From: Guillardia theta CCMP2712
Taxonomy: Eukaryota > Protista > Cryptophyta
Direction: 5' to 3'
NCBI RefSeq assembly: GCF_000315625.1
Contig: NW_005434620.1
Coordinates: forward strand, 360,104-424,103
Length of the DNA stretch: 64,000 nucleotides
The position numbers and the translations under genes were made by a program. The notes under the pieces were generated by a model. The model had not been told where the DNA came from. It saw only the letters and a list, made by a program, of their open reading frames with translations, and ran no database searches. Shown piece after piece: positions 1 through 64,000 of the stretch; positions within the stretch are counted from its first letter, which is position 1, and the number at the start of each line of letters is the position of its first letter.

Positions 1-542
1 TGCGTTGGACGCGGTGACGTTTAAATCCCCTGAATGGTCTCGAGCTAGTGGCCCAGACACTTCACGCCTACAATAAAAGAGGCATGGCAGGCGGTACTGG
101 CTTCATGGTTGACCGAAGATATATTTCCTCTGTGGCACCGGCGGGGTCATCAAAACATCACCGCGAGCATCTCTGTCCCTTTCCGTGCGGACAACGAGTA
201 GGACCCCCACCTCACCCCCTCAGGCTCTCGAACGGAAAAAAAAGTTTATCAAGAAGTTACTCCAAACCATGTCACCCCAGTCGCATATCCTGATGACCCC
301 CAGCTCCCTGTCTCCGCGTTGATGAGGGGTTGTTTGATCCATGGGAAGAGAGATACCCCCGAGAGAAGAAGAAGATTCCTCGGTCAACAAACAACAGCAA
401 ATCCTCTGCTCTCCTCCTCATCCTCCCGGGTGGGGATGGGGTGGGTTATTGATTGAGGAAGTAGGTGGGGTAGTGGGAGCTTCCTCATCGGTCAACAACC
501 AAGCAACTTCCGTACTGCCCTCCTCCTCCTCCTCCTCCTGCC

Positions 543-943
543 ATGACCTCCCACGTCCGCGTCTACCCGCGAAGAAAAGCTCTCAACGGAGCCCTCATCG
601 TCTACAAGGGCAGCCTCTTCCACCTCCCTCAGACCCAGGCCGCCGCCTCCCTGGTATTCCCCCCTCCCCTCCTGTGTGTCCCGAGCGAGGCGGCAGCTCG
701 CTTACTTGTCTGCAGGGGCTGTCTCTGACGGCGTTCAAGACCGCCCGCCGACGCCTGGGCATCGCCCGCTGGCCGTACGAGCGCAAGGCGTCCCGGAGCC
801 GGCGCCGGCGCACCCAGCACAAGCCGAGGGCGGAGCGGGTCGCGGCCGGACAAGGCGGAGAGGGAGAGGAGGAGGGGTCGGGGCTAGAGCCGGAGTGGAT
901 CGCGTGGTACATGTCGGCCAGTGGGGACGCGGGGCTGTCGTGA
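543..943 (+). CDS. RWP-RK domain transcription factor, copy 1 (exons 543-653 and 716-943)
   Basis: Splicing the 62-nt GT..AG intron at 654-715 gives ...LFHLPQTQAAASL|GLSLTAFKTARRRLGIARWPYERK, matching the RWP-RK signature. It lacks 12 codons present in copy 2. Confidence 0.85.
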
Positions 944-1201
944 GGAGCACCTGGGGGGGGGGGCACTGCACAGAAGTGTAGGATAACGAGGTTGGCGTCT
1001 GTACAAAACCTGAATGCAAGAACAGGGTGGTTCGAAACAAGGCATGATTTGTTCGTATAACCTCTCGAAGAAATTGTTCGTGGTGTATCACTGATGCCAA
1101 CCCAACTTCAACCACGGCGCGCGTTCGAGGTGTTGACACATATGGAAATAAAAGTCATCCCACAGACCCTTCCAACACTGAGTTTATCTTCCATCCAGCC
1201 C

Positions 1202-2184
1202 TTACACTGATCGCACCAACGGACGGACCAGCGGTGGTTCTGGCGGCACAGTATGTCGCGCTTCCTTTACGAATACTGTGTGATCCTGTTTCATCATTTC
1301 AGACTGAGTCACGGTTCTCCATTCACCTTTCACCTCTGAAGTATGATCCGCTACATAGATCAACCAATAAATCTCTGCATCTTCAGTAATCACATACTTC
1401 TCCGTGAGGCAACACAGATACTGACCTAAAGCCAAGAACGGGCATATTTCCGGTTTGGTAGGATTGCAATACACATGTCTTGGATCTCCAGCGCGATGAC
1501 CTGACTGATCGTTCTTCTAATGAATGATGTAAAATCTCAGAGAGTCTTCAGAAAAGTCCATATGGTTGTACATCAAAGAAGCTGTGTTACTGGAGCGACT
1601 CATTAGATTCCAGCCAAGAATCATGAACGTTCGACCCCAAATGAACTCTCGGTCTAGCTTGGTCAACATGACCCTGCCCAATATCTGGTAGATACAAAAA
1701 GGCAGAGGTCCTTTCCTTGGTCAACTTTGCACTCCTGCCCCTAGCATTCTGCTTGTTGCATTTTCGTTTCAACCCGACATAATGTCCAGTCAAAGCAAGC
1801 TGGAATTGGGATAAACGTTCCACTGGCATGTCATAGCAATGTAAAATGTACATAAGTGCGGATCTGCAAGAACTGCATGTTTGAAAAGAAAGATCAGGTT
1901 TGACTCTCAGGCAGTGTGCTATCCAGAGCATGAAATGCCGCTTCTGAGCCAAGATATCTCTCAAATATTCTTGAGTAGGTAGTCCGTCTGTAATCTTGGT
2001 AATAACGTGGTCGGGCTATGTCCGCCTTCATGTCTGCAGTTATCAGGCCCATTTCATCGTCATTTGCAAATAAAAATTGAATGAATCGAACCATGTGACC
2101 TCGACACATGACACGGCTGCTTTCAGCGAGAGTGTTATTCAAAACAGCTGCTATATCGCGTTCCAGTTCTTCGGTATCTTCCAT
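1202..2184 (-). mobile_element. Decayed Crypton-type tyrosine recombinase (pseudogenised DNA transposon ORF)
   Basis: Manual minus-strand translation across frameshifts gives GKD/PLPFCIYQILGRVML...FMILGWNLMSRSSNTASLMYNHMDFSEDSLRFYIIH*KNDQSGHRAGDPRHVYCNPTKPEICPFLALGQY. This resembles Crypton-like recombinases (WNLMxR, KNDQ, PRHxYxNPxxPxICP). There is an in-frame TAG near 1518-1520, several frameshifts, no introns, and lower GC than the flanks. Confidence 0.75.
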
Positions 2185-2824
2185 TCTTAACAGTTCAGCT
2201 GTAGCACTTGCCGTCTGCCGACGCCGTATAGTATGGGTAGGTTGTGATCTTGGTCGCCGGTAATCGCGTTTGATCCCATTGGAATCAGTTGCGAGCAAGA
2301 GGGCTCTTGCTCGCATGTATTGGGTTTATCTGGACTCCCGCAATATTACATGAAAATAGCGTCGTCATTTCCCGCATTGTCCGTACAGGGCGTGTAGAGA
2401 TATGTTCTTGGTTGATTTTACATTGTAATATTTGCTGAAACAAGCATGATGGGGCTTGAGGTCCCTGACTCCGTGTCGGTTTACTCAAAGTAAGTAACTC
2501 ACTTACCCTCTCCGGATCACCCTACCCTGCACCCTACCGGACGCAGAAAGGTCTCGGGTTGATGACTCCACCTGGCACCTATAAGGCCTTTAAGGGCTGA
2601 TGTCCGAGATTACCTGGAGTCGCAGATGCCCCTCTGCCCTTCCGAGCGGACAACACAGAGTCGGTACCCCACCCTACTCCCTTTGCCTGTTTTTTCTGAC
2701 CCCGTGGCCCAGTCGCATCTGCTCAGTACCGGTCATTGTGGAGTTCCACCAAGGGACGGGTGGCTGGAGGCCTCGGTGGGACGGTAGGTGGGGTAGTGGG
2801 GGCTTTCTCGGTCCTCCTCCTGCC

Positions 2825-3264
2825 ATGACCTCCCACGTCCGCGTCTACCCGCGAAGAAAAGCTCTCAATGGAGCCCTCCTCGTCTACAAGGGCAGCCGAG
2901 GCGTCAACCTCAAGCCCTCCGTCGTCCAAGCCCTCTTCCACCTCCCTCAGACCCAGGCCGCCGCCTCCCTGGTATTCCCCCCTCCCCTCCTGTGTGTCCC
3001 GAGCGAGGCGGCAGCTCGCTTACTTGCCTGCAGGGGCTGTCTCTGACGGCGTTCAAGACCGCCCGCCGACGCCTGGGCATCGCCCGCTGGCCGTACGAGC
3101 GCAAGGCGTCCCGGAGCCGGCGCCGGCGCACCCAGCACAAGCCGAGGGCGGAGCGGGTCGCGGCTGGACAAGGCGGAGAGGGAGAGGAGGAGGGGTCGGG
3201 GCTAGAGCCGGAGTGGATCGCGTGGTACATGTCGGCCAGTGGGGACGCGGGGCTGAGTACATAG
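2825..3264 (+). CDS. RWP-RK domain transcription factor, copy 2 (exons 2825-2971 and 3034-3264)
   Basis: Same structure as copy 1 with the intron at 2972-3033. MTSHVRVYPRRK...VVQALFHLPQTQAAASL|GLSLTAFKTARRRLGIARWPY. Confidence 0.88.
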
Positions 3265-3649
3265 ACACTTTCATGTGCCAGTCACGGCAGAGTTAATGTA
3301 GATAAGATATGATCAGTTCCAGCGAAGCAATTCCAACAAAGAGATCGAGTAGATATCTCAAAGTGCTTTAGATAGCACGCATGGGAGCTTAAGAATGACC
3401 AAGTGGAAAGCTTAGAAGTGAGATTAAACTTTATGTTCACAAGAAGACGAAGACAGCGCATGCTGCTTTCCCCCAAAAAGGATTTCGTCGGTTGACCCAG
3501 TTAAACTGCTCTTCCGAGTTCGCACCTCGGACTTGGGACACAGACTGAGACTGAGAGAGGAGCGAAAGAGGGAGAGGAGGGAGAGGGAGAGGAGGAAGAG
3601 GAAATCTCCGAGGGAGAGGAAATCTCTGGGAGAGGAAATCTCCAGGCTC

Positions 3650-4000
3650 AGAGAATAGGAGGGGGAGAGAGAGGTACTCGGAAAGAGAGTCAGTCACCAA
3701 GGAGAGTAGGAGGGAGAGAGAGAGGTACTCGGAAAGAGTCAGTCACCTTGGAGAGTAGGAGGGAGAGAGAGAGGTACTCGGAAAGAGTCAGACACCTTGG
3801 AGAGTAGGAGGGAGAGAGAGAGGTACTCGGAAAGAGTCAGACACCTTGGAGAGTAGGAGGGAGAGAGAGAGGTACTCGGAAAGAGTCAGACACCTTGGAG
3901 AGTAGGAGGGAGAGAGAGAGGTACTCGGAAAGAGTCCGATCAGTCACCTTGGAGAGTAGGAGGGAGAGAGAGAGGTACTCGGAAAGAGAGTCAGTCACCT
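3650..4000. repeat. Purine-rich minisatellite, ~49-bp unit, ~7 copies
   Basis: Unit ggagagtaggagggagagagagaggtactcggaaagagtcag(t)cacctt repeats head-to-tail (for example starting at 3701 and 3750). Confidence 0.9.
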
Positions 4001-4197
4001 TCAACTGCGCGGTCCGATCCTCAGCAGCCTGTTCTCAGTTCGTCATCCCCGATGTTAAGTTAATATATCAGTCAAACGAGGGGACAGCAAAAGTCAATAA
4101 GTAGAGTATGTAGGTTGGTACTTTGATGAGTAAAAATGATTGTACTGAAGATCATGGGGCCGGCACGTCCGCATGCATGGAGGCGGTGTGAAGGAGA

Positions 4198-4292
4198 AGA
4201 GGAGGAGCAGGAGGAGCAGGAGGAGCAGGAGGAGCAGGAGGAGCAGGAGGAGCAGGAGGAGCACGAGAAGAAGGAGGAGCAGGAGGAGCAGT
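4198..4292. repeat. (GGAGCAGGA)n microsatellite
   Basis: Directly visible 9-bp periodicity. Confidence 0.9.
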
Positions 4293-4773
4293 AGGTTATG
4301 AGAAGTTTGAAGGTAGGAAAGCGGGATAGGAAGGTGAATGGGGAAGAAGGAAGGGCTAAATGGGATCAGTAGAGGAGGGGACAATGATAGGAAGGAAGAT
4401 GCATGGTGATTCAAGAAAAGGGAAGAGTAGGAGAACACGACAAGAAGCACGAAAGGACTGGACGAGGTTATGCATTTACGTCGCAGAGTGAGTGGGGACG
4501 GATGCGGATATGAAACGGAGCGGAAGGAATCAGATTCTCAGCGCAAAGATCATCGTAGACATTCCCTTAGAGCTGGGCCGACACGTGCTCTTGTCTAAGA
4601 CGACATGTTCGCAGGGGTGATGATACTAGCGTGATTTGAAGAAGAAGCTTGCTATTGTCATTTTCAGCCCGTCGCTCTCAGGCTGGGCCTGCAAATGGGA
4701 TCAGGCGCCTGAGTCGAGGCTCCTGACTGTTGAGAGCCAACCCTGAGGCCACTGATCTGACAACACCAAGGCG

Positions 4774-6501
4774 ATGACAAGGCTGTCGAGAGCGCTTGCT
4801 CTGTGCATGATGGCGCAGTTCATGTCTTTGTCTTGTGCGATGCCTCGAGCTCCGTTGAGGAAGGGTGGGGCTGGACGAGTGATGACGGCAGGGAGCGCGA
4901 GGAAGTACTGTTTTGAGCATCATCCTCTGTCTTCGCTGCCTGCCCGCCTCCGGGGTGGCTCGCCAAGATGGGAACCTCCTCCGTCGTACTCGCAGGTCCT
5001 GCACTCATCAAGGAAGGACTCAGCATGGAACGACCTGCTGGTGAGGTGGCTGGAGGGGTTGGGGTTGCGGTTGACAAGCTGGTTCAAAGACTGCACTTGG
5101 TGCCTTCACGCGGCTGGTTTTCCGAATCTGGTGGTTTGCTGTGCGCACGTGCATGAGGGGCCTTGTCAGGTGTTGTGAATGTTTGTGGAGGCTCGTGGAT
5201 CAGACTGAAGTGAAGCCTTCAGTTTCATGTTTGCACTGCTGAGATTGTTGGGGTACATGCTCTCGAGGCGTAAGAAGGGATCACCTGGTAGCACGGGGAA
5301 GAGCGCGTTTCCTGACAAGCCGGAGTGGACGAACGCGAACGCGAATGAGGACTGGTATGAAACCGACCGGATGGCCAGGGGATCGTACCACACACCCAAG
5401 GTACTTCTGTCCTCTTCGAATCCTTGCTCCTCACAGTGTCTGACCTGCCAGGCAAACAAGTTCACAGGTTGGAACCCCTCATTCACTCCCGAGACCCGAA
5501 GGCCTGCGCTAGAGGCAAGCTCCAATTGACTTCGATCAGATGCGATCTGACGACTTGTAGACGCAGAGGAGAGAGGAGGAGGAGGAGGATGATCAAGGGC
5601 AGGCCTCGATGGAGGAATCCGAAGCCCCGCAAGTGATGGACGAGAGGGAAGAACAGTCAGAAGGCTTGTTGAGAGATCGCAACCATCACTTGGACTTCTC
5701 GGGAAAGATGAGGCATCAGCCGGCAAGTTTGACAAGGATGGACTTGTCCAGCCTCGAGATGGCGCTGAAGGGTCGTGAGAGCTTCACTCCCAGTCAAACG
5801 TTCTGGAAGACAGCGCAGCGCGACCACTTGCCGCAGGCAGACAACGAAAGGTGGCTGCTGTCGAGAACTTGTGTGGAGCAAGTGACTTGTAAAAGCCCCA
5901 GAGGAAAACATCGGGAAGAACCGAACGAGGTCGAAGGCTGCAAGAAGCTCGGGAGCGGGTGACGACATTCTTCGGAACGAGGAGTTTGGTGGTGACAGCC
6001 AGGCAGGTTGTGGTCATTCAGGACGAAACCCAAGACAGCCAACAGCTCCAATAAGGCTCTTCTCTTCGGAATGAAGGCCAAACAGAAGCTCAGGATCACG
6101 GGGCTTCGAACCTCCTCCAACTTGGGTACTGCGTGAGACGTTGAGGAGGTCGTGGCTGACCAGCCCGCCGCTGCAGGAGCGCAGAACTCAGAGGAAAGAG
6201 AGTACCAGGTGAAGTCCCTCCCTCCAACTCTTCTCCTGCTGATGTCATGGTCCAGGTCTGGTTGACAAGCGACGGGTTGTCATCGCAGGTAGCATGTGCA
6301 GCAGGCAGTGCGACAGACTTGCTGAGGCCTCTGCAGACTCGGTGGAACGAGGTAGGACGAGGACACACGAGGCTGCCAAGGGAGGCAGGAGCGTACGGCG
6401 AGCTCCCGCTGGGGGAGGAGGGGGTGGAGCTGGAGGCAGGGCAGACTTGCCTGTTCTTCCTCTGCTGCCCTTCCAGTGCGGGAGGGATCGCGTTTAGGTG
6501 A
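4774..6501 (+). CDS. Probable multi-exon hypothetical protein with a possible N-terminal signal peptide
   Basis: Hydrophobic start MTRLSRALALCMMAQFMSLSCA, then coding-like plus-strand blocks separated by short GT..AG segments. No domain recognised, and it may extend further 3'. Confidence 0.35.
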
Positions 6502-8167
6502 GAGTGAGGGGAGAGCATGGGTGCACCGGAGGGTATGGGGCAGGGAAAGGATGTGAACAGAGGGTACAGCAGTGAGAAAGAGAGAGGGGGGAGGGGACGG
6601 GACGGGAACGGAGGATGACGGTGGTGGGAAGTGGAGGAGGATTGAGGGGGGGGGTGAAGGAGCATGCAGGAGGGACGTCTACTCGCTACAGTTTGGCGAA
6701 ACCTCCGACAAATCGAAACATCTCGATCTCCTTGCAGGATGCGGTACCGCGAAGAAAACTCTCCTCGTCTGCTGCAGCCGTGCCTTGATTGCTTGTCCTG
6801 CTCGCTCACTCCCTGTCTCCTGTTCTTCACTCCCGCCATGTCTCCCTTCCTTGCCTCTCCCGCTCTTACGTGTCGTTTCCTCCAACTCTCTCATCCCCTC
6901 TCTGCCTCTTTTTGTCTTCTCTCCACTGACGATGGACGAAGCTTGCAGCTTGTCAGATGTAGCCGACATGTCCGAGCTGGCGGCCATGGCGCAGAAATCT
7001 CCTGCTCGAGCCTTTGCGGGAGAGATCGAGTACGAGCTGTTATGATGGAGAGGAGAAAGGAAGGAAGGTTATGTACAGCAACATGCAAAAAAGATGAAAG
7101 AAACCACTGATGCTACAGGCTGAAGAGAAGGCAAGGCAGCGGAGGGAAGAGGGATGTAGACGTTGGGTAGAGAGGAGGAGCGAAGAGAATCAGACTGGGG
7201 GAGGAAGGAGGATAAAGCTTGTGCTCGCGGCATCAGGCGAACTCGTCAAGGCCATGTACGAGATCTGTCGGCTTGCTCTGCTCCTCCTCCATGAAGTCTT
7301 GAGGGGAGGGCGAGGACGAGGCTTGCTCTATCTTGAGGTAGCTGGTGAACTGACTCCTGCAAACTGGACATCGTTGCAACCTCTCCATGCAGTTCTTGCA
7401 GACACAGAAATGTCTGTCGCCGTTGTCAGGTCGGGGAGAGAATGTTAAGGAGGGTCAAGTAGCACAAGTTACCAGAGGACTTGGAGGGAGCATGGGAAAG
7501 GAGGAACGGGAGAGGAAAATACACAAACAATCTCAGGGAAATGGTAGAGACTTGGGGAAGGGTGATAGAGCGGAAAGGGGCAGGAGGAGGAGGAGGAGTT
7601 CAACTAGACTTCACCTGCATGGTAGGAGGGTAATTGCTTTCGGTTCGCTCAAGCAGATCACACAACTGTTCTCCTCCTCCGCTGATTCATCTTCGCCGTA
7701 AATCTCCTGTAGCCAGAGGCGTCAAGAGCAAGAAGCATCGTCGACCTTGCCCGTGTCTTGCCGTCCAATCCTCCTCATCATAACCTGAGTGATGTACGCT
7801 GCTGACGGAGTAAATACCACACTCTTCACTACCTGCTCCATGCCCATCAGACCAACAAGCTCCTGCTGTTGGGGTTGCCACTGACCTGGAGAGTCTCTGA
7901 ATACTCCCCACCAGGCTCTCTGTCTCTCTTCCGATCGAGGAGATGGACGAGAATCCCTCCCTGCTGCTGCGTCACTCGCTTCCTCCTACCTCCTTGCATC
8001 TCTCTGGTACCTGCGATACTGACAAGAGCTTTTGTTCCATTTTGTCGTCGTACGGTGATCGACTCGATGTCACATTCTCCGCTTTAACATGGCATGTCAG
8101 ATATTTTCTCCATCCTCCATTCTCCATCGTCTGCCCCCATCACCACCAAGTTATCATTGTCTTGTTC

Positions 8168-8300
8168 ATCATCATCATCATCATCGTCGTCGTCGTCGTC
8201 GTCGTCGTCGTCATCATCATCATCGTCGTCATCATCATCATCCGATCATCACCATCACCATCACTATCACCATTGCCATCACAACAACCACCACCACCAC
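8168..8300. repeat. Compound trinucleotide microsatellite (ATC/GTC/ACC)n
   Basis: Directly visible. Confidence 0.9.
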
Positions 8301-8689
8301 TGTAAAATTTACCATCTAACAGAGTTATTTGCTGATTGATGGAAGCAACCTTCACCATCAAACATTTCAGCTCCAATCTCTCTCAACCAAATCAGATCCA
8401 GCTCACCCGAATCACAAGCGCAGCAGGGAAGCCTGACATGTTGGCACCACCATGTGCTTCAACCGGAGCTGTCAAGCCCTCCGTTTGATTCTCCGACTCT
8501 CTCCAACTCTTCCGGCAGGAACACAATGAGCAACGGCAGAGCAGGCGGGCAGCTGATCAGCAGGAGCTCACATGGCAGGGGATCGTGGTCCTCCTGCGCC
8601 TTCCAACTTCGAACTTCATCACCTCAGACCTGCGATTGAACATGGCAGATCACATCACCAGAGCCTCAAACCAAACTGCTAGCAGCTCC

Positions 8690-9640
8690 TACCATCTCCT
8701 CCCCATGTCCCGAAGCGACGTCGGGTCGTCCAATCGCCCATCGCCGGGCTCGCAGCAATTCAACAGCTCGATCTCGTTCTCGTCCACTGCCGTGTAGGGC
8801 ACACCGAAGAAGCCAAACTTCTTCTTCCTGCATGGTCGGCAGGTCAGCCATGGAACAACTCAGTCTGCCCTGCCCTGACCGGAGTGCACCCTTGGAGCGG
8901 CCCGACCGGATCATCGCGCCTGGATGGTTGTAGCAGTCCACTACCTTCATGAGGTGACCCTCGTTCGCTCCCCAGCACCTGAGAAGGGAAGGGAAGGGAA
9001 GGGAGGGGAGGGGAGGGGAGGGGAGGGGAGGGGAGGGAAGGATTTCTTCAGCGACCCATCAAGTCTGGGACGGCAAGAGCAACTCACATCTCAGCGAGGA
9101 CTTCAAGGTTGGAATCGTAGTCGAGCTCGATAGAGTCATGAGTCTAGCAGGATCTGCTCAGTCTCTCCTGCTGCTACCTCCTGCTGTAGACTTCTCACCA
9201 TCCTTATACTGCTCTTCGTCAAGCTCCACGGGATACTCAGCTGGAATGGAAATGAGAGTCAGCCAGGCGCGCAAACTAAGAGTGGTCCTACTTGAAAGAC
9301 AGGCGCCCCCGTCGGAGTTTCGGTGGCTCTGAGCAGGTCCTGCCTGCGAGCTATCGTCAGGCATGTACGACATCCTCGTCGTCCTAAGACTCACTGCATG
9401 TGAGTATCCCACAGCGTCTGAAGTTCGTCCAGGCTTGTTTGTTGGTTTCCCATTCGGACAAGCTGTATTTGTGTTACGAGGACAGCTACCGAGAGCAAGA
9501 TCAGCGTCAACATGAACCTGCCCGTTTTCAACAGCCACACTCAGCTCGTAGGTATCAAAGATCCTTCTACAAAGATCGCAGAACCAACCAAAGATGGCCT
9601 GGCTCACTTTGTCATGAACAGGGACGAACAACAGCAAGCT
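8690..9640 (-). CDS. Probable multi-exon hypothetical protein (weak UBA-like segment)
   Basis: Minus-strand AG/GT-bounded blocks such as EEEVWLLRCALHGSGRERDRAVELL, IPAEYPVEL and GWFCDLCRRIF. Gene ends not determined. Confidence 0.3.
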
Positions 9641-10332
9641 CTGCTTACGAGGAGTAGTAGGATGATCAACAGGTTGATATCTTGAAGCCTGAAGGTCGTA
9701 TACGCTTGCAACAGGAGCATAGCTGTGGACTCAGTGCTACTCCAGACTGTCCGACGGCAGAAGCAACAGCTCTGTCCCAATCACCCTCCAAAGTTTTTGA
9801 GCATAAACTTGCTCACTGGCACTCTGAAGCATCAATTCCCATCCCTCCTGTCATCACCTGCTTCTTCCGGACTTGTCTCACTGTCTTCTCATCCTCTCCT
9901 TCACCAGTCTCCTCCTCCTCCTCTCCCCTCCTCCTCCTCTCCTACTCCGATCTCCGCCATCTTTCCCCACTGCGATCGGCGCATTGAACTAGTTTTACTC
10001 ATCCCACAAGGGTACAAACTAAAAATTGGTTTTTAAAATTCGTTCCGTCCTCCGATCCTCCCTCCCACCCGCAGACTTTCCCTCTTGTCCTCCTGTCCTC
10101 CTGTCCTCCTGTCCTCCTGTCCTCCTCTGCTCCTGTCCTCCTCTGCTCCTCTACTCCTCTGCTCCTCTGCTCCTCTGCTCCTCTGCTCCTCTGCTCCTCT
10201 CCCCTCCCCCCGTCCACCTCCCTGATTCCTAAGTCACCAACACATCCCATCCTCCCCACCTTTCCCTTTCACATCTGTTCTCCTCACGTACTCTCTCCAT
10301 CCTGAGGAAGCACACAGACAAGTCCTTGGAAT

Positions 10333-11353
10333 ATGCGAGGGAGATGGTCAGCATCTTGCTATCTCGCCCTTATCCTCTTCCCGTCGTACAGCTTGTCCGC
10401 CTCCTCCTACTCTAGAGATTATGCCGTACCTTTTTCTGGCACCGAGCTGCCGACTTACGTTCGGATGGCCCCTCCGGTGAACATGGAAGGCTTCGCACAC
10501 TTCAGCTTGGACATGAAGGAACTGGAGGCGAGGATGATGGATCGAGGAGCGAAGAAGAAGGAGACTGTCGTTGTGGGGCAGGAGTGGAACTTGCACACTG
10601 GGGAAACGTTCACTCGCGCCATGACTGTTCGGACCCTCCTGGACAGCGATGAGAGCACGCGCAACCTGCGCAAGCTCGTCTGGCAGGTGCGGAAGGTCTG
10701 ACCAGGCGTGACCGTGAAGCCTTGGAGCAGGAGAGGTGGAGGAAGTTGGACGCGAGTCCAGCACGTCAGGGTCGGAAGCCCCAGCCAGTTGCACCCGACG
10801 GTTCGATCAGGTGGGGAAGGAAGGTAATTTTGACCTGCGGTCGACGATGTTGATGGGATGCAGGAGGCACGAGGAGCCAGCGAGAGCCACGTCGAGAAGC
10901 TCGTCCATGAACCGGAAGAGCACTCGGTCTACCAGCAGGTGAGCGTGTCCTCACATGGGAATCCTGCCTTATACCTGAGCAAGGTCGACGTCGGCCCGAA
11001 GACAGTCCTCTCGGCACGGCAAGTTGGCTGACGCCATGGCGGCTGATCGTGTTGACTGGTGGCTGCAGAAGCATCGCACCTGGATCAGAAGTTCTGGCCC
11101 TGCATAACACGGTCTCTCAGTGTTGAGCTGCCGCAGAAGGACAGGAAGGTAAGGGCAACTCCTTTCCTACCCCCTCATCGCTCATAGCATCATGCAGAGA
11201 TCTTCTGCTCGGTTGCAGTGGGAGAGGTGAAGTCTTGTTAAGTTGTGCTGCTAGCCCTTGATGTCTACCATGCAGGGAGGTCAACATCGCGGGTTCGACA
11301 CGGAAGGTAAACCTGGTGCTGAACACTCCGGCAGCCTCATCGACGCAGTGAGC
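10333..11353 (+). CDS. Hypothetical secreted protein, multi-exon
   Basis: Signal-peptide-like start MRGRWSASCYLALILFPSYSLSA, an exon ending at cag|gt near 10686, and further short exons. 3' end uncertain. Confidence 0.45.
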
Positions 11354-11486
11354 AACGGAGAAACTTGAACATGTACATTCATTCCATTACACAACATGAA
11401 GAAGAGCTTGTCGAGAGCAGGGGGAATCCTCTACCAGGCGCAGGCGGACGGGAGCCAGGAAAGTCCGGGGGTAGCCGGCGACCAGT

Positions 11487-14400
11487 TCATCGGTTGCAGA
11501 GCCAATTGAGAAGAATCTTTTCCATAGTGTCAGGTGCTACGGCAACGACCGTTGTCTTGATACCTGAGAGCAGGTCTGTGAAACCCCGTTCCCAATCCTG
11601 ACAACTCCTCCAGACTCGTGAAACACTTTCATATTCCAGTAGTGAGTCCTGAATGGCGTTATCGAAGCAGGAGCAGGAGCAGGGAGCAGGGAGCAGGGAG
11701 CAGGGAGCAGGGAGCAGGGAGCAGGGAGCAGGGAGCAGGGAGCAGGGAGCAGGAGCAGTCATAGGAATCACGAAGCGAGGGGAAGTGAAGGAGGTGGAGG
11801 TGTGTGTGGAGGATAGACGTGCTGCTCCTACCCATCATGTGAACGATCCTGGCGGCCATGGGTGACCGGGTGAAGGTCGAGGACGCCATATCCAGCTGTG
11901 TTGAGGAGGGAGACGGTAACAGAGGCAGAGGCGGATGAGGAGGCGGAAGGACGTGAAGGAGGGCAAGAGAAAGGCGGAGAAGTGTTGGTGGACAAGGAGC
12001 AGTAGGAGTAGGGAGACGAGAAGTAGGAGGAGGAGTAGGTGGAGCGGAAGCAGCAAGTCAATCATCGTGCCGATCTGGCAAGGGAGAGGAAGTAGATACC
12101 GGCATGGAAGAGCTTGATGGCGATCTTGTTGGCCTCCTGCATGCGAGGATCGTTCATGTACCTCCCTGGCCTCTTGCTGAAATCCCAGCTCCTGCAGGCA
12201 TCAGGTCATCCGGCTGGACCTCTTGTCCTCCAGCATACGCGTCCAGAGTCGAGTCATGAAGCGCTTCCCCTGTCCTCCAAAGGATCTGCACTCGTGCCGT
12301 GAGTCAACGGGGAAGTGGATCAAGAAAAGGAAAAATGAGAAGGAGAGGCGGAGGACAAGAAGGAGCAGAGGAGATGGAGAGGGAAGAGTAAAGAAGAGGT
12401 AGAAAGAGGGGCAGAAGGAGAAGGACGAAGGTTTCCTTACCGTGCCATTGACTCCCTTGAGAGCTTCAATCAGCACCTTCAAGTTCTCCTCGTAGTCTCC
12501 CAGCGGAGCCTGCGAGCAGCGGGCGCGTGAGATGGGGAGCAGCGCCGGCCGCGAACCTTGAGAATGTCAAAGATCTGACTTCCAAGAACAATCACGTCCT
12601 CCTCCTCTGGCGCCTCCCTGCTGATCGTGTCTAGGAGATCGTGGATTGTGCTGTTGAACTTCAGGCGCCCTGTGCCTGCCGCGACTTCCTCTCAGGCCTC
12701 GGGGCTCCTCCACTCCCTTCCCTCACGTTCGTCGGTGATGCCCAGCGGAAGCTCGGCGAACGGCTGGTGATCGGCAAACCTCGCAAACCAGTGGAAGACG
12801 ATCTTGGGGGGGCCAGGGAAGACTAGGTCCTCGTGCTCCTTGATGGCGTTGCCTGTGGCGGAGGGTGAGGAGGGAGGGAGGAGGAGGAGCATTGCTCACA
12901 TGTGGAGTTGAGGAGGCAGACAAGGTCGTAGTACATGGTGCGAACGAGCGATGTGCCGGAGAGGAACAAAGTCGGAGGCTTTCCTCCCTTGCCGACGCAG
13001 CGCTTCAGCTGTGAAGCATCAGGGTGAGCAAGCAGGGGAGGAGGAGGGAAAATCACGTCCGAGCCGTTGTAGGGGCGGAGGACACATCGATATGGAACCC
13101 AAACCCAAGGATCGGCACGCGCTCTGCGTTTGATTCAGAATAAGAGAAAGGACGGCAGAGAGGAGGTGACGTGAGGGGAGAGGAGAGATGGATGGAAGGA
13201 AGGGAGAATTGGGGCATGGTGTGGAATGGAGGCTCACGATAGGAAGGGAGGATGGAGAGAGAGAGAGAGGGATAGAGGGTCGAGGGAGGGATGGGATGGG
13301 AGGGAGGGAAGGATGGGAGGGGAGGGAGGGGAGGGAGGGGAGGGAGGGGAGGGAGGGAAGGGAGGGATGGGAGGGATGGGAGGGAGGGAAGGGAGGGAAG
13401 GATGGGATGGGAGGGAGGAAGGGAGGGAAGGGAGGGATGGGAGGGAGGGAGGGAGAGGAAGGGGGAAGGACGGTCACCCATCATCATCATGCTGGTCAAA
13501 TCTTTGAGATTCTATACCCCCACAGTAGTCTCCGTGCCACTGGCAGACATCCCTCCTCACCCACCTCCCCCCACCCCACAGGTAAGGATCCGCAGCACTT
13601 GCTCTGCCCTTGCACAGACCCTGAGGCTGCTTGTTCGGCCCACCGTCATCCTCCCGCTGGCTCCACCCCTCTTCTACCTCCTCCACCTTCTCCACCATCC
13701 TCTGCCCCTCCTCGTCATCGTCAACCAAGACGGTGAAGGGACTTCCATAGATGTGCTGGTTGACAAAGAACCGAGGAATCCCCTGACCTGGATCCGCGAT
13801 CCCGCTGCCGCTAGCATGCAGGAGCAGGATCTGATGAAACAGGAGGTTAACCCATTGCACATGTCACAGACAGCTTACGGTAGCAGTGTACAACCCCGGC
13901 TCCCTCGGGCGCCATGTGACCAAGTACTCCCCATCCGCCCTCTCCTCCACCTCCCCCATCACAATGGCAGGCCCCGAAAACCTTGCACGGAAGAAATGAG
14001 CTGAGTAAGGCGTGCCGTCGGCGTCGGCGACTGTGATGTTGAACCTGATATAGCAAGGGAGCCCTCAGATGCCGCCGGGGGATGGACAAGGAGGAGACTC
14101 ACATGCATGCTCGACTTGCAGAGCACTTGGACGCGCTCGCTAGGTCGATTCTGATGTCGTTAACCCACTTCCAGCCATTCTTGACCCAGATGCTCCTCGA
14201 GTCCTGGCGGCAGCAACACCCTCAGAGGTGCTAGCAGAGCAGGGCTTGCCCTCCTCCACCTTCTCGTGTGCGAAGCCGTCCTCATCCACGATGTTGATCC
14301 GAATGTTGTGGCGCCCAACCACCAGCCCAGGCACTGCGACAGTCAGAGTCGCGTGTTCGTTGACTAGTGCCTCTCTCCCGTTGATGACGAGCTGCACACG

Positions 14401-14631
14401 CCATCCCGGAGGGAGCGATGAGATTTCGTACCTGTTACATGATCATCATGGTGACTTGAGGCAGATGGTATGATGTCACTTGATTTGGACAGATTGGTCT
14501 TCGTAGAAAACTTCATCCTTGGACGGTAAATCGACGTGGACTCGCACGTCTTCAACATCGATCTGTGATGATTCCGTGGTAGCAAGGAGAACCGCGAGGG
14601 AGATCAAGATGAGGGAATTGATAGAAGTCAT
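11487..14631 (-). CDS. Secreted SGNH-fold PC-esterase/NXPE-like acyl-esterase or acyltransferase with Ig/filamin-like N-terminal region (many exons)
   Basis: Signal peptide MTSINSLILISLAVLLATTES; HIYGSPFTVLV (filamin-like end); block-I-like LFLSGTSLVRTMYYDL. Splicing joins VLDLHPVTHGRQDRSHDG|THYW to give the catalytic DxxH. The C-terminus ILLNWLCNR* is typical of this family. Confidence 0.7.
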
Positions 14632-15546
14632 AGAAGGGAACGCAGACAGCCAGGAGCAGTACGAGGGAGTAAGTATAGCCAAACTGACTGTAACTAGAAG
14701 CGTTGTAAAGCAGGATAGTTTTCTTGCTGCAAGTCAGGTATGAAACTAGAGCTAGGGATTGAGGGAGTGGAGTAGGAGCACTACATGGGGAAGGTCAGAG
14801 AGAGGAGGGGGAGGCAGAGAGAGGAGGGGGAGAGAAGGGGAGGGAGAGGGAGGGAGGGATTCTGCATTGCGAGCCTTTCCAGACATGGATATGAATAAAA
14901 TGGGATCGATGTCTCAAGTTTCCGACCCGGCCGGGCCCGGCCCGGGCGGCACATGAGTAGTGACTCAGTTACTCAACTTGAAGTATACGGTATCATAGTA
15001 CGGCGAGCTCGACGCGGCGCGGCCGATGATGTCGTGACGAAAGCCATGATCCTGGACCGGATGCCCTCGGATCTTCCTCTGTGCTGCTGCCATACGCTAT
15101 GTTGAAGTTTGCTCAGTCCGAGCGGCGGCCGACACGATCGGACTTACCGGGTCCGACCTGGCCGAGCCGCTAAGTTTTAGCAAATAACCCGGGGCGGCCC
15201 GGCCTGTAACTGAGGCAGTCATTTTCAGCGCCTTATGAGCCTCACTGGGACTGAATGTGACAAGGATGAGGGGTACACTCAAGATCACTACGGGTACTTT
15301 CCATGTTGTGATGAGGGGTGTCCAATAGGAGAGTTGCCAAATTCAGGGGTCCTCTGTTACACGGTACATGAGTGAGCCCTGAGGTCTATTTCCGCTCAGC
15401 CGCTCAAAACTTCCGGAGGGGGGCTCTCAATATACTAATATGACTACCCCACCCAGTGAATGAGCTGGTTCGATGAGGGGTATTTTTAAGTTTCATCACA
15501 ATGAATCGATACCCCGGCGGGAGAAACTGAAGTCGGAGCGAAGAAC

Positions 15547-16902
15547 ATGTCGGAGGAGGCCCCGCTAGTCAAGGATATCTCCAAGAACATCCCCAAGGAT
15601 CTCGACTGGTGAGAGTGAGCGAGTGATCACTTGCGAGCAGGAAGAGACGGAGAGAGAGAGAGGAAGAGGACGGAGAGAGAGAGAGGAAGAGGAGGTTCTA
15701 CTGAGAGGACCTGGCGAGTGAGAGAGTGAGCGATTGCGATAGGGGGAGACAGGCATTGATTGTGTGATAGAGAGGACGACTAGTGAGAGAGGACGACTCG
15801 TAAGTGAGAGTGCGAGAGAGGACGAGCGTGCTTGTGTGCGAGGATACGTGCGAAGTCAAAGCACTGGCGGCATGCCCTTGGACAAATTACGGGCCAGTTG
15901 GCGGAGAATCTGAAGTATGGTGTCGTTGCAGGAGCGAGACTATCTACCCTCAGTTTGTCAAGGACGGTTTCGTGACCGCAACCAATGTCGTCAAGTCCTC
16001 CGCTCAAGTCGTCGGTGCTGAACTTGACCAACATTATTGTATCATCGTTCTAACTGTAGTTCCAGGCCAGGGTGCTGGGGCTGTCGGTATATTTTCATCC
16101 TCATTCGCAGACATTCCTTGTATCGTATCTTGAAACTTGTGCCTGATCAGGTGGAGCTGTTGCTGGCGGCGTGAACGCTGTCGGTGGTGCTGTCTCAAAC
16201 ACTGCTGGTGCCGTCACGAGCTTTGTCCCCACTCCTCCCACTTTCAACGCAGCACCTGCTCGCTGGGGCGGCAGTGAGCCCTCCATTGAGGAAAGGACTA
16301 AGGCAGACATTGCTGGATGGTTGGAGAAGGTCAAGCTTGAAAGCCTTCAGGCCGATTTTGCCAGTGCCGAGGTAATCTTGTTGTGATGCTAGTTGAATTC
16401 CTGCGCGTTGCTTGTAGGATCGATTTCCCTCTCCCTCTAGTGGATCGGAGCTCTGATTGAATGGTTGTAGGTCGATGGTCCTGCTCTTGCCGCCATGGTC
16501 CAGACTTGGGAGTCCGACAAGCTTGGTACGCGAAGGAACCATGGAACGATGAACTCTGTTGATTTCCTGGGATTAGGTTTCGTCAAGTATGCTCAGGAGA
16601 ATCTTGGATGCAAGAAGCCTGGACAGGCCTTCCGTTTGGGTAAATCCAAGACTGAAGTTATGGGATGATGCTGATTGCATACGTGCTCCAGGATATTCTC
16701 TCTCCAGACTTCACGCGTACAAGGTCGGTTTGCTCTCAGATTAGATTGCACTATCGCCCTTGTGGTGGTGACTATTGTCTTTAGTGGCCCAAGAAGGAGG
16801 AGCCTGAGAAGCCCAAGGACGAGAAGCCACAAGCAGGTACGCCCTTCTCGTTGCTCCGGTCACCTCGCCGCCTTGATCCTCATTGACAGAAGCAGCAGCT
16901 GA
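15547..16902 (+). CDS. SAM-like domain protein, multi-exon
   Basis: Starts MSEEAPLVKDISK. Spliced segment DIAGWLEKVKLESLQADFASAE|VDGPALAAM...LGCKKPGQAFRL matches the SAM pattern (V..WL..l.L......F....iDG..L...LG....G). Confidence 0.55.
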
Positions 16903-17757
16903 GTCCGACGTCTGAACGGGACGTAGCAGCTCGCGCTCTGTGTAAAATCTATTTGCGAGAAGAGCAGGCACTTCATGCATGTTCTGGAATGATTCAGCAT
17001 TAATCTTCATTGAATTATTTTGTACTGTTATAAACCGACAGTCGTCATTCGGGGGATCCAAAAGCTGCCAGGCATTCGGAGAAGTGTGATTCATATCTGT
17101 CTCGTTCTCTGCCGGCATGTCAAGTCACTCAAGAGCGCGACAGAAAACTTCTTGTTTCAACTTGCATCCCAATATCGGATATCTCAAACAACGTATCATC
17201 CGTGCATCGTCGGATCGAAAACTGTTTCTAGCAAGATCTGAACATTCTCACTGTCACACTGAAGTTACACCCATGTTCTGCTTCTCTTTTCGCTCCTCTT
17301 TCAGTCTGAGTCTCTTAATCCCATCTCGTCTCGCTCCTCCTCTTGCTCTCCTCCGCCTCCCCTCCCCTCCGTTTCCTCCCATCCTGCCCATTGAACGGCT
17401 CGGTAAATTTCCCGTAGACCTTGTCGCAGGTTCATTAAGGAGTACCGGGTACTTTCTAACATTAGATGGGGGTGGGGTACTTCTCTGAATTGCACTCCGA
17501 AATGGCGGACTTCATGACGTGGCCAAGGAAGGAGTAAGCAGAGAGCAGGGAGAAGGGAGCAAGAGCAGAAGTCAGGATCAGACAAGAGGGGGAGGAGGAG
17601 GAGGAGAAGGAGGAGGAGAAGGAGGGGATAGCTGTCACGAGACCAACCAAGATTCATCTTGCTCGTCCAGCGCCTTCTGTTTTGGTGTGTTGGAGGAGGA
17701 GCAGGCGATGAATTGAACTGTGCACAAGACATTGAGGAGCATCCGAGGTCTAGCAAC

Positions 17758-20700
17758 ATGTTGAGATGGCGGCGGCTTGTCTTCTTGGCCGGCGTCCTTG
17801 TCGTGTTTGGGTTCATCAACCTGATCATGCTCTCTAGCCTGTCCGACGACCCAGCGCTCGACGTCCGCAGGCACGAGCACTTCCTGAGCCCCTCGGAGGG
17901 AGGGCGGAGGAGCTTCAGGGACCGAGCGAAGATGGCGATCCAGAGCATCCTGAAGAGGAGCACACGGCGAAGAGCCGTCATTGTGACCAGCCTGCCCCTC
18001 GACCACAGCGTCGGAGCCCTGCTGCATGTGCTGGTGGAGAACGGGTTCAAGACCAAATTCTGCCGGGAGGAGGTGAACTCCTGCCTGGCTCCTCCTCCGG
18101 ACGGGCAGGTGGTGTACAGCTTCGCATGGCTGAAGCGGGAGGGGCATGAGCTGGCGGAGAGGGTGAGGGGGTCGGTGGTGACTATCAACTCGTTCGGGGC
18201 CGGGTGGAAGATGTGGAGCAGGCGATCTCTGTGCTTGGCGAGCAGCAGGAACGCGCGCTGGTTCAACGGATCCTCCGGCTACATCGACTGGCATCCCCCG
18301 TGTTTCAATTTCCCTGCGCGGGCTGAGGACGTGTACAAATTGAAGGGATCGGAGGTGAGGGGAACATTCAGCGACCGAGAAGAACACTGTCTTGCTGTCT
18401 TGCTGTCTTGCTGTCTTGTCATATTTTCTGCTTTCTCTAATCTCTTTTGTTTACTCTTCTTCTTGACTTCGTGTCTTCTCTTCACTTCTGTTCGTCTTTC
18501 CTTCTTCCCTGCCAACTTCGCTTCTCCAGCATACCATTTCATATCATGTCTCAAGCCGTGTTGACCTGACCCGTCGTTCTCAGAAACCCTGGATCCTTCA
18601 CAGTTCAAGTCAACCCAAGAAGACTTTGTTTCGGTCAGGGTGAGTTGTTCTCCGTGGTTGATCATCCAGCGTTACGTTAAACCGTTCCCTCCAGTTCTGA
18701 GGCCATCGAAAACGTACAAGTCGGCGTGTTGCAGGCAAATACTGCCTGTCTAGCCTGCCTGCCTGCTGACAGCAATGTGAAGGAGTACATCTCAAGCCCG
18801 CTCCTGATCTACGGCAAGAAGTTTAGCCTGAGATTCTACGTCGCTGTGAGCTCAGAACGATCAGTTGTGTGAAGTTCCATGACAAGGAGGGCAGGTCACG
18901 TCGTTGAACCCTCTGCGCTCCTACATCTTTGACGACGCCAACGTTGCGCTTGCTCGTGAGGCCTTCTCGGTGAGACGAGGACGTCCTGACCGTCCTGACC
19001 GTCCTGACCGTCCTGACGGTCCCCGTGGCTGCTAGGGAGCGAGCGAGGAGGGGCACAGGACCTCGGAGGTGGAAGGAGACGCGAAGATGGTACATGGGCA
19101 GTTGATGGGGAAGCGACGCGTTGACTGGAAGTCCCTGCCGCAGTTGACGTGGAGGGGCAGAAGAGCGTGCTGGAGTACCTGAACGCGTCGGGACTTGAGG
19201 TGGAGGAGAGAAGGGGAGGAGGAGACGCTCAATGGGGCCTGGCAGGTCGGGGACCTCGAGAGGAAGATCGAGGAGAGGATCGCCGTTGCTGTGCTATCCG
19301 CCTGCACCCTCCACTCGTCCCCTGTTGATGTGAGACAGGAGGAAATGACTACTTGCTTCTCTTGACTGATACGTCAACTCCCCTCCCTCCCTACCTCCCT
19401 GCCTGCGTGCCTCCATCCCTCCCTCCTCTCGCTCCCTCTCGCTCCCTCTCCGCCCTCCGCCCTCCGCCCTTGCTTCCTCTCTCCCTCTCCGCCTTCCACC
19501 GCCCATTTCTTGGTCTCCCTTGCACTTTTCCTACAGGGTGCTTCTCGCTTGCGACGCTTCAAGCTCCTGGCTGTACATGTCTTGATTGATTCTTCTCTTT
19601 CCCCGTGGGTTGTCAAGGTGAAGAATCTCCTTCATCATCTCCTATATCACTCCTGCATTGTTCTTCTCTCAGCTGACGAAAGGGCCTCCTGTCCTCACTT
19701 CTTCTCCTCTCTTCCCTCCTTCCCTCCTTCCCTCCTTCCCTCCTTCCCTCCCCCATCTCCTCCTCCTCCCCACCCGCCCCCTTCCTTCCCTCTTCTCCTC
19801 TCCCCTCCTCTCCCCTCCTCTCCTCACTCCCCTAACACGTTTGCCCACTGCTTCAGATCGACCCCTCCCCCAACCTCAACGTCCGCAGCATCTCAAAACC
19901 ATCGGCGAAGCCACTGCAAAAGGCCTTCAGAAAGCTGCTGGCGGCACAGGAAGACCGCAAGAAAATGTCCTGGCTGACTCGTTTCAACACCATCAGACTT
20001 TTCTCGCGCATGAGACAAACAGGTCTGAGACAACCCTCCTTCTTCCTCCTTCCTCCTCCCTCCCACCATTCTCTCCTCTCTCCTCACTTCCTCCTTCCAC
20101 CCTCTTCTCCCTCCTCCCTTTCTCTCCCCTCCCGTCGTCTCTTCCTCCCTCCTCCCTCTTCATCCCTGCTCAACCATCCACCACAGCCGAGATGAAGGAC
20201 GACGAGTTCACTCCAGGAACCAAACTTCGGGTCAGCTTGCACGTCTTGCAACAGAGTCTCTGACTGCTGACGGTCAGGTCGACATGCTGAGTGGACTACT
20301 GAAACTTCTCGACGTCCATGGCATCTCCCCGTCTCCTAAGAAGAGACTTACAGAGGAGCTGCTCTTGACCTCCCTTGAGAAGAAGGTCGACGACTTCCCC
20401 TCTCTGTACCTCTGCTTTCTCGCTCCCTTGACCCCTCCTATTTCCTTCCTGAAATTTCTCCGCTCCCTCTCCCTCACCCTCGGCGCTCTCTGCCTCTGCC
20501 TCTGCCTCTGCCTCTGCCTCTGCCTCTCCGAGGTTTCCTCTCCCCCCCTCCCCTCATCCTCTGCTCTGCCTCTGCCTCTTCCCCCTCTGCATCCATCTCC
20601 ATCCTCTCTTCTCCCCTCCCGTGCATGCCTCCTATCTTCCTTTCATCCCTCCCCCCACCTCCCACTTGCCGCCCTGACGTCACTTCAGATCTCCTCCTGC

Positions 20701-21058
20701 GTCAACAAGTCCATCGACGAGATGACGTCCAAGAGCAGCGAGAGCAGCGCGAGGAAGGTAACGGGCCGGATGGACTGCCGTCTGTGCCATGACAGGCTTT
20801 CTCCCGCAGCAGGTGTCAGGCAAGCAGATCAGCGCCATTGTAGCCTTCGAGCAAGAGAGGAGGAGGTTGAAGGGGCGGGGGGTGGCGAGCTTTGTTTCCC
20901 CGGGAGGGGGATATGCGGAAGATTCGCAGGCAGGTGTCTTCGAGGAGGAAGGACCTGTTCCTGCAGTGGTGGATCCTTCATCAGAGGTCACGATGTTTTG
21001 CGAGTGCGGGTCAAACTTGATCAAGCTGTTATGCTGCCTTTCCTTGTTTCAAGTATGA
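17758..21058 (+). CDS. Tubulin-tyrosine-ligase (TTL)-like ATP-grasp protein with N-terminal signal anchor and degenerate active site
   Basis: Exons encode EYISSPLLIYGKKFSLRFYVA|VTSLNPLRSYIFDDANVALA and FKLLAVHVLIDSSLSPWVVK|IDPSPNL, equivalent to TTL YI..PLLI.G.KFDLR.YV and FELFGFD...D....PWLLEVN..P. N-terminal hydrophobic LVFLAGVLVVFGFINLIML. 3' end uncertain. Confidence 0.72.
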
Positions 21059-21563
21059 TGTTTCATGAATCTTCCATGTTAGCAATCATTGTCTTCTAAC
21101 TTTACTCTGGAGCTCGCTGGCCCCTCGATCAACTTTAGCTTGTACCTGCTTCCCGCTCCCTCCCTCCCTCCCTCCCTCTCTCCCTCCCTCCCTTCTTCCT
21201 CCCCCTGCTCCTGCTCCTCCCCCTGCTCCTCCTCTTCCTCTTCCACTCCCTGCAAGGCCTCGTCCTTGCCGTCGTACTCCCCTTGCGATCCTTCTACCTC
21301 TGCTCCTCCTCCTACCCCATCACGTTTCCTTCCACTCGTTGAACCTTGACATATCATCAACACAACTTCGCTCTTCCCCTCCCCTCCTCTTACCACTCAC
21401 TGTCGCTCATCAGCTCCAACACCTTCCTTGTTGGACCCTCTGTGACAATCTGAGCAACATGGTACAGTTCCTCCTCCTCCTCCTCCTCTCACCTTGAGCC
21501 AAGTCCGCTCCTCCCCACCTCGTGATGTATGCTGGAGGACCAGTCTGTTTGCATTGTTTAGGA

Positions 21564-21760
21564 TCATGATGATGATGTTTGGATGATGATGATGATGATA
21601 ATGATGATGATGATGGTGGTGGTGGTGGTGGTGGTGGTGGTGGTGATGGAATGATGGAAATGGTGGCGGCGGCGGTGGTGATGATGATGATGATGACGAC
21701 GACGACGACGATGATGATGATGATGATGATATGATGATAATGATGATATGAAGAAGAAGA
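21564..21760. repeat. Compound trinucleotide microsatellite (GAT/GGT/GAC)n
   Basis: Directly visible. Confidence 0.9.
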
Positions 21761-22432
21761 TGATATCTTGATGATAGTAGATCTGAAGATGGCGAGAAAT
21801 CCCTCACATCAGGTTCAGCATAGAGAGCAGAAACGTTGGAGGCCGCGAGGAGTTCCATCTCTCTCAGCTCTCTAGCGCAGGAAGGAAGTCAAAAACATCT
21901 TGGCCTTGAAGAGCTCCAGTACCTGTCCCTGTAGTACTTCTCCTTCAATCTCGCCGCATCCTCCTCGCCATGAACTGACGACTGTCAGTCACGCGCTGAG
22001 AGACGAAGAGGAGGAGATCACCTGAGCTTCGCAGTGCTGTACGCCCTCCTCCTTCGTACCGTGCACCAGAGCGCAAACTACGTGGAAGGGGGCGCGAGCT
22101 CAGGAACGCATGGGCTGCCGGCGCAGGCAGAGAGGAGGAGGAGGAGAGGGAGGAAGTTAGAGCAAGCAGGACAACCAGGAACGAGCAAGGGAACGCGTAA
22201 TGATGAACTCTCGCAGCCCCTCGAGCCTCTTCCCCCTCCTCCATCGCGTCTCCACCACGGTCCCTAAGGACTTCGCTGATTCCGCCAAACGCCCCCTTTG
22301 CCCCCTTGTACCCCTTTTCTTCCCCCCCTCCCTGAATCCCCGCCGCCGCCGACTCGTCCTCCTTGGATCTGCCAGCCCTCCCGCTTCTCGCTCTTTCTCC
22401 CTCCTCCCTCCTCCCTCCTCCCTCCTTCCTGC

Positions 22433-24488
22433 ATGTCTTCTACAGCTGTATGGCGAACATGTTGGCCGACAACTATCGTCATGGTCGCGTGCATGGCGGC
22501 AATCCAGGCAGCAGGAGCGGCTGCGCCTTCCCATCCTCCAGCCTTCGTTCTTCGCGCCCCCTCGCTGCATGGAGCACAAGTTATCAACCGGCGGAGGTCA
22601 CAGAGAATGGCGGTGACCGCCATAATGGAAGGTGATGGCGGGGGAGGCGGACGGAGGAGGGAAGGAGGGTGACGCTTGTGGAAGCAGAGGAGGTGAAGGT
22701 CAAGGCCTGACAGCGGGTCTCTCTGCCAGTGTACTCGGTCTGCTCAGGGCAAGGGAGCCGAGCGAGCATGAACATCGCAACGTACGTCAGGTATCCGCCA
22801 TGTGTGTCAGGGGGTGCGAAACTTACCCGGTCATGGCCAGCGCCGCCTCGATCCCCCGCGAAGGGCAGGCGCCCATGTACTCGGTCGCGCTCTTCAAGAC
22901 CTCGGTGTCGTATGAGAACGTGAAGGCAAGCGGGGAGATGCTGCTGCAGCTGCTGAGCAAGGAGCAGGTTCAGGCTGCGAGGGTACGAACATGAGAGCTG
23001 GCTGACTCTTAGAGCCTGCAGTCGAACCTCGTTGAGACCCTCGGGAGGAAATCAGCTCGTGACGTCGACAAGCTTGAGGAGGCGATGAAGCTCGGGTACC
23101 AGGTCGGATACCACGATGACATCCCCTTCATCGAAGAATCGCTCTTCGTGTGCAAGCTCCAGGTGTCCTCCTGCCCCCCAAAAAAGCCCCCAAAGGGAGA
23201 TAAGCTTGGAATAAATGTTCTTGCAAGGAGAATACGGAGGCCCATGTGTTTTATCTGGTTGATGCAATGATAAAGAACATCCAACATCGTTCGACATGCT
23301 GCCACGGATATTACGAAACACGCCCCCTATCGCAATCTCGACGTTCTAGTCGAAAGAGATGGGCGTGACGTGGCTATTCGTTCGTGCCTAGGGATGATAG
23401 GTCACACGAGGATGTATACTTTGGATAAACTGCTCTAATCNNNNNNNNNNNNNNNNNNNNNNNNNNNNNNNNNNNNNNNNNNNNNNNNNNNNNNNNNNNN
23501 NNNNNNNNNNNNNNNNNNNNNNNNNNNNNNNNNNNNNNNNNNNNNNNNNNNNNNNNNNNNNNNNNNNNNNNNNNNNNNNNNNNNNNNNNNNNNNNNNNNN
23601 NNNNNNNNNNNNNNNNNNNNNNNNNNNNNNNNNNNNNNNNNNNNNNNNNNNNNNNNNNNNNNNNNNNNNNNNNNNNNNNNNNNNNNNNNNNNNNNNNNNN
23701 NNNNNNNNNNNNNNNNNNNNNNNNNNNNNNNNNNNNNNNNNNNNNNNNNNNNNNNNNNNNNNNNNNNNNNNNNNNNNNNNNNNNNNNNNNNNNNNNNNNN
23801 NNNNNNNNNNNNNNNNNNNNNNNNNNNNNNNNNNNNNNNNNNNNNNNNNNNNNNNNNNNNNNNNNNNNNNNNNNNNNNNNNNNNNNNNNNNNNNNNNNNN
23901 NNNNNNNNNNNNNNNNNNNNNNNNNNNNNNNNNNNNNNNNNNNNNNNNNNNNNNNNNNNNNNNNNNNNNNNNNNNNNNNNNNNNNNNNNNNNNNNNNNNN
24001 NNNNNNNNNNNNNNNNNNNNNNNNNNNNNNNNNNNNNNNNNNNNNNNNNNNNNNNNNNNNNNNNNNNNNNNCCCCCCCCCCCCCCCCCTCCCCCCCCCCG
24101 ACCCTTTCCCTCTCCTGCACTTCTCCCTTTCTCCTGGCATTCGTTCCCTCCTCGCTCTATGACTCTCTCTCTCTCTCCTCTCCTCCCTTTCGCCCTCCTG
24201 CCTCCTCTCTCCCTGCCTCCTGCCTCCTGCCTCCCCCCTCCTGCCTCCCCTTCTCCTGGGGTGGCCCCTCCAACCTTCTCCTACGATTGCCAGCATGACA
24301 AAGTGGTGCAGGTACGGGGATGGCTGGATGCGAGCGACCACGAGCTCACACTCTGCGAGGCGAGCGCGAGTTTCCTGGTTTGCAGGAGGCTGACGATGCA
24401 GGAGCAGGTAACCGACATCATTGCCTCGCGTCCAGGAGAGACGCTGTACACAGGGTACCTCAAGGAGATCGGAGTCCTTCCCAGATGA
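22433..24488 (+). CDS. Flavin reductase-like (FMN split-barrel) protein, probably with a bipartite targeting presequence
   Basis: VYSVCSGQGSRASMNIAT...YSVALFKTSVSYENVKASGEMLLQLLSKEQ...LGRKSARDVDKL...IPFIEESL...DASDHELTLCE...LYTGYLKEIG. Hydrophobic N-terminus followed by ...PAFV and a basic stretch. Spans the N-gap. Confidence 0.65.
23441..24071. other. Assembly gap
   Basis: Run of N. Confidence 1.
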
Positions 24489-24514
24489 CAACAGAGGGGA
24501 TAAAGTTGCTGACT

Positions 24515-26227
24515 TCATTCATGTTCGAGTTTCTCCTCACCGCAGCCTCTATGATACCGACTTTTGACTGTGCTAACTGCCACTCCGCAAGCTCTGTCCG
24601 ACCACCAGGGCCCCTGCCAGGAGAAGTCACTACCAAGGCAGGACGATAGCAAGAGATTTACCGTCATCACCGGATGAGACGAACCTCGTTCCACTCGGAT
24701 TGTAGTCCACCGCCCAAACCTGATGAAGGCAGAGGAGATTATTACGCAGCCCCCACAGCCCCCTCTCCTGCTGCCTTCCCCCTGCCGCCAACCTTCCTCG
24801 AACTCCTCCCTGGTCCGCTTCCGCCCTTCACCTGGTCGGTGTGTTCTTCGACAATTTGACTCAGCTGCCGTTGAGCAAGATCCCAAACTCGAACTTTCTT
24901 GTCACTCCCGCCGCTGATGCACTCTGGCCTGCATTCCGACTGCTCAACACCAAGAGCTCCCCGTCACCTCTGCTCATCTCCCACCTCGAAGGGTTGTGAG
25001 CAACCGACAACACCCATGAATCATGCCCAGGCAGCATCGCTGCGTTCCTGTACGTTCAACCTTCAGCCTTGGCCACTCACAATAGCTAAACTGTCGAGTT
25101 GTCTTACGTCTTTGCAGAAACGTCATGAATCATGATTGATTTGTCTTGGCTTCCCGTCAAAACGGTCTGAGAATCTAGCAAACGATCACGTTGGAAGCCA
25201 TGCTTGCTCCACTGAAGCACCTGGGCTCCATGCAATCGACCTGACGGCACTGCTGTGCGCTTCCAGTTTCCGGATCAAGTTGCCGTTCTCTGCATGTCAA
25301 AACCATGAGACTCGCAAGTTTTCTGCTCATCCGATTGACCTGTGTCGAACAAGCTCACAACTCCATCATTGGATCCAGCAGCGATCATCCTAGGTATTTA
25401 CGTGAACCCTCAATATTTCCAACCGAAAACATGTCAGGACCTGCCACAAGGACTGTAGGCTGTAGCCAGGATGAATCGTCCATCCGACTTGATGGTAGCC
25501 TACCAGGAACGAGGTTCAACGACTGTATGGGTGGTGGAAAGGAACCTCAGGCTTGTCTTCCTTGGAGTGAGTCTGATACACATTTATCTTCCCCGTCTGA
25601 GTTCCAGACGCTAACATCTCCCCCTACGAGACCAGTCATGCACGCGAGGTCTTGATAGGGTGTCCATACCGATGGGTGGAAGCAGACAGTCCATGTTTCA
25701 ACAAGTCCAGGATCTATACTCCTCTGTACAGCTCTTTCCTCTGTGTTGCTGCTGTTACCATGAAGACACAAAGGTGTCAGGGCAAGTACCCAAATTCCAT
25801 ATTCTTATCCTCCCATCTAACGAGCTAACAGCGCACAGCTTGCCGTCCCTGCAAGCCAGGTTTGAGTACACAGAAGGGACCGGTGGAGTGATGCAGGCTG
25901 AAGCTTACTTCGTGGCTGACACAGAGACGACGCCAAGGAAATGACCAGGAAAGGTCGAGATGGGCTGAACTTCTATCTGCTGCATCTTTTCGCCGGAGTC
26001 TGAAGCCATTTTCCATACCTTGACAACACCATCATTGCTACCAACCACTCGACACTCCATCTTACCTTGACTGTCTCATCGATTGATCCGGAAATCAGCC
26101 TATCGTCCTGTGGCCATGAAAGTGCCCATATGCTATCCTCATGTAGCGCATTCTTTTTCTGAGTCTTGTAACTGGTCAAAGTACCCCGTCAGCGAAGGAT
26201 CCGATACCGATCTAAATCCCTCCCCAT
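24515..26227 (-). CDS. WDR61: WD40 repeat protein, WDR61/SKI8-like (multi-exon)
   Basis: HEDSIWALSW...LISGSIDETVK, GHFLGVVSV, PGLVETWTVCFHP, LEAHSSAVRSIAWSP, VRVWDL...EEHTDQV, NPSGTRFVSSGDD follow the WDR61/Ski8 repeat order. 3' end approximate. Confidence 0.72.
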
Positions 26228-26605
26228 GACCATTTCAAAGAACCATGATGGGGACAAGTGAACAGGAAACGAAACTAGTTAGAAGGAGGACGATGGGCGA
26301 AGTAAGATGGGCGAAGGAAACTTCGAGAATTTGGAGGGCGAGGGCGAGGGCGGGGACGAGGAACCATCTGGTCATGACCGAAACGATGGAGCGGCCATAT
26401 GATGAAGGAGGGGGAGAGGAAGTACAGGTGCTGAGGAGAGGCAGAGGAGGAGCAAGGGGAAGGAAGGGTCATGCTGTACAGTAGATCCCAGCACCTCTCA
26501 CTCCTTCCCGTCTCCCTCTTACCTCTGCATGCCGCCCCTGTCGCCCGCCGCCAACGGAGCCCACATCCCCCTTCAGACCGACCTCGAAAAACCTCCTCTG
26601 CAAAC

Positions 26606-27811
26606 ATGGCGGCGCTACCATCGCCGCCACAAGTGGCTGGGCAGCAGGCACCGCAGGAAGCTGCTCATGAGGTAGCGCACGATGCTGAAAGGGCGCATCC
26701 GAGCTCCTTCTCGTTGGAGTCAGCGCACGAGTATGCAGGACAAGCTGTGCCCCCGCTCAATGGTGGCGAGGGGGTCCTGTCTGATGGCCAAGCGGAAGAT
26801 GCGAAGGTGGATGGCGATGGGACGAGGGTGAAGTCGAAGAGCTGGAACACGTCGGCAGACATCCGACTGATGCACTCTGCGAACGAGCCGACGGCAAGGG
26901 CTATCTTCAAGGGTTTTTTAGAAAATGAGGATAAGATCGACTCTCCAGCGAGGGGTCCTTTGAACGAGCAATTTTGGGTGACTGTGGCCGGCATTTTCAA
27001 TGACCCAGGATATGCACCCAGCAACAAGTACCCTCAAGATCGAATTGTATCCTCCCTTCGTCCTGACATGATTCCTGATCCTCGGGACGCTACCTATCTT
27101 CGAGCTCAGTTCAGAAAACTTTGCTCTGCGTATCTATCAGCAAGAGAGTGGTACGAGAGGGACGCTAGAGGTGACGCGCACTTCTATGAATATTGCCATA
27201 GTGGAAATCAGAGCAAAAAAGACAGCAAGACCGGTCAAACGCGGAATAATCGGGTGATTTATTACTTTCACCTGCTGTACAAAGACGACCCAAATTTCCA
27301 ATCGATCGCACGTGTGTACCAAAACAGCGCTAGGAGGTCCGGAGCTTCCGAAAAGAATGGATCTATCAGCGACAATGCTGAGTCAGGTCATAACGCGGGC
27401 ATACAGAGCCATTCTTCCGGAGGACGAGGACTGATGCCCGTTTCGTCGACGATATCATGCGCTCCAGCTGACTTCGCGACAGAGGGGAGGATGCAGAGGC
27501 TTTCTAGCATGCACGCGCAAGACATGAACGTGAAGTGTGCCAAATCGATGGAGGAGGCGCTAGGCGTCCTCAGAGAGTTGGTGGCTGAGCGTCAGTCCAA
27601 GAAACGGCTGAGAGAGTCCCGCGAAAGCATCCGAAAGTCGTCGGAAATAACAGATGCAGTCACAAGGTTGCAGATGCAATTGCGTGAGCTGCGGCAGGAC
27701 TTGGCGGTGGAGAATTTGGAAACGGAAGAGCGAAAGATATTGGAGAAACAAAAGCAGCTTGCTTTGAGTCAAATCCAAAAGCTCCAGCTTGAACTGGAAT
27801 CAACAACATGA
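26606..27811 (+). CDS. Intronless hypothetical protein with a possible Myb/SANT-like DNA-binding region and C-terminal coiled coil
   Basis: Uninterrupted ~400-codon ORF. W...DIRLM...FWVTVAGIFN...LRAQFRKLCSAY resembles a trihelix/Myb-SANT-like pattern; the C-terminus is heptad-rich. Confidence 0.65.
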   Translation: MAALPSPPQVAGQQAPQEAAHEVAHDAERAHPSSFSLESAHEYAGQAVPPLNGGEGVLSDGQAEDAKVDGDGTRVKSKSWNTSADIRLMHSANEPTARAIFKGFLENEDKIDSPARGPLNEQFWVTVAGIFNDPGYAPSNKYPQDRIVSSLRPDMIPDPRDATYLRAQFRKLCSAYLSAREWYERDARGDAHFYEYCHSGNQSKKDSKTGQTRNNRVIYYFHLLYKDDPNFQSIARVYQNSARRSGASEKNGSISDNAESGHNAGIQSHSSGGRGLMPVSSTISCAPADFATEGRMQRLSSMHAQDMNVKCAKSMEEALGVLRELVAERQSKKRLRESRESIRKSSEITDAVTRLQMQLRELRQDLAVENLETEERKILEKQKQLALSQIQKLQLELESTT

Positions 27812-29457
27812 TAGTGATAGTACTCGAGGCACGGCAGGCCAGAGAGATTGGAAGTACGGTAAACTGAGGCGAGAAGAGGGAATGGCAACGGTAATTGAAT
27901 GAATTGAGAACACTGTTAGCTGGTGGTAGTACATGTGAATGGCATTAGCTTGACGGTCGACACAGTGAGTCAGAAGTTGCTATCTGAACAGTGGGCGCTC
28001 ACTGTCATGGAGAATCCGATTGAATCGAACCGGGATTCCGACTCCGCGGGTGAGTTCAGCCGCCGCCGCCGGCCCGCCGCGGCGCTTGTGACGGCGAATC
28101 GGACTGTCGGAGGGCCGATCACCAGGCTGGCACTGAGTGCCTATGATAAGCCGCTGAAGTCATTCCGAACTTGCGTGCAGCGGCTCCGCGGCCACGAGGC
28201 TCACGGTACGCTGGTACGCCGTACCGGCGGTACGGTATGGTAAGCGCAAGGACCTCTTAGTCCTTCGAGTTGTGGCCGCGCCCCAACCTCCCCCGGGCGG
28301 CCGCTGGCCTGACCTACGGTACTTAGTACTCCGAGGCTGGCGGCACTGGGCTCCTAAGTTTATCTAAACCGCAGTGGTCTCACTGTCAGCCTCTGTCAGT
28401 GTTGCAGCGGCTGAGGTGCCCGGCCCCCCGGGCGGCCCGGGTGACGACTCACGCTTTGCACCACACTAAAGAAGTCTCGACGTCTTACGTCTCATGACCC
28501 GGATGATCGCAACTTAATGGTCACGGCCGCGGTGAACGGACTGTACTCTCAGCCGGGCTACTAGAATACTCCGGGGCCTGTAGTACCGTACGACGGTATC
28601 ATATACGGTACGGTACCATGCGGGCCTACGGTACCATGAGAAGGCCCGTGAGGTGTGAACCAAGTCAGATTCCAATTCCGCAGATCACACGGCCGTCACG
28701 GTCATTCCGAATTACCCAGTTTAGCTCAAGGCTGACATAGGTAACTAAACGTCCTATCACCCCGGTCAAAGTTCACAAACAGAAAAAATTTCGTCCACCC
28801 CCCCACCCCGTCCCTATCTTGAAGGCTTGACAGGACAGATAGGTACTTGGAGGGGGTACAGTAGCTGGAATCAAAGGGGTGATGGGTGGTTCCATTGCCC
28901 AGAGGTTTTGAAGGCTAGATAAGAGGGGACGTGGCCCTTCCTGTGAGAGTGGTAGGGTGGTGTGTACGAATGGTGGGGTACTGCATATCTACTCCGAGTA
29001 GTGGGGGTGGGGTATAACTGCGGAAAACTTCGTGGTGGAAATAGAATATTTAAAAAATGACTTTTATCTGTGGCCCAAACTATTCATAAAAAGTTTTTAA
29101 AATCACTCAACTTCGGTCGTTCCTCTAATACATATTTTTATACTCCGTCTTAAAAACCTTTTAGAACATGTCTTTCGGAATCGGAATGGGAGGGCGCAAT
29201 CGGCTGCAGGGTGGGTCCTGGCGGGTAGGTGGTGGTCACGGGTGGGGGTAAGGGGTACGGTGGTACAGAAAGTCGGGGTTGGGGGGTCTTGTGGTCAGTA
29301 TGGGAAACAAAGAAACCCAGTTGTTTCACCCTACCCCCAAAATACCTGGGTTTGACACGGGTTATCACAGGTACCGTTCGAAGTTTTGACGGTGACGGTG
29401 GCGATGGTGGGAGCAAGGGGACATAGGGGACGACGAAGGAGAGGAACAGGAGGGTCG

Positions 29458-32400
29458 ATGCTTGCTCGTACCACTGCTCCTCAACCTGGATACTCTACCT
29501 TGCTCCTGCTCATCTCTCTAGATCTACTTCAGACATCCTTCTCATATCATTGCACCAAACCGTCAACCAATCAGGCCAATTCAATCAGAGTCTGCGGTCT
29601 TCAGGCAGACGTGACGTCGGATGGCCAAACCATAAGCTACTATACAACCAATTCAGATGGATCGGAGCGACGAGATGCGATATTCAAGATTATACCGAAT
29701 TATTTGAGAGAGATTGACATGGCAGAAAGGACAGTAGGGACGCAAGGCAGCGCCAAGATTAAGCATTCTGTCCAACAATTCTCCTCGCAAGACTATTCAT
29801 GGCAAGCTTATCCAGCTACTTCAGCTACATCTCTGTACAAGTCAAACGAAACAGGCTGGCCTGAACAGAAGGATCCCAGTCTCAAGGTCATGCGTCATAC
29901 GTTGTTTTCAGGACAGATCGATGGATCGACTATCGTGAACAAATACCAGATTGATGTCTTCACGTTCATGAACAACGGGACATGGGTAGACTTGACCACA
30001 AAGCAGCAAATGACTGTATACTGTGGCAATATTGCCATTGTGCAAAGTATCGAGAACTGGAATTTCTGCGGGAGGTCAACCCAGGCGCAAGCTGCTTGTG
30101 AATCAGGTGCTCAGGGCTCGGCGTTAGACCTGGGTATCAAGCTTGCTGGCGGGAACTCATGGACATCTCACAACATCTCGGGGAAGCAGGGTTTGCAATA
30201 CAGGTAGGGGAAGGATGCTTGCTCTGATCCGTCTCTGACTTGATCCACAAGTTTCAAGACTAGTGTTGGGACTAAGAACATCATGAAACCCGGGACGAGG
30301 TTTGCCGCATCGCAAGATGGCAGTATTATGGTACTCTCAGTATGTCGAATAGCTCATCACGATTCTGATTTCTCCCTGTAGGTGATCAGAATTACAATCT
30401 CATGGATTCGCTAAATTCTTACTGCAAAAAATATTACAAGCCTGATTTGAGTAGTTACAAGCAAGACTCATACTTGCAATACTGCCGTTACCAAGATTGT
30501 GATCAACGTTCGTCAAACAAGTGCAAATACACTGATCAGAATGGCTTCTGTTATTCAGGTGATCTTCTTTTGGGAGAGTTGGCTCCAATTCATTCTAACG
30601 GCTTTCTTTCACATTCAGATGAAGCACAGGCATATTGCGAGCAAGCGAAGACTGATCCCAGGTGTTTCACGAACGCCTTCACTTTGTATGGTTTATGCAC
30701 GGGTTATTACAATCCAGGTATTTCTATCTGCATACTTTTCTGTTTTTCCCTTGATGTTTGCAATTTTTAGTTCCTGCCGAGAGCCGGCCGCCCCCGAACA
30801 CGAATGTTGGTTGGGCAAGAAACCAGCTAGCGGTTTTCATGAGCTTCTCTCAAGACTGCTCTTGATCTGAATATCGCCTTTTACAGACATGGGCCGAATA
30901 TCCCAGCGACCAGAATCCAGGTACATCCTGTCCTAGTTTGAGGTGCTTTGTTGTTGATGATTCCCCAAGGTTCTTTCTGTGGTCTAGACCAGGGCGGATC
31001 CACCTACACCTCAAGCACGCAAGACTCCACTGCAGGCGCTTCATCAGTCTCATCCTCAAACCTGCAATGCTCGATAATCTCAGAAAGACTCCAGTGCAAG
31101 GCCCAGACATCCTGTACTTGGCAGACGGCGTGTGCTTGCATACCTTCGAAATGTTTGTGTGGAGACGACTGCTGCATTTCTGGTCGGTGTGACGACCAGT
31201 ACAAGCTTGGGTGTGGAGCTATCGGTGATAGGACCACATGCAAGAGCACGACGGGCTGCAGCTGGCAGACTGCGTGCGGTTGTATTCCAAACTTGTGCCT
31301 CTGCGGAGATGACTGCTGCATCTTTGGAATCTGTCAGAGTGGTACACTGGCCACTTGTACTGAGCTCCCCACGTCGACGACCTGCTCTAAAGGCACGAAT
31401 TGCAAGTATGAGAAGAGTTGCGGATGTATCCCTGCGGAATGCACATGCGGAGACAACTGCTGCATTTATAAGAACTGCACCCAACCGACTGCGAAGACTC
31501 AAAGCTGCCTCAAATTTGAAGTCACGTGAGTGAATGTTGATGCTGCTTCTGAGATGTCGCAGCGGATGTTGTGACTTTGACCGCTGAATGATGATCAGCA
31601 ATGTGTTCAATGCAGCAAGTACTCGTTCATTGATGATGGATTTTGTGTTGCTTTAGGTTCAATGAGAAGGACGAGGGTCAGACGATGAACCTCAGGCTGC
31701 CCTACAACAATCATGTCGACTCTTACGCGTTTTCTTCTCTCCTTTGGGTGGGAGGAAATGGAGATATGGATGCAGACGGCATTGTCGACGCATTGGAAGG
31801 CAGCGACGACGCTGATGCTGATGGGTACAATTCTGCCATTCCTTGTAAAAAAATTCGTGTTTACTCTTTTCGTATAGGGTTCCCAATTTCATGGACGAAG
31901 ATTCAGACGGTGATTGAACTCCGTTTGTTCTTCCCTTCCCATCTCGCCCTTCAACCATTGTGTTCCTCCTTCCCCGCCCCCCCCCCTCCATCTCGCCCAT
32001 CAACTGTACCTTGTCTTGGTTCTTCTCTTGGCACTCTAGTCTTTGCGCTCCTCTGGTAGAGTTTACAGCCTTTCTGACCCAAGTCATCGCCCAGGGGATG
32101 GACTCAGAGACTCCACTGAGGGTGTGGGAGACGTTGACAACGATCAGATCCCCAACTTCCTCGACAACGACAGTGACGGTAGGTAACGTTACAAGATGTC
32201 GTTGGATGAGGCTCGGTTGCAGGCGACGGCATCTCCGATTACGAGGAAGGAGCAGCGACGTGCTATGGAGATGTGATTGACTTTGACCATGATGGAGTGC
32301 CGGATTACCTCGACGAAGACAGCGACAACGATGGGATCTCTGACAAGAAGGAGAGTCAAAACGTCCCCCGCGATCCTGACGGCGATGGGATGCCGAATTG

Positions 32401-35400
32401 GAGGTACTCGAGCTCGAGGACGAGGATGGTTGTCCAGTGATGCTCATGATCTTGTAGAGATCTCGACTCGGACAACGACAATCTTCTTGATTCGTATGAG
32501 GGGATCGGAGATCCCGACGGTGACGGTATTCCAAACTTCCTCGACAAGGACAGTGATGGTGAAACCCATCTCTTCCCTCCATGCTCGTGCGTTGACTCGC
32601 CGCTACTTGTTGTAGGCGATTCGATCCCTGACATCGTTGAGGGATCGGGTGACGTGGACAAAGACGGGATCCCCAACTTCCTGGACCTTGACAGTGACAG
32701 TAAGGATGCCCTTGAAGTCATCACCCGACTTTCTGACCCTCTGACCTCAGACGACATGATACCCGACGTGGAAGAAGGCACATCAGACATGGACAAGGAC
32801 GGCATACCCAACTACCTTGACATGGACAGCGACGGGGACGGGATCCTGGACTCTATCGAGACTAACAAGACAGGGGCCAACGGGGCCCCTAGGTACCTCA
32901 ACTTGGACTCAGACGGGGACACGCTGCCGGATAGCAAGGAAGGGCTTCAGGATCCGGATGGAGATGGCATCCCTAACTGCTACGATCTTGACAGCGACGG
33001 TGAAGCATCGTCGGGCCGTGCCCGCTAACTTGTTCCTTCTGACGGCTCTGCTGGGCAGGCGACGAACTCCTGGACGAGTACGAGTACAACATCACCATCG
33101 TGCTGAGGAATGCCAGCTTGCAGGATGAGGACAGAGATGGGCTGCCCAACTGGGTAGACACGGATTCCGACGGAGACGGCGTCCCTGATGCGATCGAAAA
33201 AGCTCACCATATAAACAGTGAAGGTGTACCCGCTTTCCTCGACCCTCTCTATCCCAACCAAGAGAACACAATCTGCGTTTCGAGGTGCCCCGCGCCTCTC
33301 CCCAACAGGTCCAACGGAGCCGATCTCGATTCTGACAACGGTGAGTGGAGGACGTGACTTGTTGTCTTGCATGCTACCATGCTCTCACGTTTCCTCACCC
33401 TGTTGATGGTGCACCCTTGCTCAATCTTCTCCCCCATCCTCTCCATTGCTTTCCTCCTCGTCTGCATGCTTGATAGGATCATCTTCCGCTGAGCTGAACT
33501 GCTTGTAGATGGTCTACCGGACGAAGTTGAAGGAACCGTTGACACAGACGGCGACGGCCTTAGAGACTATGAGGATCCTGACTCAGACAATGGTGACGCT
33601 GACCGCTTTCATCCTTTTCTCTCTCTTTTCTCGTGTCTTCTTCCCTCCTTATTTCCCTGCCTCATCCCTTTCCCCTCGAAGCCCATCGCGTCTTTCCATC
33701 CTCATCCACATACTTGGCCTCAGGCCTCCTTTCTTCATTCTCCTTCGCTCACTCGATGCCATCAGATGGCATTCTGGACTGGGACGAGGCAGGAAAGGAG
33801 TACCAACAGACCAAGGTATGCTGCCATGACACAGACGGCAACGGCATACCCGACTTTCGCGATCTGGACTCTGACGGTGAGCACGAGGCTTGACGGTCCG
33901 CCTGGCTGATGAAGTTGACAAGGGGATGGGATCGGCGACGATGTAGAGGGTGCTGAGGATACGGATGGGGATGGGATACCCAACTACCGCGACCTAGACT
34001 CTGACAACGTGAGTGCTTCTGCAGCAAGTGATGATGTACTGACTTCTCCTCTCCTCCTCTCAGGATGGAACTCCTGACATCGACGAGAGCGAGTCGGAGG
34101 ACAAGAACCGCAACCAAATCATCGACTTCCTCGACCCTGAGGTCACCTGCTCTAGACACTACACGCATCAGATCTGGAAAAATGCTTCTCGCGCCACCGA
34201 CGTGCAGCAAGTGAGCTGCAGCGACTCTGTTGCCAACGGAGGGATCTTGTGCGAGAAAGGAGAAGACTCCTGTACCAAATCGATCGATCGCTTTCACGGC
34301 AAGGTCGGACAGATCTACACTGTCCTCTGCCCTGCCACTTGCTCCTACCAGGCTGTGTATGGGCCCGCAAGTCTCGACGGAGGGAAGCCTTGCTCTTTCT
34401 CCTCCGGCGCTCAAGTCGCTTTCCTCGATGCCTCCTCCATCTGTGGAGCTGGGCTCGCGATGGGAGTACTACGGTATGGTGTGACTGGTGTGTTCTCTTT
34501 CCAGCTCGTCGAGCCGGTGGAATCATATCCAGCATGCAAGAACATGCCCGTACAGTCGCCTGCTCCTCCCTACTCCGCGGAGACTCTAAGCTTCAGCTGG
34601 CCGCAATGGAACTTGTCAAACTCTCCCTCCATGATCAGCTCTTACGGCAGCGCTGCTAGCTGCTGCAACTACTCCACATCCACTGCCAACACGACGGCAA
34701 CGCCGGACGGAGGCGGATGCTGCGCAATCCAACGGTTCCGTCAGCGATGGGTGGGATCGGCATGGGTGGGAGTCAGAGCCTTTCAGATCCTCCCGGACAC
34801 CTACGTGGGAGGGTGCGGGGCACATGCCACAGAGAAGCTCTGCCGGGCAGATGCCGGCTGCGACTACAAGTCGACCTGCGGATGCTTCACGAAGGGTTGC
34901 GGATGCAACAACGAGCTGTGCTGTGTGAAAGGGAGGAACGACACGCAGGGGGAGGTGCCGCTCTGTGTAGATCGGTGCAGCCCCCTTGACATCGTCCCCA
35001 AGAACGTCACCACCTGGCCGATCAACCTGACTACCTCACTCGGCCCCTCGGCTGCCCCAGCTGCCTTCCTGGTCAACCTCAGCACGAGGCCAGCTGACAC
35101 GGTCTTTGTCAGGGTCTCGAGCGAGCAGTGCCAACTCAACGTGACGGAGGGCAGCGATTTGATCTTCACTCAGAACAACTGGAGCGATGCCAAGGAGGTC
35201 CTGGTGAACGGGCGAGCATGTACTGGAGGGTCCGAAGACTCTGAGACACACAGGACATACGAGGTCTCGCTGTCGGTAACCAGCTCGGACGAAGAGTACC
35301 ACCTTATCCCGGTGCCGGGTGTTCCCATCACCATCCTTTCCACTGCATGTCCTCCCCTAAAGATCCCGCAAGGTGTCGTCGTCGTGTCCTCCAGCGGCAG

Positions 35401-38400
35401 CACCGGCGGCGGCGTGCCGGATCCCAGCTTCATCCTCATTCTGAACTACTACTGCCGCCGCTACTACCAGGAGGAAGACAACGTCGACCAAGCCGAGCAC
35501 TACTTGAGCAAGTGCAAGGCACAGGACTGCGATCAGAGGATGGAGAAGATAGGGTGTCCGTACACAGACCAGAACGGCTTCTGCTATGCCGAGTCAGGAA
35601 TCGCCTACTGCTCATCCCATCCCACCGACCCTCGCTGCTATGTGGGCGTTAAGTCCCTCTATGGACAGTGCGCAAACCTCGTCTACTACCTGCAAGGCAA
35701 CAGCTCTGCCGAACAGACAACTTCCAAGACCTGCCCCAACCAGGCAGGAGCAACGTGTGAGCTCAAGTGCGAGGAAGGGAAGGTCCCCCAGGACACGGTT
35801 AAGCTGCAATGTAACGCTGCCACAAGGCAGTGGGAGGGGAAGATGCCCTCCTGCTCATGCTCCTCGGGATACTACACCTCTGCCTCGTCCTGCGTCCCCT
35901 GCTCCACGTACAGCTGCTCCACTGGCTACTACAGGTCAGCCTGCAGCCAGGACAAGGACTCTGTGTGTGTCCCCTGTACAAAGAAGCCAGAAAACGCAGA
36001 ATTTTCACGCACTACGGATCAGCTCAAGGATGATTCCTGCCCATGGTCGTGCTCGACCGGCTACTGGCGATCAGGAGATGTCTGCAAGACATGCTCTCGC
36101 TTCGTGTGCCCCATCGGGCAATACAGAGGCGCCTGCACCTCAACTGCCGATGCATCTTGCGTGCCATGCACAGATAGCAAACCGGCGCATGCTGTCTGGT
36201 CGAGTGCAGGATCGCCCTTCGACAAGGACAACTGTCAGTGGACGTGCGATACTGGGTTCTTCCTCGATTCCTCCAACAAGCTCTGCGTCACCGACATTCT
36301 GCACTCTCTCGTAGTGGATGTGCCTGACACAGACATATCCGAGGCAGGGAAGACGACGACGATCAAGGTCAAGCTCTCAAGACCTCCAACCTCAACTGTA
36401 ACAGTGAAGTTTGCTGACAACTCTCATGTCCGAGCCTCGTTGAACAGCTTTGACTTCGACAGCAGCAACTGGAATACTTCCATCACCATCGTCGTTTCCG
36501 CGGTTGACGATTCCATCCGTCAGGGTCCACATAGCAGCTCCATCATCATCACAACCTCAAGCGATGACTCTGACTGGGACTTCAGTAACCCTCGAACTGT
36601 TTCGTTCAACATCGCAGACAACGATTGTTCCAGCCTACGACTCTCGCAGTTTGCTAAATTGTTGGATTGTCAGACCACGTACGGGCTCAACTGCTCCATC
36701 ACGTGCAAGCAAGGGTACGAGCCCTCCAACATCACAACCTTGAGCTGCACCCCGACAGACTGGGATCGACTCCCTCCCTCATGCTCTCAGTGCTCTTCCA
36801 ACTACTTCCAGGGAGCTGGCAAGGAGTGTCTCCGATGCTCTGAAGGTCCGTGCGCAATCGGGTACTACAGGGGCCCATGCCAGGACCAGGCGGACGCGGA
36901 TTGCCGCCCATGTACCAACCCGCTTCCTCTCAACAGCCGCTACATCAGCAGCGGCTCTCCCCCGTCGGAGAACAACTGCCAGTGGGCTTGCAACCAAGGG
37001 TACGACCAGCACAACACCTCCTGCGTCCTGATGCCTCAGCCTCGTCTCGATGTCATCACGAAGAATATCAGCACCTCGGAGCAGGTCGGCAGCAATCCAG
37101 CCTGGTTCCAGCTGCGCCTGTCCAGGGCACCGACGAGCGACGTGACAGTGCGGGTGCAAGTGGACAGCCACCTCACGAATGTTGGGAGCGCCGTCTACAC
37201 CTTCACATCTGCCAATTACCTCAACTACCAGGACCTCTTCCTGTACGCTGTTGACGACCACATCTATCAGGGCCTCCATAGCGGCACCTTCTACCTCTCC
37301 ATCGTCACAGACGACATCCTGTACAAGTCCATCGGGCCGTTGAACTTCTCAGTGGACATCATCGACAACGATTGCCGCGAGCTCACTGCCCCGCTGCGAG
37401 GAAAGATCGTCTCCTGCAACAACTCCTTTCAGGGCTCCTGCGTCTTCGAGTGCGACGAGGGATACGCTCCCATCGGTCAGATCCAGCTCACCTGCCTGCC
37501 CGACCTGGCCCGTTGGTCCCAGCTCCCTCCCACCTGCTCCTCTTGCGCTCCGGAGTACTTCCTCAATGGAGGGGCATGCAATCCTTGCAACCAGTCGGCT
37601 TGTCCTCCCGGCACGTACAGAAGCGCGTGCGGCGCCATGGAAGACAGCTACTGCCAAGTGTGCACGCAGAAGCCCAACAGCTCTAGATTCGTTTCCGCGG
37701 CCAACCCGATCAACGCAGACAACTGCGGCTGGGGATGTAACCCCGGTTACTACCAGTCGGGCAAGACGTGCAGCCCCTGCTCGACTAGCACGTGCCCAGC
37801 TGGGCAATACCGGACTGGGTGTAAGCAGGTGGGCTCTTTGAAAGATTCCACCTGTGTGCCCTGCACGAACCAGATCCCAACCAACAGCAACTACTCGAGC
37901 CCCGGGCAGCCGTTTGACAGCAACAACTGCGGTTGGACCTGCAACAAGGGATACTACAAGAACTCCAGCGACCTCTGCACCCCTGACGTCATCCCTGCTG
38001 TGGTGGTGGACAGGAGCAACATCCCGACTCTGAGCGAGGCCTCAGACAAGGTGTCTGCCTCTATTCCCGTCAAGCTCTCCAAGGCGCCTTCTGCTGACGT
38101 CACCATCACCCTGACCTCCTCTGATGCTCTCATCCTCTCCTCTCCGACAGTGTTGACCTTCACGTCGACAAACTGGAACGTAGAGCAGATGGTCGTGGTA
38201 CTGCCTTACAACGACCAGATCAAGCAGGGGACACACAGTGGGAATGTCTCGTTCTCCGTCGCTTCTACAGACTCTGGCTACAACCAGATCTCTGTGGACC
38301 AGCTGACGGTCAGCGTCCTGGATAACGACTGCCAACCTCTGAAGGCTCCTCCCAACTCTTCCTTGGTTGTGTGCAACAGCTATTATGGGGGCGAGTGTAC

Positions 38401-41400
38401 CATCCAGTGTGACGTGGGAAGGAGCCCGAGCGAACCTTACACAATGATCTGTCTCTCGTCAACAGCGGACTGGAGCAGGGAGATGGTCGACTGCTCCTCT
38501 TGTGCTCAGGGCTATTACTCCTCAGGAGCAGGCTGCGTCGCATGCAGCCTTTCCACCTGCCCTCTTGGCACCTATCAGGTCAGTTGCACACCAAACACAC
38601 AGCCATCTTGTGTTGCATGCACAAACAAACCTGCCAACTCCATCTACACCTCCGCGGGGACCCCGTACAACAGAAACAACTGCTCCTGGACATGTGAAGG
38701 GAATTTCTGGAAGTCAGGATCCCATTGCCTTCCTTGCTCTTCCTCCCCCTGCCCCGTTGGGACTTATCGCACCTCCTGCTCTAAAGAACAGGACAGCAAC
38801 TGCACTGCGTGCATCAATGCCTTGCCTGCTAACGCCCGCTACACGACATCAGGCGATAGCAACAACCAGTGCTCTTGGCTGTGCAACGACGGCTACCTGT
38901 TCAACGAGAGCACGGCCGCTTGTCAGGTGCGAGGGACGGCTGGTCTCATCGTTACCCCTGTGGTGATGAAGACTGGGGAGGACCCCAACAGCCCGCCAGC
39001 TGAGTTTGACATTCGCTTGTCATCGCTCCCCATGGGCCCTGTCAACCTGACCCTCAATGCGCTGTCACAGTTCTACCCGATCGAGCCAGTCGGAGTGACC
39101 TTCGACGAGACCAACTGGAGCAAGCCCTACCGCGTCAGGGTCAAGGCTGTTCCCAACGACGTGCCGCAAGGTTTCCACTCGGGGGACGTGCTGGTCAGCA
39201 TCCGGACGACCGACTTTCTCTACAGCCAGCTGGCTGACAAGAGGGTGGAGATTCAGATCGAGGAGGACATGTGCCCTCCTGTCCGCAGCAAGGGCAACCT
39301 CTACGTCGCCTCCTGCAACCGCAGCATCGATGGGATATGCAGCATGCGATGTGGGGAGGGCTACGAGCCGGACCGGACTGTCATGCTGCAGTGCGTGAGG
39401 ACGGTGGAGGGCACGAGCTGGGACAGCACTCCTCCCTCCTGCTCGCAGTGCACCAAAGACTACTTCCTCAACGGCTCGGTCTGCGTGCCGTGCAACCTGG
39501 CTGAATGCCCTGCGGGCTTCTTCCGAGGGCCGTGCATGGCCCCGACAGGAGGCCTGTGCTACCCCTGCTCCTCACTGATCCCGTCAAACGCGGAGTTTGT
39601 GACAGGAGGGTATCCTTCCTACCTCGACAACTGCAAATGGAAATGCAAGAAGGGATACTTCCTTGACACGACCTACGGCCTTGACTGCGTCCCCAACGTG
39701 ACTGTAGGGATCGATATCAATGTCATCGGATCCCAGACGGGGGAGTCGTCCAGCTACGGACCAGCAGTGCTGGAGTTTGTGCTCACCGAAGAGCCAAAGG
39801 ACTTTGTCACCATCTTCTTTCGTTACTCATCCTCCCAGCTCCAGCAGCCGCAGCCAGGCTCTTTGACCTTCCAGAAGTCCAGCTGGAACACAGCTCAGAA
39901 GGTGATTCTGTCAGGCTGTACCTGTTTGGCACCTCACTGACCGTTCCTGACAGATCTCAGTGCTGGCTGTCGACGACGTTGTTTACGAGGGGCTCCACTC
40001 CAGCAGGGTAATCACCGAGGTTTACAGCAGTGACGTCAGGTACAACGGGATGTCAGTCCCGGAGATCTCGATCTCGATCCACGACAACGACTGCCCTCCG
40101 CTGCCCATGTATGCTCCCTGTGCTCTTGCCCCACCTGTCGCTTACTTGTCTCCCTCCCAGATCCGCCAACGTGCAAGTAGTATCGGCGTCCTGCTCTTAC
40201 AGTTGTACCCTCCAGTGCGCTCAAGGCTACTCCCAGTCAGGCCCTGTGACTGTCGCCTGCAACGCTGCCAAGGGTGTCTGGGAGGGTGACCTACCCAACT
40301 GCACTACCTGCAAGGAGGGGTACTACCTCTCCCGGGGCTCCTGTACCCCCTGCTCCACCGACGAGTGCCCCATCGGGCAGTACCGAGGGGCGTGCGGCGG
40401 GACAAGAGACTCCGCTTGCCAGGCCTGCACCTCTGAGATGGGCAACATCAAGTTCGTAGGTAGCGGTATCCCTTACAACAACAACTCTTGCCCGTGGGAG
40501 TGCGTGTACGGCTACAACCTCGTCAACGGTACCTGCACCCAGGTCCCGACCCCCACCAACGTCATCCGAGACCCTACAGACTCTGACAACGACGGGATCC
40601 CGGACAACGTGGAGACGAAGACGAGGGACAGCGACCATGACGGGATCCCAGACTACCTGGATCTTGACTCTGACAACGATGGTATCCCGGATGCTGTGGA
40701 GACTGCGGTCGATACGGATGGAGATGGCTTCCCTGACTATCGAGATGTCGATTCTGACAATGATGGTGAGGGAAGCAGAAGAGCGAGTGAGTGCTGACCT
40801 GGTTCTTCAGGGATCCCCGACGAGGTCGAAGGGCTAGAGGACTCCGACGGGGATGGCCGGCCCAACTATCGGGACATGGACAGTGATGGCGATGGGATCA
40901 GCGGTAAAAGCTCTCTATCATGACCGCTCTTGTTTCCTGAAGTTGCAAACTGCAGATCTCATCGAGGGTGTCGAAGACTCTAACGACAACGGGATCCCCA
41001 ACTACCTCGACCTGGACAGTGACGGTGACGGCATCCCGGACTCACTTGAGGGCCTGTCGGATGTTGACGGCGACGGGATTCCAGCGTTCCTTGACTTGGA
41101 TTCGGACGGAGATGGCATCCTGGATGTCGTAGAGAAGTCCCCAGATGTGCAGGAGATAGACGACTCGACCAACAACAACCCGGTGGACACTGACAACGAC
41201 GGGATTCCCGACTTCTTAGATCGCGATTCTGACAACGATGGAGTGCCTGACGTGCTTGAAGGGTTGGGTGACCCCGACAAGGTAGGAAATGTGGAGAGAA
41301 GACAGTTTGCCGTGGGCGAAGATTGACTGTGGCGGTGGAACAGGACGGGGTTCCGAACTTCAGGGACGATGATTCAGACAACGATGGCATCGGAGATAAG

Positions 41401-44400
41401 GTAGCCCATGGAAGGTTGCCTGCCCCTTTACTGACCTTGGGCGATCGTTGCAGGTTGAAGGGATCATGGACTATGACCACGACGGCGTCCCAGACCGACT
41501 GGATCTGGACACTGACAACGATGGACTTCTGGATCGAGTGGAGGGAGTTCCGGCATGGAGAGATGCGGCGGTCATTCCGGTCCCCAAGGACCAGAAGGAT
41601 TCCGATGGGGATGGAATAGCAGATATCATCGAAGGTGACACTGACGTCGACAACGACGGTATCCCCAACTACTTGGATCTTGACAGGTACCCCCTCTCCC
41701 TCCACCTCTTCCTCTTATTCCTCTTCTTCCCGCTGCAACCCCTTGCTCTTCCCCCTCCGATGATCCAGTTCCCCTCCCATTGTCGACTCGCCCTCCCTCT
41801 CCTCTCGCCTCTAGTTGATCGCATCCCTATTCTGACGCTCCTCTCTTTAGCGATGGCGATGGGATTCCCGACAAGAACGAGACAGCGGCAGACGGACCGG
41901 ACAAGGACGGCATCCCCAACTTCCTTGACCTTGACAGCGATGGAGATGGGATCACCGACTATGTGGAGGGAGCAGGAGACCAGGACGGCGACGGGATCCC
42001 CAACTACCTTGACATCGACTCCGATGGCGACGGCATTCTTGACTCGCACGAGTGTCAGTGTACGATAGTGAAGGGGCTCAACTACTCCAGGAACCCACAG
42101 GACTACGATGCTGACGGCGTTCCCAACTACCTGGACTTGGACTCAGGTGAGGGCTGCTTGGGTGGCTGGCAGGGGATTGATGACGTGGCAGACAACGACG
42201 GGATCCTGGACGAGGTGGAGGGAGAAGCTGATAGCAACGGCAATGGGCAGCCGGACTACCTGGACCCTGTGACTTCGATCAAGGGACGAGCTGCAAGTAT
42301 GGACGCCGACGGCGATGGCATCCCGGACGCCGTGGAAGGGACGGATGACTTTGATAAAGGTGAGTTGGAGGGGAAAGAGCGGGCAGGGGAGAGAGGAAGA
42401 GGAAGCGGAGGGGAGGGGGATGAGTGTGGGGGCGACTTGATGGGGCAAGTTTGTGTGTCAGATTCTGACGCTGCCAATCTAGACGGAATACCCAACTATC
42501 TCGACCTGGACAGCGATGGCGATGGGATATCAGACATGCAGGAGGGCACAGGAGACTTGGATGCGGACGGTACGCTTGCTCGTTGCCTGCTAGTGAGGAA
42601 GTCTTTTCTGATCCTGGCAACAGGTCTGCCGGACTTCCTGGACCCAGTCTTCAATCAGCAGCAGCCCCTAATCTGCAGAAGCCCTGGTTGCCGAAAACTG
42701 GGAGTGAATTTCGATCTCGTGGATCAGCAAACGCAAAAGATGTCGAGCTTGGAATACGTGGCAGCGGTGCTGGTGCTGGTGCTTGTCCCTCTAATCGTGT
42801 GCTACTGCCAGTGTTTCGTGGTGGCCTGTTCGAAGAGTGCGAAGCAGATCTGCGTGCACTGCTGTGAGAACATCTCGGTGTGCCATGGCAAGGTTGTCAG
42901 GCTGAGATTCGATCCGATATGCTATCATCTGTGGGGAGATCAGAGTGAACTGATTGAAGATCTGCGGCAAGAGATCTGCGAGTCGATGAACCTGGCCAAG
43001 ACGCAGGTGACGATCAGACCCGAAGCCTTCAACAGGGACGCTGTCTCTCTCACTGTGAAGCTGCTGTGTTGGAAACAGGCTGACCGGCTCTTCAAGAGGA
43101 GGACAGGGTTCATTCTCAAGGAAGAGAACAAGGAGGATCCGGATGGTGACGATGACTGGAGAAGGACGAAGACGGGGCAGATCTCGACCGTTATGCATCA
43201 GGAGTTGTCGAATGAGAAAAGTCCCTTGAGGACCGGCAAATGTTCCGCTCACATCCAGGAGATAGGGGTGCTGGAGTTTGACGACCCTCAGTTGCTCTGC
43301 GGCTCCTGTGACAGGGACCGGCGGAGTTGTCGTTGCAAGTGCGAGGTCTGTGGAGACAAGAAGTCAGGCTGTGCGGTCGATTGTGTGAACTACTGCCATG
43401 TTTGCAATGAGCCCATGAGCATGTGTACCTCTGGAAAGATCCTTGTATCGTTCAAGGACAAGCAATTCACTGACAAGACAGGCAACCTGAAAGACTTGCG
43501 AGATGTAGTCTGCAACAGATTGAAGCTGCACCCTCTGCAGGTCTTGTTCTCTTCACCCTCAGTCACGGACGGTGGGGAGCTGGTCATGCAGATGAAGAGC
43601 ATGCGATCGATGACGCGCATCCTCGAGAGCCTCAAACTGAGGATTGACCTCGGGAACTGCAACGTCTGCGACTCGCGCAGCGACAAGGTGCTGGTTCAGG
43701 ATTTCATGGACCTCTACCACAAGAGCGAGAGCGCAGCCGATGGGTCCATATTAGAAGGGATCGAGTCAGCTCGCAGTTTGGACGACATGGTTGACTTGAC
43801 AACCTCGGCGAGGAAAGGTTATAATATGCTCTCTCAGTCTTGCTTCGTCGACTGCGACCTTCAGTACAAGGACCACAACTACTTCTCTACCCTTGACAAG
43901 AACCTTTCTGTAGCCTACGTGTTCGATACTGCCGAGATCTTTTCAAGCAACGCCTCTGCCAAGTCTCGCCTTGAACCTACCGCCAAGGAAGATGATCTGC
44001 CGTCCTTCATTCTCAAGGATGGGCAGGAGAACAACCTTGCTCTTCGCAGATCGATGGACGCCCCACAAAACGGATCGACCAAACGCAGTTTGGCAGAGGC
44101 CACGGCTGCTTCGCCTGAGGAAATGATAATATCCTCACTTCCTGGCCAGATAGAAGGAGAGCTTGCGGGTGGTGCAATGGATCAGACATCCCACTCTCCC
44201 AACGAGACTTTCGGAGAGGATCCCCACGGGGAGATCGCAGCTCCGTTGCCAAGGATCATTCCCTTTCACCTCCCCAACCCCAGGGCTCTGCCATCCTCCA
44301 CTCCCAGTCCCAGGATGCAAAGAGCTCTGCCGTCGCCCAGGCAGATTCTGCAGCCTGGCGACAAGCTGCTGTCACAAGGCTGGTCCAGCTTCTCCAGTGA

Positions 44401-45988
44401 GACGGGCTCCAATGAAAGCCGGAGCCTGGGGACTGCTCAGAGCGACTTGGAGAAGCAGAGATCAGACGGGGAGGAAGGAGCGGGTCTGCGAGGTCTGATG
44501 GCGGATCTCGGAGGGGGCCCGAACGGGCTGGATCAAGGAGCCGGAGGAAGAGGAGGAGCAGAGGGCCTGCGGGGCTTGGCAGCAGGCACCGGAGGAGATC
44601 AGAACGGGTCTGGTGACGAAAGGGGAATGGAGGAGGCAACGGCGGCAGCGGCGGCGGCGGCGGCGGCGGCGGCAGCAGCAGCAAGGAAGGCAGGGAAAGG
44701 AGGAGCAGGAGGCGGACAGGAAGGAGGAGGCATGCGGGGCTTGGGGGCAGGGACCGGAGGAGATCAGAACGGGCTGGATCAAGGAGCCGGAGGAAGAGGA
44801 GGAGCAGGAGGAGCAGAAGGCATGCGGGGCTTGGCAGCAGGCACCGGAGGAGATCAGAACGGGTCTGGTGACGAAAGGGGAATGGAGGAGGCAACGGCGG
44901 CAGCGGCGGCGGCGGCGGCGGCGGCAGCAGCAGCAGCAGCAGCAAGGAAGGCAGGGAAAGGAGGAGCAGGAGGCGGACAGGAAGGAGGAGGCATGCGGGG
45001 CTTGGGGGCAGGGACCGGGGAGGATCAGAGCAGGTCGCAGTCAGGTCAAGAAAGTGGAGCCGGAGCGAGAGCAGGAGCAAGTGCCGGAGAAGGGAAGAGG
45101 AGGGTGGAGACAGCATTTGGCTCGGAGGTAGTGAGCGACAGGTCGTCTGGAGGGGTGCGGATCGTCGAGCTCAACCCTCACACTCATCCTGCTCTGGATC
45201 AAGACGGAGAGAAGAGGTCAAGGGGGTTCAAGCTTGGAGCGTCGGGGCTGGAGAACGTTAGCTCTCCCGTCCCCGAGGCCACAAGGCTGATACCCTCCCC
45301 TCTCCCGCGTCCCTTCCCGCTCGATAGCCCGATCGTCACGCTTGCTACCAACGGGATGCTGACTTCCTCCTCGTCAACCTCCAGCCGGGGACATGAGATC
45401 GGAGTTGCCAGGGTGTTACAGACGACGGTAGCCCTGGAGTCCTCCCAGCTGCTCTTGGCTGCCACGAGCGTCGAGTCTCAGGGGACCGTCCAGTCAGCGT
45501 CTGAGAGACATAGAGGGAGCAACGTGAGCCAGGAATCCTTCGGCAGCGCCGACATCAACGAAAACTTGTCAAGCTCGATGGAGATCTCGAAGCCGACGAT
45601 GAAGAACCTTGAGATCGCAATGAAACGTCAGAAGTTGGCAAAGACCGTGCTGGTATCGAACAAGCAGAACATCAACTTGCAGACTGCCGGGCACGTGGGG
45701 GTTCAGATCACCAGGGACCCACCCTATGAGGTGCTTCAGGTGGACGACCTGGTGGACAAGAACTTCTTGAAGCAGAAGGAGGTCGGGTACTCGAACAAGC
45801 AGGTGCTGCCAGGAGACTTCCTCCTCGCCATCGACGGGGTGTCCGTGACGCACAAGAGGATCGACGAAGTACATGCGATGCTCATGGGGATGATTTACAC
45901 TCAAGTCGAGCTGAAGTTCCAGAGGCCCAAGACAGGGCAGACGTTCCCGGTGACTGCGCTAAGGCATCGCATCCATGAGTTCGGATGA
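29458..45988 (+). CDS. Giant type-I membrane protein: signal peptide, Cys-rich modules, DxDxDG Ca-binding (TSP3-like) repeats, LCCL, 6x[Calx-beta-like + Sushi + TNFR-like Cys repeats], second DxDxDG array, TM, Cys-rich cytoplasmic region, PDZ
   Basis: Continuous plus-strand exon chain including ORFs 34202-39940 and 41963-45988. LCCL-like VLCPATC..AVYG...[12 protein letters not shown] (~34320-34500); FTxxNW motifs; Sushi C..C..GY.....C.....W....P.C; [20 protein letters not shown] (~42755-42810); [11 protein letters not shown]...[15 protein letters not shown]...LMG...TQVELKFQR (~45690-45930). That this is one gene is inferred. Confidence 0.8.
44500..45025 (+). repeat. Internal tandem duplication (~250 bp) with poly-Ala (GCG/GCA) tracts in the cytoplasmic region of the giant gene
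   Basis: [12 protein letters not shown]...[23 protein letters not shown](A)[26 protein letters not shown] occurs twice. Confidence 0.85.
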
Positions 45989-46434
45989 TGTGAAAGGGAG
46001 CCAGCGGGGGAGGACAGGAGGAGTTTTGCTGGGATTTTGTGATTCGTGTCAGTAATGGTCTGAAGTGATGTGGAGCGTTGAAAGTGTGTTCTGGACATGT
46101 TTTTGAAGTTCAAATAAACTTAATTTGTGTGTGATACATGTAGCAACCCTAGGCACACCGCTCCTCCTCGTCTTCTCAGCGCTTGCCTTCTCCCTTGCCC
46201 CGCCCCCTCCCGTGTCCTCTCCCTCCCTCCTCTCCTCTCCTCAGCTCCCCTTTTCCATTCTCCATCCCTCCCTCCTACCCTCGTCTTCTTCCTGCTGCTA
46301 TCCTGCTCACTGTCTCTCCATCCCTCGCACTGCCATCCTTGCCCCATCCTCCCCTCACTTCTTCCTAGCCGCTGTTGACGCATATCCCGCCCCCCCTGTA
46401 CTTCGCTTCTGATAGACTGCTGTCGCTGGTCGTG

Positions 46435-49400
46435 TCAGTTGCCTGCAGTCAAGGCCGTCAGCCTCCTCGCCTCGTATCCTCCTGATCGACCTGTTCGATC
46501 GCGGTGGAGCCGTCGATGACGTCGGCCGAGATCGGAAGGGAGAAGCTTGTTTGGCAGCCTGCGGCTTAAAGACAGTGAGGAGAAAGGAGGGCAGAGGGGT
46601 GCAGGGAGGGAGGAGCAGGAGCAGGAGCGCAGGGGATTTCTAGTGATTTTAGGGAAGGGGAGGAAGGTAGAGGAAGTTTTACAGCATTCCCGGACGAAGA
46701 AGCAGCTTGACTGATAACTGTGCGCGCTTGAGAAGCAGGAGCGTCGTCGGAGAGAAGAGAGATTGCTGCATGAGTAGCTTGCGATCAGCATAGCTAATGA
46801 CGCACAGGAAGAATGTTCTGGCAGTGAAGCGATCGCCCTCTCGTTCTTACTCCTCCCTCCCTCCCTCCCTCCCTCCCTCCATCCATCCATCCATCCATCC
46901 ATCCATCCACTCCATCCATCCATCCATCCCTCACCTGCTAACCGTCGGGCGTCTTCCTCGCGCCACATCTCCTGCTTCCACTGGTTCTGGTCTGCTGAAC
47001 CAGCTGGCCTGCTACCCGACATGTTCCTGCCCTCGCTTCTCTTCGTCACCTTCCGCTTCCTCTGTATCCCCTGGTGCGCGTTGTTGACTCGCATACGCTG
47101 CACGCGTTGACGAGCGATGTCCCTCTCCCCGTCGGAAGCAGAGTCTTCGTACTCTGACAGCAAGTCAGCCACGTGGGATGGCTAGATCGCAGGTGCCTGA
47201 AAGCGCTTCGTCCTCCTGGATATCTTCCTCCCCGCCATCCTTGAATGCTGTCAGGGCCCATCGCACAGAGCACAGCAGGGGCAGCAGTAAACCTCGTCAT
47301 CGCTGGAGAAGACCAAGTTCTCCTTGTTTGCATCCTCAAACGGAACGCAAACGAGTGCCTTGTAACAGACAGTCAGACCCCGGGCAACCGTGAAAGCTGC
47401 TTCACGTGTCGCTTCATCAGCTGCGTCAGCGTACTCGCATCCTCGGCATTCTCCTCGTCGATCACGTGAGACTTGGCGCAGCATCCCCTGCCATGCTACC
47501 TCACTGCTACCTCCCTCCTCCCTCCTCCCTCCTCCCTCCTCCCTCCTCGCTGTGACAACCCGACGCCCTACCTCCTCGTCTTGGTGAAGTTGGAGGTGTC
47601 AAACCGTATCGCCGGGGTGTTGCAGCAGGGGTACATCCCCATGTTCTGCCCGGGACGGAACAGCGGCTGTTGAGGGCAGAAAGCTGATTGCAAGTCACCA
47701 GGATGGAAAGGCTGCGCAAGATGAGCTACCGCAATGCTCCAGCTCAGATGCCGTGAAGTAGTTGCCACAAACTTTGCAGCGCATCGTTGCAATCATACCC
47801 CAAATCTTCAACCTCACAGTCAGGGTTTCAGAACAAGGCTCCAAATCGCAGCCACCTTCCAATAAATTTCCCTCCAGCTCAACTTCCTTGCCCTCAGCGA
47901 CAGCAAGTACTTGTTGACATCCCTGCTCAGTTCAAGTCACCCAGGCACCCGCCACTTGCTGTCCTCACCAGTTAGGAACCGGGGCGTGTTCGGCAATCAC
48001 GCTGCCGTTGAAGTCTATGAAGATCTTGGCCTTGGAGCAGGCCATCTTGCTCCTGTTCTTGAGTGCAAACAACTTGCCGCAAAACGCGCATCGGCTTATC
48101 ATGTTGTCATCCTGAATGTTTCATCAGACCTTGTCAAGAGCTTCCATCCCAAGTGAGCACTCACAGATTGAAACAGCGCTTCTATCTTCTTCATGTACAG
48201 TCTACTCAACAACTTGTCCCTCCTGTCATTCAGGTCTTCCAGTTCCTCGGGCGTGAGATAGGCGCTGAGCTGCGAGGCAGATCAGACCCTCGCATCCTAG
48301 TCGAGAGGGAGCGATATACCTTGGTCAGGAGCTCCTGATTCAGACAATTGAGGTCGATCGGCATTTTCAAGATCTCATTTGCGTTTCGGCATACGAATTG
48401 CAAGCACAGCTCAACCTGTTCGAGTTGAGATCAGCAGCAGGTCAGGTATCATCAGTCAAAGAATCACCAATTTCTGCATTTTCAAGAATTGAGAAGAGAT
48501 CAGAATGCTGATGACGTTTGTCGCTGCCGAGCCGTCAGGAATCATATCATGGCAAAGGGAGGTCATACTGTCGAGAGGTGGAGGAGAGTTGGGCTCGTTC
48601 AGGTACTTAATGAGCCACTGAACAGGAGGACGTCAGTCAGAAAGCATCTAAATGCGCAATGAAGAAAAGATGGAAGAGGTCAAAAGAAACAGGGAATCCT
48701 TGGTGTAACATGAGAAAACAATTAACAAACTTTTGACCTGAAAGATTTGAATGTCACAGTGAACAGAAATGTCGATGTCGTCACTCGCTTCACTTCCATT
48801 CAGGTATGATCTGTGGAGATTCGTTCTTGTTAATTGTATGGCGATAGCCTATCATTGCGACTCTTACTGGAAGTATGCCATCTCTGACAACAGAACATCC
48901 TTTCTGCAAGTGAAGTCTTTGTTTATACCCCTGACAACACATCAGGATAGTGAGATCCACATCCATTACGTCATAGTATCATCGTTGAGCATTTCACCTG
49001 TTCTCATCGCACACGTGTATAACAATCAGTTCTTCACACTCAGCACCTGGGAAGGCATGTCACTCAACTTCCCGCCTGTCTCAGCCGGACACAAAGCGTA
49101 CCCCGCACGTTCTTGTTCGCTGCATTGCCAGCAGTCCCTTGACCCTGCGAGCTGCTCTGATCTTGATTCTTGTCCGCTTCACGTGAAGCTGACGAGGACT
49201 GGCGACATCTTTGCGTCATGTGACATCGGCAAGCTAAAATTCTCACCTTTCCCTTGTCCTGAACCTTGGAAAACGCCAGCACCGGGGCATGACTCGAGGC
49301 AAGGGTCGCCCCTCTGAGCTAGAGGGATGTCAGCCTTCCCAACGGCTCGTAACGGAACCATCACTGACCTGGCCCACTGCACTCTGTCTCGTCGCAGAAA

Positions 49401-50301
49401 TCCTCACAGCAGATGCCGAGGCTGGTCTGCGATTGACTGTCCCTCCGGCGATCGTAGTTCCAGTCGCTGAAGGGAGGGGAGGGGCGTTGTTTGCCTTCTC
49501 GCTGCGGTTGAAGGTCCTCCCTCCGTATCCTCCCCTAGAGCAGCTGTGAGAATCCTGGCAAACGATCCAACAAGTTCTCAAGCTCGCCTTCCTCCGAGCA
49601 TGGAGATGGTGAGCTTCGCACCGGTGAGCCCATCGCCTGTAAAGAGCGAGGCATCAGTTAGCCATGCTAAGGATGATGATGAGGATGATGATGATTCTGG
49701 CATTGATACCTTGAACCTGCCCTTTATAACCTCCATACAGCTTGTACCTGACACGATCTCAGATTCGTCTCACATTCACAGCGCAAGCATCTCACTCCAG
49801 TCCTGGCCGATCTTTGATCTCGAACCATCGCTGTTGAAGTATCTTTGCAGAATACCCGGGAAAGGTTGTTCTTGCAAGCTCCTCCCACCTGAGATACAGT
49901 CAGACGCACTGGAAATTCATCTCGATCACTTTGCCATTTTGACTTCTTCAGGTGGATAGAGGCTCCTCGTTCACAGGCTGATCGCAACTCCTCATCTTGT
50001 TCAAGCGACCAAGCTTCCATCGTTCAGCTCTGCTGTTCGGCTGCCTCAGCGCATCTACAACACCAATCAGCACAAGGAAACTCTAGAGCACACCTATGTC
50101 TCAGTGATCTCGTCGTAGATGCTGTGCTCCTTGCAGCTTTTCCCTCCTGCCCATCCTTCCTGCCTGCTTCGTCCTTCCCTTCACCATCACGCTCTCTTTC
50201 CTTCCTATTTCCTTCTGTCCCTGACCCCCTGAAATCTGACCCCTCACTCCTCTAATGCCTCCTTCTGGGGAGAGGAGGATGGTGGAAAGGGTTGACGCCA
50301 T
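46435..50301 (-). CDS. SANBR: SANBR/KIAA1841 (DUF3342; SANT and BTB domain) homolog, multi-exon
   Basis: Minus-strand exons give IVIHVCDEN, DFTCRKDVLLSEMAYF, DIDISVHCDIQIF, NVISILISSQFLKM, LCLQFV...EILKMPIDLNCLN, KIWG...CKVC, YPCCNTPAIRFD and REEDARRL, all matching KIAA1841 motifs in order. Ends approximate. Confidence 0.82.
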
Positions 50302-51068
50302 AGCGACGTACGATGGGTCGGAACGAAGTAAGTCATGGCAGGAGGACTAGGGGAATGGAGGAGCAGAAGTGTGCGAGCACCTGCCAATTCCTCCCTCGTT
50401 CTGTTCTTGATCATCGGGGGTTCAACACCTCATGCTCCCGCTTCCTCCCCTCTACCGTGCAAGTATTCCTTTGACCTGACCTCTCCTTCCCAGATTACGT
50501 TCCTGCCATCCTTTGTTCCATATTCCATCCATTCACCTCTCTCCACCTCCTCTTCCTTGCCTCTGTATCGTTTCTCTCCCCCATCGCTCTCTCCCTCCAT
50601 CTGTCTGTCTTTCCGTCCGTCTGGCCGTCTGTTCCTTCCTATGGCGTGTGTTCCCCCGCCATGTCGCTATGGATTCAGTTTGGAAAACAAGTAGGAATTT
50701 AGTTAAATCAGGGGAATGTTTCTAAATTAAGTCGATTTCTTCATGTTTTAGGTACTTTCATGTTACTATTCACTTATTTCTGCAGATTTTTAGCATATTT
50801 TATTCATATTTAGCTCAACTCTTCCCTATTTTAGAAACTATTTGGTTACACTCAAAAAAAAAGATTTCATGAGTCGAGAAGTTTGCCGGAGAAAATGGCG
50901 GGCCGCGCGGGCGGATATGGAGGAGAGCGGGTGAATGGTGAGATGGCGAAAGATCAGGATACGGACTTGACGATGGTAGATGATGCTGGAGAGGCTGAGA
51001 GGTGGAGAGCTGAATGGCTGTATGAGATGACGAAGGTGGCTGGGGAATAGATTTGCGCACAAGGAACA

Positions 51069-54000
51069 ATGGATTTTGAGAATGAGAAGTGTGAGAAGGT
51101 AGTTCGACAATTAGTGCTGCAATTCTTTGTGATAATATCAAAGAAATGTAGCAACTCTGTTTGCTTCAGAAAATCCGACGATGGTGCGAAATTGCGATGC
51201 TTACAACTCGGTCTCGCTGTTGTGTCATCGGTGAATGTAAAGCTATCCAGATTCGAATTTGATGAAATGGTCTTGAGAGGAGTCCTTTCAAAATATCTCA
51301 AATCGTTGCTTGATTCTCACCTGGAATTCATCTTTGCCTCTTGGCGCTCGTGGTTCATTCAGAGAAAATCGTTTGAGCAACGTTGTATCCACGCCACAAA
51401 TCAATCAAAGCATCGGTTGAAAAGAAAGTACATTTCTGGATGGCAAGAAGGAATCAAGAATCACGAATTATTATTGCTGCAGGAAAACTACAGCTCCATT
51501 ATATCGAATTTAAGGGAGTTCGATAGTATGATACATGATGCTGAGACCAGTCTTCAACAAGTTCAAATGAATGTTGTTGCCCTTCAAAATATGTTAGTTC
51601 ACAAGCAAAATGCAAACTTTCTAACAATATTCCTGGCGGTGATTCAACGTATTTTCCTCGAATTTCGGTCGGAATTGTTTTCTGTCAAGCTGCACTACAC
51701 GAGTTGGGTTCTTGTTCATACAAACAACAGGGTTGCTAGGGCAAACTCATCCATCTCCACAAACCTCTGGAGGAAACGGCTCAAGAAGACAGCAATAGCA
51801 CGGTGGAGTAGCTACTCTCGAAGTAAACAGAGCAAAATAGCGGCAACAGAGAATTACAACAAGAGAAAATTACAAATCATCCTTTTTCATTGGAAACAAA
51901 GATGTTCAGATTCGAAAGATAACAGAGATCAGAAATTACGAGTCAAGAACAAGGTTACAAAGCAAAGACACTTGCAAACGATACGTCAATGGTGGGTCCT
52001 CGTAAATCATAGGAATCATGCGAAAAGGATCGGGAAAGTCGTGGCGGTACGGCGGAGGAGGGATCAAGGGTATGCAGCGCTTGCTGCGTGGGCGGCGGGC
52101 ACGAGGGAGCGGCGGCAGGGCGAGCGGGCAGCCGCGAGGGCGAGACAGAAGGGAGAGGCAGGCCTGCAGAGGAGGGCGCTAGAGGGCTGGTACGAGGCAG
52201 CAAGCGCAACAGATGGGGACCGGCTAGTCCAGACAGGGAGGAGGCGACGGAGGCTGAGGACTCTGCGGGAGGGGCTGGGAAGATGGGCGAGGGCGGCGGG
52301 AGACGGGCAGAGGACACGAGCGGTCTTGGCACGAGCCGGGAGGCAGCGGGGACGTCGGGAGGTATGGGAGGTACTCAGAGGCTGGAGAGGCTTGGCGAGA
52401 CACGGGAAGCAGGTAGGAAGGATAGGAGGAGTCGTGGCGGTACGGCGGAGGAGGGATCAAGGGTATGCAGCGCTTGCGGCGTGGGCGGCAGGCACGAGGG
52501 AGCGGCGGCAGGGCGAGCGGGCAGCCGCGAGGGCGAGACAGAAGGGAGAGGCAGGCCTGCAGAGGAGGGCGCTAGAGGGCTGGTACGAGGCAGCAAGCGC
52601 AACAGATGGGGACCGGCTAGTCCAGACAGGGAGGAGGCGACGGAGGCTGAGGACTCTGCGGGAGGGGCTGGGAAGATGGGCGAGGGCGGCAGGAGACGGG
52701 CAGAGGACACGAGCGGTCTTGGCACGAGCCGGGAGGCAGCGGGGACGTCGGGAGGTATGGGAGGTACTCAGAGGCTGGAGAGGCTTGGCGAGACACGGGA
52801 AGCAGGTAGGAAGGATAGGAGGAGTCGTGGCGGTACGGCGGAGGAGGGATCAAGGGTATGCAGCGCTTGCGGCGTGGGCGGCGGGCACGAGGGAGCGGCG
52901 GCAGGGCGAGCGGGCAGCCGCGAGGGCGAGACAGAAGGGAGAGGCAGGCCTGCAGAGGAGGGCGCTAGAGGGCTGGTACGAGGCAGCAAGCGCAACAGAT
53001 GGGGACCGGCTAGTCCAGACAGGGAGGAGGCGACGGAGGCTGAGGACTCTGCGGGAGGGGCTGGGAAGATGGGCGAGGGCGGCAGGAGACGGGCAGAGGA
53101 CACGAGCGGTCTTGGCACGAGCCGGGAGGCAGCGGGGACGTCGGGAGGTATGGGAGGTACTCAGAGGCTGGAGAGGCTTGGCGAGACACGGGAAGCAGGT
53201 AGGAAGGATAGGAGGAGTCGTGGCGGTACGGCGGAGGAGGGATCAAGGGTATGCAGCGCTTGCGGCGTGGGCGGCGGGCACGAGGGAGCGGCGGCAGGGC
53301 GAGCGGGCAGCCGCGAGGGCGAGACAGAAGGGAGAGGCAGGCCTGCAGAGGAGGGCGCTAGAGGGCTGGTACGAGGCAGCAAGCGCAACAGATGGGGACC
53401 GGCTAGTCCAGACAGGGAGGAGGCGACGGAGGCTGAGGACTCTGCGGGAGGGGCTGGGAAGATGGGCGAGGGCGGCAGGATACGGGCAGAGGACACGAGC
53501 GGTCTTGGCACGAGCCGGGAGGCAGCGGGGACGTCGGGAGGTATGGGAGGTACTCAGAGGCTGGAGAGGCTTGGCGAGACACGGGAAGCAGGTAGGAAGG
53601 ATAGGAGGAGTCGTGGCGGTACGGCGGAGGAGGGATCAAGGGTATGCAGCGCTTGCGGCGTGGGCGGCAGGCACGAGGGAGCGGCGGCAGGGCGAGCGGG
53701 CAGCCGCTGGGGCAATCAGGATTTGCAATCTTGGATTTCAGCTGCTTATTCGTGATTTGGTGTTGTTTTCGTTTTCTGGCTTCAGGGAGATGTGCTCTTT
53801 TGTCTCATCTCCTATGCTTCTTTGTCTTGTGTTTCTATATTTGTGGTCTGGAAGGGGGAGGTTGCGTCGCCAAGTTCAATGCATGAAAGCTCATCACACG
53901 GTTCGCAACATTAAGTTGGTTTTCAGGAGTTGGTGCACCTACTCGACCAGGAATGCTGATTCAAAGGCCGTGGTTTTCCAGATCAGCCAACGGCAAAGGT

Positions 54001-54425
54001 TTTTGCTCTATCGCAAGTGCTTTATGTTCTGGCGCAGACAATTGTACTTGAACGTTCGTGCTTTGTACGTTCTTGCTGAGGCGCTCAAAATGAATGACAA
54101 TGCAGCGGGGGCCATGCATGTTCTCAACCACATCACGTGGTTCCAGGTGCATGAAGGATCATGTCGTGAGTACATCCGCCTTTGCATGAAGGCGCGGGGG
54201 CATATATCAGAGCATCTGCAAGAGACCTGCTTGCTCCGAGACTCAGAGGCCTTAGACAGTGCTACGAGCCCCCTCAAGGCGGGGATAGACAGCCCTGTTG
54301 TCTCTGCCCGTCTTCTGCAACTAGTTCTCGACGCTAATCGCAACAGCGCATCAAGAGGAGTTAGTCAACAATCAATGTCGACTAGTGTCAAGTTAAATTT
54401 CAGCCTTGAAGAAGAGATGGCCTAG
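51069..54425 (+). CDS. Sfi1-like centrin-binding repeat protein (ORF probably includes read-through introns; true ends uncertain)
   Basis: Basic helical protein with regularly spaced L/F..W motifs (FASWR, IARWS, LFHWK, IRQWW, LAAWA, LEGWY, LGRWA, LRGWR, FRSWC, FMFWR) at roughly 33-residue intervals. Confidence 0.65.
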   Translation: MDFENEKCEKVVRQLVLQFFVIISKKCSNSVCFRKSDDGAKLRCLQLGLAVVSSVNVKLSRFEFDEMVLRGVLSKYLKSLLDSHLEFIFASWRSWFIQRKSFEQRCIHATNQSKHRLKRKYISGWQEGIKNHELLLLQENYSSIISNLREFDSMIHDAETSLQQVQMNVVALQNMLVHKQNANFLTIFLAVIQRIFLEFRSELFSVKLHYTSWVLVHTNNRVARANSSISTNLWRKRLKKTAIARWSSYSRSKQSKIAATENYNKRKLQIILFHWKQRCSDSKDNRDQKLRVKNKVTKQRHLQTIRQWWVLVNHRNHAKRIGKVVAVRRRRDQGYAALAAWAAGTRERRQGERAAARARQKGEAGLQRRALEGWYEAASATDGDRLVQTGRRRRRLRTLREGLGRWARAAGDGQRTRAVLARAGRQRGRREVWEVLRGWRGLARHGKQVGRIGGVVAVRRRRDQGYAALAAWAAGTRERRQGERAAARARQKGEAGLQRRALEGWYEAASATDGDRLVQTGRRRRRLRTLREGLGRWARAAGDGQRTRAVLARAGRQRGRREVWEVLRGWRGLARHGKQVGRIGGVVAVRRRRDQGYAALAAWAAGTRERRQGERAAARARQKGEAGLQRRALEGWYEAASATDGDRLVQTGRRRRRLRTLREGLGRWARAAGDGQRTRAVLARAGRQRGRREVWEVLRGWRGLARHGKQVGRIGGVVAVRRRRDQGYAALAAWAAGTRERRQGERAAARARQKGEAGLQRRALEGWYEAASATDGDRLVQTGRRRRRLRTLREGLGRWARAAGYGQRTRAVLARAGRQRGRREVWEVLRGWRGLARHGKQVGRIGGVVAVRRRRDQGYAALAAWAAGTRERRQGERAAAGAIRICNLGFQLLIRDLVLFSFSGFREMCSFVSSPMLLCLVFLYLWSGRGRLRRQVQCMKAHHTVRNIKLVFRSWCTYSTRNADSKAVVFQISQRQRFLLYRKCFMFWRRQLYLNVRALYVLAEALKMNDNAAGAMHVLNHITWFQVHEGSCREYIRLCMKARGHISEHLQETCLLRDSEALDSATSPLKAGIDSPVVSARLLQLVLDANRNSASRGVSQQSMSTSVKLNFSLEEEMA
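52038..53707 (+). repeat. 393-bp (131-codon) near-perfect coding tandem repeat, ~4.25 copies
   Basis: gtcgtggcggtacggcggagg starts at 52038, 52431, 52824, 53217 and 53610, with only a few substitutions between copies. Confidence 0.95.
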
Positions 54426-54943
54426 AATTCCAAACCTGTCAGCAAACAACATTTCCATCTTTTTATTTTGCCAGTTACTGCAACGTGTCAGGATACCGGA
54501 GAAAGTTGACCTTCACAATCGTCCTTGAAACGCAATACGTCAGACAACAGAATCACCATGAGACCTCCACAGGCTTACATATTCATCTGGAGATGAAAGG
54601 ACTTGTGGGATCAGAACGTTCAATTTGTTCGTCTTCCGTTCGAGGGTCGACTGTTCCTCTGAGGACCAATCATCACGAACTCGGGATCGAATTGAAAGAG
54701 AAGAAGTTGATCTGCGTGACGAGTCTTTCATCTCCGGGCTTCTACTGTGTCTGAATTCAGAAAGTGGGTCATTACAAGATGCTTTGGCAGCTGTCAAGTC
54801 AAACCCACCTGTACAGCTCACTCGCACGAAGGGCTTGAAAGTGAGATTCTCCGTCATAGCCTTGCATCGAATTTGTATCTACCTGTTGATTAGCAACAGA
54901 GTTGTTGATCTTTCCCAAGTGTCAGTCATCGTAGCAGACATAG

Positions 54944-55798
54944 CTATGCTACTCTGACCTGTCTCAAGAAATGATCTGTGCTCTCCGACCTCCGTTCCTT
55001 TCTGGACGGTGATGTCTCTAAGAAGAGCTTGGGGTTTCCAGTAGAATACATGCGGTAGTTCGAGAAACTAGGAGGAAAGCTTTCGAGCTCATTCCTCAGT
55101 TCTTGCTTTGTTTGTCTGTAAAAGCGATCCGCAACAGGAGGACTTGTCAACGATTTTTTTCCTGGACTTGTGTCATGGCGCCTTTGAAGATAAGACGACA
55201 CGTTACGGCCAGTCCAATAATCCCCAGGGGTGATGGTCAGGAAATCATCCAGGAGCAGCGAGGTGTCAAGAAATTCAGGCGTCGTGCAGCTCGAGACTGA
55301 GAGCTTGGGAGACGATGCAGGGGGTCGAGAAGCAGGCGCGCTCCGGACTGGTCGGGGAGAAACGAGGTTGTCCAGAGGTTGGTTCTGCAACGCAGGCGCC
55401 TTTTCCTGGGAATCTTGAGCCTCGAGATGTTCATGCTCTGAGACAACTCTCGGCTTCAGACCTGCGATGTTGTTCTTCCTCGGCGACTGCTTCGATGCGA
55501 CTTCATAGCGCCGTGCGCCGGCCCAACCCCTCTTAGCGATCCTGTTATGGTGGAGGATCGTCTTGATCAGACGGAAGTCGACCCCGGACCTGACGGAGGA
55601 TGTGCTTGAAGAGCCGGTTTCGTTGAGAACATGCTGCTCCGCTCTCTCTGCCTGTTCTGCAGACGCATCGTGATGCTTCCGAGGGGAAAGCTGCCGCACG
55701 ACAAGGGGCGATCCGACTGCTGGATAGCTCGACCTTGCCATCTTCACAGAATCATGTTCGTTTTGCTCTGCAAAGGATTCCAATCTGTTTGCTCCCAC
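54944..55798 (-). CDS. Hypothetical low-complexity (S/P/R-rich) protein exon
   Basis: 284-codon ORF in non-repetitive sequence. No domain recognised; start and end uncertain. Confidence 0.5.
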   Translation of the reverse strand: MGANRLESFAEQNEHDSVKMARSSYPAVGSPLVVRQLSPRKHHDASAEQAERAEQHVLNETGSSSTSSVRSGVDFRLIKTILHHNRIAKRGWAGARRYEVASKQSPRKNNIAGLKPRVVSEHEHLEAQDSQEKAPALQNQPLDNLVSPRPVRSAPASRPPASSPKLSVSSCTTPEFLDTSLLLDDFLTITPGDYWTGRNVSSYLQRRHDTSPGKKSLTSPPVADRFYRQTKQELRNELESFPPSFSNYRMYSTGNPKLFLETSPSRKERRSESTDHFLRQVRVA

Positions 55799-56552
55799 TT
55801 CAGCCTGGCAGCAGTCTTTCCGTCACTGTATTTCTTGCAAGCTCTGCGTCGCAGGCCGTACTCCTCGGTGTGACTTTCTTCTCGACGAATCCTCCTTCCG
55901 TTCCTTGATCGTCGATACTGTCTTCCTCTTTTGTGCCTGTTTGCACTTCTTCTATTCTCTTTACTTTGTGGGCCAACACCTATTACGCTAACTCCTTCGT
56001 ATGCTTGCCTTCCTAAACTTGACAAAACTGTAGGTTGCTCTCCTTCATCGTCTCGCCTTCGATCTACTCGTCTGCGCTTGTTGCTATCTATCCTCCCTCT
56101 CCTTCCAACGGCTCCTCCCCACTTCCTACCTCTCCTCTCCTCTCCTCTACCTATCTCGTCACCGCTTCGACTGCCCTGCCGGCTTCTCAGCGCCTGCCAT
56201 TGCCACCACCCCTACCCTGCAGAGTACATAGTCGTGTTCCTAGAGATAGGGGTAGGGGGTGGGAAAATGTACCGGTCAATCTACAGAGCCACAGTGGACG
56301 CTTCTTGTAAAGAAGGGGGTGGGTTGTAGTAAAGAAGGGGGTAGGGGTCCTGCAGAGTGGGGATGAGACCAACAAAACCAAAAATGAGAGGCGGGCCAAC
56401 CCCTGGGCCAACCCCCAAGTTGATTGAGGGGGGATGAGGGTAAAAAAAGTAGAAGGTTTGGTGGGAGGGGGATGAGCGGGGATGCGGGACCGGCCAATGG
56501 AAGGTGCCCAGTCATGGCGTAAGGGGAGGTAGCAGGAGGAGGCAGGACCTGC

Positions 56553-58349
56553 ATGCCAGTCTCTCCTCCCCGTCTGGTCATGAGCATAGTCCTCAGAGCT
56601 CTCGTCTCTCCGACGCCCTCCCGCCCTCCTCGGTCTCCCCGGTTGTTGAAGCCTAGCTCCATTGCCCTCATGACAATCGTGGCCCTGGTCCTCTTGGAGT
56701 CATGTCAGCCGAAGTTTGCGCCCCGGTGGACTGCTGCTGGACCATCCAAGAGCAACATGAAAGAACCTTCTGCGCCTGTTGACCAGGCGCCAGGAACAAG
56801 TGACGGGGTCTGCCATGATAGGCAATGTGAGGAGCTCAAGGCTGCGGAAACAACTCCGGAGGACTCTCCGTTCCCGCCTCCATATTCAACGACCCTATCG
56901 ATACCTGTGCGTGCAGAAGATCAGACGTCCTCAGATGCTGTCCCAGATCATCGGACGAGCTCGCTGCATGTTCCGCCAGGAACGGTCTTCTATCATGGGG
57001 TGACGGTGGGAATGACGGTTGTGGCAAGGGACAAGTACTCGAAAGTTGTCGCGGTGAAGGGCGCTCCGCCGTTCCTGATAAACGTCACTGACGTCGGGGA
57101 TACCAATACAGGGTCGTTCTTTGACCTGAGGAATGGAACATACTTCATCTATACCACGATATATTTCTCTCCTGCCCTCCTGAAGGCAAAAGCCCCCGAG
57201 GTGTGGGTGAGGTTGGGAGGGAAGCACATTCAGGGGAGCCCGTACAGGATGACTATCGACATGACCAAGATTGCTCGAAACTATCAGGAGCGGGTGGCGC
57301 TGGCGGAGAAAGTTGGAAGGTCCCATGACCTTGGAGGCCCCAATGGTTGCGACAGCGACTTTGTGATTGTGACTGGAGCGAGCACAAGCATGTTCGACAG
57401 GGCTGTCAACCTTGTGGGGTCGATACACCATTGGGCACCAGCCGTGCCTGTCGTGTTCTATGACTTAGGCCTGTCGACGGCACAGGTGGAAGATGTGCGG
57501 ACGTGGGAGAACGTGGACTACAGGAAGTTTGCGTTCAACGAGCATGCAGCGCACATGCGAGTCGATGAGAAGTTAACGCAGAACGGGACCAAGGGGGCGT
57601 ACTCGTGGCGAGCTCCGATCCTTGTCGAGGTCTTGGAGCAGCACCAGTGCATGCTCTGGCTGGATGCCGGCCTGGAGATCAGATCTGACCTCTCAGTCGT
57701 CATTGGGCATATCGCCGTGGACGGGAATTTCTTCGTGACCAACGGTTGGCCGAGTCCGAACCGCTTCACGCATCCGGCGGTGGTTGAGTGGCACGGGCTG
57801 AAGGAGAAGGACTTCTTCCTGCCCGACCCCACAGGCACTGGCATGAGAAACGAGATCGAGGCGTGCGGGGGAATCCAAGGCTATCGGCGAGGGAGCCTTG
57901 CGCACAGGGAGGTTCTGTCAGGATATTACATATGCCTCATGGATCCGACCTGCATCGCGCCTCCGAACGCGTCAAAGATGAATTTCCGCCAAGACCAGAC
58001 TGTCTTGAACGTCGTGCTGGCATCTTACAGGCTGAAGATCCCGCTGGATTCTCCCGAGTACTTCATCCTTCTTCCGCACACAGCAAGGAAGTATTGGGAG
58101 CACCCTATTCCGAAGCATCAGTTTCCTGTTCACGAGGACGGGACTTTCCGCCCTTGTGACAAGGGAGAGATCTTCAAAGACAACAAGTGTGTGAGGTGTG
58201 AGGCTCAGGACGGCATGTGCGAGGATGATGTCTTGGATGAAGCAGATGGAGCAGAATACTGCGAGGATCTCGTCATCTTCATCAGGAGAGCGTTCGAGCC
58301 GAAGCTGTTTGAGGACAAGTTGCGGTACAGACTGATAGGAGGCATATAA
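56553..58349 (+). CDS. Type-II membrane protein: filamin-like Ig repeat + DUF1647-like (GT-A glycosyltransferase-like) domain
   Basis: Intronless 598 aa. TM IALMTIVALVLL; filamin-like DLRNGTYFI...GGKHIQGSPY; FVIVTGAS...VVFYDLGL...YSWRAPIL..VL....MLWLDAG...NFRQDQTVLNV resembles DUF1647. Confidence 0.75.
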   Translation: MPVSPPRLVMSIVLRALVSPTPSRPPRSPRLLKPSSIALMTIVALVLLESCQPKFAPRWTAAGPSKSNMKEPSAPVDQAPGTSDGVCHDRQCEELKAAETTPEDSPFPPPYSTTLSIPVRAEDQTSSDAVPDHRTSSLHVPPGTVFYHGVTVGMTVVARDKYSKVVAVKGAPPFLINVTDVGDTNTGSFFDLRNGTYFIYTTIYFSPALLKAKAPEVWVRLGGKHIQGSPYRMTIDMTKIARNYQERVALAEKVGRSHDLGGPNGCDSDFVIVTGASTSMFDRAVNLVGSIHHWAPAVPVVFYDLGLSTAQVEDVRTWENVDYRKFAFNEHAAHMRVDEKLTQNGTKGAYSWRAPILVEVLEQHQCMLWLDAGLEIRSDLSVVIGHIAVDGNFFVTNGWPSPNRFTHPAVVEWHGLKEKDFFLPDPTGTGMRNEIEACGGIQGYRRGSLAHREVLSGYYICLMDPTCIAPPNASKMNFRQDQTVLNVVLASYRLKIPLDSPEYFILLPHTARKYWEHPIPKHQFPVHEDGTFRPCDKGEIFKDNKCVRCEAQDGMCEDDVLDEADGAEYCEDLVIFIRRAFEPKLFEDKLRYRLIGGI

Positions 58350-58853
58350 TACAAAATCATGATCGAAACTGAGCAGTGAAGGAGGGTAGATGACTGGAAG
58401 AGATGGATGGGATAGAAAGGCCGACAAACTAGAGAGGAGAGGTAGAGAAGCGAGACAGAGTCTGAGAAGGAGGAGCAAGGATGGAGAAAGAGCTGGGTGG
58501 GCGAGGAGGAGGGACAAGGAACGAGCGACGAGGGACAGGGAAGACAAAGTTTGTTGCCTCTGAACTTTCATGGGGCAACGAGAAGGAACTTCAGGAAGCG
58601 TCCGCTCGGCAGCGCACTCAGATCTTGGAGAAAGAAGGGGTACCCTCAAACAATATTAGGGTGATGGTAGACAGGGGTACTGCAAAAGGGGGTAATGGTG
58701 GAAATTTTCGAGTAAGTACCGGTGATATAAAAGTTATTGACTAGGGTACGATTGGATTTCTGCCTCAAATTGTATCGAGAAATGAAAATTTGAGGTAGGG
58801 GTTGTCCAGGCACCCCTGGGCGGGGGGGGTCTTGGAAACGGTGGGGATCCACA

Positions 58854-60672
58854 ATGGTGCGATGGTCAGCGATGCTGCTTGTCACGATGCTGGCGGACGT
58901 GATGAGAGGATGGGGAGGAGGGACAGGGATCATGGAGAGAGGACAAGACATGCTGGTTGGAGCAGGAGCACCTGCTCCTGCTCCTGCTCCTGCTCCGTTC
59001 TTGGACTTGTTGAAAAAGAACGACGAGTGGGCTACCATTCGCGCCTCCATGACCAACTTGGAGCAGGAGTCTTCGCTCTCCATGGTTGAACTCCTCAGTT
59101 TTCTTCGCAACGGCACCAATGGAACAAGATCTAAGGAGCTGGTCAAGGACTTCTTCGATCCTAAAGGAAAGTTTGTGCGATCTTGCCGTACAGAGATCGA
59201 GCAACGCCGGACTCTTGTCTTGAAGCATCCCTCCATGCTTTCATGGTGGTTGCCATCTGTTGCTCTTGTTTTCATTGTTCAGCTCGAAGAACAATTCATC
59301 GTGTACTGCGACAGAAAGGAGAGCAATAAGGATTCTGCCTTCAAGTTCCCACATGTGTACGCCAGTGCCGCTCAGATCAGCAACCATGCTTTTGTCCATG
59401 AATCCTTCCGGTCCTGGTTTGGAGTCCTGCCAGAAAAGCTTGTCCTCCTCAACCCGCCTGAAGACCCACACCTGCTCTCCTCCAGCAGACTTTTTTATGT
59501 GAAACTGCCACGTCCAGTACTGGGGAGCGAAGTGATTGGGGTCGTAGCCAGCCGATCAAACCATCTGTATGTCTTTCAAGCTGACATCCCAACGTTGGCA
59601 GGACTGAGCATGCCATCTCTGCATGAGAAGGCTCGAGAGCTGATGCTGATGAGGAAGGGGATGCTGAACATGCGAGGAGTGAAACCTCCTGCTGGGTTCG
59701 ACGTTGACCCGAAGAGGATCGCTGAGTTTGTGCAGAACCGCTCTGAGCACAAGGCCCCTGTACGTGTCAGTCTTGGGGATGTAGCGCATCGAGGAGGAGA
59801 GACGAGGAGACAGAGGCATGAACGATCGCTGATCGACTGGTTTGCAGACCAACTGCCAACGTGCTATAACCTGGTGAAGGGACTCAGGAAGGGGAGGTGC
59901 TTTGCGATCACGCTGGAGAGGGAAATGAAGCAAGCGAGCGGGAGGCAAGGGCACAACAGCATGTGGCAGAGCGTGTTCTCTACTTTCATGAACGCCCTCC
60001 TTCCCTCGAATACAAGGATGAAGTTCGTTGGGATCGTCGCACGTGCGGCCAACGGTTCTCAGGTTTTCTTCATTCCTTCCAACATGTCGAAAGTGTCCGC
60101 ATCGCGTATCCTCACTTACGTGCCCGAGCAAAGTGAAGAAACAGCAGGAACAATGCCAAAGAGGAAGATCCTAACGGTCTCTACCATCTATGCAAAGATG
60201 GGGTACAAGCTGTCGTACCCGAACTTGCCATGTGTGGTGGTAGAATCCTCGAACAAGACAGACAAAAGGTGGCAATTCGATTTCTATCCGATGGAGTGTT
60301 GCAAGATTGTGCTGGAAGAGGAAGGTTCCGAGAGATTCAAAGGCGGGAGGGAGTGGATCAGGCAATCGGATGCTGATTACTTCAGCATCACAAAATTGCA
60401 TCGAGACTTCTTGAGGAATGGCGATGAGAAGATTTTCGAAATCTTGCAACCTCCTGGGGAGATTTTTGCACCCGCCAGAGGGCCCTGGGTTCCTTGCGAC
60501 GAGAACGAGAAGCCTTGGGAGGGAAATTGGACGAATTTGGAGGACGGGGAAGAAGGCGATGCAAACATGAAGAAATTTGTAGGTCCCGAGCGCATTGTAC
60601 AGATAAGAAGCCACAAGGATTTGGAAGCAATATGGAGAGCTCAAGAGAAGGCAAAGAAGGAGGGGGGCGAGG

Positions 60673-60708
<36 letters not shown>

Positions 60709-61505
60709 TCGAGGACGAGGTCGAGGTCGAGGTCGAAGACGAGGAAAAGGAGGAGGAACAGGATGAAGAGGAGAAGGAACAGGAGGAGGGAAAGGAGGGA
60801 GATTTGAGGTGGGATGCGATGGAAGCACAGGGGGAAGGAGGAGGAGAGAAGGATGCAGACAAGTCAGCGTCTGCAGCAGGGGCCGATGAAAGCTCTGTCG
60901 AGATCAGCCTGTCGGAGTCAGAAGAAGGGAAGGAGCACGGAGGGATGGCAAAGATGCTGTCCGAGTACAAGAGTAAGCTGACGGTGCTGACGGCAAGGAT
61001 GGGCCCTCTGCTCATGTCGCAGATCAACCAGGGATGGAATCTGATGTACAAGGAGGACAGTCCCAAGAGCGAGCAGCTGGGGTTTCCCAGGCTGCGAGAT
61101 CTGCTGTTGGCGCTTCCTGACTGCGTGAGACTGGAATGGGATCGAGAGGCCAACGACTACGTCGTGTTCTTACGACATCCCAAGGACAAGGCTGAAAGCA
61201 TAATCAAACTAAAGGAGCAGGGAGATGCCTCGAACGAGGAGAGCGACGGAGGAGTAGGAGCAGGAAGGTTGTTACGCCCGTCACGGCAGGATGGGGATGT
61301 CATGTCATTGTCGCCTGAAGTGACGGAAGATGATGGGGAACGGGAGAGAAAGAACAACCAGGTGTTTCAGAAGCTGGGCAAGATGGAAGATGATTTGAAA
61401 TGCTTGCTGGATGAAATCGACAACAAGCAGGAGGAGGAGGAGTGGGGAGGGACAAGATTGAGAGCAAGAGTGGTGAGGACAGGGAGGAAAGAGCTGTTGA
61501 TGTGA
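58854..61505 (+). CDS. Intronless PAZ-like + acidic tract + LOTUS/OST-HTH domain protein with hydrophobic N-terminus
   Basis: LTVSTIYAKMGYKLSYPNLPCVVV...FYPMECCKIV (60168-60311) matches the Argonaute PAZ C-terminal signature. GPLLMSQINQGWNLMYKEDSPKSEQLGFPRLRDLLLALPDCVRL (~61000-61135) matches the LOTUS consensus. Confidence 0.75.
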
Positions 61506-62368
61506 ACAAACCCTTCTTGACCTTAAACGTCGACCGCAACATCAATATGCAAGGTGGGAATGCGATGATGCCGTCTGAGAGTGGGAAACCTGAGCACCAT
61601 GTAAGAAATTCTTCTAACTATCTTCAATTCATGAGAGAGGACACAAACTCATACCAAAAGCTGTTGGAGAAGCTGGAAAGCAGATTTGAAAAAGACAAAT
61701 GTCTGGTGCTAGGGCAGGGAAAACTTGCTGAGCTTGTCAAAGGTTCTCGTGCAAAGGAGGAGGTCAAGGAGGTCAAGGAGGTCAAGGAGGTCAAGGAGGT
61801 CAAGGAGGAGAAGCAACAGCATCTACAACTACAGGGATTGCTTGAGAAGGAGAAGAGTCTTGAGCAGCAGCAGCGGCAGGAGCATCGGAAGCAGCAGGAG
61901 AAAGCGCTGGAACGGGGACGGTGGCAGAGGCAGGCAGTTGAAGTGGAGGGCACGGAGGTAGTGCACCAACGGCTAGGGGGGGATCAGAAAGTAGAAGCGC
62001 TGAAAGCTTGCCTGTCCAAGATGCAGGAGGGACTGAAGCTATACTTCGATGCTGCTCAGCAAGCGCTGGAGACATTCTGCCGTTCGGATGAGGGAGGAGG
62101 AGGAGAGGTAGAGAGGAGAGTGGTTCGTCCCTACCCGAAGGAGGGGGAGGAGAGGGAGGGAAGAGGGGAGAAGAGGGAGCAAGGGAGGAGGGACGCGGGC
62201 AGGAGCGGAGAGACAGAGCGAGGACTAGTGCGGAGTGTCAGGAAGGACAAGTCGATCCGGGAGTTCTTCATGGAGGAGCTTGCGGATTTGTCTGCTGCTT
62301 ACTCCGTCTTGGGAGTCCCGAAGAATCTGACGATAAGGGAGGAGGAGGGAGGAGAGAGGAGCAGCTGA
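61442..62368 (+). CDS. Coiled-coil E/K/Q-rich ORF, probably the continuation (next exon) of the PAZ-LOTUS gene
   Basis: 308-codon ORF overlapping the end of the upstream ORF by 64 nt in another frame, with (KEV)n repeats. Confidence 0.5.
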   Translation: MGRDKIESKSGEDREERAVDVNKPFLTLNVDRNINMQGGNAMMPSESGKPEHHVRNSSNYLQFMREDTNSYQKLLEKLESRFEKDKCLVLGQGKLAELVKGSRAKEEVKEVKEVKEVKEVKEEKQQHLQLQGLLEKEKSLEQQQRQEHRKQQEKALERGRWQRQAVEVEGTEVVHQRLGGDQKVEALKACLSKMQEGLKLYFDAAQQALETFCRSDEGGGGEVERRVVRPYPKEGEEREGRGEKREQGRRDAGRSGETERGLVRSVRKDKSIREFFMEELADLSAAYSVLGVPKNLTIREEEGGERSS

Positions 62369-62899
62369 GTGAAAAGTGAGATGAACTCGTTATGCTGCCT
62401 CGACTCTCTGCCACTGTTTCTTCAATCTCTGCTCCCATCTTTGTCCTCCCCTAACCTTCCTCTCCTCTCCTCTCCCTCCCTCCCTCCCTCCCTGCTCCCT
62501 GCTTCTCCCTCCCTCGCTCCTTTGTCTTCTCTCCCCTTCCTCCCTCCTCCCTCCTCCCTCCTCCCTCCTCCCTGCTTTCACTCCACTCCGTCTCCCCTCT
62601 CACGCCTTCCTTCCACACTTCAACACGCATGAAGATCCCTGCGGCTCCTCTTAGAGGGTCGAATGAGGAGGAAGGAGGAAGAGCAATCGACGAACCGAAC
62701 GAGCAAGAGGACTACGAAGAGGACCGGAATTGTACTGGGTCGATGATCCTGTTCTGTTCGTGTCCAACAACGCCATTGCTGGGGGGGGGGATCCTAACAT
62801 GCTTCTAGGGAGGGGGGGAGTCACGCTCCATCCTCTCCTCGCCTCACCTTCCAAGATTGGATTGCACCATGCCGAGCCACTCCTTGTAAGGCAAGCTAC

Positions 62900-63100
62900 N
62901 NNNNNNNNNNNNNNNNNNNNNNNNNNNNNNNNNNNNNNNNNNNNNNNNNNNNNNNNNNNNNNNNNNNNNNNNNNNNNNNNNNNNNNNNNNNNNNNNNNNN
63001 NNNNNNNNNNNNNNNNNNNNNNNNNNNNNNNNNNNNNNNNNNNNNNNNNNNNNNNNNNNNNNNNNNNNNNNNNNNNNNNNNNNNNNNNNNNNNNNNNNNN
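62900..63100. other. Assembly gap
   Basis: Run of N. Confidence 1.
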
Positions 63101-63320
63101 CCTCCTACCCTCCTCCTCCTCCTCCTCCTCCTCCTCCTCCTCCTCCTCCTCCTCCTCCTCCTCCTCCTCCTCCTCCTCCTCCTCCTCCTCCTCCTCCTCC
63201 TCCTCCTCCTCCTCCTCCTCCTCCTCCTCCTCCTCCTCCTCCTCCTCCTCCTCCTCCTCCTCCTCCTCCTCCTCCTCCTCCTCCTCCTCCTCCTCCTCCT
63301 CTCTCCTCCTCCTCTCCTCC
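63101..63320. repeat. (CCT)n microsatellite
   Basis: Directly visible. Confidence 0.95.
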
Positions 63321-63666
63321 CCATTGTCTCTTTATTCCTCACAGTCTCTTGTTACAGATGTTACAATCCTCCAACTGTCCCTTGCAGATCTTTCCACCTG
63401 TCCTCCCTGCTTCAGTTTCCCACCTCCTCCAGCTGACTCCCAGCTAACTCCCAGCTCCTCCTTCCCACCTGTCAGCGTCGTCTCCTCCCATTCCCCACCA
63501 GACCCGGTCGCAGTGTTCTGCTGGAAGTCAGCTGGAGTCGATTCTGTGGCTGCTTTACCTGCAGGCAGATGCTGCTGCTGTTCTGCGCCCACACGCCCAG
63601 GCGGTTGCGCTGGACTCTTGAGCAGATGACTTTCACCCTTCCCTGTGAGTGAAGAGGAGCAGGAGG

Positions 63667-63697
<31 letters not shown>

Positions 63698-63835
63698 AGT
63701 GTATGAGTCAGGTAGTGCCTGGTTAAGAACGCAGAAGGCAGGAGGAAGCGGTGAAGGGACAGGTGAAGAGAGCAAGGATTATGATGAAGCATGAAGAGGA
63801 GAAGAATGAAGACATGAAGAAGAGATCAAAGTGAA

Positions 63836-64000
63836 CGAGGACGAGGACGAGGACGAGTACAAGGAGCACGGACGAGGACCAGGACCAGGACCAGGACCAG
63901 GACCAGGACCAGGACCAGGACCAGGACCAGGATCAGGACCAGGACCAGGACCAGGACCAGGACCAGGACTAGGACCAGGATGAGGACGAGGACGAGGACG
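63836..64000. repeat. (GGACCA/GGACGA)n microsatellite
   Basis: Directly visible. Confidence 0.95.

Follow-up and report, generated by a model that had tools for sequence, protein, structure and literature searches.

The Guillardia theta gene described here is predicted to encode a protein in which an Argonaute-type PAZ domain is joined to a probable LOTUS domain through a long acidic linker. We read it as a working, lineage-specific gene whose product, with a PAZ domain of Argonaute descent, would act as a non-catalytic RNA-binding adaptor, and we give this reading as a whole a probability of about one half. The open reading frame (ORF), the calls of both domains at the level of sequence, the absence of other domains from the ORF and the orphan status of the protein are observations of this study.

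To our knowledge, PAZ domains have been studied almost exclusively within Argonaute and Dicer. The LOTUS domain is found in proteins of animal germ granules and of the piRNA pathway. A previous inspection of the same DNA, made on its letters and here called the sequence-only reading, had noted the order PAZ, acidic tract, LOTUS, unaccompanied by MID, PIWI or RNase III, and had known of no described fusion of PAZ with LOTUS. That architecture is borne out by the profile and similarity searches reported below, and none of the ten papers listed, of 13 that name both domains, describes such a fusion in title or abstract; the pairing seems to be a new and undescribed architecture of known domains. 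The earlier observation therefore stands as far as sequence goes, and its interpretation is partly supported. The case for a maintained PAZ-LOTUS protein is a thin one. Were it true, a PAZ protein maintained in a genome where PIWI, Dicer and RdRP are undetected would mean that a module for binding RNA 3' ends can persist after RNAi is gone and be put to new use, and the functional link between PAZ and LOTUS would be found within one polypeptide, in a distantly related protist. The PIWI-like protein of Leishmania, which lacks PAZ (PMC3528672), would have its converse here.

An intact coding frame

The window, by which we mean the whole stretch of 64,000 nucleotides that was analysed, corresponds to contig C54:360104-424103 of an assembly comprising 87,145,349 bases in 669 contigs. 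Within it, the ORF (Table 1) sits in an open frame of 903 codons. At the base composition of the ORF, 883 codons free of stops would occur by chance with a probability of approximately 5e-20, and the longest open frame was 317 codons when the window was shuffled (n=30); the five remaining frames across the ORF contain 11-39 stops. GC content at the first, second and third codon positions is 0.57, 0.39 and 0.63, compared to 0.57, 0.44 and 0.67 in the upstream gene, and this pattern is kept in all sections of the ORF, the PAZ and LOTUS parts included. Given 883 stop-free codons and a coding pattern of GC, the ORF is a genuine coding sequence rather than a chance frame. Eight in-frame ATGs lie beyond its start, all in the first 128 codons, and the frame includes two microsatellites.

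Table 1. Coordinates of the ORF and of the features recognised or predicted within it (positions are those of the window)
Feature	Position	Strand	Residues	Remarks
Complete uninterrupted ORF	58854..61505	+	883 aa	Putative start; TGA stop
N-terminal hydrophobic run	58863..58895	+	4-14	WSAMLLVTMLA; weakly signal-peptide-like
(CCTGCT)4.3 microsatellite	58971..58996	+		Encodes Ala-Pro repeat ahead of F49
Region without recognisable family	59031..59978	+	60-375	
Predicted PAZ domain	59985..60311	+	378-486	PF02170, ESM features and weak PDB matches
Trp-rich linker after PAZ	60312..60638	+	487-595	No family
Acidic low-complexity tract	60639..60953	+	596-700	46% D+E
(CGAGGA)15 microsatellite	60668-60757	+		Core of acidic tract
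Probable LOTUS/OST-HTH winged helix	60960..61178	+	~703-775	PF12872, ESM, BLASTP
HMM-matched half of probable LOTUS	61071-61157	+	740-768	LGFPRLRDLLLALPDCVRLE...
Charged C-terminal tail	61179..61502	+	776-883	No family

By all the searches made, the protein is an orphan. The assembly contains no paralogues of the ORF, word-index searches returned nothing, whether made with the entire protein, its PAZ region or its LOTUS piece, and scans of metagenome and viral contigs for relatives were blank. Two matches came from a HMMER search of 1.84 billion representatives with aa 1-595, and both were rejected as artefacts, short matches of 30% having been summed over tandem repeats of the target proteins. 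The exact ORF, with nine alternative starts, is absent from a collection of 15 billion proteins, which may omit the records of this genome.

Sequencing runs holding the stretch number 12 and come from 5 studies, with shares of its words that range from 0.07 to 0.90. Their assemblies measure approximately 30-70 Mb, compared to 87 Mb for the genome, and their label as RNA is a guess. The variable shares would fit a mostly unspliced locus that is covered unevenly by transcripts.

Evidence for the predicted PAZ and LOTUS domains

The PAZ fold consists of a beta-barrel and an alpha-beta subdomain, which together form a pocket for the 3' end. An Argonaute-type PAZ signature had been claimed for the protein from its letters, and the sequence comparisons that follow support it, with profile scores below the curated threshold. 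The Pfam profile PF02170 matched aa 378-486 across its positions 3-103 of 123 (101 positions, 82%), with E 1.1e-4 (22.6 bits) for the whole protein, E 1.6e-5 (25.3 bits) for aa 335-600 and, in a six-frame genome search, E 2.4e-4 per 87-Mb genome (26.9 bits), the E-values being library-wide (Pfam) or genome-wide; all three scores miss the gathering cut-off of 28.8 bits. When aa 230-595 were used for an ESM-Atlas feature search, the neighbours listed were all PAZ clusters, the best of them at 0.96 with 183 shared features, a level that about 1 in 100 shuffled proteins attain. Comparison of aa 430-495 with the PDB by phmmer produced weak, single-stretch matches (E ~0.4) to 1si2_A, eukaryotic translation initiation factor 2C 1, and 1r4k_A, Argonaute 1. 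Both are Argonaute PAZ domains, matched close to the C-terminal end of the chain; the remaining PDB matches of this segment were summed WD-repeat noise.

Two strings in the ORF, TV..Y446....Y451...Y455-PNLPC460 and Y478-PMECCKIV486, bear on the type of PAZ domain. By reference to human AGO1/2 PAZ, we take YPNLPC...YPMECCKIV to be the signature of the AGO clade. The spacing of Y446 and Y451 is presumably that of the two pocket tyrosines in human AGO1/2 PAZ, and we assume that Y446, Y451, F391 and F405/F406 correspond to residues of the RNA 3'-end pocket in human AGO1 PAZ. An AlphaFold2 model of aa 60-595, made without an alignment, had a pLDDT of 38, and its Foldseek matches had a TM of ~0.1. 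We consider aa 378-486 very likely to be a PAZ domain, and this call appears better supported than that of the LOTUS domain.

The LOTUS signature, which the sequence-only reading had also proposed, is upheld by feature and pairwise comparison but falls below the profile cut-off, where half of the profile only is matched. The family profile PF12872 aligned with aa 740-768 at its positions 41-69 of 71, scoring 14.1-17.4 bits (E 0.043-0.0053) and not reaching the gathering score of 23.8 bits, which applies to the full domain. Noise matches to TNF, EST1 and Umbravirus_LDM had similar E-values, and the PF12872 match taken alone is at the level of noise. The ESM features of aa 695-800 were nearest to OST-HTH clusters (0.93), with 203 shared features, more than the 170 typically shared by true family members. 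A single planned BLASTP comparison with the one clear LOTUS exon of the genome (L002:1486-1704:-), which scores 39-40 bits with PF12872, gave E 6e-6 across LGF..L....PD...E. For aa 690-810, AlphaFold2 without an alignment returned a pLDDT of 52 and predicted helix-helix-strand-strand over aa 737-774; fold searches with this model (Foldseek, VIA-align wide) were swamped by a long artefactual helix. The matches of the two poor models, by Foldseek for both and by VIA-align wide for LOTUS, were to gyrase, KaiC, proteasome ATPases and long helices; they carry no meaning and speak neither for nor against the folds. Both were built without an alignment because there were no homologues to align. Residues ~703-775 are probably a LOTUS domain.

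Elsewhere in the ORF, Pfam profile searches found no MID, PIWI, RNase III, Tudor or helicase domain, in agreement with the earlier remark that MID/PIWI and RNase III were missing, and the NCBIfam and PHROGs libraries matched nothing. The N and L1 domains of an Argonaute would occupy the region corresponding to aa 60-375, which matched no Pfam family at E<=10; as this region bears no trace of N/L1, an Argonaute origin hangs on the PAZ domain alone. The long acidic tract seen earlier is likewise present as described (Table 1), being partly a microsatellite. It separates PAZ from LOTUS by some 100 residues, and its matches to the PDB and to would-be paralogues are solely compositional, such that phmmer with the whole protein against the PDB retrieved acidic tracts only.

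Three other accounts of the locus have to be weighed. It is conceivable that both domains are false positives, which would leave a lineage-specific orphan with acidic disorder, unrelated to RNA silencing. All scores are indeed under the curated thresholds, phmmer against 1.84 billion proteins and the PDB gave no significant Argonaute, and the single-sequence models (pLDDT 38 and 52) provide no structural support. This account has difficulty, however, with a PAZ match that retains E 1.6e-5 over 101 of 123 positions after correction for the Pfam library and E 2.4e-4 genome-wide in six frames, with ESM neighbours that were PAZ clusters only (where ~1 in 100 shuffled proteins score alike), and with a motif region that matches solved Argonaute PAZ domains at the corresponding place; we regard it as quite improbable. 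Should the PAZ domain only be real, the supposed LOTUS domain would be a chance or generic helix-turn-helix, and the protein simply what is left of an Argonaute, shortened and evolving fast, with a disordered tail and no second module to bind RNA or a helicase. We think this unlikely, given that the ESM neighbours at 0.93 share more features than is typical of true members and that the BLASTP match to the clear LOTUS exon reached E 6e-6; in its favour are the OST-HTH score of 14-17 bits on profile positions 41-69 of 71, at E-values shared with noise matches, the blank word search with the C-terminal piece, and the poor fold model (pLDDT 52), whose matches are meaningless.

It is very improbable, in our estimate, that the locus is a non-functional relic, either a decaying piece of an Argonaute or an ORF that is not expressed. 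An 883-codon frame would not remain open by chance, its codon-position GC signature is whole in each section, and up to 0.90 of its words are found in several transcriptome-sized assemblies from 5 studies. These points are set against the want of orthologues and of an identical annotated protein in the collection, the two in-frame microsatellites, and an expression that is read from the presence of words in assemblies.

RNA-silencing genes and comparison with known systems

A survey of the genome for Argonaute and Dicer, which the sequence-only reading had recommended, found neither in the 87-Mb assembly. In six-frame searches of the whole assembly, absences from which are subject to its possible incompleteness, Piwi (PF02171) had no match at E<=1, controls from Thermus and Methanocaldococcus being matched; ArgoN and ArgoL1 had no match anywhere in the assembly, nor did RdRP, and PAZ was found in this ORF alone. 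An ArgoMid match on contig C287 was dismissed as noise (E 0.07, an internal TGA and no Argonaute-like ORF close by). RNase III was matched once, by a 277-aa ORF on another contig (L009), whose one domain is of bacterial type; the combination that would denote a Dicer, two RNase III domains alongside PAZ in one protein, is absent from the ORF described here. Since the search recovered a PAZ domain of 27 bits and a LOTUS exon of 40 bits, a PIWI domain split between exons should have shown up. The genome appears to be without evident canonical RNAi. As neither Argonaute nor Dicer was detected, the PAZ protein has no obvious small-RNA ligand, and the role of small-RNA adaptor originally suggested for it is thereby weakened, favouring an exapted remnant of an Argonaute.

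Argonautes of the AGO clade have the layout N-L1-PAZ-L2-MID-PIWI, and Dicers that of helicase-platform-PAZ-RNase IIIa/b. The ORF resembles the former in having a PAZ domain with a C-terminal signature of AGO type (Y-P-x-L-P-C ... Y/L-P-x-E-x-C-x-I-V), situated ~375 residues in, roughly as in those Argonautes with N-terminal extensions. It differs in that MID, PIWI and any detectable N/L1 are missing and an acidic tract and LOTUS are found instead, and its product cannot have a slicer or a 5'-end pocket. With Dicer it shares the possession of PAZ outside an Argonaute, but it lacks RNase III and helicase, its PAZ motif is of Argonaute type, and the RNase III of the genome is separate (L009).

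The known partner domains of LOTUS are Tudor, NYN, RRM and OSK. Like Oskar, TDRD5/7, MARF1, MIP-1/2 and NYN-LOTUS proteins, the protein has a probable LOTUS domain beside long disorder and another RNA-related module. It would pair LOTUS with PAZ, a partner absent from the literature searched, and it has one LOTUS copy, the N-terminal half of which is too diverged for the HMM. The PIWI-like protein of Leishmania contains PIWI without PAZ in RNAi-negative species (PMC3528672). It is the nearest parallel in concept, as an orphaned piece of Argonaute kept without bona fide RNAi machinery (PMC3528672), and the ORF, having PAZ without PIWI, would be its mirror image.

Possible origin, role and location

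For the preferred reading, that of a working gene for a PAZ-LOTUS adaptor, the origin of the protein, its RNA binding, its partners and its location are what we infer. The gene would descend from an ancestral Argonaute of which the portion carrying PAZ survives; the MID-PIWI lobe would have disappeared and a LOTUS module been acquired, within a lineage that had otherwise lost canonical RNAi. The PAZ pocket would grip the 3' end of single-stranded RNA, and the acidic tract may be a disordered spacer, either flexible or autoinhibitory. LOTUS domains bind G-rich and G4 RNA (PMC7498356) and recruit Vasa-type helicases (PMC8331183), and the one predicted here may accordingly serve in G-rich RNA binding or in the recruitment of a DEAD-box helicase. 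A bolder proposal is that the protein is the last piece of the Argonaute of the cryptophyte host, now re-used to read RNA 3' ends independently of PIWI and to pass RNA to a DEAD-box helicase via LOTUS, maybe in the periplastid compartment and on nucleomorph transcripts; we consider this very unlikely. Were the protein a 3'-end reader, a pathway of RNA-end recognition would be running without Argonaute, Dicer or RdRP.

Targeting to the periplastid compartment or plastid, which had been raised from the letters of the N-terminus, is conceivable but unsupported by its features. In cryptophyte plastid leaders a Phe is the first position of the transit peptide, directly after signal-peptide cleavage (PMC3045029). 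The first Phe of the ORF is F49, ~35 residues past the hydrophobic run and far from a plausible signal-peptide cleavage site, and the 40 residues past that run have a net charge of -2. The N-terminus appears to differ from the canonical bipartite leader of cryptophytes and to be only weakly signal-like. Of the signal-like N-terminus that had been claimed, the remainder does not look leader-like but the short hydrophobic run stands; its Kyte-Doolittle mean over 11 aa is ~2.1, its h-region spans ~9-11 residues, aa 6-14 at its narrowest, and one Arg precedes it.

Neighbours of the PAZ-LOTUS reading frame

Upstream of the ORF that combines predicted PAZ and probable LOTUS domains, and separated from it by approximately 500 bp, lies an uninterrupted frame with a hydrophobic N-terminal segment and a match to DUF1647 that exceeds the Pfam cut-off (E = 9.4e-7, 29.1 bits). 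Downstream, the first ATG (at about 61547) of a Lys/Glu-rich ORF containing (KEV)n follows the PAZ-LOTUS stop codon after approximately 42 nt, and this ORF occupies a different reading frame from that of PAZ-LOTUS; it may represent either a gene of its own or an alternative 3' exon. Beyond it, an assembly gap is bordered by a very long trinucleotide repeat that would be read as poly-Ser from one strand and as poly-Arg from the opposite strand.

Positions of neighbouring features and of related loci elsewhere in the assembly
Feature	Location	Strand	Size or score
Upstream ORF, DUF1647 match	window 56553-58349	+	598 aa
Lys/Glu-rich ORF with (KEV)n	window 61547-62368	+	
Assembly gap (run of N) and flanking trinucleotide repeat	window 62896-63342		
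RNase III ORF (locus L009)	G000:C28:296890-300162, ORF 1189-2022	+	277 aa
LOTUS/OST-HTH exon (locus L002)	G000:C22:525210-528419, 1486-1704	-	39 bits

RNase III and LOTUS loci elsewhere in the genome

Across the 87-Mb assembly, RNase III matches were confined to the L009 ORF, in which a single bacterial-type domain (PF14622, E = 1.4e-31) is preceded by an N-terminal extension of approximately 80 aa. The protein does not have the two-domain form of a Dicer and is possibly organellar. The L002 exon is a clear, stand-alone LOTUS/OST-HTH domain with an additional weak match to DUF7515, and is arranged tail-to-tail with an ORF resembling acetyl-CoA carboxylase carboxyltransferase.

Local base composition

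GC content reaches a local peak of 0.655 at window positions 52001-54000, accompanied by a strong GC skew (+0.41) and an AT skew of +0.26; this interval falls within two overlapping long ORFs (51069-54422 and 52283-53752).
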